From NCBI GenBank assembly GCA_963726745.1, contig CAVSDR010000002.1, positions 192,001 to 256,000 of the forward strand: a DNA stretch of 64,000 bases. Direction: 5' to 3'. The translations under genes were made by a program, and so were the position numbers. Of this stretch, positions 1 to 64,000 are shown piece by piece. Positions within the stretch are counted from its first letter, which is position 1, and each line of letters opens with the position of its first letter. This stretch comes from an uncultured Verrucomicrobiae bacterium (GTDB lineage Bacteria > Verrucomicrobiota > Verrucomicrobiia > Chthoniobacterales > UBA10450). A model generated the notes under the pieces. The model saw only the letters and a list, made by a program, of their open reading frames with translations, was not told where the DNA came from and ran no database searches.

Positions 1-107
1 TCGGACGCCTGGTGATCGACACCACCTCGAAGGTCACGGGCAAAATCCTGACGCCGGACGATCAGCGCCGGTTGCAGGAAGAAGCCTCCCGGCAAATCGC
101 TGCCTAA
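1..107 (+). CDS. atpF: ATP synthase F0 subunit b, 3' end (partial)
   Basis: Frame from position 3 reads GRLVIDTTSKVTGKILTPDDQRRLQEEASRQIAA*, typical of a b-subunit C-terminus; directly upstream of the delta subunit gene. Confidence 0.85.
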   Translation, partial: GRLVIDTTSKVTGKILTPDDQRRLQEEASRQIAA

Positions 108-110
108 CGA

Positions 111-504
111 ATGAAGAGCAAGAAGGAGATTCGCCAGGCTTCGAAAGAGCTCCTGCGCGCCAGCTTCACCGATGGCCAGCTCGACAAGGGCCGAATCAGC
201 CACTTGGTGAAGTCGCTCCTGGAGAAGCAGCCGCGCAATTACCTGGCGGTCCTGGAGGCCTACAAGCGCCTCGTGCGCCTGGAGGTGGAGAAGCGCAGCG
301 CCACGATCGAGACCGCCAGCGAGCTTTCGCCCGACGCCGGCAAGCAGATCGTGGAGAATCTCAAGAGCGCGCTACGGCAGTGATCTCGACGCCACCTTTG
401 TGGTCAACCCCGAGCTCCTGGGCGGCATGCGCATTCGCGTAGGCAGCGACGTCTGGGACAGCAGCGTGCGCAATCGCCTGCAGCGTCTCGCACAGCAACT
501 TTAA
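111..504 (+). CDS. atpH: ATP synthase F1 subunit delta (frameshift near 365-375, probably sequencing error)
   Basis: ORF 111-383 continues in another frame as DLDATFVVNPELLGGMRIRVGSDVWDSSVRNRL..* (stop 502-504), the conserved delta/OSCP C-terminus; operon position. Confidence 0.9.
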
Positions 505-516
505 CCAAACCTAATT

Positions 517-2052
517 ATGAGCAGTATTCTGGAAGACATCGAAACACAGATCGCGGGGCTGAAAACCTCGACGACCAAGAGCAACGTCGGCATCGTCCGC
601 GACACCGGCGACGGCGTCGCCCGCATCGAAGGCCTGAGCGACGTCATGCTCAATGAGATGATCGAGTTCTCGAGCGGCGTCTATGGTCTGGCGCTCAACC
701 TCGAGGAAACCGAGGTCGGCGCGATCCTGCTCGGCGACAACATTTCGGTGAAGGAGGGCGACGAAGCCCGCACCACCGGCAAACTGCTCCAGGTCCCCGT
801 GGGCAAAGGCCTGCTCGGCCGCGTGGTCAATACCCTTGGCCAGCCAGTCGATGGCAAGGGCCCGATCAAGTCCGACGTCTCTTACCCGGTCGAGAAAATT
901 GCTCCCGGCGTGATCAAGCGTAAAGCCGTGAACCAGCCGGTGCAGACCGGCATCATGGCCATCGACGCGATGATCCCGATCGGTCGTGGCCAGCGCGAGT
1001 TGATCATCGGCGATCGCGCCACCGGCAAAACAGCCGTCGCCTTGGACGCGATCATCAGCCAGGCGCGTTTGAACAAAGCCGCCGAAGAAGGCCGCCTGGC
1101 GGATCATCGCCCGCTGTATTGCATCTACGTGGCCATCGGCCAGAAGAACTCAAACGTGGCCCGTGCTCTCGCGGTGCTCGAGCGCGAAGGCGCGATGCCT
1201 TACACCACGATCATCTCGGCACCGGCCTCCGATACTGCGACCAACCAATATCTCGCGCCGTTCGCCGGTGCGGCCATGGGCGAGTGGTTCATGGATAACG
1301 GCATGGATGCGCTCATCATCTATGACGATCTTTCCAAGCATGCCGTGGCTTATCGCCAAGTCTCGTTAGTCTTGAAGCGTCCTTCCGGCCGCGAAGCTTA
1401 TCCGGGCGACGTTTTCTATCTCCACTCGCGGTTGCTCGAGCGCAGCGCGCGCGTGACCGAAGAGGCAGGCGGCGGTTCGTTGACGGCGCTGCCGATTATC
1501 GAGACCCAGGCGGGCGACGTCTCGGCTTACATTCCGACGAACGTGATCTCGATCACGGACGGTCAGATTTATCTCGAGACTGATTTGTTTTACCAAGGGG
1601 TGCGTCCCGCCATCTCGGTGGGTCTCTCGGTTAGCCGCGTCGGTTCGGCCGCGCAGATCAAGGCGATCAAACAAGTTGCCGGCAAAATTAAGCTCGATCT
1701 TGCGCAGTTCCGCGAGCTCGCGGCGTTCGCGCAGTTCGGTTCCGATCTCGATGCCGGCACGAAGGCGCGGCTCGATCGCGGTGCGCGCATCGTGGAGCTC
1801 TTCAAGCAGGGCCAATACAATCCGATCCCGGTGGAAGACCAGGTCGCGATTCTCTGGGCCATGCAGAATGGTTATCTCGACAGCGTCCCGGTGGAGAAGG
1901 TGAAAGCCTTCCAGCTGAAGCTGCAGGATTACCTCCGCACGCGGAAGGAAAGCATTCTCACTTCCATTGTGAGCAAGAAGGCGATCGACAAGGATCTCGA
2001 AGGCCAACTGGCCGCTGCGCTCGAAGAATTCAAGAGCACCAATCCGGTCTAA
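517..2052 (+). CDS. atpA: ATP synthase F1 subunit alpha
   Basis: [17 protein letters not shown]alker [20 protein letters not shown] motif. Confidence 0.99.
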
Positions 2053-2055
2053 CCA

Positions 2056-2934
2056 GTGGCGAATACGCAAGACATCCGGCGCCGGATCAAGTCGATCCGG
2101 AACACCGCGCAGATCACCAAGGCCATGCAGATGGTCGCGGCCTCGAAGATGCGCAAGGCGCAGCAGCACGCCCTCGCGGGCCGCTCCTATGCGAGCCTGA
2201 TGAATCGTGTGCTCGTCTCGCTGCAAAAGCGGACCGATCCGAAGCTGCATCCGCTGCTTCAGGTCCGGGAAGTGAAGCGCGAGCTCGTGATCGTAGTCAG
2301 CACGGATAAAGGCCTGGCCGGTGCGCTGAACACCAACCTGCTGCGCGAAGCGGCCAACTTCGACGCGGCGAAGACCTCTTACATCGTCGTCGGTCGCAAG
2401 GCGCGGCAGTTCCTCGCGCGGACCAAGCGCGAGATTTTGGCCGACTTCGAGCTGAAGGACGCGCCTTCGTTTCCCGAGACCAAACAGGTCGCGCAGTTTG
2501 CGACCGAGAAATTTCTCAGCGGCGAGGTCGATCGGGTTTCGGTGCTCTACACGCACTTCATCAATACGATCAACCAGAAGCCGATCGTGCAGACGATCTT
2601 CCCGATCTCGGACTTCGACGTCATGGGCGCCGAGGGCCAGCCGACCGCTGAGACTTCAGCGAGCGACCCGATGGGCGGCTACGTTTTCGAGCCTTCGCCG
2701 GAAGCGGTCCTTGACGTCATCCTGCCGTATTACGTGCAGTATGAAGTCTTCCAAATGATCCTCGACGCGCGGGCTTCGGAGCACAGCGCGCGCATGGTCG
2801 CGATGAAGAACGCGACCGATAACGCGAAGCAATTCATCAAGGACCTGACCCTTGAATACAACAAGATGCGCCAGGCCAGCATCACCACCGAGCTCCTCGA
2901 AATCGCGACCGCGCAGATGGCGCTCGGGAGTTAA
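2056..2934 (+). CDS. atpG: ATP synthase F1 subunit gamma
   Basis: QITKAMQMVAASKM N-terminus, RMVAMKNATDNA...RQASITTELLEI C-terminus. Confidence 0.99.
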   Translation: MANTQDIRRRIKSIRNTAQITKAMQMVAASKMRKAQQHALAGRSYASLMNRVLVSLQKRTDPKLHPLLQVREVKRELVIVVSTDKGLAGALNTNLLREAANFDAAKTSYIVVGRKARQFLARTKREILADFELKDAPSFPETKQVAQFATEKFLSGEVDRVSVLYTHFINTINQKPIVQTIFPISDFDVMGAEGQPTAETSASDPMGGYVFEPSPEAVLDVILPYYVQYEVFQMILDARASEHSARMVAMKNATDNAKQFIKDLTLEYNKMRQASITTELLEIATAQMALGS

Positions 2935-4373
<1,439 letters not shown>

Positions 4374-4374
<1 letters not shown>

Positions 4375-4784
4375 TGGCCCACACGCTTCGACTCGAGATC
4401 GTCACTCCGGAGGCCACGGCCTACTCGGAAGACGTGGAGATGGTCACCCTCACCGGTGCGGAAGGTGAACTCGGTGTCTATCCGAATCACGTCCCTTTGC
4501 TGACCACTTTGCAGCCGGGCGAATTGCGCGTGCTCAAGGGTGGCAAGGAGACCTTTCTCGCAGTCGGCGAAGGCTTCGTCGAGATCAAGGCGGATGCGGT
4601 TTCGGTTTTAACCGACGTCGCACTGGAAGCTTCGAAGATCGACTTGGGTGCGGCGGAGGCGGCCGTGGCCCGGGCACAGGCGGCAATGAAGGAAGACCAC
4701 ACCGCCGAGGAAGTGGCCTCGATCCAGGCGAGCCTGCAAAAAGCGCTGGCGCAGCTCCACGTCAAGCGTCGCCGGCATTCCTAG
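4374..4784 (+). CDS. atpC: ATP synthase F1 subunit epsilon
   Basis: LEIVTPE...GELGVYPNHVP motif; last gene of the F1 block. Confidence 0.97.
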
Positions 4785-4799
4785 GCCGCGTTCCTTCCC

Positions 4800-5621
4800 G
4801 TGCATGCGCCGCCGGTTCTCGGCCTGATTGCCGGGAGTGGCGTTTATCCAAAACTGCTCGCGGAAGCGGCGCGCCGCGCCGGGGTGGCGCGGATCTTTGC
4901 TGCGGCCTTTGAGGGTGAAACCGATCCCGCGCTGGCAGAATTAGTCGACGAGATCGAATGGATGCGGGTGGGCCAGCTTGGCCGGCTCTTGAAGTTTTTC
5001 CAGCGCGCGCAGGTGGCGCAAGCGATCATGGCCGGCCAGATCGCGCCGAAGAATCTCTTCGATTTTCGGCCGGACATGAAAGCGCTGGTTGTGCTCGCGC
5101 GCCTGCCGCAGCGCAACGCGGAATCGCTCTTTGGCGCGATCGCCAACGAACTCGCCGCGGTCGGGGTAGAGTTGCTCCCGGCGACAACCTACATGGATGA
5201 ATTCCTGGCCGTGGAAGGTTTGATCGCCGGTCGCGCATTGAGCCGGCGCGAGGGCGCGGATGTGGCTTATGGATTTCGCATTGCGAAGGAAATTAGCCGA
5301 CTGGATGTGGGACAGACGGTGGTGGTCAAAGGAGGGACAGTGCTGGCGGTGGAAGCTTTTGAAGGAACAAACGAAGCGCTGCGGCGCGGCGCCGCGCTCG
5401 GCCGAGAAGGAGCGGTCTTGGTGAAAGTCTCGAAGCCGGATCAAGACATGCGTTTTGACGTGCCGGTGATCGGGCTCGAAACGGTGCGGACCGCGGCCGA
5501 GGCCAAACTGCGGGTCTTGGCGGTGGAAGCAGGCAAGACCTTGCTGCTCGAGAAAGCCGCGCTGCAGGAAGCGGCGACGCGCGCTGGGCTGACGATTTTT
5601 GGTTGTCAGGCTACTGCGTAG
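4800..5621 (+). CDS. lpxI: UDP-2,3-diacylglucosamine diphosphatase LpxI family (DUF1009)
   Basis: LGLIAGSG N-terminus; DVGQTVVV, AVEAFEGT and KPDQDMRFDVPVIG motifs. Confidence 0.9.
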   Translation: MHAPPVLGLIAGSGVYPKLLAEAARRAGVARIFAAAFEGETDPALAELVDEIEWMRVGQLGRLLKFFQRAQVAQAIMAGQIAPKNLFDFRPDMKALVVLARLPQRNAESLFGAIANELAAVGVELLPATTYMDEFLAVEGLIAGRALSRREGADVAYGFRIAKEISRLDVGQTVVVKGGTVLAVEAFEGTNEALRRGAALGREGAVLVKVSKPDQDMRFDVPVIGLETVRTAAEAKLRVLAVEAGKTLLLEKAALQEAATRAGLTIFGCQATA

Positions 5622-6492
5622 GCGGCGGCTCCGGCACTTGGTAGACTTCAAGCAGAGCCGTGCCGGAAGTGGCATTGAGGCCGCGGGCGACGGCGGTATA
5701 TGTGCCGGGCAAGAGGCTGGTGAGGATGGCCGCCTCCAAGGTATTCGGCGGAGCCAGGCCAGTCTGCTGAATCTGGAACTGCTGGTCGTCCTGCCAATTG
5801 TTGTTTTGTCCAATGAGCTGGCCGTTGGCGTTGAAGACTTCGACCATCGGATCTTGCAGCGCATCCGTGATCCCGACCTGACTGAGCGACGGCCCCAGGA
5901 GTCGCACCAGCAGCCGAAGCTCGCCGCTACCACCCCCAACGATGAAGCCGCTGATGACAAGGTTATCGCCGGTGCCGACATAGCCGCGCGTGCTTAGGTT
6001 CCTCAAGGCGGCGGTGCTACCGGCATTGAGATCGTAGAGTTCGATCACACCGATGCCCTGAGTGGAATTATTCCCGCGGAGGATGGTGGTGTAGCTGCCG
6101 GCGGCGAAGGTGTGCACGATCGCGGATTCGAGGTCGTTCGAAGGAGCGGCGCCGGTGGCTTCGATCTGAGTTTGCTGGCTATCCTTCCAGTTGTTATTCG
6201 AGGCGAGGGTGGTGCCGCCGGAAAAGAGCTGGAGCGTCGGATCGGCCAGGCGGCCGGCGAGCGGAACGCCATTGATCTGCAACGAGGGGCCGATGCCGCG
6301 GACCAGGATGTCTTTGCCATCTCCCTGGATGATGAAGCCGGCAATGGCAACGCGGTTGCCCGTGCCGACGTTCGCCCGGGAGGAGATGTTCAGGAGCTTG
6401 CTGGGCGTGTCGACCGCGAGGGCGAGCGGCGCGAGGAGGAAACCAGCCAGCAAGATGGCGGGCAGAAGAAGCAGGAGGCGGGGAGTTTTCAT
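5611..6492 (-). CDS. Secreted protein made of two tandem 'N[IL]STR' verrucomicrobial repeat domains
   Basis: Signal peptide MKTPRLLLLL...ALA; two ~130 aa repeats starting LLNISSRANVGTG and LRNLSTRGYVGTG, each with NNNW.D.Q and ending [IL]E[LV]Y. Confidence 0.8.
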   Translation of the reverse strand: MKTPRLLLLLPAILLAGFLLAPLALAVDTPSKLLNISSRANVGTGNRVAIAGFIIQGDGKDILVRGIGPSLQINGVPLAGRLADPTLQLFSGGTTLASNNNWKDSQQTQIEATGAAPSNDLESAIVHTFAAGSYTTILRGNNSTQGIGVIELYDLNAGSTAALRNLSTRGYVGTGDNLVISGFIVGGGSGELRLLVRLLGPSLSQVGITDALQDPMVEVFNANGQLIGQNNNWQDDQQFQIQQTGLAPPNTLEAAILTSLLPGTYTAVARGLNATSGTALLEVYQVPEPPPTQ

Positions 6493-6643
6493 GTTGGGGG
6501 AAGAGCAGCCCGGGTGCAGTGGCGGGAGGCTCCAGAAAAGAATCGAATCTCCGGCGGGGAATGGTGGCAGCGAGCCTGCCAGAAAACGGAAAAGGGCGCC
6601 GCCCGTGCGGCGCCCCTCCGGGGGAATCAAGTCGCGGAATCGT

Positions 6644-9600
6644 TTATGGCCCGGTCACGAGAATGCCGGCGGTGCGCGCATTTGTCGGTCCGGTCGCGGT
6701 GATGGTGACCACACTGCCGAAGCCCGCGGGGGCCAGGGTGACGGTAAACGAAGGCGAGACCGACTGGCCGGCAGCGATAGTGGCGCTGGCCGGCAAGGTG
6801 GTATTGGGCGCATCGCTGCTGCTGAGTGCCGCGGTAATCCCACCCGCGGGAGCAGGAATCTGGCTGGTGATGACGCCGCTGTATTGGCCAGGCTGACCGG
6901 AAACAGGAGTGAGGACGAGCCGGGCCAGCTCGACCGAACGCGAGGTGACAGCGGCGACCACCAGGTTATCGAAGGCCACGCCGGAGGTCGCGAGGGTCGG
7001 ATCGCTCAGGTTCTGCGGACGAACGTCGAAGGCGGTGCCGCCGCTATCCTGGGTGTATTCGAAACGCAACTGAACGACCGAGCCGGCAAGGCTCTCGCCC
7101 GAGGCAACCGCGGATAAGTTTGTCCCGGGCAGTTTCACGCGGACATGCTTGAAGCCGCCGGAATATCCAGCCCAAGCCGAGAGATCCTGCAGGTAAGCCG
7201 AGCTGTTATTGCGCGGCATATGCTTCGGGTAATGCTGCAGGGCGCCAGTGGCAAATTCCTCCGCGAAGGCTTCGAGCAAGACCGAGCGCAGGACGCGGGT
7301 GCCGCCAGATTGATCGGTCACGCGGAGGAGGAAGCCGTCGTAGCAAAGGATGTTGTAGCTCGGATCGTCCTCGGTGTTGTAAGCCACATCCATGTCGAGG
7401 GTGACGTATTCCGCGTTCGTGGGGATGGTGATGAGCGGGCTGAAGAGGCGCTCGAAACGCGTGGGATTGGTCGCGTCGTTCGCGTTCACATGGAAGGCCG
7501 CATTATTCGGCGAGCCGGATGGGCGAAACGCGGTATTGCTGGTGGTCCACGGGACGGTATTGGTTCCACCTCCGTGCGAGGTGGTCCAGCCGACGGGGAG
7601 GGCGCCGGGAGCAACGCCGTCGAAATTCTCCGAGAGAAGAAGCGTCGTCACCGGGCTGCCGGTTGGCTGCTGATAGGTAAAGGTGCGCGTGCCTTGGTTT
7701 GTAGTCACCGTGAGCGTGAGCGGCAGGCGGGTGCCAGGAGTGAATCCCGGTCCGACCTTGAAGACGAAGGTGTCGGTGTTGCTGGTCGTGGCATCGGGAG
7801 CCGCATTCGGGTAAGAGGAGGTGGCACGGAGGAAGGTCACGTTCGGATCCGAGCTGGAGAGGGTGGCGCTGATGCCGGTAATGGTCACGGGCGTCGAGAC
7901 CGGATTGGTGACATAGTTCCGCAAAGGAATGGTCATTTTCACCTGGTCGCCAGCGTCGACGATGCCGTTTCCACCGCTTTCGGTGAAGGAAACTGCTTCC
8001 AGTCCGCGACTTGCGGGGAAGGCGAAGTAGGTGAGCTGCAAGGACGGCACCGGGGGCGCAGAAGTGCGGCGGAAGAAGTCGTCGGGTGTGGTCATGCTCC
8101 CTGCGTTGGCGTTACCTGCGGGAATCTGGCCATCACCGTAAGGCTTCAGTTCTGTGATCGCGTGAATGGAGAAGAGTTCGCCATTTTGGGCCACAGTTTG
8201 ATTGTAATCGCCGAGGTTCGGCTGGCCGGTGTCATTGCCCCAGCCGGCCTTGAAGGGAGCGAAGCTCAACGGTTGCGGCTTGCTGAAGGTGACGCCGCCG
8301 TCATTGGAAGTAACCACGGTGATTTCGGTAAGGTCGCCGCTGGTGGCGATACCTTGATCGAAGTAGGTGATGAAAATGCGACCAGTGCTTTGGTCGACGG
8401 CAACGGTCGGGAACCACTGGCAACGGTCGTTGCCTGGCCGGCTATTGACCAGGACGGGCGCGGAGAAGCTGACGCCGCCGTTTAGGCTGCGCTGGAAGGC
8501 GATGTCGCCGCCATCGAGGTTGGCATTCGTGGAGTAGACGACGTAGATCGGCTTGGGAGTCACCACGAGGCCGCCCGGCGACCGGCGAACACCATCGCGA
8601 CTGCGGACACCAGTGGCAGGAGCACTCGAGGGACCGACAGCGATGAAGGGAAAGGAGTGCACCCGGTCATTTCCGAGGACTTGGTCGAGCATCCGGAAAG
8701 GCGCAGCCAGCAAGTTGGTGGGTGTGCCCCAGGTAGCGCCGTTGTCGGTCGAGGAGTTAAAGCCCTCGTTGTTCTGAGTGTAGCCACTCGGGTCTAACGG
8801 AGTGGCGTTGCGGGCGTTGGTCACCGCATAAAGCGCAGAGCCATCCGGGGCGAAACGCGGCTGAATGCCTTGGGGGAAGCCGCCGTTGAAAGTGGACGGA
8901 AAGACCACTGCGGCCGCGGACCATGTAGGCGTGGCGCTGGTGGGATTATCGCAATAGGTCGACACGTTTTCGGCGCCGCCGCTGCCGATAAAGTTAGTCC
9001 AGGCTACAACCAGGCGGCCGGTGACGGGATGGATGTCGAAGAATTCCTTGTCGGCCGAATCCGTGGTCGTGCGGGGCCGGGTGGCGCCGGTGATCTCAAA
9101 CGGTCCCTGCCAGGTGTGGCCAAAGTCGGTCGAACGATGCAGGCTGAGCGTCTGGGAGGTCGCGGGCAAGCCCGTCGCCCCCATGTTGTTCTTCACCATG
9201 ATGGAGGTGTAATAGAAAGTGCTTCCGCCGGCGTAGCGGATGTCCGGGTCGCCGAAGATCTGCGGGTAGAGCGTGCCGCTGAGCGACGTCGTCGGTCCAG
9301 GCGGAAGGCTGCCGCCATCGACGAAGGTCGCACCGCCGTCATCCGAATAGTAGTAGCCGGAAAGCTGGAAGGGGCTCTTGTTGAACCCGCGGGTGTCGTT
9401 GAAGCCGATGACGATGTGCTGGCCGGTGCTGTCGACCGCGATGGAATATTCCGCCTGTCCGCCGGGAATGGCGAGGGCCCAATCCGGGTCGCCATCGCCC
9501 GCGCGATCGAGGTCCGGGCCGGTGGGTGCATAGGGGCTGGGCACGAAGACAAGCTGGTTGCCTTCCACCCGACCACTGCCGCCGCGTTCAACCCATTGCG

Positions 9601-10417
9601 AGTAAATTTTTGCGATCCGGCCCATGTCGCTCATATGCATCGTCGGGTCTTGCGCGACCTGGCCCTTGGCCAACGTCTCGATGCGGGCGCGGATCCCGGC
9701 GCGCACATCGCCTTGCGCATTCGCGGCCGGAGACAAAAAGATCGGCGCAATGGCCGCAACCCCCACGGTGGCGAGAGCAGCGCTCCGTGTTCGGAACCGT
9801 CCAAAGAAGCGAGCAAAGCCCGCCACGGCCGCCAGGCCGAGAGCCAGCAGGATGAGGCCCGAGGAGGATTCTGGGACTGCAGACGGCGCGTTGGTGGTTC
9901 CGAAGTTAAATCGGATAGTCTGCTCCTTGGCCGAACCGCCAGTGGTGCTATCGAGGTTGAGGGTCAGATTGACCACCCCCGAGGTGATCGGGGTGGGATT
10001 AAGAAAGCTAAGCGAGAAATTCGACGCATTGGTTGAAAACGGGACGTTGTTGAAGTTGCTCCAGCTCAGGGTCCCGTTAACAAACCCCGGACTCGTAAAC
10101 AACCCCGTCAGATTCATTGAAAAGGCGTTGATGATCTGCCCAGCCATCGCGGTCACTGGGATGCTGACGCTGAAGGTGCCGACAGGATCGAAGGCGGCGG
10201 TGCTGTAATTAGGCAGCGTGATCGTCCAGGAAGTGGGGGTGGTGACGACACTTTGGCCGGTCAAAAATGCGGGATTGGACGCCGATTGAGTGGCTGGTCC
10301 ATACGTGACCTGAGCTTGCGCCGCCGGCGCGCTCCAGAGGAATACTGCGAGACAAGGCAGGAGGATGGAAAAGGCGAACTTGGTGCGCCGGGTCGGGCAT
10401 GGGGTGAGGGAAGACAT
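6644..10417 (-). CDS. Large secreted protein: N-terminal PEP-CTERM module fused to a BNR/Asp-box (sialidase-like) beta-propeller plus beta-sandwich domains
   Basis: Likely start ATG 10417; signal peptide ..AQA; internal VPESSS-TM-RFFGRFRTR; second signal ..PAANA|Q; Asp boxes SDDGGATF, STDFGHTW, STDNGATW, SLNGGVSF, SNDGGVTF. Confidence 0.8.
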   Translation of the reverse strand: MSSLTPCPTRRTKFAFSILLPCLAVFLWSAPAAQAQVTYGPATQSASNPAFLTGQSVVTTPTSWTITLPNYSTAAFDPVGTFSVSIPVTAMAGQIINAFSMNLTGLFTSPGFVNGTLSWSNFNNVPFSTNASNFSLSFLNPTPITSGVVNLTLNLDSTTGGSAKEQTIRFNFGTTNAPSAVPESSSGLILLALGLAAVAGFARFFGRFRTRSAALATVGVAAIAPIFLSPAANAQGDVRAGIRARIETLAKGQVAQDPTMHMSDMGRIAKIYSQWVERGGSGRVEGNQLVFVPSPYAPTGPDLDRAGDGDPDWALAIPGGQAEYSIAVDSTGQHIVIGFNDTRGFNKSPFQLSGYYYSDDGGATFVDGGSLPPGPTTSLSGTLYPQIFGDPDIRYAGGSTFYYTSIMVKNNMGATGLPATSQTLSLHRSTDFGHTWQGPFEITGATRPRTTTDSADKEFFDIHPVTGRLVVAWTNFIGSGGAENVSTYCDNPTSATPTWSAAAVVFPSTFNGGFPQGIQPRFAPDGSALYAVTNARNATPLDPSGYTQNNEGFNSSTDNGATWGTPTNLLAAPFRMLDQVLGNDRVHSFPFIAVGPSSAPATGVRSRDGVRRSPGGLVVTPKPIYVVYSTNANLDGGDIAFQRSLNGGVSFSAPVLVNSRPGNDRCQWFPTVAVDQSTGRIFITYFDQGIATSGDLTEITVVTSNDGGVTFSKPQPLSFAPFKAGWGNDTGQPNLGDYNQTVAQNGELFSIHAITELKPYGDGQIPAGNANAGSMTTPDDFFRRTSAPPVPSLQLTYFAFPASRGLEAVSFTESGGNGIVDAGDQVKMTIPLRNYVTNPVSTPVTITGISATLSSSDPNVTFLRATSSYPNAAPDATTSNTDTFVFKVGPGFTPGTRLPLTLTVTTNQGTRTFTYQQPTGSPVTTLLLSENFDGVAPGALPVGWTTSHGGGTNTVPWTTSNTAFRPSGSPNNAAFHVNANDATNPTRFERLFSPLITIPTNAEYVTLDMDVAYNTEDDPSYNILCYDGFLLRVTDQSGGTRVLRSVLLEAFAEEFATGALQHYPKHMPRNNSSAYLQDLSAWAGYSGGFKHVRVKLPGTNLSAVASGESLAGSVVQLRFEYTQDSGGTAFDVRPQNLSDPTLATSGVAFDNLVVAAVTSRSVELARLVLTPVSGQPGQYSGVITSQIPAPAGGITAALSSSDAPNTTLPASATIAAGQSVSPSFTVTLAPAGFGSVVTITATGPTNARTAGILVTGP

Positions 10418-10651
10418 AAGAGCTGCAGGTCCTTTCGTTGATGGGAGGCGTGCCCTAGCCTCAGGAATCCGGAAATCGCATAAGCCTATCCCGTGCCTAA
10501 GTTTATCTGCTAAACGTGTCCAAATAGTCCTTAACCGACGGGAGGGCAGATTGTTACGGCCCATTCCCGTAGACGGAAATTAGCGGTTTAGCATTTCTCG
10601 CTTTGCGACAAAACGTAAGCTATGCCGACAATGCCCTCGCAGGTATTTGCA

Positions 10652-11650
10652 CTACTGAAGGTCGATCGTGCGGAAGAACAGCCGCGACGGACGCGGCTCA
10701 CTGACCCGATAGTATGGGATCACCGTTGGGTCGACCGAAAGCCACGTCTTCAGGTCGAACGATTGCTGCAACTGCCCCACGAAGTTCACCACGATGGCGC
10801 CGTTGGCATCTCTCCCGACCGCGGCGAAGGGCGCCGCTGGCGGCAGCATCGCCCCGGTGGCGACCGGCCGCGGGGTGTTCGAGGCACCGGTGAGTTCCTG
10901 CCAGTCGTAATCGACGAAACGAGTAAGCCGGTTGCCGGACGCATCGAAGACCTCCTCGTTCCAGAGCTCGGCCCAGCCGCTCCCGACCGCGGTGAAATTA
11001 GGCCCGGATGAAGCTGTGGCCGCGGCACTGAGCGTCCAGTCGAGCGTGAAAGCGCTGCCAAAAGTGATCGGGAGCTGGACCGTGCTCCAATCCGCCATGC
11101 CCGCGTCACTCGCGAGATTCCCGGTTCCGTGCAGCGTCCGGGAAAAGGCGTCGCCGCCGCCGGCGCCGTCGTCCATGAGCAAGCCCATGTCGAGCGAGGC
11201 GCTGTCAAAACCGCGCACCCGCTGCGCCCAGTGATAGCGAAAGGTGAAACGGATGCTGCCTTCCGCACCATCGAGCCCGGCGCGCAGCGGCTGCACCACG
11301 AACGTCCCGGTGCGATGCAGCGCGCTCACCGCCGTGGCCGCCGCCGGGCTGCTCGCGGCGGGCTGGTCCGCCTCCGACCGGACGTAGGACTTCTCGGTGA
11401 TCACGAAGTCTCCCGCCGTGGGAAACTGCGGCAGCCCGCCGAGCGAGATGCCGCTGGTAAAAACCTGGCCGGAAACAAACTGCTCCGGCGACAGAATCAT
11501 CGCTTCATCCGTCAAGAGTCCCGCGCCGGCGGATTTCGTGTGGATAAATCGCTGGCCCGCATAGAGGTCGAGCCGCGAACTGGTGGAACTGGCGAGAGAG
11601 GCGGAGGTGAGCAGGCCAAGACAAAGGAGGGAAGGAAGGGAAATGTTCAT
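10652..11650 (-). CDS. Secreted hypothetical protein with verrucomicrobial-type C-terminal motif
   Basis: Signal peptide MNISLPSLLCLGLLTSASLA; C-terminal LQQSFDLKTW...RLFFRT tail. Confidence 0.65.
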   Translation of the reverse strand: MNISLPSLLCLGLLTSASLASSTSSRLDLYAGQRFIHTKSAGAGLLTDEAMILSPEQFVSGQVFTSGISLGGLPQFPTAGDFVITEKSYVRSEADQPAASSPAAATAVSALHRTGTFVVQPLRAGLDGAEGSIRFTFRYHWAQRVRGFDSASLDMGLLMDDGAGGGDAFSRTLHGTGNLASDAGMADWSTVQLPITFGSAFTLDWTLSAAATASSGPNFTAVGSGWAELWNEEVFDASGNRLTRFVDYDWQELTGASNTPRPVATGAMLPPAAPFAAVGRDANGAIVVNFVGQLQQSFDLKTWLSVDPTVIPYYRVSEPRPSRLFFRTIDLQ

Positions 11651-11708
11651 GGGACAGGGACATGACGCGACGCTGTCGCTGCGCGAAAAAGGAGAGTAAC
11701 GTAAACCC

Positions 11709-12029
11709 ATGAACGCGTGCACGCACTACTGGCAATTCGCCAGGAGCGTTTCCCGAAAGATTAGCCGGCCACTTCATCTGCCGGTCGCTTCGATGGCTTT
11801 ACTTGTTTTCTGCGGGCTGGCCCAATCAAACGCTGCTCCCGAGAAAGCCACCCCCGAGACCGAGCGCGGCATCACGCCCTCGCCGGCGCCTTCTCTCACG
11901 CCCACCGCCACGCCCGCGCGACCCTCGTCCGACGAGGAAGCTTTCGAAGCCGCCCGGCGCCGGCGGGCGCTCGAACGAGGCCGCGAAAGGGGCGGCAGCG
12001 AGCCCGCGTCGCCCTCGCCGAAGCCGTAG
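11709..12029 (+). CDS. Small hypothetical exported protein, Pro/Ala-rich
   Basis: ORF with hydrophobic segment and SNA cleavage-like site; start uncertain. Confidence 0.35.
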   Translation: MNACTHYWQFARSVSRKISRPLHLPVASMALLVFCGLAQSNAAPEKATPETERGITPSPAPSLTPTATPARPSSDEEAFEAARRRRALERGRERGGSEPASPSPKP

Positions 12030-12080
12030 CGCGCGCCGAGTTGCAAACCGCATTTCCATATCTACAGTCAGCGGTTCCGC

Positions 12081-12153
12081 GGGGTCTTAGCTCAGTTGGT
12101 AGAGCGCCTCAATGGCATTGAGGAGGTCAGGGGTTCGATTCCCCTAGGCTCCA
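12081..12153 (+). tRNA. tRNA-Ala (GGC)
   Basis: Cloverleaf with GGGGTCT/AGGCTCC acceptor stem and G3:U70 Ala identity pair, TAGCTCAGTTGGTAGAGC D arm, CCTCA-ATGGCAT-TGAGG anticodon arm, GGTTCGATTCC T arm; CCA not encoded. Confidence 0.97.
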
Positions 12154-12231
12154 TTTCTCAGTCCGTTCAAGCGACGGGCGGCGCAGCCAGCAATAGGTTG
12201 CCTTGCCCGGCAATCTGCGGATAGGTGCGGC

Positions 12232-13068
12232 ATGCTTTCTCGCTTTGTTCTTGCCCTGGCTGCTACGGCCACCTTCGTCGCTGCCCCTCGTGCTTTAGCT
12301 CAATCGGTCGTCGCCGATTATCGCGTGCAAGACACCTTCAACTCTTCCGTCGGCACGATCGGGCCGCTCGTACCTGTCGGCGCCGGGATGGTGACCTTCA
12401 ACGACGCCACGGTGGACGGACAAATGCAGCGCGTGCTCACGATTACGACTAATTCGACCGCTCCTGGCTCCGACTCCGGCGTGCAGACGCAGGCGGTGGG
12501 CGTGCTCAACCCGGCAAACTACTCGGTCGTGCTCCTCTCGGACTTCGTGATTAATCCCGCCAACGTCGTTGCCACCAAGATCTTTGACTTCAAGAATCTC
12601 AGCACCGATGCCGGGCTCTACGTCAATGCCGCGGACGGCACGCTCGCGTTCATCGACGGCATGGGAGTGGTCCAGGGAACCGGTGGGGCGGCCATTTCCA
12701 GTCTCGAGTTCGTGCAGGTGGTGCTCACCCGGGCGGCCGCGACTGGCCTAACGAGTATCTACTTGAATGGAATGCCGGCCTTTTCGTTTGTCGACACCAC
12801 CGGGCTGGCAATCCTGGGTGACGCGACCGCGACGGGTAACGCCTTCCTCACGCTCTATAAGGACGACGGCATGGGGCTGGGAGGAAGTGTCCTGGGCGAG
12901 GGGACTCAAGGCGACATCGCACGACTGCGGTTATACGACGGCGTGCTCTCGGCGGGGCAGGTGGCTGGCCTCGACCGCGCCATCCCGGAGCCCTCGACCT
13001 ACGCGCTGCTGGTCACGGGCGTTCTGCTCGTGGGCGCCTGGCGCCGTCGGCGTCAAAGCGCTGGCTAA
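12232..13068 (+). CDS. PEP-CTERM sorting domain protein (LamG-like beta-sandwich)
   Basis: Signal peptide ..ALA; C-terminal IPEPSTYALLVTGVLLVGAWRRRR. Confidence 0.88.
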   Translation: MLSRFVLALAATATFVAAPRALAQSVVADYRVQDTFNSSVGTIGPLVPVGAGMVTFNDATVDGQMQRVLTITTNSTAPGSDSGVQTQAVGVLNPANYSVVLLSDFVINPANVVATKIFDFKNLSTDAGLYVNAADGTLAFIDGMGVVQGTGGAAISSLEFVQVVLTRAAATGLTSIYLNGMPAFSFVDTTGLAILGDATATGNAFLTLYKDDGMGLGGSVLGEGTQGDIARLRLYDGVLSAGQVAGLDRAIPEPSTYALLVTGVLLVGAWRRRRQSAG

Positions 13069-13742
13069 TTGAGGGAGCGCCGTTCGGCGACGATGGCTTG
13101 CGAGATCTGCTCCGCGAGCTGCTGGCGATAGTTCGGGCTTCGGGCCAGGGCGACGTCCTGCGGATTCGTGAGGAAGCCACACTCAGCGAGGACTGCGCGG
13201 ATTTTAGTCGAGCGAAGCACCCGGAAGCCGGCGCGCTTTACTCCGCGGTTGGTCCCCGTAGTTGTCGCCGCGAGATTGCGCTGGATGCGCATCGCGAGGG
13301 GCGCCTCCGAAGGCGCGGTGTAGTAGGTTTCAATGCCGCGCGCGCCCGGACGGGTCGCGGAGTTAAAGTGGATGCACATGAAAATGGCGTCGCGGAATTG
13401 ATTGGCGATCGCGACACGTTGATCGAGCGGAATGAAGCGGTCGTCCGAGCGCGTCATGACCGTGCGAAAGCCGGAGCGTTGCAGGGATTTTTGCAAGCGG
13501 CGCGCCACATCCAGGGCGACGTCTTTTTCCGGGATGAGATTCTGCCGGATGCCGCCAAAGTCGCCACCGCCATGGCCGGCATCGATGATCACGGTGGAGA
13601 ATTGATTTGCCGAAACCGACTTCGCAGGCAGGCGATGCTTCTTCCCGGCATGCCGCCGCGCTCGGGCATCGGCCTGGTGCAAACCAAGGAGGAGGCAAAA
13701 ACCAACGGCAAGGAGCGTGCGGAGAGGAAATGGGCCGGGCAT
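13065..13742 (-). CDS. N-acetylmuramoyl-L-alanine amidase (Amidase_3)
   Basis: IIDAGHGG, EKDVALDVA, IHFNS, AECGFLTN motifs; start ATG 13742. Confidence 0.93.
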   Translation of the reverse strand: MPGPFPLRTLLAVGFCLLLGLHQADARARRHAGKKHRLPAKSVSANQFSTVIIDAGHGGGDFGGIRQNLIPEKDVALDVARRLQKSLQRSGFRTVMTRSDDRFIPLDQRVAIANQFRDAIFMCIHFNSATRPGARGIETYYTAPSEAPLAMRIQRNLAATTTGTNRGVKRAGFRVLRSTKIRAVLAECGFLTNPQDVALARSPNYRQQLAEQISQAIVAERRSLN

Positions 13743-13863
13743 GCGATCTTTCCAAGCAAGTTTCGCTCCGGCGGGCGCCTTTGGACGCGCCGCAAAAGGA
13801 TTGGCGCCCGCGACCTCCCCGCGTAACTTCCGCCCCTGCGCCTCCCATGGCCGCGTTTTTCTC

Positions 13864-15402
13864 ATGATCAATCTCCTCCGCAAGAACCAAAAAGGGCTCT
13901 GGATCGTCATCGCACTGCTCTGCATTCCATTCGTCTTTTACTTCAGCAATTCGAAGGTCGGGCCGATCGGTGCGAACCAATTCGGCCGCATTTATGGGCG
14001 GGCGATTCCGATCGCGGAATTCCAGCGCAGCGTGCGCCTGTTCAATCTCGCGCGTGAGCTCGGGATGTTTACTCTCCTGCAGGAGATGGTCGCGGGGGCG
14101 CAATCGGAGACGGAAGCCTATTCCGAGTTCACTTGGAATCGCCTCATTCTCCAGCACGAAGCTGAGCGGCTGGGAATCCAGCCAAGCGCCGGGGAAATCG
14201 CCGAGGTCGTTAAGGGGCTTTATCCTTTCCGCGGTCAGGCCGGGTTCGACTTGAACAAGTACACCGAATTCACCCAGAACGTTCTTCCCTCGTTAGGCTT
14301 CACCGAGTCGCAGGTGGAGGAACTCGCCGCCAGCCAGCTCATTCTCCAGCGGATCAAGAACATCGTCGGCGTGGGCGTGCACCTGCCCGAAAGCGAGAGC
14401 CGGGAGAACTTCGAGCGCGCTTACGGCAAAATGAACGTCGCCGTGGTCCGCTTGAACGCCGAGGACCTGGCGAAAGACGTGCAGGTGAGCGACGAGGAAA
14501 TCGCGAAGTATTACGAGGCTCATCAAGCCGAGCTCAAAAGCCCCGAGAAGCGCAAGGTTACCCTGGTGAATTTTCGCCTCGCGGATGAGCAAAAGAAACT
14601 TACCGGCAAGGAGCATATCGAAGCGCTGCAAAAATTAGCCGACCAGGCGAACGAGTTCACCCAAGCCCTGCACGATAAAGGCGCCGATTTCGCGCAGCTC
14701 GCAGCCAAGTTCAATCTCCCGGTGCAAACTACCGGCGACTTCACTCGCAGCGCGCCGGATCCGCTCCTCCAGGGCGACCCGAAGCTCGTCGCCGCCGCCT
14801 TCCAGCTCACGGCCGAGGAGCCGAACAGCGAAGCCACCCAGGCCGCCGACGGCTTCTCGATCATGCATCTCGCCGGCGTCGAAGCGGCACAACCGCTCGC
14901 CCTCGAGGCGGCGAAGCCGCAAATCGTGAACGCGCTCAAAAACCAGCGCGTGCAGGAACTCGTCGCCACCAAGGCCGCCGCCGCCGCCGCCACTTTGCGC
15001 GATGCGCTCAAGGCCGGCCAGCCGCTCGACGCGGCCCTTGCAAAAACCGGTCTGCCGCACGAGAAGCTCTCGCCTTTCGCGCTGGCCGATCAAGCGCCAG
15101 CTCCGGCCGCCCCGGGCCAAACCCCCGCGCCCGAGACGCCCGATTTGCAGACGATCAAGGGCACGGTCTCGGAGTTGAGCCCGGGAGAAGTGAGCGAGTT
15201 CGTGCCGACCGCGAAGGGCGGCCTCGTGGCCGTGCTGGAGAAGCGTGAGCAACCCGAAGCCGCGACCTACGAAGCCGGGAAGCAGACCTTCAACAATCGC
15301 TACCTCGACAGCAAACGCGAGGTCGCCTTCTTCGAGTGGCTGCGCGAACGCCGCCGCGAAGCCGGCGCGCAAATGCAGAGCGGCGTGCTCGACGCCGGCT
15401 AA
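13864..15402 (+). CDS. SurA-N/PpiD-like periplasmic chaperone
   Basis: N-terminal TM anchor MINLLRKNQKGLWIVIALL; PpiD-like features (IAKYYEAHQAELKSPEKRKV, DFAQLAAK). Confidence 0.8.
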   Translation: MINLLRKNQKGLWIVIALLCIPFVFYFSNSKVGPIGANQFGRIYGRAIPIAEFQRSVRLFNLARELGMFTLLQEMVAGAQSETEAYSEFTWNRLILQHEAERLGIQPSAGEIAEVVKGLYPFRGQAGFDLNKYTEFTQNVLPSLGFTESQVEELAASQLILQRIKNIVGVGVHLPESESRENFERAYGKMNVAVVRLNAEDLAKDVQVSDEEIAKYYEAHQAELKSPEKRKVTLVNFRLADEQKKLTGKEHIEALQKLADQANEFTQALHDKGADFAQLAAKFNLPVQTTGDFTRSAPDPLLQGDPKLVAAAFQLTAEEPNSEATQAADGFSIMHLAGVEAAQPLALEAAKPQIVNALKNQRVQELVATKAAAAAATLRDALKAGQPLDAALAKTGLPHEKLSPFALADQAPAPAAPGQTPAPETPDLQTIKGTVSELSPGEVSEFVPTAKGGLVAVLEKREQPEAATYEAGKQTFNNRYLDSKREVAFFEWLRERRREAGAQMQSGVLDAG

Positions 15403-15429
15403 CGGGTGGTCGGCTAATTTTCCCCCGCG

Positions 15430-15762
15430 ATGGCCGAGCTCGAGGATCTCTTCGACGACGCCACCGGCGATCTCGCGGTCGGCGAGCTGGAGAGCGCGGT
15501 CGGGAAATATCGGGCGTGCGTGGAACTTGACCCGGAGTTCTTCGATGGCTGGCACGCGCTCGGGATGGCCTTGATGAAACTCGGCCGCTTCCCGGAAGCG
15601 ATCGAGGCCGGGCTGCGCGCGACCGCGCTTCGGCCTAACGACCAGATCGGCTGGACCAGCCTCTCCCTCTTCTACAATCGCAACGGCCAGATCCCGGAAG
15701 CCGAGGCCGCCGGGACGAAGGCGAAGATCCTTTCCTGGGGCGGCAAAATCGCCAAAGAGTGA
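15430..15762 (+). CDS. Small tetratricopeptide repeat protein
   Basis: TPR pattern WHALGMALMKLGRFPEAIEA..LRP. Confidence 0.85.
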   Translation: MAELEDLFDDATGDLAVGELESAVGKYRACVELDPEFFDGWHALGMALMKLGRFPEAIEAGLRATALRPNDQIGWTSLSLFYNRNGQIPEAEAAGTKAKILSWGGKIAKE

Positions 15763-17027
15763 GCGTGCGAAGTTGCTGGCTGTTTCTTGCTCTCCTGGCC
15801 TGCGCGGCGCGGGCGCAAGAGCCGGACGATTGGGAGGCTGAGCACCGAAAAACCGCCGCCGAGTTACTCGAGCAATGGAGGAACGCCGCGACCCCGGAAG
15901 CCCGGCAAAAATTAGCCGACCCTCTGCTCACGGCCGCGGTTTACTCCGGCCAGCCGGAAGTCGTGACCGAGGTCGTCACCGGCGGCAAATTTGCTGAGCG
16001 GGAGATTGCTTTCCCGGCAACCACGGAACGGGTCGCGCTCCAGCCATTGCAGACCTTTCCTTACGACCAGCGCCCTTACTCAAACGGCCCGAGCTGGGTG
16101 GTCCGCCGCCTAACGAGGAATCGCTTCGAGCTCTGGATTCCATCCCACGGCTGGCTCTTCGATCGCGCCGGCCGTTTACTCAACGAAGCGCGGCCGCCGC
16201 GGCGCGATGGCACGGGCCGCGAATGGTATGGCGCCTTCCTGCCCGACGGCCGCTGGGTCACGACCGATCTCTGGGAAATGGACAAGACGCTGCATTTCTT
16301 CTCGTCCGCGGGGAAGTGGGTCCGCGACGTGAAAGCGCTCGACCTCGTGCCGCTGGGCCATCCGGACGGGATGAGCACACTTTCGCTCATTGGCTGGTGC
16401 CGCAGCGACCGGGAGGGCCAAGGATTTGTCGTCAGCGTGGGCGATAATGGCGGCCGCGGCCTTGCCTGGGTCGACGGAAAGGGAAACCACCGCCTGCTCG
16501 CGCCTAACGAGTCGCCGTGGGCGCTCTGCTATCCGCGCGATCTCGAGCCGAAAGGGATGTATCTCCACCTCACACGGCCGAGCGACGACGGCGCTGCCTG
16601 GGCCACGCGCGACGAGCCGGGGCACGGGATGTTTGTCGGTTATCCACGTTACGAGTGGGGGCCGCCGGCGCTCACGGTTCCGCAAGGGCAAACCTTTGGC
16701 TTTTGGCCCGGAACGCACGAGGTCTATGTCGTGACGGAAAATTACGTTGAGCCGAGAGCCGCGCGGACCTGGTTCTTCAGCGCGGCGGGGGAGTTCCAGG
16801 GATGGGTGGAGGCCCGAAGATTAGCCGACGACTCGGCAACCAGCGGCATGCTCTTCGCCGCCGCGGATGGGCCCGTGGTCACTTTGTCGAACCAGCGCCA
16901 GGTCGAGCGCGTGCGGACCTTCACCTGGGAGAACGGCGAGGTTGCCGTGCCCTTTTCCATCTTCCCGGATCTCCACCGCGGATTCTTCACCCGCGGGAAG
17001 GAGCTCGTGCTGGCGCGCTGGAAATGA
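15759..17027 (+). CDS. Secreted hypothetical protein
   Basis: Signal peptide ..ARA|Q; overlaps both neighbours by 4 bp (operon-like). Confidence 0.7.
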   Translation: MSVRSCWLFLALLACAARAQEPDDWEAEHRKTAAELLEQWRNAATPEARQKLADPLLTAAVYSGQPEVVTEVVTGGKFAEREIAFPATTERVALQPLQTFPYDQRPYSNGPSWVVRRLTRNRFELWIPSHGWLFDRAGRLLNEARPPRRDGTGREWYGAFLPDGRWVTTDLWEMDKTLHFFSSAGKWVRDVKALDLVPLGHPDGMSTLSLIGWCRSDREGQGFVVSVGDNGGRGLAWVDGKGNHRLLAPNESPWALCYPRDLEPKGMYLHLTRPSDDGAAWATRDEPGHGMFVGYPRYEWGPPALTVPQGQTFGFWPGTHEVYVVTENYVEPRAARTWFFSAAGEFQGWVEARRLADDSATSGMLFAAADGPVVTLSNQRQVERVRTFTWENGEVAVPFSIFPDLHRGFFTRGKELVLARWK

Positions 17028-18076
17028 AAATGACGCTTACTTTTCGCCGTTACGATTTGCAGTTAACCCACAACTGGATGGTCGCGAGCAGTCAGGCCAG
17101 CGGCGGGAAAACGATTTATCCCGCCGTCTTCGTCGAGCTGCGCGATGCCGACGGCGTGCTCGGCCGCGGCGAGGCGGCGCCGTCCAATCGCTACCTGGAA
17201 ACGGCCGACACCTGCCTCGCGTTTCTCGAGAAAGTGGACGCCGGCCGGCTGAGCTTTGACGATCTCGCCGGGAGCATGGCTTATCTCGAAAACCTGACGC
17301 CGGGCGACTTCTCGCCCAAGGGCGCGGTCAACATCGCCCTGCTCGACGGCGCGGCGAAAAGAGCCGGCCAGACGTTGCACGCTTTCCTCGGGCTGCCTTT
17401 CCACGAAGGCGCGCACCTCACTTCCTTCACCATCGGCATCGACACCCCGGAAATGATGCGCCGGAAGACCGAGGAAGCCGCGACCTTCCCGGCTTTGAAG
17501 CTCAAGGTCGGCTCGCCTAACGACTCGATCAATCTCGCCGCCTTGCGCGCGGTCGCGCCGCAGAAGCGCCTGCGGGTGGATGCGAACGAAGCCTGGCTCA
17601 CGAAAGAGGATGCGCTCCGGCGGATCGAAGAACTGGCGCGCGATCCGCAGATCGAATTCATCGAGCAACCGCTGCCGGCCGCGAACCCGCCGGAGGATTT
17701 CATCTGGCTAAAGGAGCGCTCGCCGCTGCCGATCGTGGGCGACGAATCTTTTCATCGTGCGAGCGACGTCCCGCGCTGCGCGGAGTGCTTTCATGGGGTG
17801 AACATGAAGCTGGCTAAAACCGGCGGCGTCCTTCGCGGGCTCGAGGCGCTGCAGGCCGCGCGCGCTGCCGGCTTGAAAACGATGATCGGCAGCATGGTGG
17901 AGTCGAGCATCCTCACTTCCGCGGGCGCGCATCTGGCCGCGCTGGCGGATTGGCTCGATCTCGACGGCATGCTCCTGATCCGGAACGATCCGTTCCGCGG
18001 CGTGACGGCCGAGAGTGGGATAATGTCCTTCGCGCAAGCCGCGGAGCCGTGCGGTCTGCAGGTCGAGCCGCGCTGA
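17024..18076 (+). CDS. Dipeptide epimerase (L-Ala-D/L-Glu epimerase, enolase superfamily)
   Basis: GEAAP, KLKVG, VDANEAW, IEQP, GDES, KLAKTGG, DLDG motifs. Confidence 0.92.
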   Translation: MKMTLTFRRYDLQLTHNWMVASSQASGGKTIYPAVFVELRDADGVLGRGEAAPSNRYLETADTCLAFLEKVDAGRLSFDDLAGSMAYLENLTPGDFSPKGAVNIALLDGAAKRAGQTLHAFLGLPFHEGAHLTSFTIGIDTPEMMRRKTEEAATFPALKLKVGSPNDSINLAALRAVAPQKRLRVDANEAWLTKEDALRRIEELARDPQIEFIEQPLPAANPPEDFIWLKERSPLPIVGDESFHRASDVPRCAECFHGVNMKLAKTGGVLRGLEALQAARAAGLKTMIGSMVESSILTSAGAHLAALADWLDLDGMLLIRNDPFRGVTAESGIMSFAQAAEPCGLQVEPR

Positions 18077-18084
18077 CTGGCGGA

Positions 18085-18397
18085 TTAAACGCGCTCGTCG
18101 CGCGGCGCCGGCTCTTCCATCGGCGCAGCCGCGGGCGCAGGTGCGGCGCGCGGCCGGCGGGAGCGAGTGCGGCACGCGATCATTCGCCGGCACGGGCGCA
18201 TTCGTCGGCGTGTGCGCGGTTTGCAATTCCGTGGTGAAGTCGTCCTTCGCCTTGTGGAATTCGCGCATCGCCTGGCCCATCCCCTTGGCCAGTTCCGGGA
18301 GGCGCTTGGCCCCGAAGAGCACGAGCACAATCAGCAGGATGACGATCAGGTCGGGTCCGCCGAGATTCGTTAGGCTGGCAAGAAGTTCGAGGTTCAT
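18085..18397 (-). CDS. tatA: Twin-arginine translocase TatA/E (frameshift near 18150)
   Basis: GGPDLIVILLIVLVLFGAKRLPELAKGMGQAMREF; tail continues in a shifted frame to stop at 18085. Confidence 0.9.
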
Positions 18398-18499
18398 AGG
18401 AGCATCCTGGTTGCGAAACTAAGCGCCGGTTTTGGCCTTCGCGCAATCCTCTTCGTGCCGCCGCTGCATCCAAGGGGTGGAAGACACCGTATTCCCCCC

Positions 18500-19817
18500 G
18501 TGCGCCGTCTTCCGTATTTTTTCCTTCTCGCCATCGTGGTCGTGGTCGGCGGGTGGATTTTTTCGCGCGGGCTCGCCGTCGCTCCAACGCCTCGCGCAGT
18601 CGTGAACGATCCGCTGGCGGTCGTCCTGACTCCCTTGGTGGGCGACGGCGAGCTCGATCGCGAGATTGCGAACTTGCAGGGGCGGATTAAGACCAGCCCT
18701 GACCGCAAAAGCCTGCTCGAACGGCTCGGCTGGGCCTTTGTCGCGAAGGCGCGCCTAACGAGCGATCCTGGTTTCTACAAGCTAGCCGAGCAAGCGGCTC
18801 AGGCGATCACCGACGAGACACCGGAAGATCCGGCGGCGGCTTTGCTCCTCGGCCATGTTTATCACGCCGAGCATCGCTTTGCCGACGCGGAAAAAATTGC
18901 GCGCACTTTGATCGCGCGGCGGGAATTTGCCTTCGACTACGCGCTCCTGGGCGATGCGCTCATGGAGCAGGGGAAGCTGGCGGAGGCGGTGCCGGCTTAC
19001 CAAAAAATGGTCGACCTGAAGCCCGGCCTCCAGACTTACAGCCGGGTGGCCAATATGCGCTGGCTCAAAGGCGACCTGGCGGGCGCGATCGCGGCCAGCC
19101 GGCGCGCCGTCAGCGCCGGTTCGCCGCGGGAACCGGAGCCGACCGCTTGGGCTTACACGCAACTGGCCCACTACCAAACCGCGGCTGGCGAACTCGAAGA
19201 GCGCCGCGACCAACGTCTCGTTAGGTCTGCAGCTGGCGCCGGACTACGCGCCCGCTTTGTTGCAACAAGGTAAGATTTTCTTGGCGCAGGGTCGCGGTGC
19301 GGAGGCGATTGCCGCGCTCGAGCGTGCAGCCGAAATCAGCCCACTGCCGGATTACCTTTGGTCGTTAGCCGACGCTTTGCGCGCGCAAGGCCGGGAGGGG
19401 GAAGCTGGCCAGGTCGAGCGCCGCCTCGTGGCCACGGGGGCGCAGTCCGATCCGCGCACCTTCTCGCTGTTCCTAAGCTCCCGCCGGCAGAATCCCACGC
19501 TCGCGCTGCGCCTGGCGCAGGAGGAACTCGAGAATCGCCACGACATTTTCACTTACGACGCGGTCGCCTGGGCGCAATTAGCCAGCGACATGGTCGGGCC
19601 CGCGCGCGAAAACATCGCGCTCGCTCTCGCTGCCGGCACGCAGGACGCGCGTCTTTTCCAGCACGCGGCCGAGATCGCTGCCGCCGCGGGGGACCAGGCC
19701 CAGGCGCTCGAATTTTCCCTCAAGGCCCGCGCGCTTGAGCAGAGCTTGCTCCCTTCCGAACGCCAGGCCCTTGCCCGCCGGTTCCCCGCCGACGCGCGCA
19801 CTGCTGCCTCTGACTAA
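18500..19817 (+). CDS. Membrane-anchored TPR protein (frameshifted near 19200)
   Basis: ORFs 18455-19273 and 19257-19817 join into one TPR-rich protein with N-terminal TM. Confidence 0.8.
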
Positions 19818-19848
19818 CCAAACCAAACCAAAGAAAAACCGACCCATA

Positions 19849-21759
19849 ATGAAACCGCTCCCAATTCCCGGCACCGGCAAGTTGCTGGCTGCGCTCTGCG
19901 CCGCCACCTTCGCCGCCGCTGTGCCACTGCACGCCTCCAGTCACATGGATGCACCGCTCATCACCCTGGACCCGGCCGCGAACACGACCGACGTCTACGC
20001 CTTCGTGGCCATGCGTGGCACCGATAACGCCAAAGTGCTGGCTACTTCCCTCGCGGTTTATCCGTTCGAGGAGCCCGGCATCGGGCCGAACAAGTATAAC
20101 TTCGACGACAACGTCCTTTACCAGATCCACGTCTCGTTAGGTAACGACCTGGCCGCGGGCGTGCCCACGATCTCCTACCAGTTCCGTTTCACCACGAGCT
20201 ACAAGAACACCGGCACCATCCTGCAGTCTTATCTCGGCGTGGTGAATGACGTCGACGATGCGAATCAAAACCTGACCCAGAACTACACCCTGACCAAGGT
20301 TGACCGCCGCACGAACACCACCACGGTGCTCGGCACGGGGGTTGTCCCGCCGAACAACCAGGGCATCGCGACGCCCTTCTATAACACCGGCGACAGCGGC
20401 GAGGCCGTGGCCAAGCCGGGTGTCGGGCCTGGAGGCACGCTGGATAAATACACGCGCCAGGCCATTGCCAGCTTCACCGCCGGGAGCGCGACTTATCGCA
20501 GTTTCGCCGGTCAGCGTGAGGACGGTTTCTACGCCGACATCCAGTCGATCTTCGACCTGCTGCAGTTGCGCAGCGGCAAGGCGACCTTCGATAGCCAGGC
20601 CGGCTTCAACGTCCACGAAATGGGCCTGGAAATTCCCATCTCGGAACTGGGTAACGACCAGCAGATCGTAGGCGTTTACGCGACCACTTCCCGTCAGTCG
20701 ATGCGCGTTCTGACCGATGGCACCGCCTCCACTGACCCCGCGAACACCGGCGCGTTTGTGCAGGTCGGCCGGCAGGGCAATCCGCTCTTCAACGAAGCGC
20801 TCGTCGCCATTACGGACAAGGATCTCTACAGCCGCACGCAGCCCGAGCGCAGATGCCAGCTTGTTCAAGAAATACGCCGAGACTCCTGAGCTCGCGAAGT
20901 TGATCAACGCGATCGTCTTCAAGGGCATGGGACCGGCGCCGGAAACCAATCGCACGCGATCTCGTCGGCATCTTCATTCCCGACTTGATCAAGGTCGACC
21001 TTTCGACGGCTCCGGCGCGGCTGGCCGGTGGTGGCCCGACCTTCGCCGCGAACCCTGATGACGCTGGCTACAGCCGCCTGGGCATCTTCGGTGGCGACAC
21101 CCTCACGAGCACGGTGCAGGCCGGCTTTGGCAGCGGCACGGTCCCCGGTGGCTGGCCCAACGGCCGCCGCTTCGGCGACGACGTGGTCGACATCGCGGTG
21201 ACCGCGATCATCAGCGACCTGCGCACCAGCCCGCCGACGATCCGGTCGGCTGATGGGATCGATAACGTGAGCAAGAACGACAGCGTTTACAGCCGCGTTT
21301 TCCCTTACGCCGCGACGCCGCATAACGGCCGCAATCACGACCATCACAACACCGGACGCCGCAGGCGGCGCCGCGAGCTCGAATCGCTTCCGCAACCTGG
21401 CCACGCGCGGTCTCGTGCAGTCGGGCGACAATGTCCTTATCGGCGGCATCATTGTCGGCGACGGCGGAAACAAGAGAGTGCTCATCCGTGGCGTTGGACC
21501 TTCGCTCTCGACCAAGGGCATCTCCAATCCGCTGGCTAATCCTGTGCTGCAGATCTTCCAAGGCGGCACCAAGATCGCCGAGAACGACGACTGGAAGAGC
21601 ACCCAGCAGGCGGACATCCAAGCCACTGGCCTCGCGCCGACGGACGATAAAGAAGCTGCAATCCTGATCGACCTCGCTCCGGGGAGCTACACCATGATCG
21701 TGCGAAGCAAGGACACGACTACCGGCATTGGCCTGGTCGAAGCCTACGAAGCGAACTAA
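19849..21759 (+). CDS. DUF4331-family secreted protein with C-terminal N[IL]STR-type domain (about 3 frameshifts)
   Basis: Signal peptide then SSHMDAP..DVYAF, FAGQREDGF, QVGRQGNPL.NE, GWPNGRRFGDDVVD, FPY; C-terminal RNLATRGLVQSGDNVLIGG...EAYE. Confidence 0.85.
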
Positions 21760-21779
21760 GCCCAAACTAGAACAACGCG

Positions 21780-21823
21780 CGGGCCGGTCTGGCGAAAGCT
21801 GGACCGGCCCGTTGCCTTTCTTT
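21780..21823 (+). terminator. Hairpin, probable intrinsic terminator
   Basis: CGGGCCGGTC..GAAA..GACCGGCCCG stem followed by a T-rich tract. Confidence 0.6.
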
Positions 21824-21830
21824 AGCTAAC

Positions 21831-22905
21831 GTGGAGTTTTCCTTTGCCTTGAATGCCGGCCGACGACCCCTTGCCTTTCTCGGCTTCTTTTTTGCCCTGG
21901 TTTTTCCGGTCTGGGCTCACGATCCCGGACTGAGTTCGGCAAACTTATCCCGCACGCGAGATGGCTTTGAGCTGGTCCTGACCTTTAACCAACAGGAGGT
22001 GGCCCAGCTCCTCGAAGTGAAGCCGGAAAATCTGGACGGCAGACTCGAGCCCCTGGCCCGGCGCGGGGCCACGCTGGAAGTAGGCGGCGAGATCGTGGCG
22101 CCGGACAAAGTCGAGGCGCGCGTCGATGACAACCGCAACGTCGAGTTCCGTTATCGTTATCCCGATCCCGCAGGCCTGAACGACGTCCGTTTCACCTCGC
22201 GGCTGCTCCCGGAGCTGGCTTTCGGCCATCGACAGGCCTTCGCCGCGCATGGAGAGCGCGGGGAGGAAATTGTGCGCTCCATCTTGAGTGCGCGCGACAG
22301 CGGTGTGGCGGTGATCTTCGATGCCCCGGCGCCGGCGACTTCATCGCGCTTCCTCGACTTCTTTTTGCTCGGCGTTCGCCACATTGTGACCGGTTACGAT
22401 CACCTGCTTTTTCTCTTCGGTCTGCTCTTGGTCTGCCGCACGCCGCGGGCGGCGCTTCTGCTGGTGACTTGTTTCACCGTTGCGCATTCGCTTACGCTTG
22501 CGCTGGCGACCTTTGGCTTGGTGGAACTGCCGAGCCGCTGGGTGGAGGCGGCGATCGCGGCCTCGATCGTCTATGTGGGCGTGGAAAATCTCTTTCGCCA
22601 CGAGGCGCTGCTGCGCGGACGTGGATTGCTTACTTTTGCTTTCGGCCTGGTGCATGGCCTGGGTTTTGCCAGCGTGTTGCGCGAGATGGGCATCGCGCAA
22701 ACCGGCTGGAACGCCGCGGTGCCGCTGGTGGCATTCAACGCCGGGGTCGAGACCGGGCAGCTCGCGATCGCCGCCGATCTTGCTGCCTCTTCTTTGGCGG
22801 CTGCGCGCGCGCCCGGCGTTCCTGCGGGTGGGCGTGCCCGCCGGTTCCCTGGTGGTCGCGCTGGCTGGGGCTTACTGGCTCCTCCAGCGCACCCTTTTTT
22901 CCTAG
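21831..22905 (+). CDS. HupE/UreJ family membrane protein (frameshift near 22775)
   Basis: AH signal end; LGVRHIVTGYDHLLF, FTVAHSLTL, FGLVHGLGFA, FNAGVE.GQ motifs. Confidence 0.9.
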
Positions 22906-22979
22906 GAAAGAAAAACGCCGCCCGCCCGCGCTTGCGGACGGACGGCGTCATGCCTAACGAGTGATGTAGCTGGCTAAAA

Positions 22980-25166
22980 CTACCAGATGCTCACGATCTG
23001 GTCCGCCGGACGCACCATCGGGCAGTTATCCGGCAAGCCGAAGGCTTGCTTGAATGCCGGAGTGTTCGAGAGCGGGCCATTTGCGCGATACTTACCCGGC
23101 GAGTGCGGGTCGGTATTCAGGCGCAGCTTGAGCGCTTCGTCGCGCATGTTTGCCCGCCAGACTTGCGCCCAGCCGAGAAAGAAACGCTGCTCTGGCGTAA
23201 AGCCGTCGATCTTTTCCTGCGGCTTATCCTTCAGCGCCTTTTGCAGCGCGGCGAAGGCCAGCTTGACGCCGCCATCATCTGCGATGTTCTCGCCCTGGGT
23301 CAGCTCGCCGTTAATGTGCATCCCGGGGAGCGGCTCGTAGGCGGCATATTGTTTCACGATCTTATCGGCGCGTTCCTTGTATTTCTCGGCCGATTCCTTG
23401 GTCCACCAATCGCGCAGATTACCTTCCGCATCGTATTGCCGGCCCTGGTCGTCGAAGCCATGGCTGATCTCATGGGCGATGACCGCGCCGATGCCGCCGT
23501 AGTTGATCGCGTCGTCTGCGTTCGCATTAAAGAACGGCGGCTGGAGGATGCCGGCCGGGAAGACGATTTCGTTCATGTTCGGGTTGTAGTAGGCGTTCAC
23601 CGTTGGCGGCGTCATGCCCCACTCATTACGATCAACCGGCTGGCCGATTTTTTTGAGCTCGCGATTGGTTTCGAACTTGGCCGCGCGCATTGCATTCAAG
23701 ACAAACGGGCCGCGATCGATCTCCAGCGCGGAGTAATCGCGCCACTTGTCCGGGTAACCGATCTTGACCGTGAAAGCCGCGAGTTTCTTGAGCGCCTCGG
23801 CCTTGGTCTTCTCGTCCATCCAGTCGCGCGACTTGATGCTATCGGCCATGGCGGATTGCACGTTCTTGACCAACTCGATCATGCGCGCCTTGGATTCCGG
23901 CGGGAAGTTATCGGCCACATAGATTTTGCCGAGGGCTTCGCCGAGCGCCTGGTCGGTCGAGGTGACGACGCGTTTCCAGCGCGGCTTGAGTTCCTTCGTG
24001 CCGGTGAGGGTCTTGCCGAAGAACTCGAAGTTCTCGTTCACGAAGTTGCTGGCTAATTCCGGCGCGGTCGCGTGGACCAGGTGCCAGCGGAGATAAGTCT
24101 TCCAGTCTTCCAGCGGAGTCTTGGCGAAGACGGTATTCGCCGCCTTGAAGAAGTCCGGCTGGCCGACGTTGATGTCGGCCGGTTCGGCCAGGTCGATCGC
24201 CTTGAAGTAAGACTTCCAGTTCCAGTCCGGGGTTAGCTTTTGCAAGCCGGCCACGTCGACTTTGTTGTAGTTCTTCTGCGGGTCGCGCAGCTCCACGCGG
24301 GTGCGGGCCGGCTTCGCCAGCGAAGTCTCCAGGGCCATGACCTTCTTCGCGTCCGCGCCGGCTTTGTCCGCCGGTTCGCCGAGAAGCGTGAGCATCTTGG
24401 TCATGTGGGCGACGTATTGCTCGCGCAGTTTCTTCGAGGCTTCGTCTTCCTTGGTGTAGTAATCGCGATCCGGCAGGCCGAGCCCGCCCTGGTAAGCCTG
24501 GGCGATGACCATCTTGCTATTCTTATCGTCCTGCCCGGAGGTGAAGCCGAAGAAGGCACTTACGCCGAGGGAATGCAGATGCGCGATCTCCTGGAGGAGG
24601 TCTTCCTTCGTCTTGATCGCCTCGATCTTTGCCAATTCGTCGGCTAACGGCTTCGCGCCTGCTTCATCGATCGCTTTTTCGTCCATCCCGCTGGCGTAGT
24701 AGTCGCCTACCTTCTTCACGTCGGGCTCGGACGCGGCCTGACCGGCAGCGGCTTTCTCCGCGGCGACTTTGAGCGCGGCGTTATTTTTCTCGATCAACTC
24801 ATTGAAGCTGCCCCAGCGCGATTCTTCCGGCGGGATGGGGTTGTTCTTCAGCCAGGTGCCGTTGGCGTAGGTGTAGAAATCCTCGGAAGGCTTCACCGAG
24901 GTATCCATGTTCTTGAGGTCGAAGGCGGGCGCGTTCTTGCTCGGGGTCGCGGCCGCGGCAGCAGCGTCATTCCCCGCGGTGACTTTCTCGGGAATGGTCG
25001 CGGGCGGGGGGATTTGATCGCCGCTCGGCGGTTGCGAAGGCTTGTGGACTTGCGGCGGCGGGGTGGCGCTGCCGATGGGCTGGGCGTTTTTCTGTGGCTC
25101 GCTCTGCGCCTGCACCGAGCAGGTGAGAGCAACGCTCGCCAGAAGAAGCGAGGTGGTTTTGAACAT
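22980..25166 (-). CDS. M13 family (neprilysin/PepO-like) zinc metallopeptidase, secreted
   Basis: VNAYY, HEISHGFD, GENIAD, DPHSP motifs; signal peptide. Confidence 0.96.
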   Translation of the reverse strand: MFKTTSLLLASVALTCSVQAQSEPQKNAQPIGSATPPPQVHKPSQPPSGDQIPPPATIPEKVTAGNDAAAAAATPSKNAPAFDLKNMDTSVKPSEDFYTYANGTWLKNNPIPPEESRWGSFNELIEKNNAALKVAAEKAAAGQAASEPDVKKVGDYYASGMDEKAIDEAGAKPLADELAKIEAIKTKEDLLQEIAHLHSLGVSAFFGFTSGQDDKNSKMVIAQAYQGGLGLPDRDYYTKEDEASKKLREQYVAHMTKMLTLLGEPADKAGADAKKVMALETSLAKPARTRVELRDPQKNYNKVDVAGLQKLTPDWNWKSYFKAIDLAEPADINVGQPDFFKAANTVFAKTPLEDWKTYLRWHLVHATAPELASNFVNENFEFFGKTLTGTKELKPRWKRVVTSTDQALGEALGKIYVADNFPPESKARMIELVKNVQSAMADSIKSRDWMDEKTKAEALKKLAAFTVKIGYPDKWRDYSALEIDRGPFVLNAMRAAKFETNRELKKIGQPVDRNEWGMTPPTVNAYYNPNMNEIVFPAGILQPPFFNANADDAINYGGIGAVIAHEISHGFDDQGRQYDAEGNLRDWWTKESAEKYKERADKIVKQYAAYEPLPGMHINGELTQGENIADDGGVKLAFAALQKALKDKPQEKIDGFTPEQRFFLGWAQVWRANMRDEALKLRLNTDPHSPGKYRANGPLSNTPAFKQAFGLPDNCPMVRPADQIVSIW

Positions 25167-25268
25167 CGCCTAACAAACCGTGGACGCGGGACCTTGTCCA
25201 ATCGCCCCGCGACCGGGCCTGATGCAATCCGTTGTCAGCTTGGTCCGCGTGTTGCATAATACGCGTTC

Positions 25269-26717
25269 ATGCATTGGGCCCGGCAGATCATTTTCCTCCT
25301 CCTTCTGGGCGCGTGCTCCGTCGTCGGGTCGGCTTTCGGCGCGGCTGACTGGAAGGTGGTCAAGGTTTCCGGCTGGGATTACCTCTCGGTCGAGAACGTG
25401 GCCCGCTTCTACGGCTTTGCCGGGAGCGTCGAGCCGATCAATCGCACCGTGCGCCTCGATAACGGCGCCAACCAGCTCGAGGTCACGCTCGACAGCCGCG
25501 AAGCGATCGTGAACGGCGTGCGCAATTGGCTTTGCTTCCCGGTGATCGAGCGCGAGGGGAAATATCTCATCTCCCGGATCGACCTCGCGAAAACGATCGA
25601 GCCGCAATTCCGCCCGCACATGATCCGGAATCTCGGGCGCCTGAAGACGGTGGTGATCGACCCCGGCCATGGCGGCCCGGAGAACGGCGCCGGCAGCAGC
25701 TTCGGCCGCGAAAAAGATTTCACCCTCGACGTCGCGAAGAAGCTCAAGCCGCTCCTGGAAGCGCGCGGCCTGCGCGTGGTCATGACCCGCGATCGCGATG
25801 AGCTCGTGCCACTGCCGGAGCGCGCCAGAATAGCCAACAACACGCGCGACAGCGTCTTCGTGAGCATTCATTTCAACGCCACCGATTACAACTCCAGCGC
25901 CACCGGCTTTGAGATCTACTCGCTCACCCCGCGCGGCGCTCCCTCCACGCAGGATAACGCGATGCTCTCGCACTTCGTGAACATGCAGGCCGGGAGCGCA
26001 GTCGATGCGAACAGCCTGGTCCTTTCCACTTCCGTCTACCACGCGATGCTCGGCTACCTCCCGGAGTTCGACCGCGGGATCAAGCGCGCCCGCTTCGCCG
26101 TGCTCCGGCTCACCAACATCCCGGCGATCTTGGTGGAGGGCGGATTCCTCACGGAACGCGACGAGAGCAAGGAGATCGCCGATGCGCAGTGGCGCACCAA
26201 GCTCGCGGAAGCGATCGCCACCGGGATCGATGGCTACCGCAACTTGCTCGAGAAGAAACAGCGTCCGCTGCTCCTGGCGGATTATCGCCGGCAATTCGAG
26301 GGCGTCCTGGTGGCGCGCGATGCCACCGCGCCGCTGCCCGGGTCGACACCGCCGGTCTTCCCCGCGAGCAACCCCGCCGTGGGCGCGCAGGTGACGCAGC
26401 CGCTGCACCGCCAGCCTTCGCCGCAGATCACGGTCACGCCCGAGATGGCGGCTGCGCTCGAGTCCGCGCCCAGCCACGAAGGGGACGAGGGCGTCGAGTC
26501 CGCGGAGGTCGCGGCTAATGCGGCCACGCCAGCCCCGGTGGAAATAGCCGACGAGATGCCTACGGCGGCCGCCGCGCCGGAGACTCCGGCGGCCACGGCG
26601 CCGACCCCGGAGATCCCGATCGTCTGGAAGGACGAGGCCGCGCCGGCGGCAGCGGCGCCAATGGTGCGTCGCTCCTGGGTGCTGAAATTCGATCCGCCGC
26701 CGAAGTTCCGGGAATAG
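25269..26717 (+). CDS. N-acetylmuramoyl-L-alanine amidase with N-terminal accessory domain and Pro/Ala tail
   Basis: VIDPGHGG, EKDFTL, SIHFNA, LVEGGFLT motifs. Confidence 0.92.
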   Translation: MHWARQIIFLLLLGACSVVGSAFGAADWKVVKVSGWDYLSVENVARFYGFAGSVEPINRTVRLDNGANQLEVTLDSREAIVNGVRNWLCFPVIEREGKYLISRIDLAKTIEPQFRPHMIRNLGRLKTVVIDPGHGGPENGAGSSFGREKDFTLDVAKKLKPLLEARGLRVVMTRDRDELVPLPERARIANNTRDSVFVSIHFNATDYNSSATGFEIYSLTPRGAPSTQDNAMLSHFVNMQAGSAVDANSLVLSTSVYHAMLGYLPEFDRGIKRARFAVLRLTNIPAILVEGGFLTERDESKEIADAQWRTKLAEAIATGIDGYRNLLEKKQRPLLLADYRRQFEGVLVARDATAPLPGSTPPVFPASNPAVGAQVTQPLHRQPSPQITVTPEMAAALESAPSHEGDEGVESAEVAANAATPAPVEIADEMPTAAAAPETPAATAPTPEIPIVWKDEAAPAAAAPMVRRSWVLKFDPPPKFRE

Positions 26718-26817
26718 CCGGCATTCTCTCCGGCCATGCTCGGCCGGATTCTCCAGCGTTGACGCTGCGGGTCGGCGTTCGTTAGGCTGAGCGCTCAGAC
26801 TCAACCAAAGGAGAACC

Positions 26818-27255
26818 ATGAAAAAACTGATCTCTGTCGCAGCGCTTCTGCTGCTTACTGCCATCCCGGCCGCCTTGGCCGCGCCCGACGCCGCCGCCAT
26901 TGAAGCCAAGGAGAAGGCTGCCTGGGAAGCCTTCAAGGACAAGAAAGCCGACGACTTTAAGAAGGTCGTCGATCACGACCTGGTCGCGGTTTACTCCGAC
27001 GGCATCGCCGACATGGCGAAGGAACTGTCCGACATGCAGAAGTGGGACATGAAATCGTGCGCCATCAGCGATTTCAAATCGCACTCGGACGAGAAGGACG
27101 TCGTCGTCACCTCCTACAAGGTGACCATCCAGGGAACGATGGATGGCAAGGATGCTTCCGGCGTCTACCACGCTGGCACGGTCTGGAAACAGGAGAACGG
27201 CCAGTGGCTGGCCATTTTCCACACCAATGTAAGAGCGGACGCGCCCGCGAAGTAG
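26818..27255 (+). CDS. DUF4440/SnoaL-like (NTF2 fold) secreted protein
   Basis: Signal peptide; EKAAWEAFK..., VWKQENGQWLAIFH; GGAG RBS upstream. Confidence 0.8.
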   Translation: MKKLISVAALLLLTAIPAALAAPDAAAIEAKEKAAWEAFKDKKADDFKKVVDHDLVAVYSDGIADMAKELSDMQKWDMKSCAISDFKSHSDEKDVVVTSYKVTIQGTMDGKDASGVYHAGTVWKQENGQWLAIFHTNVRADAPAK

Positions 27256-27354
27256 CGCCCCGCCCATCGACTCTCGATGCCGCCGCACGCAGCGTTTCTT
27301 GCGCTGCGTGCGGGGCATTGACTTCCCCCGCGGTGTCCCGCATCGTGCGGGAAC

Positions 27355-27445
27355 AACTGCGGGGGAGCCAATGGCTGAGAGTTCGGCGAGCAATTCGCCG
27401 GAGACCCTTTAAACCTGAAGCGGGTAATGCCGCCGTAGGGAGCGA
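27355..27445 (+). promoter_or_regulatory. TPP (THI) riboswitch aptamer
   Basis: GGGGAGCC..GGCTGAGA...GACCC..AACCTGA..GGTAATGCC.CGTAGGGA consensus directly upstream of thiC. Confidence 0.93.
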
Positions 27446-27463
27446 AGAGTTCGGATTTTTCAG

Positions 27464-27496
27464 GCCATGCGTTTCTCGCGCATGGCTTTTTGTTTT
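27464..27496 (+). terminator. Riboswitch expression-platform terminator
   Basis: GCCATGCG/CGCATGGC stem followed by TTTTTGTTTT. Confidence 0.8.
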
Positions 27497-27515
27497 GAAA
27501 TCGAAGGCAGAAACG

Positions 27516-27585
27516 AATTTGGAAACCACAAATCCAGAAAAGAGAATCTGCCTTCCTCCATTTCTGGTTTCCTGGCTTCCAAATT
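27516..27585. repeat. Inverted repeat element (TTCCAAATT family)
   Basis: AATTTGGAAACCACAAATCCAGAAA ... TTTCTGGTTTCCTGGCTTCCAAATT; same family at 60012-60245. Confidence 0.7.
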
Positions 27586-27597
27586 AATCCTCCTCTT

Positions 27598-29609
<2,012 letters not shown>

Positions 29610-29618
29610 TCTGTCCGG

Positions 29619-29663
29619 GTAGCGGTCGCCGCGGCGACCTGGTGACGGCGCCCTCGCCGTCAC
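29619..29663. repeat. GTAG-led double hairpin (REP-like)
   Basis: GTAG C GGTCGCC-GC-GGCGACC T G GTGACGGCG-CCCT-CGCCGTCAC. Confidence 0.5.
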
Positions 29664-29688
29664 GAACTCTTATCGATAGCCTGACGCA

Positions 29689-29991
29689 GTGACTGATTCA
29701 GCAATTTCAAAGAACGGATTGGCGATCCGCCTCACCGATGAGCGTTGGGTTCACATCACCGAAGAACATGCCGAACTTGCCGGTCATCGTCTCGAAGTTC
29801 TCGAAGCGATTGCCGAACCCGAGCGAATCGTCGCCGGGAACGAACGCGAACTGTTAGCGATCCGAACACAGCAGGATGGTAAGATAATGGTCGTCGTGTA
29901 TCGTGAGCTGTCGAACGACGGCTTTGTGATTACCGCATTTATGACGCGACGCGCAGCATCGCTGAACCGGAGGACGCAGATATGGCCATAA
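29689..29991 (+). CDS. Putative toxin (RelE/BECR-like ribonuclease fold)
   Basis: IRLTDERWVHITEEH...VVVYRE..DGFVITAF pattern; overlaps the DUF2283 gene. Confidence 0.65.
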   Translation: MTDSAISKNGLAIRLTDERWVHITEEHAELAGHRLEVLEAIAEPERIVAGNERELLAIRTQQDGKIMVVVYRELSNDGFVITAFMTRRAASLNRRTQIWP

Positions 29992-30209
29992 CGGAGATCA
30001 ACGAATTTCTAAAAATCGTGCCCGCGGTGATGCGGTCGCCTGGCAACTACCTTTGGTCGTCCTACGACGCAGAGGCCGACGTGCTCTACATCAACTTTAA
30101 AAAACCAAGTCACGCCACCGACAGCGATCTGACTGAGAACGATGTGATCGTTCGCTACGAAAACGAGGCTGTCGTTGGTCTGACCGTGCTGCACGCAAGC
30201 AAACGTTAA
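29982..30209 (+). CDS. DUF2283 family protein (putative antitoxin)
   Basis: YDAEADVLYI..., VVGLTVLHASK motif. Confidence 0.85.
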   Translation: MAITEINEFLKIVPAVMRSPGNYLWSSYDAEADVLYINFKKPSHATDSDLTENDVIVRYENEAVVGLTVLHASKR

Positions 30210-30214
30210 TCCAC

Positions 30215-30640
30215 TTGAGAGCCGTGAAGAACAAAGGCTCCGCGAAAGAAGCAAAAAGCGATGACTTCATCGTGGCGGCGGAGCGCGCCTTCGCTCGCGT
30301 TGCCCGCAACCTCCGCGCTGAAGATCGTGCGCTGAGCGGGAAGATTGGGAATCCGCTAAAAGTGCCGTTCGGCACCGCAAAGTTCTGCCGCCTGCGGAAT
30401 GCGCGCTACCTGACGTGGCGAGACGCGTTCGAAGTCGAGTTCGAGGACGGCATCGCGTTTCTGGAGACACACCAAGCGATCCGCAGGGCAAACAAAATCA
30501 AACGCAATGCATCGCCCGTTCAAGTGAAGCTAGAACGGCAGCTGCGCAGCGGCTTCTTTGTGCATTACGACAACGGCCAAACGGCCGAAGTCTCATGGTC
30601 CTTCATCCGCGAGCTGGCGCCGAAGGATCGGAACAAGTGA
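30215..30640 (+). CDS. Hypothetical protein
   Basis: 141 aa ORF co-oriented 5 bp after DUF2283; no clear family. Confidence 0.5.
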   Translation: MRAVKNKGSAKEAKSDDFIVAAERAFARVARNLRAEDRALSGKIGNPLKVPFGTAKFCRLRNARYLTWRDAFEVEFEDGIAFLETHQAIRRANKIKRNASPVQVKLERQLRSGFFVHYDNGQTAEVSWSFIRELAPKDRNK

Positions 30641-30660
30641 TGCCGTCTCTGTCCGCCAAC

Positions 30661-31584
30661 TCACGCGTTAGCCCTAATTTTGTTAAGCCGTCCCTGAACG
30701 AAAGGAAAATCACAGGGAGAAATGGATGATTGAAGTTTTGCAAACTCAATCGTGGTAATCATCTTAGCGATCATCGCCTCGTGGATGAGATTCACGCTGT
30801 CGGCTATTTGCTGCAGTGAACTAAAGATACCGCGCGCATCGATTTGCGAGCTCAGGAATGTGTCAATGTCCCGGTAGTTCGCCTTGATTCGCTTTCTATA
30901 GAGCAAGCTTAGGAGAGACGTCCGGCCGAGGCGCTCTGAAACCTGTAACCAATCGTGTTGATCGAACTCACGCTTCCGTTTTCCTCCTTTAGTAACAAGT
31001 TTCAAATCTTTCTTCTTTTCGCCCAGATTCTGCTTCCGCGTTCCACTAAGAAAGCAAGCAATCATCTTGTCGGCTGTTTCCAAGTTGTACGGTTTGGTAA
31101 GCGTCGAGAATCCCGAGTCATGCAGAACTCCGCTGAAAATGCATGGTCTTCCAGATGCGAAGAAAGAGACCGACTGAGGATATTTCCCCTGCGCGACAAG
31201 CGAACCAAATTTTCGAATAACAGATGTATGGGACGATTCTGTGTATCCAGCGACTTTGAAATAGCCCAAGGCGATCGAGTAAATTGAGTAGTACGCCATA
31301 GGAAAACCCCACTGGAGGCCACTCTGCAAAGCATCAGCCGTTAGATTGGTGGCAGTCATTCGCAGCATTCGCTCTGTGTTCCAGCCATTGATTAAGTAAT
31401 TCTTAATCTCGCCTACATCAGCAGGCTGGCGAGGCGACAGTGAAAGGAAATGAGGTAGCTGGCGCAGTTCGCTCAGAACAGCATCGGGTTGAATCTTAAT
31501 CGCAAGCGCAGCAAACTCGTTGTTGGTGGTAATTGCAGCGTGATCCCGCTCGTCATAGATAGACTGTCCGATGATAAGAGGCAC
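30661..31584 (-). CDS. HEPN-like domain protein
   Basis: AYYSIY helix, SH..VIRKF, LYRKRIKANY (R-x-x-x-N/D-Y type HEPN signature); low GC. Confidence 0.6.
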   Translation of the reverse strand: MPLIIGQSIYDERDHAAITTNNEFAALAIKIQPDAVLSELRQLPHFLSLSPRQPADVGEIKNYLINGWNTERMLRMTATNLTADALQSGLQWGFPMAYYSIYSIALGYFKVAGYTESSHTSVIRKFGSLVAQGKYPQSVSFFASGRPCIFSGVLHDSGFSTLTKPYNLETADKMIACFLSGTRKQNLGEKKKDLKLVTKGGKRKREFDQHDWLQVSERLGRTSLLSLLYRKRIKANYRDIDTFLSSQIDARGIFSSLQQIADSVNLIHEAMIAKMITTIEFAKLQSSISPCDFPFVQGRLNKIRANA

Positions 31585-31657
31585 AATAACTTCGATCTTG
31601 GGCTAGGCGGCAACGCAACAGCGCGATTAGGGTTGGACCTATTGTAATGAATGATCG

Positions 31658-33161
31658 CTAGACCAATAATCCAACTAAAGTGGCGTTGACGTTCGTCTTA
31701 ACGATACTCGCCTGTTCAGGCACGAGGAGTTCAGAATTGGCCAATGCGAAGATTAAGTAGTCGAGAATAGCGACTACTTTTACATCGCCGGCGTGTTCCA
31801 AAAACTCGCGGTAGAACGGATGCTCACGATTATAGGTGACGGTGATCGTGCGACCCTCCTGCCTAACTAAATAGAACGGGCTTTGTTCTCCGTAATCCCC
31901 TTCGTCAAAAGCGACCTTCAGCCCCGAAACAGTTCGCAGATCCGTCACGTGTGCGGTGCGCGATTTATCGCCGGTTCCAGCCGAGTGCGTGCCTTTGCGT
32001 TTGCGCGGCGCTCGCTTCTCGATTAACGCTTGCGGCTTCGGGATAAGCGACGCACGTCGGGTGATGTTTGCTTCGGCGGTTGAATGGTCAATCTGACCTT
32101 TCTCGACGTTCGCACGGGCTCTCCCTTCACGCGCTGACTCAGTTATTAGGGCTTGGCTTGCCTGGCGAAGCTTGTCGAGAAAGCTTTGTGAAGGTTGAAT
32201 CGTCATCTTCTTCACGTCTGTGTGGAAATGTGCGTCTAGGGAACCGTCGAACGAAAGCTCCGCACGAAAGTGTGAAAAGTCCGGGTGCTTCTTGTAAAAG
32301 TCGAACGTGTGCGCATCCATGATCTCGCGATTGTTGCGCACGATGTAGAAGCCGGAATTCTGAGCGATGATTCCGGCGGCCTTATTTCCAGCGCCTCCGA
32401 AATCCGGTAGATCTACAACGCGTAGCGTAGCGCTTCCCTTCCCATCGATCGGAATTTCCGTATCAAGCACAAGTCGCGTTTTCGGGTCGCTCAGCATGAG
32501 CGGATCGATAGGTTCAACTACCTTGCCGTTGACGGTAATGGTAACGCCGCTCTTCAGGAACTTGCGAAAGACTTGTCCGAACCGGGATCGTAGCGTGTTT
32601 GCGAAGGTGCTCACATTTCGGTTACTGATCCGGTCGGTCTTGGAGAGCCGCACGCGCGTACCCTTTGTACAGACCAAAGCTTGCTTGCTGGCTTGCGGTA
32701 GCTTCGCCAATCCATTTAACGAAGCGGTTTTGCGCGGCTATCTCCTCAAGATCAAAGCCGCCGAAGAACAGCGCCCCGTCAATCTCCGTCGTTAAGACCT
32801 CAACGCGCTGTGACAACCCGATGGATGCCGTCACAAGTCCCATTCCAAACTTACCCAGATCTGCCGCGTCCCGTTCAGTGTCCGAACCAAGACGCAGAGC
32901 TTCGCTCAGCGTTTCTTCGTCCATGCCGGTCCCGTTATCATCGATAGTGATGATAATGTCGCCGTTCTCCTCCTTAATCGTGATGTCGATCTTCGTTGCA
33001 TGCGCATCGATAGGATTATCGGTGATGTCGAGTATCGACGAGTAGCTGTCGTATCCGAGTTCGCGCAACGCCTCCATTGTTCGGCGTGCATTTGGCTGGT
33101 TTTCCAGCAGACGGCTGGAAACTGCAGAGCGAGGCTCTGCACTTACATTAGTAGTGCTCAT
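31658..33161 (-). CDS. MORC-like GHKL ATPase (HATPase_c_3 + S5-like domain), frameshift near 32670-32700
   Basis: LRELGY, DITDNPIDA, IDDNGTGM, LGKFGMGL, KGTRV, GFYIVRNNREI, NREHPFY; GGAG RBS before ATG 33161. Confidence 0.88.
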
Positions 33162-33464
33162 ATATTCTCCTGCCTTCGATGGCCTAAGCGACCAAAGGAC
33201 TTGGTTTACTGTTTCTGATCATCCGATCATCACGATCGAATGAACGAGACGAAGAACGCACGCTGGCGTCGACTCGTCAAGCCCGCTCGAAATGTGACTC
33301 TCTCACACGCGAAATCGAATCGTCGTTTAATACACGCCAGCTCGTCGTGAACCGCAGTGATACGCGCTGCCTGTCTCATCGTGGGTAAAGCACTGTGCGG
33401 CTCCGGGTTTTACTAAATGAATCGGACCCTGGTCGTGGCGCTGCCCATCCGCGCGATCGCCGCT

Positions 33465-33839
33465 CTCAAAAAGCAGTGCGCTTGACCGGCGCGCAGCGGG
33501 CACTATCGAGGGCGGATGAACGAGACGAGGCGGACGCATCTCGAGGCCATCCCGCCGGTTCCGGCGATCCTCGGCGCCATCGTCAGCGTCCAAGCCGGCG
33601 CGGCGCTGGCCAAGGGCCTCTTTCCCGCGCTCGGGCCGATCGGAACGGTGGGGCTGCGGGTCGTCCTCTCCGCGATCATGCTCATGGCGGCGTTCCGTCC
33701 CGGGCTGCGCGCGTTGTCGCCGGCGCAGTGGCGGGCGGTGATTCCGTATGGCCTGATCCTCGGCACGATGAATATCGTTTTTTACCTTCCTCTCGCTCTC
33801 GCGGATCCCGCTCGGAGTCGCGGTCACGGTCGAGTTCAT
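33465..33839 (+). pseudogene. Truncated duplicate of the 5' end of the EamA gene at 35394
   Basis: Near-identical to about 35341-35713 including upstream sequence; identity stops at GTCGAGTTCAT. Confidence 0.85.
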
Positions 33840-33970
33840 ATCTTTCCGCTGCGACTCGGCGCAGCCGATTCGTTTCGACAGCAATGCTGGTCCGTTTGTC
33901 TTTGAACGCATCTAAAAGGCAAAAGTGGATCAGCCGTTCTTCATAGAACGCTTCGAGATAGCAGCGAGGT

Positions 33971-34033
33971 GGTCGACTCTCGCCGAAAGCAGGTCGGCTC
34001 TCGTCAAAAGCGGGCCGACTCTCATCAAAGGCG
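33971..34033. repeat. Three degenerate 21-bp tandem repeats
   Basis: GGTCGACTCTCGCCGAAAGCA / GGTCGGCTCTCGTCAAAAGCG / GGCCGACTCTCATCAAAGGCG. Confidence 0.75.
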
Positions 34034-34264
34034 GGCGGCGTCATTCGAAAGCAATCGAGATCGGACAAGGCGGATCATCCCGCTGGCCGGAATCTTGGCG
34101 TTTTTGTGCGGTGTAGTTTGTCGCGCTTTCTTCCAGCCGTGACTCCCAGCCCACCCGTGTGACGCACGAGCGATGGGAAGACAGCTTGTCGACAGGGGGA
34201 GTGGTTCCGCGTCGAAGCGATCTCGGGTACCGAAACCTCCCGGATGGTCTCAGTCCGCCGCGCT

Positions 34265-35014
34265 CTACGCGCGCCGTGCGCGCCGCCAACCGGCGAGACT
34301 CAGCAGCGAGATTCCTAAGAGAAGCATGCTGCTGCCGGTTTCAGGCGCGGCCGAGACCGTGTTGGTCACATTGAAGTTCAATTCACCCGTGGTGGTGCCG
34401 GGACCGTGCCGAGTAATTGCGACGCCGATGGTCAAGCCAAACGGGTTTGTGCTGGGAGAAAAGGATCCGCCCACCGAGTTTGCAAAAGGAGAGCTGAAAT
34501 TGGTAAAGGAGGCGAGAGGATTGGACAAATCAAGATTACCATTGGAGTTACCGCCCCAAGCCCCGGCGGTGACAGAGGAGCCCGTTCCGAGCGGCGGTTG
34601 AGTGCCTCCGAGAGTTAGCAAAAACGTGTTACCGGCGATGAAGCCGGTGTTACTCGCATACATGTAGAGAGTGTGCGTGCCGTTGTCGCTGGTGACGGCG
34701 CTGAAAGACAAATTAAGCTGCGGCTGTGAGGATGACCCGATCAACGGACTGCTTTGGGCTACGTTGGTCGCGATCGTAAAACCGCCTATGTTCAACCCAC
34801 CGGCGTTGATCTGACCGACTATGGCGGAGCCTGGAAAATTATCGCCCACTCCCTGGTCGACGACGATGACGTCGCCACCGCCGCTGCAGAGCGCGTCGTC
34901 GCAGATATAAACGATGAAGGCCGCACGGGCGTTCCCGCACACTCCGGCGAGACAGAACAAGGCGAAAAGCGCCCCGAGAGAGCGCGAAACGTTTGCGTTA
35001 TTTTTCTTATGCAT
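34265..35014 (-). CDS. PEP-CTERM/VPDSG-CTERM-like sorting domain protein
   Basis: Signal peptide ..ARA; C-terminal APETGSSMLLLGISLLSLAGWRRARR. Confidence 0.85.
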   Translation of the reverse strand: MHKKNNANVSRSLGALFALFCLAGVCGNARAAFIVYICDDALCSGGGDVIVVDQGVGDNFPGSAIVGQINAGGLNIGGFTIATNVAQSSPLIGSSSQPQLNLSFSAVTSDNGTHTLYMYASNTGFIAGNTFLLTLGGTQPPLGTGSSVTAGAWGGNSNGNLDLSNPLASFTNFSSPFANSVGGSFSPSTNPFGLTIGVAITRHGPGTTTGELNFNVTNTVSAAPETGSSMLLLGISLLSLAGWRRARRA

Positions 35015-35393
35015 ATGGGGGTATGCCTCAGATGATGGCCTCGACACGGAGCGTCAGGACCAATTGTTGGAATTTCCGATACAGTGACTGAATCTTGAAG
35101 GTCGAGCCAAGCATAAAATTCGCGAAGCAAAGCACCATGATGGCAGCCGAGTGCTCCAAGCGCCGGCGCCTTTGACGTTGCGGGCACGGACACGCACCCA
35201 CACGTCTTTGCCGCGGGTCAGTGCGTTTTGCATGCTGCGCGGATTCGGGACGATGAAGGTCTCGCTCCAGTTCTCGCCGCTCGGGTCGAGGGTCCACTGG
35301 GCCTCATAGACGCGGGCGTTGTTGGCGGCCGGGGTGCGGCTCTCGAAAAGCAGCTGCGCTTGACCGGCGCGCAGCGGGCACTATCGGGGGCGG

Positions 35394-36300
35394 ATGAACG
35401 AGACGAGGCGGACGCATCTCGAGGCCATCCCGCCGGTGCCGGCGATCTTGGGCGCCATCGTCAGCGTCCAGGCCGGCGCGGCGCTGGCCAAGGGCCTCTT
35501 TCCCGCGCTCGGGCCGATCGGAACGGTGGGGCTGCGGGTCGTCCTCTCCGCGATCATGCTCATGGCGGCGTTCCGTCCCGGGCTGCGCGCGTTGTCGCCG
35601 GCGCAGTGGCGGGCGGTGATTCCGTATGGCCTGGTCCTGGGCACGATGAACATCCTGTTTTACCTCTCGCTCTCGCGGATCCCGCTCGGGGTCGCGGTCA
35701 CGGTCGAGTTCATCGGGCCGCTGGCGGTGGCGGTGTTCGGCTCGCGGCGCGCGGTGGATATCGCGTGGGTCGTTTTGGCTGCGGCAGGGATCGCGCTGAT
35801 CACGCCGTGGTCGGGCGGCGGGACGGACGCTTTCGGCGTCGCGCTCGCACTTCGCTGCGGGCGGGTGCTGGGCTGCTTACATTCTGCTCGGCGGCCGGGT
35901 CTCACGCATCATGCCCGGCGGCGCTTCGGTGGCGACGGGAATGCTGATCGCTTCCTTCGTGGCGCTGCCGGCCGCGATGGCGACGGATGGGTTCGCAGGG
36001 CTGACGCTGCCGCTTTTCGTGGCGGGAATCGGAGTGGCGCTGCTCTCGAGCGCGATCCCTTACACGCTGGAGATCATCGCCCTGCGGGGACTTCCGGCAC
36101 GCACCTTCGGCATCCTCATGAGCCTGGAGCCGGCGGTCGCTGCGCTCCTCGGCCTCGTCATCCTGCACGAACTGCTTTCCTCCCGGCAATGGGTGGCGGT
36201 GGCGCTGATCATCGCCGCGAGCACGGGATCAACCCTGACCTCGCGCCGCCCCGCGCCCGTGGTTGCGGGCGAGGCCGGAGAAGGCTGGCAGGGAGGATGA
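35394..36300 (+). CDS. EamA/RhtA-like DMT transporter (frameshift near 35850)
   Basis: SVQAGAALAKGLF, RIPLGVAVTVEFIGP, PYTLEIIALR, FGILMSLEPAVAAL. Confidence 0.9.
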
Positions 36301-36707
36301 GGAAAAGGATGAAGGAGCCGCGGCGTGGGCGGAGCGCAGCTAAGGTTGCTGGCGCAAACGCGGGCGCGAGCGTGCGAGTGATGTCGGCCACGCGCGAGAT
36401 GGCTCGCAGTCATTCGCATTGATTGGAGGTGCCAGAGCCGCAAACGCAGCTCAAAGAGTTTTATGGCGGAGCGATCTGAAAGGCGCATCGCGCAGCGGCC
36501 ATACCATAATTGACTCGGACAATGTTTTCCTGCTCCGACCAGCGACTTCAGGGTCAGGTTTCGCGCTTTCTAGTTCAGGCAAAAAAACGACCGAAGCTAA
36601 CGAAAGCAGCGGTGGAATCGTCGTGCAACGAGCTATCACCTCCGCGGTGAGCCGACGCGGTGACCGCTTTCTCGCAGAAGAGCTTAGGCCAAGCCTGGCA
36701 GCTGAAG

Positions 36708-37460
36708 CTATTCCACGTCGAGGCGCGCGAGAGCACGTCGGCGGAGCCAGCGATGTGTCGGAGTGATCACGGCGAGGGAGTAATAGACCCAGCCGCTCCA
36801 TCCGATCAGCGCCGGTGGCAGGGTCAAGGCAAAGACCAGCGAGACCAAGCCCACGCACGTGGGCAGCGCCCAGCCGCGTGCTTCCTGCCAGGCCATGAGT
36901 TGTTCGCGGTGATTCAAGCGCAGGGCCATGCGCAAACGCCATGCGTGGAGATTCAACAGGGCGATCTCGAGCGCGATCGCGGTGAAGCCGAGCGCAAACG
37001 CAGCGAAAAGCTCCCGTGCCTGCCCGATCGACTCGATGAGGAGCGGTTGCCCGACGCGCCCGCCGGAGAGCGGAAAAAACATCGCACCGAAGACGACCTT
37101 CAGCGGGTAAACATAGATCAGCATGGTGAAGATCATCGCCCAGCTGATCATGACCGAGGGTCCGTCCTCGAGGCCGAAACGCCGGCTCCAGAGCCAGTGG
37201 CCGCGCCAGAAAAGCGCGAGGACAAAAACGCTCGCCGCGAAAGCCGGCACATTGTTAAAGGCGGCAAGGAGCGACTTCACGTTCGTGGGCGGGTCGCCGG
37301 CGGCGATCACGAGCGTGGTAATAGCGAAGGCAAAGGTCGCATCGACGAAGGTCTCGAGCCGCGTCATCTCCATCCCGCGCAGGCGGAAGCCGCGCAGCCG
37401 TGGCAGCGCATCCAGGTCTGCCGGCAGCGCGGAGGCGATTTCTTCCTCACGGGAGTTCAC
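36708..37460 (-). CDS. TMEM175 (DUF1211) family membrane protein
   Basis: RLETFVDATFAFAITTLV motif, W..H, six TM segments. Confidence 0.85.
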   Translation of the reverse strand: MNSREEEIASALPADLDALPRLRGFRLRGMEMTRLETFVDATFAFAITTLVIAAGDPPTNVKSLLAAFNNVPAFAASVFVLALFWRGHWLWSRRFGLEDGPSVMISWAMIFTMLIYVYPLKVVFGAMFFPLSGGRVGQPLLIESIGQARELFAAFALGFTAIALEIALLNLHAWRLRMALRLNHREQLMAWQEARGWALPTCVGLVSLVFALTLPPALIGWSGWVYYSLAVITPTHRWLRRRALARLDVE

Positions 37461-37661
37461 GTGCGGGAGGATAGCGCGGTGCGATGCGGTGTCAGTCCCA
37501 GAATGTCGCGGGCCGCAGTGCTACCTTAGCCTTGGCTGCGGGCCGTTCGTCGGAGGGTTGGCGAGGGCGCCCGGGCGAGCTAACGAAAGGATCACTCCCT
37601 CGCTCGGCCATGCGCGCTGTCGGCCGCGTGACTTCCTGGAAGAAGCTGAATAGCTTCCGTC

Positions 37662-38093
37662 GTGGCTCCAATGGGTGCGGCGGCATTTGCAATCAAAGCG
37701 GAGCTACCGGAGGTGCGGGCGCGGACCTTCGTCTTCCGTCACCAAAAGACGATGTATGGCGGCAAACAGATCAAGCCGGGCGACACCATCTTCCTCTTCG
37801 CGAGCGAGAACGAAGGCGGGCAAGGTTTGATCGCCTGCGGGGTGGTTACTTCTGCCCAGGTGAGTGCCCTCCAACCAGGAGTCGCCCGGCAAACTCCGCG
37901 GGTCAGCCTTGCGGTGCGAAGAACGGGGCTGGCAAAACGGCCCCTTGGACGCCGCGAGCTCAAGCAGTTCACCGATTGGGCCGATGGACGACCTGAGACC
38001 GAGCTCAACTTCAAACTCTATCGTCAGGCCACCAACAAGATCGCGGGTATCTCGGAGCAGGCGACGCGGTTCTTGCGTGGATTTTTCAGCTGA
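37662..38093 (+). CDS. Hypothetical protein, possible PUA/EVE-like fold
   Basis: IKPGDTIFLFASE..G..ACGVV pattern. Confidence 0.6.
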   Translation: MAPMGAAAFAIKAELPEVRARTFVFRHQKTMYGGKQIKPGDTIFLFASENEGGQGLIACGVVTSAQVSALQPGVARQTPRVSLAVRRTGLAKRPLGRRELKQFTDWADGRPETELNFKLYRQATNKIAGISEQATRFLRGFFS

Positions 38094-38150
38094 ACAATCA
38101 GAGAAACGAAACCTGACCGCGAGTGAGCTAGCCGAAGCGAAGCAGCGCCA

Positions 38151-38280
38151 GTGGTCGCAGCCGCGCCCGTGGCGGGGAAATTAGACATCAACTTGGCGAC
38201 GCCTTCCGAGCTCGTGCGGCTCCCGGGGATTGGGCCGGCGATGGTCGGCCGCATCGTCGCCGCGCGCCCTTCCGCGAGCC
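38151..38280 (+). pseudogene. ComEA-like helix-hairpin-helix fragment
   Basis: GKLDINLATPSELVRLPGIGPAMVGRIVAARP, then runs into the 3' end of mtgA. Confidence 0.6.
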
Positions 38281-38285
38281 GCTGT

Positions 38286-39026
38286 TCAGCGCAGCATCTT
38301 CTCCGGGAACGGCGCGCTTTGCTCGCGGAAGAGGATACGCTGCTGGCGCTGCCGCAGGGCCGGCCCGGGCTTTGCCGGATTCCAGCCTTTCGGGTTCGGC
38401 AGGACCGCGGCGAGGAGGGCGGATTGATCTCTCGTTAGGCCGCGCGCGTTTACCCCAAAGTAATGCTGCGCCCCTGCTTCCACTCCATAGATTCCGGGAC
38501 CCATCTCGATCACGTTCGCGTAAAGCTCGAGGATGCGCCGCTTCGGCAGGAGCAGTTCCATCCAGACGGTGTAGTAGGATTCGAGCCCTTTCCGGATCCA
38601 GGAGCGCCCTTGCCAAAGGAAAAGCGAGCGCGCGCACTGCATCGTGATCGTGGAGACGCCGCGCACGGGCTTGCCCGTCCGGTCCGATTTCTTCCGCGCG
38701 GCCTCGAGTTCCTTCCAGTCAAAGCCAGCGTGCTGGAAGAAGCGTTGATCTTCCGAGACCCAAAGATGTTTCAGGAACATCGTGGGCACCTGGGGCAGGT
38801 CGACCCAATGATAACGCAGCGGCGCAGTCGCGTGCACTTGCTCGAGCAACATCGGGAGCGTCCGCGGCGGGTCCAGAAACCGAACCAGCAAAACTTCCAG
38901 CACCGGAAGAGACAGCAAGATGGCCAGCGCGATCAGCAGCCAGCGCCCGCGATGGAGTTTAGCCGACTGCTTCTTCAAAGCGCGGGGCTTCCTCTTTTTC
39001 TCAACGGCGGGCATTCGGGTGGCCAC
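38286..39026 (-). CDS. mtgA: Monofunctional biosynthetic peptidoglycan transglycosylase
   Basis: SEDQRFFQHAGFD, RGVSTITMQ, RKGLE, KRRILELY.NVIEMG, AAVLPNP. Confidence 0.93.
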   Translation of the reverse strand: MATRMPAVEKKRKPRALKKQSAKLHRGRWLLIALAILLSLPVLEVLLVRFLDPPRTLPMLLEQVHATAPLRYHWVDLPQVPTMFLKHLWVSEDQRFFQHAGFDWKELEAARKKSDRTGKPVRGVSTITMQCARSLFLWQGRSWIRKGLESYYTVWMELLLPKRRILELYANVIEMGPGIYGVEAGAQHYFGVNARGLTRDQSALLAAVLPNPKGWNPAKPGPALRQRQQRILFREQSAPFPEKMLR

Positions 39027-39068
39027 CCTCGATGAGTTGGCTGGAAAAGGGAACGCGCTTTCGAAAAA

Positions 39069-39629
39069 TCAGCGCCCTCGCGGCGGCGTTTTCTTCCGCG
39101 CCGCCGGCGGGAGCGACTGCGGGTAAAGCTCGGCGAAACTCTTCGGGCCGCGCGGCACTTCCGGTGCCGCCGCGGGCGCCGGCGGCAGGACGGTATCCAG
39201 CTGGCCCAGCGCGGAAGGCGGAAGCGTCCCGAGCTTGCCGGCCGGTTCGGCGGTGGGCCCCGCTGCGAGATGGACGTTCATCGCCCGCCGAAGCGCGCTC
39301 TCGCTCTCCTCGGCCAGCAAGGACGCGAAAAGCCCAAGCGGAAGCTGCTGCATTTCCGCTCGCGCCGTGATCACGGTGTAGCCGGCGTGCGAATCAAATC
39401 CTTCCGAAGCCTGGAAAAGCAGCGCGCCCCGGCTTCTTTGGAATTCCAGCACGCGATGCAGCAGCGCCTTGATGATCCCGCCGTCGCCGGTCGAGCCGTA
39501 GCCATGGATGACGGCAAATTTCCGCAGGGCCGTCGGCAAGCGGACGATCTTCCGGTAGTCGGCCGCGAAGCGGACCATGGCCTCGGACGCGGTCAAGCCG
39601 TGATAATCGAGTTCGCGCAACCTCCGCAT
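39069..39629 (-). CDS. Smr/MutS2 C-terminal-like domain protein
   Basis: LDYHGLT..EA, VIHGYGS.G.GG; start ATG 39629. Confidence 0.75.
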   Translation of the reverse strand: MRRLRELDYHGLTASEAMVRFAADYRKIVRLPTALRKFAVIHGYGSTGDGGIIKALLHRVLEFQRSRGALLFQASEGFDSHAGYTVITARAEMQQLPLGLFASLLAEESESALRRAMNVHLAAGPTAEPAGKLGTLPPSALGQLDTVLPPAPAAAPEVPRGPKSFAELYPQSLPPAARKKTPPRGR

Positions 39630-39732
39630 CCCCGGCGAATAAACAAAACCGCCGATGCCCTCAAGCGAAGAACTCCTCCCGGCGTTCCGTGAGCGACCGC
39701 GAGGGGCGCAGGTGCTAAGGTCTCCCGAGGTC

Positions 39733-41040
39733 ATGCAACGCCGCGTCCGCTTTTCGATCTTCGCCCTGCTGCTCGTGGCTGGAATAGCCGGCTACCTGTT
39801 CTGGCCGCCGGCGGCGCGCGCGCCCGTTTCTCTCGCGGTCGACGAATCTCTTGCGGCGTCGCCGATTCCGCCCGCGGCGGCAAGCGACCCCGATCCGGCG
39901 TCCTCGCCGCCGGCGACGAGCGCGGGTGCTTCGCGCGATGCTCTGCTCGATTCGCTGCGTGCGAAATTAGCCTCGGGAAACATGGCCCGCGGGGAAGCGA
40001 TCCTGACCTTTCGCGATGCAGAGGCGCGGGCGCGTTTCGCGCAGCGCGCGGCGAGCTTCGGGCTGGAAGTGATCGCGGAAATTCCGCAGCTCGATTCCTT
40101 GCGCGTGCGTTACCGCGAGCTGGAAGGCTTGCGCGATGCCATTGCCGCCGGCGGCGGCGAATTGGCAAACGTCGAGGGCAACCTCTGGTTAGGCATTCCG
40201 GGAACGACGCCTGTCGCCGACCCGAACAACCAAGGCGGCCGTGCGCCTTTTGGCCGAAGCACGCTCGAGGCGATCAACGCCGTGGGCGACCGAACTTCGT
40301 GGGGCGGCCGCGTGACCGTGGCGGTGCTCGACACCGGCATTCTCGCGCATCCGACGTTTGGTTCCGGGCAGATTACGCACTTGGATTTGGTGAATGACGG
40401 ACTCGGATTCAATAGCCACGGGACGAGCGTGGCCTCGATCATCGGCGGGCAAAATCCGCAGGCGCCCGGAGTGGCGCCGGGCGCGAGCATTCTCGATATC
40501 CGGGTGGCCGACGCCGAAGGTTACGCGGTTGGCTCCAGTCTCGCGCAGGGGATCGTGACTGCGGTCGATCGCGGCGCCCAGGTGATCAACGTGAGCCTGG
40601 GCGGCTACGGTGGCAGCGCCTTGCTGGAACAAGCGGTCGGCTATGCTTTGCAACGCGGCGTGGTCGTGGTGGCGGCCGCAGGGAACGACGCCTACGGGCA
40701 ACTCGCGATTCCCGCAGCCTATCCGGGCGTGCTCAGCGTCGGCAGCGTCGATGCCAACAACCGGCAGGCTTACTTTTCCAATAGCGGCGCCGGGCTCGCG
40801 CTGGCGGCGCCGGGAGTGGGGGTGATCTCCGCATGGGAGACGGACAAGATCGCGCTCGTAAGCGGCACGTCGCAATCCTCCGCGCTGGTCACAGGCGCGG
40901 TTGCCACTTACCTCTCCTGGGGCGTTTCGGCGAATCAGGTGGGCCGGCAATTGCAAATCGATGCGCGACCGGCATTCAACGATGCGGGCGCGGCCACCGG
41001 CGTGGGCATTCTCACGATCAAGCCGCCGACTGCTCGATGA
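39733..41040 (+). CDS. S8 (subtilisin-like) serine peptidase, membrane-anchored
   Basis: VLDTG, HGTSVA, AAGN, SGTSQS catalytic motifs; N-terminal TM. Confidence 0.93.
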   Translation: MQRRVRFSIFALLLVAGIAGYLFWPPAARAPVSLAVDESLAASPIPPAAASDPDPASSPPATSAGASRDALLDSLRAKLASGNMARGEAILTFRDAEARARFAQRAASFGLEVIAEIPQLDSLRVRYRELEGLRDAIAAGGGELANVEGNLWLGIPGTTPVADPNNQGGRAPFGRSTLEAINAVGDRTSWGGRVTVAVLDTGILAHPTFGSGQITHLDLVNDGLGFNSHGTSVASIIGGQNPQAPGVAPGASILDIRVADAEGYAVGSSLAQGIVTAVDRGAQVINVSLGGYGGSALLEQAVGYALQRGVVVVAAAGNDAYGQLAIPAAYPGVLSVGSVDANNRQAYFSNSGAGLALAAPGVGVISAWETDKIALVSGTSQSSALVTGAVATYLSWGVSANQVGRQLQIDARPAFNDAGAATGVGILTIKPPTAR

Positions 41041-41110
41041 TTTTATTTTAGGCTGCGTGCCCTGCAGCCTCGGCGGTCCTCGAGCGCCGCTACACCTATC
41101 AACCCGCCGG

Positions 41111-42166
41111 CTACTTCAGAAAATCGTTTAACGCCTCGCGCGTGATCCGCCAGCTGCTCCCGATCTTTTTTCCCTTCAAGTCGCCCGCGTCGAGGCTCTG
41201 CTGGACATCGGCCTCGCTCACGCCGAGCGCTTCGGCCGCCTGCGCCGGGCTCAGCAGCTCGGGCAAGCCGGTGGCGCCGGCGGGCGCCGCCGCGGCGGTA
41301 GACGGCGAGATGGATTGGGCGGAGCCTTGCTGTTGGATGATTTGCTGGGCCATGGCGATGCCGACCGCCATCTCGGTGGCCACGCCGCCAGCGCTGCCGC
41401 CTTTCTCCATGCCTTGGGCCATCTGGAACTTCACGTAATCGTTCAAGTTGCCGACTGCGGCCATGCTCGAGCGTTTGTCGATCGCTTGCTCGACTTCCGG
41501 CGGGACGCTCACGTTCTCGAGGATGAAGCTCGGCAGCTCGATCCCGTATTTCGCGCGGATGATCGGGTTGATGATCGGGAGCAACGCTTCGCCGACTTCC
41601 TGGTAACGCGAGGCGACGTCGAGCACCGGGACTTTCGCGGTCGCGAGCGCGTCGCTGAAGATGCTGACAATGCGCGAGCGCATGGTGTCGGCAAATTCTT
41701 CGAGCCGGAAATTCTGGTCGGAGCCGGCCACTTCCTTGAGCATCAATTTCGGATCGACCACGCGGAAATCGTAGGTCCCGAAAGCGCGCACGCGCACGAT
41801 CCCGAAGTCCTGGTCGCGGAGCATGATCGGGTTCGAGGTGCCCCACTTATTCCCGGTAAAGAGCCGCGTGGTGACGTAGTAGACGTCCGCTTTGAAAGGG
41901 GACTCGAAGCCATATTTCCACGACTTCAGATTCGTGAGGATCGGGATGTTATCGGTCGTGAGGGTGTGTTTTCCCGGGCCGAAAGTGTCGCCAAATTCCC
42001 CCAGGTAAACGAACTGCGCGACCTGCGACTCGCGCACGATGAGCTGGGCGCCGCGCTTGATCTCGGCGTCGTTATCCGGGAAGCGATAGGAGATGGTGTC
42101 GCGCGAGTCATCGGTCCACTCGATGATGTCGATCGTCTGTCCGCGGAGGTAATTCATCAGGCCCAT
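41111..42166 (-). CDS. SPFH (YdjI-like) domain protein with C-terminal excisionase-type HTH
   Basis: IIEWTDD, AQLIVRESQ, KWGT.NPI, VRAFGTY; C-terminal LLSPAQAAEALGVS...GKKIGSSWRI. Confidence 0.88.
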   Translation of the reverse strand: MGLMNYLRGQTIDIIEWTDDSRDTISYRFPDNDAEIKRGAQLIVRESQVAQFVYLGEFGDTFGPGKHTLTTDNIPILTNLKSWKYGFESPFKADVYYVTTRLFTGNKWGTSNPIMLRDQDFGIVRVRAFGTYDFRVVDPKLMLKEVAGSDQNFRLEEFADTMRSRIVSIFSDALATAKVPVLDVASRYQEVGEALLPIINPIIRAKYGIELPSFILENVSVPPEVEQAIDKRSSMAAVGNLNDYVKFQMAQGMEKGGSAGGVATEMAVGIAMAQQIIQQQGSAQSISPSTAAAAPAGATGLPELLSPAQAAEALGVSEADVQQSLDAGDLKGKKIGSSWRITREALNDFLK

Positions 42167-42264
42167 GGTGGTTTTCCTTTCAGAGAAATGAGGGGTTTTG
42201 CTGGCGCACAGCTTAGCCTTTTCCGGCGGAGCGCAATGCCGATTTCGTGACGCGCCCGGAGCGC

Positions 42265-42780
42265 TCAGGCTGGTTCGTCTTCGTAATAATGCTCGCGCAC
42301 TTTGCCGGCCCAGCGTTGGAAGACCTGGCGCAGGGCCGCCTTGGCCGCGCCGGCGATTTCCCCTTCCGGGATCGGGTGCACGAAGACGTCGGAGACGCCG
42401 TGATCGAAGACTCCGCCGCTGATGCTTTCCTCCCGGAAGACGAGGATCGGCACGCGCAGCCCAAAGAGGATGCCGGACTCGAGATGATTCCACGGGGTGG
42501 GGAACGACATCGGAACGCTGAAGCTTTTCTCCGCGGGAGTGCCCGGTTTTACCAGCCCGCTGGCGGCGCGGAATTGCTCGAAGCCAAGGATGACGCCGCC
42601 GAAGCAATGCCGCGCGATCAAGAGCACTTCGCGCAGCGGGAGCTCGGTGGGATAATCGGAACGGCCAAGGGCGCGCGGTTCGAGGTCGTTGTCCTCGAGT
42701 TGCTGGATGATGACGCTGCGCGCAGCCTCTTGCCCCGGCGAAAGGCTCGTCGGCGACGAAACGAACACGGGAATTTTCAT
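42265..42780 (-). CDS. TIR/nucleoside-deoxyribosyltransferase-like Rossmannoid protein
   Basis: VFVSSP N-terminal strand; TPWNHLESG with conserved Glu; PILVFRE. Confidence 0.6.
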   Translation of the reverse strand: MKIPVFVSSPTSLSPGQEAARSVIIQQLEDNDLEPRALGRSDYPTELPLREVLLIARHCFGGVILGFEQFRAASGLVKPGTPAEKSFSVPMSFPTPWNHLESGILFGLRVPILVFREESISGGVFDHGVSDVFVHPIPEGEIAGAAKAALRQVFQRWAGKVREHYYEDEPA

Positions 42781-42851
42781 GGGGGAAACTCCATGAAGGG
42801 CGATCCCTCCCGCGGCGGCAAGCCGATTTTAGACAGCGAGATGTACTCTCG

Positions 42852-44109
42852 CTAGCCCTGCACGAGCGCGCGCACGCCGGCGAGGAGGCGATCGACTTCC
42901 TCTTCGGTGGTGTAACAGGCGCAGCCGGCGCGAAGGACGCCGTGGGGCGCAAGGCCCAGGCGGTCGATCACCGTCATGGCGTAGAAGTGTCCATCGGAAG
43001 CGAAGACACCTTGCCGGACCAAGGCGCGGGCGACCTGGGCCGCCGTGTGACCCTGCACGGTGAACGCGATCGTCGGCGTGCGGGCCGCGCCCGGTGCCGG
43101 GCCGAAAGTGCGGACGCCGGGGATTTCCTGGAGCCCGGTCCACATCCGGGCGAACAACTCCGAGCCGCGGCGATGGAGTTCGCCGAAGGCCGACTCTAAT
43201 TTTGCGCGCCGCGTCGCGCCGTGGCCTAACGAGGCCAGGAAGTCGACTGCGGCGGCCGCGCCGGCCATGCTCTCGAAGCTTTGCGTCCCGGTCTCCACGC
43301 GGTCCGGCGCCTCGTCAGGGGCGGGGATGAGCTTCGGGAAATCAACTTTAGCCAGCAACTCGTGCCGGCCGAATAGAATCCCGGTGTGCGGCCCGTAGAA
43401 CTTGTAGGAAGAACAGGCGAGGAAGTCGCACTCAAGCGCGCGCACATCGACCAGGGTGTGCGGCGCGTAATGCACCGCATCAACGAAGGCGAGCGCGCCG
43501 ACGCTGTGTGCCAGGTCGGCCGCGCGGCGGACGTCGCTGATCGTGCCGATGGCGTTCGAGGCCGCGCCGACAGCGACCAATTTCGTGCGGGCGTTCACCT
43601 GCTGCTCGAAGTGTTCCCAATCGAGCTGCCCGGTCTCCGGGATCGAGGCGGACAACGCGGATGGTCACGCCGCGCTCTTTCTCGAGCGCGCGCCAGGGGG
43701 CGACGTTTGCGTGGTGATCGAGCTCCGTGATCACGATCTCGTCGCCTGCGCCCCAACCGCGCCCGAGCGCCCGGGCAAGATGAAAGGTGAGCGAGGTCAT
43801 GTTTTGCCCGAAGGCAATTTCATTCGCTTGGGCGTTGAGGAAATCCGCCAGCGTGGCGCGCGCGCGCAGGACGAGCGCGTCGGTCTCCGCGCTCGTGGGG
43901 AAGGACCAATGCGTGTTCGCATTGTGATGGAAAAGGTAATCGGTCATCGCTTCCGCGACCACACGCGGCACCTGGGTGCCGCCGGGCCCGTCGAAATAGG
44001 CGACCGGATGTCCGGCATGTTCGCGCTCGAGCGCCGGAAACGCGGCCCGGATTTGAGCGACGGAAACGGGGGCGGCCTGCGGTGCGGTGGCGGGAGCGAG
44101 CGTGGTCAT
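42852..44109 (-). CDS. Cysteine desulfurase-like PLP enzyme (class V aminotransferase; frameshift near 43645)
   Basis: YFDGPGGTQVP, LDHHAN..PW, VDAVHYAPH, SSYKFYGPH. Confidence 0.9.
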
Positions 44110-44216
44110 GGAGCAGATGCTCCGCGCGGGCCGGCGCGATCGCAAACGCCGCTTTGGCCGCCGGATAATGCGATGGCCAGTCGCGCCTCGCCTTGCTACG
44201 ATCGGCTTCCCCTCCC

Positions 44217-45707
44217 ATGAAAAAATTCCTCCTCCTGCTTTTCCTCTCGGCCTTCCTGGCCGGGGTGGGCGCCGCGCAGACGACGCCCTTCAACCAGGCC
44301 TTTGGTGAGCGCTTTCGCCCTGGGCCGGACAATCGGCCGCCTCTGCCGCATTTCGGACAGGAAATCACGCACCGCTGGAACTTGATCGCGATCAATGCCA
44401 CGGGGCTCGATCACACGCCGGTCGGTCCGGGCGAGGCGCGCGTCTTCGGCGAGCAACTCGGGCCGGGCCGCGCGAGCCGCGCGATGGCCATCGTGCACAT
44501 TGCGATCTTCGATGCGGTCAATGCCATCGTCGGCCAGTATCAAAGTTACACCGGGCTTTCGCGCTTCCGTCCCCGCTGCTCGATGGAGGCGGCAGTCGCG
44601 CAAGCGGCGCACGATACCCTGGTTGCGCTCTATCCTTCGCAGCAGGCGAGCTTCGATGCCCGGCTGGCGGAGGATCTTTCCGCGATCCGGAATTCCGCCT
44701 TGCGCGATGCCGGGATCGCACTCGGGCGGCGCGCGGCGGCAGCCATCCTCGCGCTCCGCTCGGGCGACGGCGCGGAAGTGCCGGAGCCGCTCATGGGCAC
44801 GGGATGGATCCCCAGTCTCGAGCCCGGTCATTGGCGGCAGGATCCGGTGAGCCAGGTGCCGATCGCGCTCGGGGCGCATTGGGGCGCGTGCCGGCCGTTT
44901 GTGGTCGAATCACCGAGCCAGTTTCGCGCGCCGCCGCCGCCAGCGCTCACCAGCGCCGAATACACGCGCGATTACAACGAGACCAAGCGCCTCGGCGGCG
45001 ACGGCATCACGACGCCGACCGAGCGGACCGCGGAGCAAACTTTTATCGGCACCTTCTGGGCCTATGACGGCACGCCCAGCCTTTGCGCTCCGCCGCGCTT
45101 GTATAATCAGCTCACGGTCCAACTGGCCGACCGCGCGCACTTGAGCGGGGTGGAGTTGGCTCACCTCCTGGCGTTGGTCAACGTCAGCCTGGCGGACGCC
45201 GCCATGAGCGTCTGGGACTCGAAATATCACTACGATTTCTGGCGCCCGGTCACGGGCATCCGCGAGTCCGATGTCGGCACGGGCCCGACCGGACGGGGCG
45301 ACGGGAATCCCTCCACCGTGGGCGATCCCGGCTTCATGCCTTTGGGCGCGCCCGCGAGCAATCTCACCGGGCCCAACTTCACTCCGCCCTTCCCGACTTA
45401 CCCTTCCGGCCACGCCGGTTTTGGCGGCGCGCTCTTCCAAGTGCTGCGCCGCTACTTCGGGACCGACCGCTTCCCGTTCATCTTCGTCTCCGATGAATTC
45501 AACGGCACGACCTACGACGCCAACGGCAACCTGCGACCCTACCTGCCGCGCTTTTTCCGCTCCTTTTCGGAAGCGGAAATGGAGAACGGCCGCAGCCGGG
45601 TCTACCTCGGGATTCACTGGAATTTCGACAGCACTGAGGGCATCGCCCTCGGGCGGCGGGTGGGGGATTACGTCTACGATCACGTCTACCCTCCGGCCCG
45701 TCGTTAG
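44217..45707 (+). CDS. Secreted vanadium-dependent haloperoxidase (chloroperoxidase-like, PAP2 superfamily), copy 1
   Basis: KYHYDFWRP, PPFPTYPSGH, SRVYLGIHW vanadate-binding motifs; WAYDG..PPRLYNQ; signal peptide. Confidence 0.9.
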   Translation: MKKFLLLLFLSAFLAGVGAAQTTPFNQAFGERFRPGPDNRPPLPHFGQEITHRWNLIAINATGLDHTPVGPGEARVFGEQLGPGRASRAMAIVHIAIFDAVNAIVGQYQSYTGLSRFRPRCSMEAAVAQAAHDTLVALYPSQQASFDARLAEDLSAIRNSALRDAGIALGRRAAAAILALRSGDGAEVPEPLMGTGWIPSLEPGHWRQDPVSQVPIALGAHWGACRPFVVESPSQFRAPPPPALTSAEYTRDYNETKRLGGDGITTPTERTAEQTFIGTFWAYDGTPSLCAPPRLYNQLTVQLADRAHLSGVELAHLLALVNVSLADAAMSVWDSKYHYDFWRPVTGIRESDVGTGPTGRGDGNPSTVGDPGFMPLGAPASNLTGPNFTPPFPTYPSGHAGFGGALFQVLRRYFGTDRFPFIFVSDEFNGTTYDANGNLRPYLPRFFRSFSEAEMENGRSRVYLGIHWNFDSTEGIALGRRVGDYVYDHVYPPARR

Positions 45708-45823
45708 GCGCGAAGCTATTCCCTCCCGCAGCAAGAGACAGCGAGATGAACCCGGGACAAAAACGGTGTTCAGCGCCGAGGCATTGTGCTTAAGCTCGAC
45801 CTTCCCTCGAATTCCACTCCCGC

Positions 45824-47323
45824 ATGATGATCCCTAAGACCCTCCTCCTCGCCTTGGCTGCGCTGGTTTCCTCGAACCTCGGCGCGGCGCAAAACAATTC
45901 CCTCACCCAAGCTTACGGCCCGCGTTATTCGCCCGGGCACGACAATCGCCCCGACCGTCCGCGGAAGGGCACCGAGATCGTCCACCGCTGGAACACGATC
46001 GCGATCAATGCCACTGGGCTGGACCACACGCCGCCGCGCCCGGGAGAAGATCGCGCTTATTACGAGCAACTCGGCCCGGGCCGCGCCAGCCGCGCGATGG
46101 CGATGGCGCACATCGCGCTCTTCGATGCCTACAACGCGACCAGCGGCGGAAAGTATCGCGGCTACACTTCCGTCGCGCCGGCGCGCGGGAACGTCTCGCA
46201 GGAAGCGGCCGTGGCGCAGGCGGTGCATGATACCCTGGTGGTGCTTTTCCCGGCGCAACGGAATCTCCTCGATGCCTCCCTGGAAGAGGATCTCTCCGAG
46301 GTGAAGAACGCGAACGCGCGCGCCGCGGGCGTGGAACTCGGCCGCCGGATCGCGGCGGAGCTCGTGGCCTTGCGGCAGGACGATGGCTCGGAGAAACCGG
46401 AGGTCTTCCATGGCGCTGGCTATTCCACGAGCGACCAGCCCGGCCATTGGCGCCAGGACCCGGTGAGCCACGAGCCGCTCGTGCTCGGGGCGCATTGGGG
46501 CGCGTGCAAGACCTTCGTGGTCGAGTCCTCGGCGCAGTTCCTCGCGCCGCCGCCACCGCCGATGAACTCGCCGGAATACACCGCCGCCTTCAACGAAACC
46601 AAACGCCTCGGCGGCGATGGCGTGCAAACGCCGACCGAACGAACCGAGGAGCAAAGTTTCATCGGCACCTTCTGGGCCTACGACGCCACTCCCAGTCTCT
46701 GTGCGCCGCCGCGCCTTTATAATCAGTTGCTCGTGCAAGTAGCCGACAACACCAAGGTCAAGGGAATCGACCTCGCGCGCCTGCTGGCCATCGCCAACGT
46801 GGCCATGGCCGATACCGCGATGACCGCGTGGGAATCGAAGTTTCACTACGACCTTTGGCGACCGGTGACCGGCATTCGCGAAAGCGATCTCGGCACCGGC
46901 CCCACGGGCCGGGGCGACGGCAATCCGCACACGGCCGGCGATCCCGGCTGGATGCCGCTGGGCGCGCCCGCGAGCAACTTAAACGGCCCGAATTTTACCC
47001 CGCCATTCCCGACTTATCCGTCGGGTCACGCCAGCTTCGGCGGTGCGCTCTTCCAGGTGCTTCGGCGTTTCTACGGGACCGATCGCATGCCCTTCACTTT
47101 CGTTTCAGACGAATTCAACGGGACCACGCACGATAACCAGGGGAACCTGCGGCCCTATCGGCCGCGCTCCTTCCGCACCTTCAGCGAAGCCGAAGCCGAG
47201 AACGGCCGCAGCCGAATTTATCTCGGGATTCACTGGAGCTTCGACGCCTCCGCTGGCATCGGCCTGGGCCGCCAGGTAGGCGACTACGTTTTCGAGCACG
47301 TGTTCCGCGAGAACAAGCACTGA
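45824..47323 (+). CDS. Secreted vanadium-dependent haloperoxidase, copy 2
   Basis: KFHYDLWRP, PPFPTYPSGH, SRIYLGIHW; clear paralog of the upstream gene. Confidence 0.9.
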   Translation: MMIPKTLLLALAALVSSNLGAAQNNSLTQAYGPRYSPGHDNRPDRPRKGTEIVHRWNTIAINATGLDHTPPRPGEDRAYYEQLGPGRASRAMAMAHIALFDAYNATSGGKYRGYTSVAPARGNVSQEAAVAQAVHDTLVVLFPAQRNLLDASLEEDLSEVKNANARAAGVELGRRIAAELVALRQDDGSEKPEVFHGAGYSTSDQPGHWRQDPVSHEPLVLGAHWGACKTFVVESSAQFLAPPPPPMNSPEYTAAFNETKRLGGDGVQTPTERTEEQSFIGTFWAYDATPSLCAPPRLYNQLLVQVADNTKVKGIDLARLLAIANVAMADTAMTAWESKFHYDLWRPVTGIRESDLGTGPTGRGDGNPHTAGDPGWMPLGAPASNLNGPNFTPPFPTYPSGHASFGGALFQVLRRFYGTDRMPFTFVSDEFNGTTHDNQGNLRPYRPRSFRTFSEAEAENGRSRIYLGIHWSFDASAGIGLGRQVGDYVFEHVFRENKH

Positions 47324-47374
47324 GCCTTGGCCGCGTCTCGCTTGCCCCGCAGCGATTGACCGCGAAGCTCCGCG

Positions 47375-48574
47375 GTGCGCGCGAAAAAGGGGAGCGAGGA
47401 ACAGGCGACACTTTCTGCTGGGCTGGCCACGCTGATCGCCTTCGCCTGCGGGGCGATGGTGGCCAACATCTATTACGCGCAGACTTTAGTCAGCGAGATC
47501 GGGCCGGAGATTGGGCTCTCGAAAGCATTGGCGGGCGCCATCGTCACGCTGACGCAGCTCGGCTACGGGCTGGGCCTGTTCCTGGTCGTGCCGCTGGGCG
47601 ATCTCTTCGAGAATCGGCGTCTGGCTTTGCTCATGACCGGCGGAACGGTCCTGAGCACGCTGGCGATCGCGCTTTCGCAGGGGCCGTGGACTTTCCTCGC
47701 GGCCTCGCTCGTGACCGGCGTCTGCGCGAGCGGGGCGCAGGTGTTGTTGCCACTGGCCTCGCATCTCAGCCCGCCGGAGCGGCAGGGGCGCGTCATCGGC
47801 GGAATCATGAGCGGCTTGCTTGCCGGGATCATGCTCGCGCGGCCGCTGGCCAGTTTCATGGCGGAACTCGCCGGGTGGCGCTCGATCTTTTTCCTCTCGG
47901 CTGCGCTCATGCTCGCGCTCGGCCTCGCCCTCGCGCTCACCCTGCCCACGCGGGTGCCGCCCTCGCGGCGGAGCTATCGCGAGATCCTCGCCTCGATGTT
48001 TGCGCTCACGAAAGAGCATGCGTCGCTGCGCCTCCGGGCGCTTTACCAAGGCGCACTCTTCGCGGCCTTCAATCTCTTCTGGACCGCGGCGCCGCTCGTC
48101 TTGCTCCAGCGCTTTCATTTTACCCACAATCAAGTCGCGCTCTTTGCGCTCGCCGGGGCCGGCGGCGCCTTGGCGGCGCCTCTCGCCGGGGTGCTGGCCG
48201 ATCGCGGGAAGACTCGCCTAACGACCGCGCTCGCGCATGGGCTTCTGGTGGTTTCCTTCCTCGCGGCCGGCGGCGCGGTCGCAGCGGCGAGCGCGATCGC
48301 GTTTGCCGTGACCGCCTTCTTGATCGACGCCGCGGTCCAGCTGAACCAAATCACCGGGCAGAAGATTGTCTTCGATCTCTCGAGCGAGGCGCGCAGCCGG
48401 CTGAACTCAATTTATCTCACGGCCATGTTCGTCATCGGCGCGACCGGTTCGCTCATCGGCTCGGCCGCGTTTGCCGCCGGCGGCTGGATGCTCACCGCAG
48501 GAATCGGGGCCGCCATCGGGACGATCTCGCTGGTTATTTTCCTGCTCTGCGATCGTGGGCGCTCGGGCCAGTGA
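47375..48574 (+). CDS. MFS transporter
   Basis: VANIYYAQ, PLGDLFENRRL, about 12 TM segments. Confidence 0.92.
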   Translation: MRAKKGSEEQATLSAGLATLIAFACGAMVANIYYAQTLVSEIGPEIGLSKALAGAIVTLTQLGYGLGLFLVVPLGDLFENRRLALLMTGGTVLSTLAIALSQGPWTFLAASLVTGVCASGAQVLLPLASHLSPPERQGRVIGGIMSGLLAGIMLARPLASFMAELAGWRSIFFLSAALMLALGLALALTLPTRVPPSRRSYREILASMFALTKEHASLRLRALYQGALFAAFNLFWTAAPLVLLQRFHFTHNQVALFALAGAGGALAAPLAGVLADRGKTRLTTALAHGLLVVSFLAAGGAVAAASAIAFAVTAFLIDAAVQLNQITGQKIVFDLSSEARSRLNSIYLTAMFVIGATGSLIGSAAFAAGGWMLTAGIGAAIGTISLVIFLLCDRGRSGQ

Positions 48575-48617
48575 AAGCCGTTCCGCCGCGGTCCGTTCTC
48601 TGCTAAAGTCCCACGCG

Positions 48618-49655
48618 ATGGCCCGGGTGGTTCTCCTTTCCGCAACCCCAGACGACGACGGGACTGATTACAATCTCGCGCCGCTGCGCGCGCTCCAGAA
48701 AAGCGCCACGGTGGATCGCTTCCGCAAGCACACTTTGATCGAGGATGCCTCGGCGGCCGACGTCATTCTCTTCGCGGAGTATTACGGCGGCGGCTTCCAC
48801 TTCGAACGGCTGCGGCGGCATCCGCTGGTGCGGGCATACCGGGAGCGGTGCTTCCTGTTTTCTTCCAATGCCTATGCGGTGCCTTTCCTCCCCGGGATTT
48901 ACGCCTCGGTCGAGCAGCGCTGGTCCTCGCGTCGCACCTGCGGCGGCTTCTACCTCGGCCTGCCGCCTAACGAGTTCACCACCTACACGCCGCCGGACGA
49001 CGACCTGCCTTACCTCTTCAGCTTCATGGGCTCGACCGCGAACGCCCCGGTGCGCCGCGCGCTCGCGCAGCTCCGGCATCCGCGCGCTTTCTTCCAGGAT
49101 ACCGCGGAGGAATTTAGCCGGCTGCTTGAGCGCCAGATGTCGCCGCGCGAGCGGCGCGATTACCACCGCCGCTACGCGGAACTCACCAAGGCGAGCAAGT
49201 TTGTCCTTTGCCCGCGCGGACTCGGGGCGGGGACGATCCGGCTTTTCGAAACCCTGCGCATGGGGCGCGTGCCGGTGATTCTCTCCGATCAATGGGTGCC
49301 GCCGGACGGCCCGGCCTGGGACGAATTTAGCCTGCGCGTGCCCGAGCGGGAGCTGGCGCGGCTCCCACGCCTGCTCGAGGAACGCGAGCCGGAGGCGGTC
49401 GCGATGGGAGAGCGCGCGCGGCGCGTGTGGGAAGATTGGTTTTCCGAGGAAGTGGCCTTTCACCGCGTGGTCGAAAGCTGCCTGGCGCTGCGGGAACGCC
49501 GGCGCCTGCCCGAAGCGCTCGCGCGCTGGACGGCCTACGCGCACTATGCGCGGCCGTTCCATTTCCGTCGGCTGCTCCGGCGGAAATACGAGGCGCTGCG
49601 CGGCCGCCTGAGCACGCAGCCGGCGCCGCGTGCCTCTGTTTTCGAAAGCGCCTAA
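48618..49655 (+). CDS. Exostosin-family (GT47) glycosyltransferase
   Basis: LFSFMGS, SKFVLCPRG.G..T.RLFE..G.VPVILSD. Confidence 0.85.
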   Translation: MARVVLLSATPDDDGTDYNLAPLRALQKSATVDRFRKHTLIEDASAADVILFAEYYGGGFHFERLRRHPLVRAYRERCFLFSSNAYAVPFLPGIYASVEQRWSSRRTCGGFYLGLPPNEFTTYTPPDDDLPYLFSFMGSTANAPVRRALAQLRHPRAFFQDTAEEFSRLLERQMSPRERRDYHRRYAELTKASKFVLCPRGLGAGTIRLFETLRMGRVPVILSDQWVPPDGPAWDEFSLRVPERELARLPRLLEEREPEAVAMGERARRVWEDWFSEEVAFHRVVESCLALRERRRLPEALARWTAYAHYARPFHFRRLLRRKYEALRGRLSTQPAPRASVFESA

Positions 49656-50044
49656 CGACTGCTTTCGCGCGGCCCGAGGAGCTCTGCGACCGCGCGCTCG
49701 ATCTCGGCAATGGCCACCGGCTTGCGCAGGTAGGCTTCGCCGCAAAGCGCGACTGCGCGGGCATGTTCCGCTTCGTCGCCGTAGGCAGAATAGTAGAGCA
49801 CCGGCACCTCCGGGCGGAGCTCGCGAAGTTGCTGGCAAAGTTCCACCCCGGTGCCATCCGGGAGACGGATGTCGAGCAGGTAAAGATCGAATGGAATCTC
49901 TTTCGCCAAGGCCAATCCCTCTGCTACCGAACCGGCCGTCAGAACTCCGTAGCCGGCATCCTGCAGGAGCGCGGCCATGATCAAGCGCGTGTCCTGGTGA
50001 TCGTCCACGTGGAGAATGCGCGCCTTGGTTTCCGCGGGTTTCAT
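49652..50044 (-). CDS. Single-domain response regulator (CheY-like)
   Basis: ILHVDD, LLDIRLPDGTG, SAY, LRKP. Confidence 0.92.
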   Translation of the reverse strand: MKPAETKARILHVDDHQDTRLIMAALLQDAGYGVLTAGSVAEGLALAKEIPFDLYLLDIRLPDGTGVELCQQLRELRPEVPVLYYSAYGDEAEHARAVALCGEAYLRKPVAIAEIERAVAELLGPRESSR

Positions 50045-50080
50045 CGTTCGTTAGGCGTCGTTTTGGCGGGTGGTGGCGAG

Positions 50081-50542
50081 CTAGTCCCGGCGCATGGTGA
50101 CCACGCCGTCACCGACCTCGGCCACCTTGAAACCAAACCGCTCGTAAAGCCGGATCGCCGGATTGCCCGGGCCCACGTGCAGGCGCACGGCGGATTGCTC
50201 GGGATGGCTCCGGACCAGATGCGTAAGCAGCGCGGTGCCGAGGCCACGCTTGCGCGATCCGGGCTTCACCGAGAGCGCCAATTCCGGGAGGCCGCCGCTT
50301 GCTTCGCCCGCCATTTGCCGCACCCAGACCGCGCCTAGCAACTCGCCCGTGCCGTCGTCGTGCGCCACAAACCCGAGGTCGCCCGCGCGGCCCCAGCTTT
50401 CGAAATAGCGGGCATATTGCGGCTCTTGCACGATCTCGCGCGGTGGCCGTGGCTGACCTGCGAGCCCGCTCAAGCCTTCGTAGACCATCTCGGAAAGAAG
50501 GCCGACGTCGACGGCGGTGAGGGAGCGAATCGTGTAGGTCAT
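50081..50542 (-). CDS. GNAT family N-acetyltransferase
   Basis: RKRGLGTALL, NPAIRLYERFGF; start ATG 50542. Confidence 0.9.
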   Translation of the reverse strand: MTYTIRSLTAVDVGLLSEMVYEGLSGLAGQPRPPREIVQEPQYARYFESWGRAGDLGFVAHDDGTGELLGAVWVRQMAGEASGGLPELALSVKPGSRKRGLGTALLTHLVRSHPEQSAVRLHVGPGNPAIRLYERFGFKVAEVGDGVVTMRRD

Positions 50543-51687
50543 CGGGAAGACGCGACGGAACTTGTTAAGCGAAGGAAGCTCCCCACGCGAGAGCCTTTTC
50601 GCGGCGCGCCTGGCGCGGCCGGCCACGGGCCCGGTCTTGCGCTCGTTAGGCAGCGGGCTTGGCGCCGGCGATGGCGCAGCCATTGGCCCAGGCTCACGAG
50701 GCCCAGGAAGCCGCCGCAAAGCGCCGCCGAAGGGGCCGGCTCCGGCACGACTGCAAAGGCGAGACCGTTCAAGCCCGCGAGGTCGATGCCGCCGCCGCCG
50801 GTGTTCCCGTCGGTGGTCGTCGGGTAGAAGGTGGCATTCGTCCAGTCGAGGAGCTGCGTGGAGTTGGTTGCGGTCACGTCGGCGGCCATGAGCGAATAGC
50901 CGTAGATCCGCGTCCCGTTGGTCAAGCCAAGGTCGGCGGGGGTGATCACGATCCCGCCGATTCCCTGTATCTGCGTCGTGCTGCTGTCGGTGTTGGCGGT
51001 GAGGTTGTCGCCATTGCTGTAGCGGAAGAGGCGAAAAGTAAAATCCGCGATGGGATTGCTCGCTCCACCCCAACCCGCGGCGACCTTCAGAAGGGTGCCG
51101 TAAGCGGTCGGATTACCCGAGGCATCGATGGCCGTCACAGCGGCAATGGCGAAGGAATCGTGCACTCCGACTGCGCCGCGATCGAAGACGGCAAAGGCGA
51201 GGGCATTGCTCACCGTCAGCCCGCTGTTCCAGGTAAAATCGAGCCGCTCGATGTTACCCGTGGGCGCGGTCGTGCCATTCGCAAAGGTGTTATCCGAGCC
51301 GACGTTGATATCGTTGCTCGCGAGCAAGGCGCCATAGGCGGTGGCGTGCGGCGCGCTGAGATTCGTCCCGGTGCCGCTGCCGGTATACCAGACGGAGGAC
51401 TGGTTGCTGTTGACCGCGTTGCGCCGGATGAAAACATTGTTGGCCGCGCCCGTGATGCCATAAGTCGAAGCACCGGCCACCAGGCCGGTCACGCTCTGTT
51501 TTTTGCCTTCAAACGTGTAGCCCTCCGTGGTCGACGCGGTGTTGGTGACCACGGTGGTGGTCATGCTGGTGACATCAAACGTGGCTCGCAGCGTCGTCGC
51601 CGTGGCAAACAAACAGAGACCAATGAAAAGCAAACCTTTGGCAAACACTCCGTCCCTGAAAGCAGTCAGCGTGCCTCCAACTTCCAA
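50539..51687 (-). CDS. PEP-CTERM sorting domain protein (true stop may be near 50646)
   Basis: Signal peptide ..TLRA; Thr/Ser/Asn-rich body; VPEPAPSAALCGGFLGLVSLGQWLRHRRR. Confidence 0.8.
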   Translation of the reverse strand: MEVGGTLTAFRDGVFAKGLLFIGLCLFATATTLRATFDVTSMTTTVVTNTASTTEGYTFEGKKQSVTGLVAGASTYGITGAANNVFIRRNAVNSNQSSVWYTGSGTGTNLSAPHATAYGALLASNDINVGSDNTFANGTTAPTGNIERLDFTWNSGLTVSNALAFAVFDRGAVGVHDSFAIAAVTAIDASGNPTAYGTLLKVAAGWGGASNPIADFTFRLFRYSNGDNLTANTDSSTTQIQGIGGIVITPADLGLTNGTRIYGYSLMAADVTATNSTQLLDWTNATFYPTTTDGNTGGGGIDLAGLNGLAFAVVPEPAPSAALCGGFLGLVSLGQWLRHRRRQARCLTSARPGPWPAAPGAPRKGSRVGSFLRLTSSVASSR

Positions 51688-51750
51688 GCTTTGTCAGCTC
51701 GAGAGAGAAAAGGCGCATCCAGCAGCGTTCGTTCGGTCGTTTTTCGGGTT

Positions 51751-52245
51751 ATGGGAACAAATCGACGGGAGGAAGTGATCGAATGGTTAAACGATGCCTA
51801 CGCCATGGAGCGCGGGCTGGAAGTGACCTTGAAGAAGCAGGCGGAGAACCAGGACGTGCACCGTGCCGTAAGGGAACGCGCCCGAATTCATCTCGACGAA
51901 ACAATGGCGCACGCTGAGCGCTTGGAGCAGTGCTTGAAGCTGCTCGGGACCACACCGTCGACAGTGAAAAGCGCCACCGGCCAAATGCTCGAAATCGGCA
52001 AAGGCTTGCTGACCAAGTTTGCGCGCGACGAGCGCGTGAAAGACTTCCTCGCCGCCTATGGTGCGGAATATTTTGAAGTGGCTTGCTACAAATCGCTCAT
52101 TGCCGGCGCCCGCGCGGCCGGGGAAGAAGCGATCATTCCGCTGCTGGAGCAAAATTTGAAGCAAGACCAGGCCATGGCGGAGTGGCTCGACATGAACATC
52201 GACGCGGTCACGCGGGATTATTTGAATAACGCCGTCGCAGCTTGA
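51751..52245 (+). CDS. Ferritin-like DUF892 (YciE/YciF) protein
   Basis: WLNDAYAME, HLDET..H.ERL, EYFEVACYKSL. Confidence 0.9.
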   Translation: MGTNRREEVIEWLNDAYAMERGLEVTLKKQAENQDVHRAVRERARIHLDETMAHAERLEQCLKLLGTTPSTVKSATGQMLEIGKGLLTKFARDERVKDFLAAYGAEYFEVACYKSLIAGARAAGEEAIIPLLEQNLKQDQAMAEWLDMNIDAVTRDYLNNAVAA

Positions 52246-52313
52246 ACCGGCGATGATCCGGCAAGGTTTGAGAGCTGAAGTAGCTAGCTAAAAATTACTC
52301 CCGCCCAGCCGAC

Positions 52314-52592
52314 CTAACGAGTCTTGGGCGGCTCGGGCGGGAGCACCTGACCATAGGACGAGCCAGGTTTCATTTCGACTGCGAATTGCGCCGACGGAAT
52401 CGGTGCGCCCGGACCGTAGATATAACGCACCACCCCGGTTTCGCGGTCGAGCGTCACAACCGCGTGCTCATTAGGAAGCACGGTCATTTCATAGCGCCCG
52501 TTGCTGCCGCCGAGGCCTTGCACGAAGTGGTAGGTAGATGAAGCACCCGCCGCCACTCCCAGCAGCGAGGTCAGCAGGAGAGTCTTGATCAT
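52314..52592 (-). CDS. Small exported hypothetical protein
   Basis: Signal-like MIKTLLLTSLLGVAAGA; LDRETG motif. Confidence 0.55.
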   Translation of the reverse strand: MIKTLLLTSLLGVAAGASSTYHFVQGLGGSNGRYEMTVLPNEHAVVTLDRETGVVRYIYGPGAPIPSAQFAVEMKPGSSYGQVLPPEPPKTR

Positions 52593-52679
52593 GCACGGGA
52601 TGATGCCGGAAGTGCGCCCAGCGAAGCAAGCGCGGCCTTGCCCGCTGCAGACAAAAGCCGCGGCTGTAGGGACACCAGC

Positions 52680-53100
52680 GACCAAAGCGTCGTCGTGTGA
52701 ACGTTAACCCCGCGCGGCTCAGGCTTAGAAAAGCCAGGGTCGAGCCCTCTCCGGCGCCGCGGCCACCCGGCCGACGATTGTGAGTTTGCGCGCCTGTCGG
52801 GCTCGTCGCCGTGGCCGCGCAGCTGTCATCAACGCGCTCCCGGTGTTCAGGCGGACACCGTAGGAATACGTATCATCGGTAGTCCCGATCAGCTCGTGGG
52901 CTTGCTGAAGCTATCTATCGGAGTTGAGCTAATATTTTTGACCGCTCGAATCGGTAAAGCAATCAATCGGCAACGTTTCTCCCACATCCAGACCGGTGAA
53001 GGTAAACGAGATGGTGACGGAGATGTAGGGCGGCGCGGGGATTTGTCCGGTGAAGTCGAGATCGATCATCAGGTCGCTCGCGGACGTTGAGCCCACCGGC
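52680..53100 (-). pseudogene. Degraded PEP-CTERM-type surface protein gene
   Basis: Minus strand reads ..DLDFTGQIPAPPYISVTISFTFTGLDVGETL.. with internal stops, then a broken APE.GSTLAFLSLS..GLTFTRRRF tail. Confidence 0.55.
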
Positions 53101-53179
53101 ACGGTGTACTACGCGCGCGCTGGAGACGCTAGCCAGCCTGTTGTCAGACTGGGCTCGTCGAGCACAGGGCTTCCCCGGG

Positions 53180-53210
53180 AAAAAAAGAGCGGGACCATTT
53201 CTGGTCCCGC
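53180..53210 (-). terminator. Intrinsic terminator
   Basis: GCGGGACCA-GAAA-TGGTCCCGC stem followed by TCTTTTTTT on the minus strand. Confidence 0.85.
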
Positions 53211-53269
53211 AGAAAGCTAACGGAGGTGAACGTTAAGTTTAGTTTGTTTTAAGTGGCCACCGAGCTTCG
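53180..53269 (-). ncRNA. Candidate sigma54-dependent small RNA (~90 nt)
   Basis: Lies between a -24/-12 promoter and an intrinsic terminator; A-rich body with CACCTCC; no ORF. Confidence 0.5.
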
Positions 53270-53279
53270 ATTATGATTC

Positions 53280-53295
53280 AGCAGTCACTGTGCCA
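53280..53295 (-). promoter_or_regulatory. Sigma54 (-24/-12) promoter-like site
   Basis: TGGCACAGTGACTGCT = TGGCAC-N5-YTGCW, GG-N10-GC spacing. Confidence 0.6.
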
Positions 53296-53308
53296 GCCGG
53301 GCGCGGAT

Positions 53309-53992
53309 TTAATCCGGATACTCGTCGGAGCCCTGCACCCAGAGGAAAGACTGGAGGTCGATCAGGTCGCGCGGACGCAGATCATGCAAGTCGCGCCGCA
53401 CCGTTCCGGCGAACGCCAGCAGCGCGGAGTAGGTCTCCCAATTCGGCTTCGAGCGATACGGCAGATCCAAGCCGTAAGCGGCCGCGGCGCGGCGCGTGAC
53501 CATCGGCTTAAGAAAGATGTGCTCGTTAGGTTGCGCGATGAAACCCCAGACGGTCACCAGCGGCCAGGTAAGGACGCGAGTTTGCCGGCGGGGCAGGGCG
53601 GCTACGACGGCGCACCAGCGCTCGAAGCGCTCCCGCATTTCGCCGCCCCCGTGGAGGAAATCATAGAGCCCCTCGGCAAACGCCTTGGCCCCCGCCGCGG
53701 GCTTGACCGCATCGCGCAGGGCCATCTTCTCGAAGGAGAAAATCATGCTGTGCCGCGATTGCTGTTCCACCCGCACGGCTTTCGCCGCGATCTCGGAAAA
53801 TTGGCGCGCGCGCAGGAGTCGGCGGAATTCCTCCTGGTTGAGCACCGCTTCCCAGCGCTCGTGCGTCTCCCACTTGTAGTCGCGTTCCCATTCCAGATAG
53901 GTCGGGTCGCGGAAGCCGCCCGGGAAATACCGGAGAAACTTCTTCCGCGCCCGGCCTGCCCCGGGGCTGGTCCCTGCCTCCCTCCGTCCCAT
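53309..53992 (-). CDS. Hypothetical protein
   Basis: Globular-looking ORF: FLRYFPGGFRDPTYLEWERDYK, LKP.VT, PRDLIDLQSFLWV. Confidence 0.75.
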   Translation of the reverse strand: MGRREAGTSPGAGRARKKFLRYFPGGFRDPTYLEWERDYKWETHERWEAVLNQEEFRRLLRARQFSEIAAKAVRVEQQSRHSMIFSFEKMALRDAVKPAAGAKAFAEGLYDFLHGGGEMRERFERWCAVVAALPRRQTRVLTWPLVTVWGFIAQPNEHIFLKPMVTRRAAAAYGLDLPYRSKPNWETYSALLAFAGTVRRDLHDLRPRDLIDLQSFLWVQGSDEYPD

Positions 53993-54075
53993 GCCTTCTA
54001 TTCGCGCATGGACTGGCAGCCTGATGCCTCTTTTCCGAGGACGGGACCAGGACGGGTAGTCGTTAGCCGACCGGC

Positions 54076-54441
54076 TCAGTCCTGCGAAAGGACAAAGCGA
54101 TTCCCCTCGCTGTCCCGGAACATCGCATATGAGCCCCACGGTTCCTTCTTCGGCGGCCCGTCAAATTCGACTCCACGCCCTTGCAATTCGGCGTAGGTCC
54201 GGTCGAGATCGTCGCACGCATAGGAGAGGTTCATCATCGACCCGATCCGCTGCTCCTCGCCCTCGGCTGTGAAAAGCACCACCCGCGTCTCCGCCTTCGG
54301 CACCCGCAGCTCGATCCAGCGCTGCTTCTCGTCGAACGGTTGGTCGGTGATAATGGTGAACCCGAGCTTCTCCGTGTAAAAATCCAGTGCCCGATTCTGG
54401 TCGGCTACCGGGATGCTGATGAACTTGATTTGTTTGATCAT
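54076..54441 (-). CDS. VOC/glyoxalase family protein
   Basis: V.DQ.RALDFYTEKLGF, EPWG..A.FRDSEGN. Confidence 0.92.
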   Translation of the reverse strand: MIKQIKFISIPVADQNRALDFYTEKLGFTIITDQPFDEKQRWIELRVPKAETRVVLFTAEGEEQRIGSMMNLSYACDDLDRTYAELQGRGVEFDGPPKKEPWGSYAMFRDSEGNRFVLSQD

Positions 54442-54507
54442 GGCAACCCAAGCGTAAGAGCCGCCTCGGACCCGCGTCCAGTGGCACCCGCTTAGCGTGC
54501 GCAGAAA

Positions 54508-55360
54508 GTGCTGTCCGTTTATCGGTATAGCATGCGAGGTCTGCGGGCACGCAACCGAGGTGCTGATGAACTAAATTTGATCAATTTGGCTGACCCTTGG
54601 GTCAGCGCTGTCTTTAGCGCATCACCTCGTGGGCAACCGCCCAAAGCGCGCAACGAAGGGGTCGCTTTATCGGGATGGCATACAAGGTCAACGATGCGGC
54701 CACGGGGCTTCTAGTGAATTGAGATTTTTCTTTGCGGATCGCGATCGACCGAAGAGTGCCTACACAGGGCCGGTGTTATGCGAGCGTCACATGTCCGAGC
54801 TAGGAGGGTAACGAGCCGCGGCGGCGGCCCAGAAGAACAGAGAGTTCGTCGGTCCTCGGATTAGACTGCTTCCTTTTCGCGGCCACTACGCGCTCTGAAA
54901 GCAATGTGCTTTGATCATGTCAATCTGCAGCAGCCTCCGCGAACTCGCGCTGCGGCACCCGCCTACGCGCGCACAAACTTCGCGAGAGTCGCCGATCGCC
55001 GTCGCCATCTATATCCTTCTTCGGGACGGGTTTTGAGCCGCCGGTCATGGCCACTCAGTCGCCAACAAAATTGATCCTTTGATCCGTAAGCCGTCGTTTA
55101 GCGGCTCCCGGAGAAGCTATCCTTTTAGCGGGATAGAGGTGAAGCCTCTGCTACAGCGACATCGAGGAGCTGCTGATCGAGCAAGGTACGAGCGGCTAGC
55201 ACCTCGGGTGCTGACGAACGAGATTCATCCGATCAGCGCAATCCGTGAGTCAGCTCATTGAAAAAGATCGAGGTATCCTCCGCCCTCGCACCTGCTGTCC
55301 GCGGCCAATCCTCACCTTGGGCGCGCACAAATGTGCTGTCCTTTTATCGGTATAGCATGC
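54508..55360. repeat. 28-bp direct repeat pair flanking ~800 bp of apparently non-coding DNA
   Basis: GTGCTGTCC[G/T]TTTATCGGTATAGCATGC at 54508-54535 and 55333-55360. Confidence 0.8.
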
Positions 55361-55376
55361 TAGGCCTTCGGTTGGT

Positions 55377-55721
55377 ATGTCGCGCTCTCGGGAAACGGTG
55401 CCGGTAGATGATTATGTGCTCGATGTGCTTATGCGCGATCTCGTAGGGCACGACCAGCAACCGGCGGCCTACCTCGTCTATCTTTACCTTTACGGGAAGG
55501 CGGCGCGCGATGGTTGGCGACCGTTTGGGATCAGCCTTCGGGCCCTGGCGGAGATGACCGGACTCTCGAAGAGCGCGGTGCAGAGCGCGCTGACTAATTT
55601 GCGCCGCCGCCAGCTGATCGAAACGACCAGCGCTCACGTGACCGCAGAGCAGCGCCACCGGGTCCTGCGGCACTGGCATAAGCCCGAGGCGCCGGCCCCG
55701 CGGGCCGTGCGGAAGCGTTGA
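55377..55721 (+). CDS. Winged helix-turn-helix protein
   Basis: AYLVYLYL...SLRALAEMTGLSKSAVQSALTNL..RQLI. Confidence 0.85.
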   Translation: MSRSRETVPVDDYVLDVLMRDLVGHDQQPAAYLVYLYLYGKAARDGWRPFGISLRALAEMTGLSKSAVQSALTNLRRRQLIETTSAHVTAEQRHRVLRHWHKPEAPAPRAVRKR

Positions 55722-55862
55722 CGCGGAGCCGGTCACCGGATCCTTAAAGACGGCGAGCGACGAGGCGAAGGTAACGACTGATCACGCGGACAGCTTCGAA
55801 GCGGTCGATGCTCTCGGTATCGCCTCCCGGTAAGGCGGCGGACTCGCACCGCGGACGACTCG

Positions 55863-57956
55863 TTAGCCGATCGCTGGCAGCCCGCCGGCCTGGAGCCGTT
55901 CGATCCGGCGCTCGAGGTCCGCGCGGCGAATCAAGTCCACCACCCGCACGCGTCCCGGCTCGAGGGCGAAGAGCAGGCGATATTTGTCGGCCACGCGCGC
56001 GCGCAGCACGCCAGGATAAGCCTTCAATTGTTTGACCCGCTCGAAGGCCTCCGGTTCGCCTGAGGCAATCCGGCCCATACGAGCCATCGCCGCACGACCG
56101 ACGTGGCGCGGGTAGCGGGACAGAGTTTCGGCAAAATCTTTCGGAAAATCGAGTAATCGCACGGGCTGGTTCCCCGCAACCGCAAAAGCTTCATCCCCCT
56201 CGTCGACAGCGAGGGGCACCTGGCTGCTGGCCTTGAGCGCTTCGTTCTCGCGGTGGCTCGCCTCCAGTGCGCGCCGCAGTTGCAGCCGCTCTTCGCCGCG
56301 CTCTTTTACCAGCGCGTCCAGCCGCTCGAGTTTCGCCTTGAGCTCGGCCCGTTCCTGGGTGGCGACTTGATGCGCGGAAGCGGTCACCTGCGCCCGCTCG
56401 CGCCGCTCGTGCCGGCGATGCAGCGCCAGCTCGCGCTCCAGGCGCGCCCGCTCTTCTTTCGCGCGGCGCAGCTCCGCGATCTTGCTGCTTAATTTATCCT
56501 GCGCGTCCTGCATCGCCGCGGTCTCCTGCTGGCGCGCCCGGCGCAAGGCGCGCTGGTCCATCCATTCGCTGAACGGCTCCTCCGGCGGAAGATTCAACTT
56601 CGCGCGCGCCTCCAGGATTCCCTCGAAAATCCCCGAGACATACTTCTCCTCCGCGATCGGGAGCAGACTGCGCGCAAAGACAATCGCGAGCGCGCGATAG
56701 GGCGAGTCGAGGACACACCACATGAGCCGCTGCAGTTCCTCATGGTCGCCGGACGCGAGCAGTCGGCGCGACTCGCTCTCCAGCGTTTCGAGGAACTGGG
56801 CCGGATCGTCGCCCACCAGGAGCAACCGGATGCCGGCATGCGCTTTTGTGCCCAGTGCTTCTTCGGCATTCGGGAAAACTTCAAGCAGCGCGCGGGCGAT
56901 GTCGGGCCGCCAGGCGGTGGAGACTTCTTCGAAAGTCTGGGACCAAACCCCATGCAGCCGCGGCGACACGCCGAAGTGCCGCAACGCCGCGATCGTCTTC
57001 TCGTATTGCTTCAGCACCAGCAGAACGGAGAGGAACTGCACCTGAAGCTCCGGCGGCACCCGGGCGGGATCGATCTGGGCCGCCGACAGCCCCATTGCCT
57101 CCAACTGCGCGGCGGTTAGCGGGGTGACGGCGTGGGGCGCAATCTCCTGCCGCGTGACTCCCGGCAACGCGGAGGAAAAGCGAAGGCGCTCGCGGTCCTG
57201 CGAGGCGCAACAATGCTTGTATTTCTTCCCGCTGCCGCACCGGCACACTTCGTTGCGGCCGATCCGCTCCACTGCGCGCCGCTGCGGCTGCCGGCCGCGG
57301 TATTCGCACGGCATCTTTTCATAAACGAATTTTTCGTAGGGCCCTTCCAGGAGCGCGAACATCCGGCGCAATCGCTCGCGAGACGCCGCCGGCGGCAACG
57401 GCGCCGCCACCTGCACCCGCGCGCGTCCGCACTCCGCCGCCAGCAAGCTCGCGAGATTCTGTAAGATGAGCTGCGTTGCCGCCTCGCGCGTTTTCTCTTT
57501 TGCGAGCTCGTTCGCAAGTTGCAGGATCTTCGTGGGCCACGCCTCCTCTGGGCGATGCTTTTGCCACCAGGCTGCAGCCACGAACAAGGCCAGCGCGCGC
57601 ATTTCCGCGCGGTTATAGACGACATTTTCCAGGCCGCGCAAAAGCTCCGCAGTGACGTCGCCCTCCATCCGCCACGCCACCCAGGCCAGATTCCAGGGCC
57701 CCTCCCGCAGGGCCATCGCCGCCGGAATGAGAGCCGCCGGCAGGATGCGCCCGCTCAGGGCCGCGGCGGAGAAAAGCATCCGGAACGCACCCTCCTCCAG
57801 CGCCTCGCCGGCCCACGCGAGCCAGCGGTGCAGCACCGCATCTTCGGCCGGGAGGAACGCAGCGAGCTGCCGCAGGCCGGGACGATCGTAATTCCCGGCA
57901 TCGATCAGCTCGCGCACTTCGTCTGGCAGGACGCGCTCTTGGAGGTCAGCGACCAT
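55863..57956 (-). CDS. SEC-C motif protein with coiled coil and C-terminal RelE/ParE-like domain
   Basis: IGRNEVCRCGSGKKYKHCC; long coiled coil; KQLKAYPGVLRARVADKYRLLF..VRVVDL. Confidence 0.8.
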   Translation of the reverse strand: MVADLQERVLPDEVRELIDAGNYDRPGLRQLAAFLPAEDAVLHRWLAWAGEALEEGAFRMLFSAAALSGRILPAALIPAAMALREGPWNLAWVAWRMEGDVTAELLRGLENVVYNRAEMRALALFVAAAWWQKHRPEEAWPTKILQLANELAKEKTREAATQLILQNLASLLAAECGRARVQVAAPLPPAASRERLRRMFALLEGPYEKFVYEKMPCEYRGRQPQRRAVERIGRNEVCRCGSGKKYKHCCASQDRERLRFSSALPGVTRQEIAPHAVTPLTAAQLEAMGLSAAQIDPARVPPELQVQFLSVLLVLKQYEKTIAALRHFGVSPRLHGVWSQTFEEVSTAWRPDIARALLEVFPNAEEALGTKAHAGIRLLLVGDDPAQFLETLESESRRLLASGDHEELQRLMWCVLDSPYRALAIVFARSLLPIAEEKYVSGIFEGILEARAKLNLPPEEPFSEWMDQRALRRARQQETAAMQDAQDKLSSKIAELRRAKEERARLERELALHRRHERRERAQVTASAHQVATQERAELKAKLERLDALVKERGEERLQLRRALEASHRENEALKASSQVPLAVDEGDEAFAVAGNQPVRLLDFPKDFAETLSRYPRHVGRAAMARMGRIASGEPEAFERVKQLKAYPGVLRARVADKYRLLFALEPGRVRVVDLIRRADLERRIERLQAGGLPAIG

Positions 57957-58134
57957 GCTTACTTCTCAGCAAGACCGAGGCCACGGAGGAGGGGAGGGGT
58001 CGCGGACGGTAATTTTGTTTCGCCTTCGGACAGCGCGCAGATCGTCCGTTAGGCTGGCCCGTCCGCGCTGGCCCGCAGCTTAAGCGAAAGGCACATCTGC
58101 CTCCGGAACGGCGGACGATCTAACATAGAAGGTA

Positions 58135-58338
58135 ATGAAGACGACCACCCTGACCTTCCCGGAGTTAATCCTGATCGCCGCGACGCGTGGGATGCTCGGG
58201 GCGGGAATCGCGTTGCTCATCTCGAAACGCCTCAGTGAGGAGCAGCGCGTCACGGCCGGCATTCTCCTCACGGCGATCGGCGCCCTATCTACCGTGCCGC
58301 TGGTGCTGGAAGCGGTCGGCAAAAGCGAGAACACCTAG
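58135..58338 (+). CDS. Small two-TM membrane protein
   Basis: GAAGG RBS; LIAATRGMLGAGIALL...GALSTVPL. Confidence 0.7.
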   Translation: MKTTTLTFPELILIAATRGMLGAGIALLISKRLSEEQRVTAGILLTAIGALSTVPLVLEAVGKSENT

Positions 58339-58457
58339 CGAGCGGCGGGCATTGGGCCGCGCGTGCCTCCTAGCTGGATCTTCGGGGTCCACTGCGCCTC
58401 CGCGGTCGAGCAAGGCAGCTTGACATCGCCCGCACCGAGCAGCGACAAAGGCGACCC

Positions 58458-59963
58458 ATGGCTCCACGCAAACGTCTTTTCTCCGCGGCGCCGGAGGGGA
58501 CGGCGGTGCTCTTCTTCATCCAGATCTTCGCGACCCTCGGGTTCGCGGTGCTTTACTCGACCCTGGTTCTTTACGCGACGAAGCATCTGCAATTCTCCGC
58601 GAAAGAAGCGACCACCTTGATGGGCGTCTTCGGTGCTTTTAACTACGGCCTGCATCTCTTTGGCGGCTACCTCGGCGGGCGCTTCCTTTCGAACCGGAAT
58701 CTTTTTGTCGGCGGGATGGCCGCGCAGGTCATCGGGTGCGGGCTGATCGCGCTCGGGACCACCGCGATGTTCTACCTCGGCCTGGCCTTCTTCCTCACCG
58801 GCAGCGGGCTCAATGTCACCTGCATCAACATGATGCTGACGCAGCGTTTCGCCCCGGAAGATCCGCGGCGCGAAGGAGCCTTCCTCTGGAACTACGCGGG
58901 GATGAACGTTGGCTTCTTCGTCGGCTTCAGCGGCGCCGGGTACTTCCAGGGCACCGAGAGTTACATCGCCTTGTTCCTTTTCGCCACCGTCGGGAACCTC
59001 ATCGCCATCGTGCTCGCCTGGTTTTCCTGGCAAACCCTGGCCGACCGGAACACGCCCTTACTCGAGAAAACCCCGAGCCAGTTCCAGCTTCGGCTGGTCG
59101 CCGGCATCGCCATTGTCATCGGGCTGGTGCCAGTCGTGTGGTTCCTGCTCCAGCGGCCGGACGGCACCGGCACGCTGGTTAAAGCCATCTGCGGCGCGGT
59201 CGCCTTGACCCTGGTCTACCTAACGATTCGTCACCCGGATCGGCGCGAGCGGCGGAATATGACCGCTTACCTCATCCTCGCCGTCGGCTCGCTCGTCTTT
59301 TGGTCGCTTTACCAGATGGCGCCAAGCGGCCTCATGCTCTTCGCGGTGCACAATGTCGACCTCATCATCGGCGGAGTGGAGATCCAGCCGCAGTGGATCC
59401 AGAACATCAACACCGTCTGCATCGTCGTCGGCGGTCCGCTCCTTGCCGCCTGGTTCACCCGGATGCGTGGACGCGGCTGGCGGATCGATATTCCGCAGCA
59501 GTTCGCCACCTCGCTCCTGCTCATGGCCCTCGGCTTTCTCCTCCTCCCGTTAGGCATCAAGCTCGCCGGGCTCGATGGCCGCAGCGCCTTCGTCTGGCTC
59601 TTCGGGAGCTATGTCCTGCAAAGCATCGCCGAGCTGCTCATCTCGCCGATTGGTTATGCCATGATCGGCAAGCTCGCCCCGCGCCAATACCAGGGCGTGA
59701 TGATGGGCAGCTGGATGCTCGTCACCGGCCTCGCTTCACTTTTTGCCGGCGACTTCTCCGGCATGATCCCCGAGCCCGCCGGCACCACCGCCGCCGCGAC
59801 CAACCCCGAGTATGTGAAACTCTTCGGCGCCCTCGGCCTGGGTGCGCTCGCCGTCGGGATCGCGCTTATCATCCTCATCCCATTCCTCCGCCGCCTCATC
59901 ACCGATAAAGCCCAGCTCCCGCCCGAAACGCTGGAGGCGACCACCGTCGTCCCGGTGACGTGA
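58458..59963 (+). CDS. POT/PTR family proton-dependent oligopeptide transporter
   Basis: GGYLGGRF, AFLWNYAGMNVG, QNINT, ELLISPIG..MI.KLAP. Confidence 0.9.
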   Translation: MAPRKRLFSAAPEGTAVLFFIQIFATLGFAVLYSTLVLYATKHLQFSAKEATTLMGVFGAFNYGLHLFGGYLGGRFLSNRNLFVGGMAAQVIGCGLIALGTTAMFYLGLAFFLTGSGLNVTCINMMLTQRFAPEDPRREGAFLWNYAGMNVGFFVGFSGAGYFQGTESYIALFLFATVGNLIAIVLAWFSWQTLADRNTPLLEKTPSQFQLRLVAGIAIVIGLVPVVWFLLQRPDGTGTLVKAICGAVALTLVYLTIRHPDRRERRNMTAYLILAVGSLVFWSLYQMAPSGLMLFAVHNVDLIIGGVEIQPQWIQNINTVCIVVGGPLLAAWFTRMRGRGWRIDIPQQFATSLLLMALGFLLLPLGIKLAGLDGRSAFVWLFGSYVLQSIAELLISPIGYAMIGKLAPRQYQGVMMGSWMLVTGLASLFAGDFSGMIPEPAGTTAAATNPEYVKLFGALGLGALAVGIALIILIPFLRRLITDKAQLPPETLEATTVVPVT

Positions 59964-60011
59964 AGGCCGTTAACCTAACGACAAGTTCTTAGCCACGGAT
60001 GGGGAGAGGAC

Positions 60012-60245
60012 TGAATCAGGAAAGCAGGAAAAAAGGAAGGGCCGCATCCAGATCACCATTCCTGCTTTCCTCCTTTCCTGATTCAAATCTCCCTTTCTGG
60101 CTTCCTGGTTTCCAAATTCAATCTCCCCGGGCCAGCATCGCCGCGTATCCCACCTCGGTGAACCAAAGCCACAGCCTTTTCCTGCGTTCCTCCTTTCCTG
60201 ATTCAAATCTTCCCTTTCCGGCTTCCTGATTTCCAAATTTAATCC
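60012..60245. repeat. Cluster of TTCCTG-rich inverted and direct repeats
   Basis: ~65-bp unit TTCCTGC.TTCCTCCTTTCCTGATTCAAATCT..TTC.GGCTTCCTG.TTTCCAAATT at 60059 and 60179; inverted arm at 60012-60038. Confidence 0.8.
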
Positions 60246-60254
60246 TTCGGAATC

Positions 60255-60735
60255 CTAGCCCGCAGCCGCCTGTTCCAGCCGGGCGAAGTCCAGCTTCTCC
60301 ATCTGCCAGACCTGCGCGGTCACGCGCTGCACCCGCGCCGGATCTTTCCCGTCCAACCAGTCCCAGATCGGCGCCGGCACGATCTGCCACGGCAGGCCAA
60401 ACTTATCCCGGAGCCAGCCGCATTGAATCTGCTCGCCGCCATCCGCACTGAGCTTCTCCCAGAAGTAATCGATCTCCTCCTGCCCAGTCGCAGTTCACCA
60501 CCAGCGAGACCGCGTTCGTAAACGGAAAGCCCGGCCCGCCATTCAAGGCCACGAACTGCTGGCCCTTTAACTCAAAGGCGATCGTCATCACGGTGCCCGG
60601 CTTATTGTCCCCGGGCGATCCCTCCGGGAAGCGCGCGGTGCTATGAATCTTCCCATCCCGAAAGACCGAGAGGTAAAACTCGACCGCTTCCTCCGCGTTC
60701 CCATCAAACCAAAGAAAAGGCGTGATCTTTTGCAT
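60255..60735 (-). CDS. VOC family PhnB/3-demethylubiquinone-methyltransferase-like protein (frameshifted)
   Basis: MQKITPFLWFDGNAEEAV.FY, ALNGGP.F, CGWLRDKFGLPWQIVP across frames. Confidence 0.88.
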
Positions 60736-60843
60736 GGGGAAAGCATGACCGTCGCCCGCACTCCGAAGCAACCCGGTGAAGGGCGCCGTACGCGTTTGGG
60801 CGTATGGTCGATCTCTGGCCCGCCCGCCAGACTCCGCCGCATC

Positions 60844-61185
60844 ATGCGTCGGCAGAAATCGCGTCCTCCCGGCCAGCCGCCTGCGAAGACCCCTGCGTCT
60901 TCCGGCGTGCGCTACGATCCGGATGAGCCGGCGGCGTCGGCTCCTGCGCTCACCGTGCGTGAGGAAGAGATCTGCTTCTGGGTGGTGCGCGGAAAGGAGA
61001 ACGAGGAGATCGCCCGCATCCTCGATGGCAACGCGGAGACCGTCCGCAAGCATGTCGAAAATATCCGCGAAAAGTTCAAGGTAGAATCGCGGCTGGCGCT
61101 CCTCGCCGCCTATTGGCAGCGCGAGGTGGACCGGCGCGACCGGCGCATCGCCGAGCTCGAGCGGCGTTTGAAAGGGCAGGGGTAA
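60844..61185 (+). CDS. LuxR-type HTH protein with short coiled-coil tail
   Basis: LTVREEEI..WVVRGKENEEIARIL....ETVRKHVENI.EK. Confidence 0.85.
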   Translation: MRRQKSRPPGQPPAKTPASSGVRYDPDEPAASAPALTVREEEICFWVVRGKENEEIARILDGNAETVRKHVENIREKFKVESRLALLAAYWQREVDRRDRRIAELERRLKGQG

Positions 61186-61197
61186 TGCCGACCACGC

Positions 61198-61450
61198 CGC
61201 GCGTCTCCAGCATCGCCGCGCGCGCCGGAATGTCCGCTGCGCGCGCCGCGAGCTTCCCCACGCACGCGCCGGACTTCCCCACGCGCGCTGCCGCTCTCGC
61301 CGCGCCGCGCGCCGAACATCCCGGCGCACGCGTCCAGCTTTCCCGCGCCCGCACCGAAGGTCGCGGCGCACGCCGCCAGCTTCCCCGCGCACGCGGCGAG
61401 CTTCCCCACGCGCGCGTCCGCCTTTGCGGCGTGCGCCGCGACGCCTCCGA
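61198..61450. repeat. About 12 degenerate 21-bp tandem repeats (7-aa period)
   Basis: Consensus CGCACGCxGCxAGCTTCCCC(A/G); + frame AHAASFP, - frame GKLAACA. Confidence 0.85.
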
Positions 61451-61503
61451 TCCTCCGTTTTCGCAGTGAACCCTAGATAGAAACAGCAACACCCACCCAA
61501 ACC

Positions 61504-62202
61504 ATGGCAAAAACCACCTACCTCGTGGCGAGCGATGACGGCTTCGCCCATCAACTCCAAACCTTCAAGGGCGCCATCGGCGCCTACGCCACCACCCTCG
61601 GCCTCCCCGCCGCGCAAGTGACGGCGCAGGCGGCCGATGCCGATTACTTCAGCTACGTGCTCGCCTGCCAAAAGCTGATGCAGAACGGCGCCAAACAATG
61701 GACCGCCTGGAAAGACCTCGAGCGCGCCGGGGGCGACCCGCCCAGCACCGGCACCCCGGTCGCGCCCGTCTTCCCCGCCGCCGTCCCGCCGGTCGCGCCG
61801 GGCATCGAGCCGCGCTTCCGCGCGCTGGTCAAACAGATCAAGGCCAACGCCAACTACAACGACGCCATCGGCCAGGCCCTCGGCATCGAAGGCTCCGAGC
61901 AAACCGGGCCCGACTACGCCACCCTCGCGCCCAGCCTGCAGGCACGGCTCAGCGGCGGCCAGGTCACGATCGATTGGGGCTGGCAAGGCTACAGCCAGTT
62001 CCTCGACCAATGCGAACTGCAGGTCGACCGCGGCGACGACAAAGGCTTCGCCTTGCTCGCGATCGACACCACCCCCGGCTACACCGACACCCAGCCCGCC
62101 CCCGCCGCGCCCGCGAAGTGGACCTACAAAGCCATCTACCGCGTCGGCGACCAGCGCGTCGGCCAATGGAGCGCGCCGGTGAGTGTGACCGTCGGCGGCT
62201 GA
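61504..62202 (+). CDS. Hypothetical protein, helical N-terminus plus FN3-like C-terminal beta-sandwich
   Basis: No signal peptide; C-terminal W.YKAIY..GDQRVGQWSAPVSVTV. Confidence 0.8.
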   Translation: MAKTTYLVASDDGFAHQLQTFKGAIGAYATTLGLPAAQVTAQAADADYFSYVLACQKLMQNGAKQWTAWKDLERAGGDPPSTGTPVAPVFPAAVPPVAPGIEPRFRALVKQIKANANYNDAIGQALGIEGSEQTGPDYATLAPSLQARLSGGQVTIDWGWQGYSQFLDQCELQVDRGDDKGFALLAIDTTPGYTDTQPAPAAPAKWTYKAIYRVGDQRVGQWSAPVSVTVGG

Positions 62203-62230
62203 TCGGCTAACCGAGAATCAAACGAACCAG

Positions 62231-62261
62231 GCGGCCGGATGGGAAACGTCCGGCCGCTTTT
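62231..62261 (+). terminator. Intrinsic terminator
   Basis: GCGGCCGGA/TCCGGCCGC stem followed by TTTT. Confidence 0.75.
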
Positions 62262-62335
62262 GCACGGCGCGGACGTCGTGCCCCACGCGAAAGTTTCTAG
62301 TAAGCCGAGAACATCTCGCTAAATGACAAGCGAGG

Positions 62336-63175
62336 ATGAGCTTTCCCAAACAGAGCGAAGTCGAGTTGCCGCTACTGAAGGTGCTTCTCGAACTCGGTGG
62401 AAAAGCAGCGCCGAAGGAAATCTATCCGCGTATCACGAGTATGTTCCCGCAGCTGACTGACGAAGACAAAGCCGCGCGACTCCCAAGTAGTCCGTCAACA
62501 TTTCGCTGGCACAATCTTGTTCAGTGGGGTCGACAGCGACTGGTCGACAAAGGCGAAATCGACGCTTCACAGCGCGGTGTGTGGAAGCTGACGCCACGTG
62601 GTCGTGCCCGTGCTCAAGGGGCTGATGCACAATCGCCGACGGAACTCCTGCTGGCCCACCAAGCGACGTTGCAGGACCTCGTGAGTGACAACGAGTCCGA
62701 GGTTAAGCGGCGCATTGCTTCGGAGCTGCAAGCGCTACGGCCTATCGATTTCGAGCAGTTCTGCCTCTCGTTCCTTGGGCCACTCGGGTATGAGCAACTC
62801 GAAGTAACAAACAAAGGTGCCGACCGCGGAATCGATGGGCATGGCCTGTTCCGCCAAGGAGTCGTTTCGATCCGCTCCGCTTTTCAGGCCAAACGCTGGC
62901 GAGGCAATCCGGTAAGCCGACCCGAAATCGACAAATTCCGAGGCGCCATCCAAGGCGACTACGACCACGGCGTTTTTCTGACGACAGGCAGATTCACCGC
63001 TGACGCCGAGGCGGCTTCAATCAAGAAGGGCGCTATTTCGCTTCTACTCCTGGATGGAGCGGCGATTGCCGAAAATATGATCCGGAACAGCATCGGCGTC
63101 CGCACCAGGCCCGTTCAACTTTTTGATATCGATCCGGAGTTCTTTCGGTTCTCAGCTAGTGAGACCCTGCTATGA
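62336..63175 (+). CDS. mrr: Mrr-family (type IV) restriction endonuclease
   Basis: Mrr_N winged helix (W.RQRL..KG...RGVWKLTPRG); catalytic FEQ..LGY, DRGIDG, QAKRW, FLTTGRFT. Confidence 0.88.
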   Translation: MSFPKQSEVELPLLKVLLELGGKAAPKEIYPRITSMFPQLTDEDKAARLPSSPSTFRWHNLVQWGRQRLVDKGEIDASQRGVWKLTPRGRARAQGADAQSPTELLLAHQATLQDLVSDNESEVKRRIASELQALRPIDFEQFCLSFLGPLGYEQLEVTNKGADRGIDGHGLFRQGVVSIRSAFQAKRWRGNPVSRPEIDKFRGAIQGDYDHGVFLTTGRFTADAEAASIKKGAISLLLLDGAAIAENMIRNSIGVRTRPVQLFDIDPEFFRFSASETLL

Positions 63176-63241
63176 TGGGGCCCTTAGGTGCCATCGCTTG
63201 CGAGTTGACTCATTCTCAGACTTTGCGAAAGCCGGCCGGAA

Positions 63242-64000
63242 ATGAACGATTTCTTTAAACGACTGAAGCAGCGCAAGCTTGTACAATGGGCGATCGCGTA
63301 CACGGCCGCGGCGTTCGTGCTGCTGGGAGGGGTGGAAAATGTTGCGCATAGTTTCGCATGGCCGGGGGCCATCGAGCGCGGGTTTATCATCGCGGCCTCT
63401 GTCGGGTTCTTTTTTGTGTTAGTCCTCGCATGGTATCACGGCGAGCGCGGGGCGCAGCACGTGAGTGGAACAGAGCTTCTTATTCTGGCGCTGCTTCTTA
63501 CACTCGGTGGCGCCCTGCTTTGGGGCGTCGCTGGCAGAACCGGGGCTAGTGCCGATCAGCGGAAAGCCCGTTTTTTGAACGAGCCCAGCGTGGGAAAAGC
63601 AGACGCTTCGACGCCCAAGCCGATTCCTATCGTCAACACCTCGGCGCATCTCAACGATCGACCTTGGCTAAGCGTTGAAATAACCCCGTCCGGGGTAATC
63701 AAATACTATGATCAAGGAGGACTTAACTTTTCGCTCAGATTTCGCGTAACGAACCATGGCCATTCCCCGGCAACCGATGTCAGGATAAAATCCGAACTCG
63801 TTTTCAGTGCTTTCAGTGATGCTATAAAGGAGCAACAACGAGTTGCTCATCGAATCGCGGGAGGCCAAGCATTTGGTTCTGGGGTCGTGTTCCCCGGGGT
63901 TCCCGTAGAGGTGGAGCTAGTTCATCTTTCTAACATCAACGAAGCGATAGCATCCATCCCTGAACCGGAGCGGCGCGGGAAAACCATGCCTCGCTCGCTA
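63242..64000 (+). CDS. Membrane protein, partial (runs off the window; not in the ORF track)
   Basis: Open frame from ATG 63242: MNDFFKRLKQRKLVQWAIAY...LAWYHGERG three-TM module, then RPWLSVE..VTNHGHSPAT domain; no stop before 64000. Confidence 0.8.
   Translation, partial: MNDFFKRLKQRKLVQWAIAYTAAAFVLLGGVENVAHSFAWPGAIERGFIIAASVGFFFVLVLAWYHGERGAQHVSGTELLILALLLTLGGALLWGVAGRTGASADQRKARFLNEPSVGKADASTPKPIPIVNTSAHLNDRPWLSVEITPSGVIKYYDQGGLNFSLRFRVTNHGHSPATDVRIKSELVFSAFSDAIKEQQRVAHRIAGGQAFGSGVVFPGVPVEVELVHLSNINEAIASIPEPERRGKTMPRSL

Follow-up and report, generated by a model that had tools for sequence, protein, structure and literature searches.

A predicted secretory polyprotein in Verrucomicrobiota with an internal PEP-CTERM-like tag and a second signal peptide

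For secreted bacterial proteins, the usual assumption is that each gene yields a single exported chain. PEP-CTERM, by definition, marks the C-terminus, and its mid-chain cases have been set aside as possibly non-functional. A single open frame in the window, the 64,000-nucleotide stretch of a Verrucomicrobiae contig analysed here, raises the question of what becomes of a secreted chain in which such a tag sits in the middle and runs directly into a second signal peptide and a large further unit. Judged from its sequence features and its relatives, the conserved 1,257-aa chain (P0001) appears to be a secretory polyprotein that is predicted to yield two exported proteins on cleavage, a reading given a probability of roughly 0.65.

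Table 1 Features of the open frame, in window coordinates.
Feature	Position	Strand	Basis
Whole ORF: signal peptide 1 - unit 1 - PEP-CTERM-like tag - basic loop - signal peptide 2 - unit 2	6644..10417	-	Translation and orthologous frames
Signal peptide 1 (aa 1-35), predicted site AQA/Q36 (Q36 at 10312)	10313..10417	-	Hydrophobic 14-30; rule-based call
Unit 1 (aa 36-180), Thr/Ser/Asn-rich all-beta jelly-roll domain	9878..10312	-	AlphaFold2 and fold match
Internal PEP-CTERM-like motif (VPESSS from V181 at 9877, VPDSG-like subtype) and TM1 (aa 181-202)	9812..9877	-	TIGR03778 score; orthologous sites
Basic cytoplasmic loop (aa 203-212), tag tail, proposed n-region of signal peptide 2	9782..9811	-	Basic residues in junctions
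Signal peptide 2 h-/c-region (aa 213-234), predicted signal peptidase I site ANA/Q235 (Q235 at 9715-9713)	9716..9781	-	Aligned junctions
Unit 2 (aa 235-1257)	6644..9715	-	PF13088 E 1e-6; homologues; AlphaFold2 model

The frame itself is uninterrupted over its full length, as the sequence-only reading of this DNA had it. Its start at 10417 matches that used by three Verrucomicrobiota orthologues, although the frame could be 49 codons longer if translation began at an ATG further upstream, at 10564. Across the tag and basic tail, where that reading had left the frame to be checked, a contig from a separate run (X4, 212 nt, depth 2.6) covers 9754-9965 with one differing letter and no gaps, stop or indel; it takes in the tag, the basic loop and about ten codons of the second h-region, the cleavage site lying outside. 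The same layout is found in six further sequences, from three Verrucomicrobiota genomes, one Acidobacteriota genome and two fragments, so the homologues are not uniformly two separate genes, and its presence in relatives of two phyla makes it likely that cells turn the one chain into two exported proteins by cleavage. A sigma-54-like site 81 nt upstream, which agrees with the consensus at 8 of 11 positions where chance would give 0.15 such sites per 280 nt, was rejected, being unconserved in four orthologues.

The first half of the chain has the composition of a PEP-CTERM substrate. An N-terminal signal peptide, called by rule and ending in an alanine (A35) that is invariant in five full-length fusions, precedes a body of 145 aa that is poor in basic residues and contains 16% Thr, 13% Ser, 10% Asn and no Cys, in keeping with the domain of about 140 aa described earlier. 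The AlphaFold2 model of unit 1 (pLDDT 92.9) finds its closest fold in 8okh Bd1399 (Z 11.3, rmsd 3.0, 133 aligned). A single-sequence search with aa 1-260 matched the query alone, and the family emerged from profile searches: elsewhere it consists of stand-alone PEP-CTERM proteins of about 190 aa, with 22 homologues ending in PEP-CTERM. For unit 1, glycan binding or a structural role at the surface is probable.

The tag that follows had been described as a complete PEP-CTERM-like motif, helix and basic tail. The hydrophobic helix (aa 185-202) and the basic cluster, with four Arg, are present, whereas the motif is VPESS rather than PEP and stays below the cut-offs: the window tag matches neither PF07589 nor TIGR02595 and reaches 12.7 bits on TIGR03778 (VPDSG-CTERM) against a cut-off of 22. 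At the orthologous site, PF07589 (cut-off 20.7) gives 31.6, 33.3 and 23.8 bits in L028, L029 and L041, and TIGR02595 (cut-off 16) gives 16.7 bits in L024, so that the internal tag exceeds a Pfam or TIGRFAM cut-off in all four orthologues tested. The tag begins 1,077 aa before the stop and not at the extreme C-terminus, for which reason the window protein is kept out of the canonical PEP-CTERM members. The 3.4-Mb genome to which the window belongs holds 37 tag-like matches, 33 of them within 70 aa of a stop and three resembling chance hits in membrane proteins; only the window tag has a second signal and a large domain behind it. That genome also encodes four exosortases, as expected of a PEP-CTERM genome, one of them XrtC-like (239 of 300 bits), and each of the four other fusion genomes encodes exosortases as well, which makes five such genomes. 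In the window's genome the match to signal peptidase I falls into two different frames, probably because of an assembly indel, and a PF05096 glutaminyl cyclase was not found there.

The segment after the tag conforms to a Sec signal peptide. The h-region and AxA site before a Gln that the sequence-only reading had pointed out are both there, with an uncharged h-region at 212-230, a basic n-region and small residues at -3 and -1 by rule. Seven junctions of 42-54 aa can be compared, those of four full-length relatives being 38-47% identical to the window; all seven carry the tag motif and its TM helix, 4-5 Arg/Lys, an h-region with mean hydropathy of 2.1-2.9, a small residue at -1 and Gln at +1, the exception at -3 being a Met in P0010. 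The signal calls follow simple rules, and an automatic picker chose sites other than the Gln-aligned one in five of the seven. Short and rich in Ala and Val, with a break of the Pro/Ser/Gly type, the second helix is placed where stand-alone unit-2 homologues carry their own signal: in 103 of 116 non-fused homologues a signal-like segment stands at the start, in the corresponding place. The distance from the end of the h-region to the MSxMGR motif is 23-35 aa in the fusions and has a median of 18 (range 7-68) in the stand-alone homologues, of which 62 of 116 allowed scoring, and the signal of the stand-alone P0018 ends in WS/Q, as do the internal signals of L041, P0122 and P0153.

Unit 2, at about 1,020 aa, has the size given for it earlier. 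N-terminal helices with the conserved MSxMGR motif lead into an Asp-box region (approximately aa 315-790) with five Asp boxes, followed by two or three beta-domains and a C-terminal Ig-like domain of about 100 aa (AlphaFold2 pLDDT 83.6, pTM 0.82). The propeller named in the sequence-only reading is probable, as suggested by the Asp boxes, Pfam matches (PF13088, PF02012) and weak profile matches to solved sialidases (best E 3.5e-6). A phmmer search of unit 2 against the PDB returned no matches, the ESM Atlas gave one BNR_2 cluster at 0.95, and 722 of the 7,998 sequences scored are homologues. Two unpublished genomes, G008 and G030, contribute to tallies only. The GH33 sialidases are marked by an F/Y-R-I-P motif and a six-bladed propeller with an Arg triad and a Tyr nucleophile. 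Unit 2 shares the Asp boxes and both Pfam domains with them and with other BNR Asp-box proteins, but the RIP motif does not occur in the window translation and its pattern appears anywhere in only 5 of 120 family members, with N-[LI]-G-D-Y present instead in 119 of 120 homologues. A carbohydrate-active propeller enzyme is the probable identity of unit 2.

A plausible route from this chain to two products can be outlined. The first signal peptide would start Sec export and be removed at its AQA site, after which the PEP-CTERM helix would halt transfer and leave unit 1 outside. The Arg-rich loop would stay inside and act as the n-region of the second signal, the helix of which would restart export, and a signal peptidase I cut at its ANA site would free an Asp-box protein of about 107 kDa. 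An exosortase, probably the XrtC-like one, would then process the tag, with the unit 1 of about 15 kDa anchored or released; without that cut, unit 1 would be held by the leftover hairpin (about 20 kDa). That both cuts occur is predicted at slightly less than even odds, and cleavage by the signal peptidase alone is an unlikely outcome.

Alternatively, the hairpin could stay uncut and serve as a two-pass anchor, so that both domains remain tethered, in a single protein of about 128 kDa, to the outer side of the inner membrane. The drift of the window tag below the cut-offs is compatible with such an arrangement, as is a passage of Haft 2006 (PMC1569441) which gives a median of three residues after the tag and suggests that long-tailed tags may be non-functional, and since unit 2 of the fusions carries no C-terminal tag, a tether could be useful. 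The small residue followed by Gln in all seven junctions, the resemblance of the short second helix to the signals of stand-alone relatives and a P-E pair that is invariant in five of five aligned fusions are, however, better understood if the junction is processed, and permanent anchoring is considered improbable.

Equally improbable is that translation of unit 2 begins mostly at an internal start, such as GTG198 within TM1, which would provide a normal signal peptide of 37 aa and turn the long frame into a tolerated by-product. In-frame GTG or TTG codons do lie within TM1, 14-18 codons past the tag start, in all four Verrucomicrobiota fusions, but such codons appear to be background, as 25 of 33 terminal tags have them at offsets 8-22 and 14 of 33 at 14-18, and neither codon nor position is conserved. 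Six of the seven junctions lack any Met from the basic cluster to the second h-region, and L041 has an ATG just before that region. The lack of an obvious SD site, earlier held against an internal start, is uninformative, since in the genome itself SD sites precede only 99 of 965 long ORFs. In the absence of a stop, every copy of unit 1 would also carry unit 2, and none has arisen across lineages in which third positions are heavily diverged.

That two separate genes were joined by a misassembly, or by a read-through mutation of very recent date, is scarcely credible: probable indels elsewhere in the assembly (the split signal peptidase I; a frameshift-like case near C3:332484) and in-frame neighbours 7-16 codons past a terminal tag in the same genome do provide precedents, but the X4 contig is free of gaps across the tag, the fusion is present in four other assemblies and two fragments, no split pair lies within the flanks of any retrieved locus, and the orthologues contradict so recent a joining.

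A recent gene fusion, which had been offered as another possibility, is likewise rejected, because the window shares only 26-38% identity in unit 1 and 50-67% in unit 2 with its fused relatives, and divergence from a same-genus genome reaches 52-76% at third codon positions; the junction codons differ most at third positions, the pattern of coding DNA. The fusion probably originated when a PEP-CTERM gene lost its stop and ran on into a secreted neighbour in the same frame, whose own start codon disappeared later. In the tree, unit-2 proteins that stand alone in Verrucomicrobiota fall within the fusions (support 93/86), which suggests that unit 2 likely works without unit 1. No separate unit-1 gene was found beside stand-alone unit 2 in the retrieved loci, and a profile that detects unit 1 in the fusion genomes did not find it in any of nine genomes with stand-alone unit 2, which disfavours an obligate partnership, these assemblies being incomplete.

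The predicted polyprotein arrangement may extend beyond this family. Internal tags occur in 28 of 109 further profile matches, and 58 of 60 such internal-tag junctions have an h-region and site compared with 12 of 99 read-through controls, a figure that is partly circular as the search profile included the junction. Of the 12 controls that scored positive, roughly half contain a genuine signal peptide downstream. The profile also matched chains bearing as many as ten tags, and multi-tag chains include P0121-like planctomycete proteins. It is conceivable, though doubtful, that a reusable hairpin of sorting tag and signal peptide builds virus-style secretory polyproteins of 2-10 units, and that the jelly-roll and Asp-box pair was joined twice independently, in Verrucomicrobiota and Acidobacteriota, under selection for one-to-one delivery to the same place, with the small exosortase-anchored unit positioning the released enzyme. 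The retention of the fusion across families and phyla argues that mid-chain tags are functional and that a class of polyproteins goes unnoticed in annotation.

Internal MYXO-CTERM and PGF-CTERM tags have already been published, and a PEP-CTERM counterpart was not found in the literature searched: no description of PEP-CTERM polyproteins was met in paper listings or in term searches of PMC1569441, PMC12188702, bioRxiv 2023.06.07.544157 and PMC4960237, and Table S1 of PMC11980579 may list more internal tags. In MXAN_5598 (Guo, Haft, Wall 2025, PMC11980579), an internal MYXO-CTERM attributed to gene fusion likewise lies mid-chain, with a surface region on its N-terminal side and an exported domain on its C-terminal side, but tag and protease are different, a single protein is concerned and processing is only proposed, and the passage on it mentions neither a second signal peptide nor conservation. 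An experimental precedent for an exosortase-family enzyme cutting a tag mid-chain is the Haloferax ArtA substrate with a central PGF-CTERM (review PMC6098224), in which the fusion made archaeosortase cleavage visible; this protein differs in being an archaeal Tat substrate with a strain-specific fusion to a NifU domain, and the passage describes no second export signal. Cutting a tag at the end of a protein sheds only a tiny peptide; in the window chain the product beyond the tag would weigh 107 kDa, so that exosortase cleavage and its position could show on a gel with the second site blocked.

The closest known setting remains that of the PEP-CTERM/exosortase substrates (PF07589, TIGR02595; VPDSG-CTERM TIGR03778 with exosortase TIGR04151), with which the window protein shares a signal peptide, a Cys-free Thr/Ser/Asn-rich domain, a tag of motif, TM helix and basic residues, and a genome with many paralogues and exosortases, the difference being the distance of the tag from the C-terminus and its continuation into a second signal. 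The production of two proteins from one chain by an internal signal that signal peptidase cuts is familiar from the Bradyrhizobium cytochrome b-c1 precursor FbcH, the products of which are two membrane subunits of one complex and which has no sorting tag, and, in a eukaryotic case, from the anchor-plus-signal junctions of flaviviruses, where the cut of an internal signal likewise yields separate proteins. In contrast to both, the window chain appears to join two exported modules by a reusable tag-plus-signal hairpin.

The gene at window 6644-10417(-) runs as a single uninterrupted frame through both halves of its 1,257-aa product, as the sequence-only reading had described. Across the tag region (9754-9965) the frame is backed by a 212-nt contig from a separate sequencing run, X4, with one differing letter and zero gaps; the contig is of low depth, comes from a single study and ends before the second cleavage site. 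Three further proteins, P0002, P0007 and P0010, carry the same N-terminal block among the best 120 of 722 homologues, while a genome scan added one new fusion among 46 loci (L041, Acidobacteriota, Bryobacterales) and a search of representatives two fused fragments, P0122 and P0153. Six other sequences are thus fused like the window gene, contrary to the possibility that all homologues occur as two separate genes, and since these orthologues share its layout, the fusion is not an assembly artefact. In each of the seven junctions 42-54 aa separate the tag from the site, 4-5 residues are basic, and Gln stands at +1. A recent gene fusion, raised earlier as an alternative, does not agree with the occurrence of the layout in two phyla, nor with how far the junction codons of the window gene differ from those of its same-genus relative (52, 36 and 76% at positions 1, 2 and 3), which is the pattern of an old coding sequence. 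On sequence grounds, the fusion is real, old and conserved in two phyla. The last Ig-like domain of the same-genus orthologue lies in another frame (L024:6519-6836), a frameshift or an error.

Layout of the fusion protein encoded at window 6644-10417(-)
Feature	Position (aa)	Strand	Remarks
Signal peptide 1 (SP1)	1-35	(-)	Predicted from sequence
Unit 1, Thr/Ser/Asn-rich domain	36-180	(-)	
Tag motif VPESSS, then hydrophobic helix (TM1)	185-202 (helix)	(-)	
Arg-rich loop	203-212	(-)	
Second hydrophobic stretch (SP2)	212-230	(-)	Followed by ANA|Q235
Unit 2	1,023 aa after ANA|Q235	(-)	Five Asp boxes

Each half also occurs elsewhere as a complete protein. A profile built from five full-length N-terminal blocks matched 110 representatives, and all 22 chosen full-length unit-1 matches (182-206 aa) end in a PEP-CTERM-type tag. 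The model of unit 1 is a confidently predicted all-beta jelly roll (pLDDT 92.9). Its closest solved structure is Bdellovibrio Bd1399 (Z 11.3, rmsd 3.0, 133 aligned); generic jelly rolls and carbohydrate-binding modules come next (Z 7-8.5), and these matches show no function. Unit 2 (model pLDDT 83.6) gave weak sialidase matches, with the RIP motif absent. A MSxMGR helix (9617-9634(-)) and acidic linker, possibly a propeptide or lid, precede its Asp-box region and are kept across the family. A signal-like segment starts 103 of the 116 non-fused unit-2 homologues. From the internal h-region to this MSxMGR motif there are 23-35 aa, a spacing that stand-alone signals also show (median 18 aa, range 7-68; 62/116 scorable), and the signal of stand-alone P0018, from the clade of L041, ends in WS|Q like the three acidobacterial-type junctions. 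Because of this match in spacing and ending, SP2 is likely the ordinary signal of the unit-2 family, with the tag's basic tail replacing its start. The next gene (5611-6492(-)) has a signal-like start and tandem DVUA0089-like domains; over 260 aa its product shares 46% identity with the C-terminal region of P0003, a stand-alone unit-2 homologue, so that what is separate here is fused there.

The fusion gene is rare: unit 2 occurs in 5/354 other genomes of the host family (one fused, four stand-alone) and in 2/30 of a second family, both fused. In midpoint-rooted trees of both units the four Verrucomicrobiota fusions form two pairs, P0001 (the window protein) with P0002 and P0007 with P0010, and strongly supported branches separate them from the acidobacterial ones. 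The fusion label has to change three times in the unit-2 tree (40 rows) and twice in the unit-1 tree (28 rows). This fits an origin in which the same families fused twice, and it also fits a single old fusion that was split later. Within the group of fusions sit five stand-alone unit-2 proteins from Verrucomicrobiota (support 93/86), suggesting a secondary split. The units are probably not obligate partners, as no split unit-1/unit-2 gene pair was found in the fetched loci and a search for unit 1 came back empty in 9/9 genomes with stand-alone unit 2. Raw material for fusion is visible in the host genome, where three terminal-tag genes have an in-frame gene with a signal-like start 7-16 codons past the stop. 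At G000:C3:332484 of that genome, the frame of a terminal tag goes on past its TGA into a signal-like stretch that lacks Met and then a frame of 360 aa. An overlapping ATG in another frame points to a coupled gene in which the assembly is wrong by one base, but read-through may be the cause instead.

Among the neighbouring genes, the upstream one (10652-11722(-)) encodes a protein that looks secreted and matches nothing in Pfam or NCBIfam, and a gene similar by eye precedes the fusion in L024. A large secreted-looking protein, metalloprotease-like by eye, follows the fusion in the f6 genomes (L028:4345 onward, L029:6773 onward). By appearance, window 111-4784(+) holds F-type ATP synthase genes, delta to epsilon.

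The host assembly (3.4 Mb, 95% complete) encodes four exosortases and 33 terminal PEP-CTERM-like tags. Window 12232-13068(+) encodes an ordinary terminal PEP-CTERM protein with a LamG-like domain. Of 37 tag-like matches in the assembly, the one in the fusion gene alone has another signal and then a large domain behind it. That tag falls below cut-off in every HMM tried; its counterparts in L028, L029 and L041 pass PF07589, and the one in L024 passes TIGR02595. With 239 of 300 bits, one host exosortase is nearest the VPDSG-specific type, in keeping with the VPESS variant, and each of the other four fusion genomes also has exosortase genes. In the host assembly, the match to signal peptidase I is split over two frames (G000:C7:5279-6104), probably by an assembly indel.

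The layout, its conservation, the independence of the halves and the presence of the enzyme genes are direct observations. If the chain follows the established rules (Sec, positive-inside, (-3,-1)), SP1 would start export, the tag helix would act as a stop-transfer and SP2 would restart export; signal peptidase I would then free unit 2 at Q235, and an exosortase would probably process unit 1. The chain might instead persist as an uncut two-pass tether, which we consider unlikely. Production of unit 2 from an internal start is equally improbable: GTG/TTG codons do lie inside TM1 in all four Verrucomicrobiota fusions, but 25 of the 33 ordinary tags contain them too, and SD sites (99/965 in this genome) are too rare to weigh on the question.

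Tags at least 60 aa from the chain end occur in 28 of 109 other N-terminal-block profile matches (63 sites). P0121, P0143, P0146, P0152 and others carry 4-10 PEP-CTERM tags per chain, most followed by a signal-like stretch, with ten in P0121, a named Planctomycetales protein. An h-region and site were found in 58/60 such junctions versus 12/99 read-through controls, a contrast inflated because the matches came from a junction-containing profile; of the 58, no more than 11 retain Met ahead of the h-region. The literature searched, mainly papers open without subscription, yielded none on PEP-CTERM polyproteins. Haft 2006 (PMC1569441) regards long-tailed tags as possibly non-functional. A review (PMC6098224) describes a central PGF tag cut by an archaeosortase, and cutting of a mid-chain tag is proposed for MXAN_5598 in PMC11980579. 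In canonical PEP-CTERM substrates the tag is terminal, while in the window gene it is internal, and the protein is therefore not a canonical member; judging by its sequence, it likely works like a PEP-CTERM member joined to a signal-peptidase-cut precursor.
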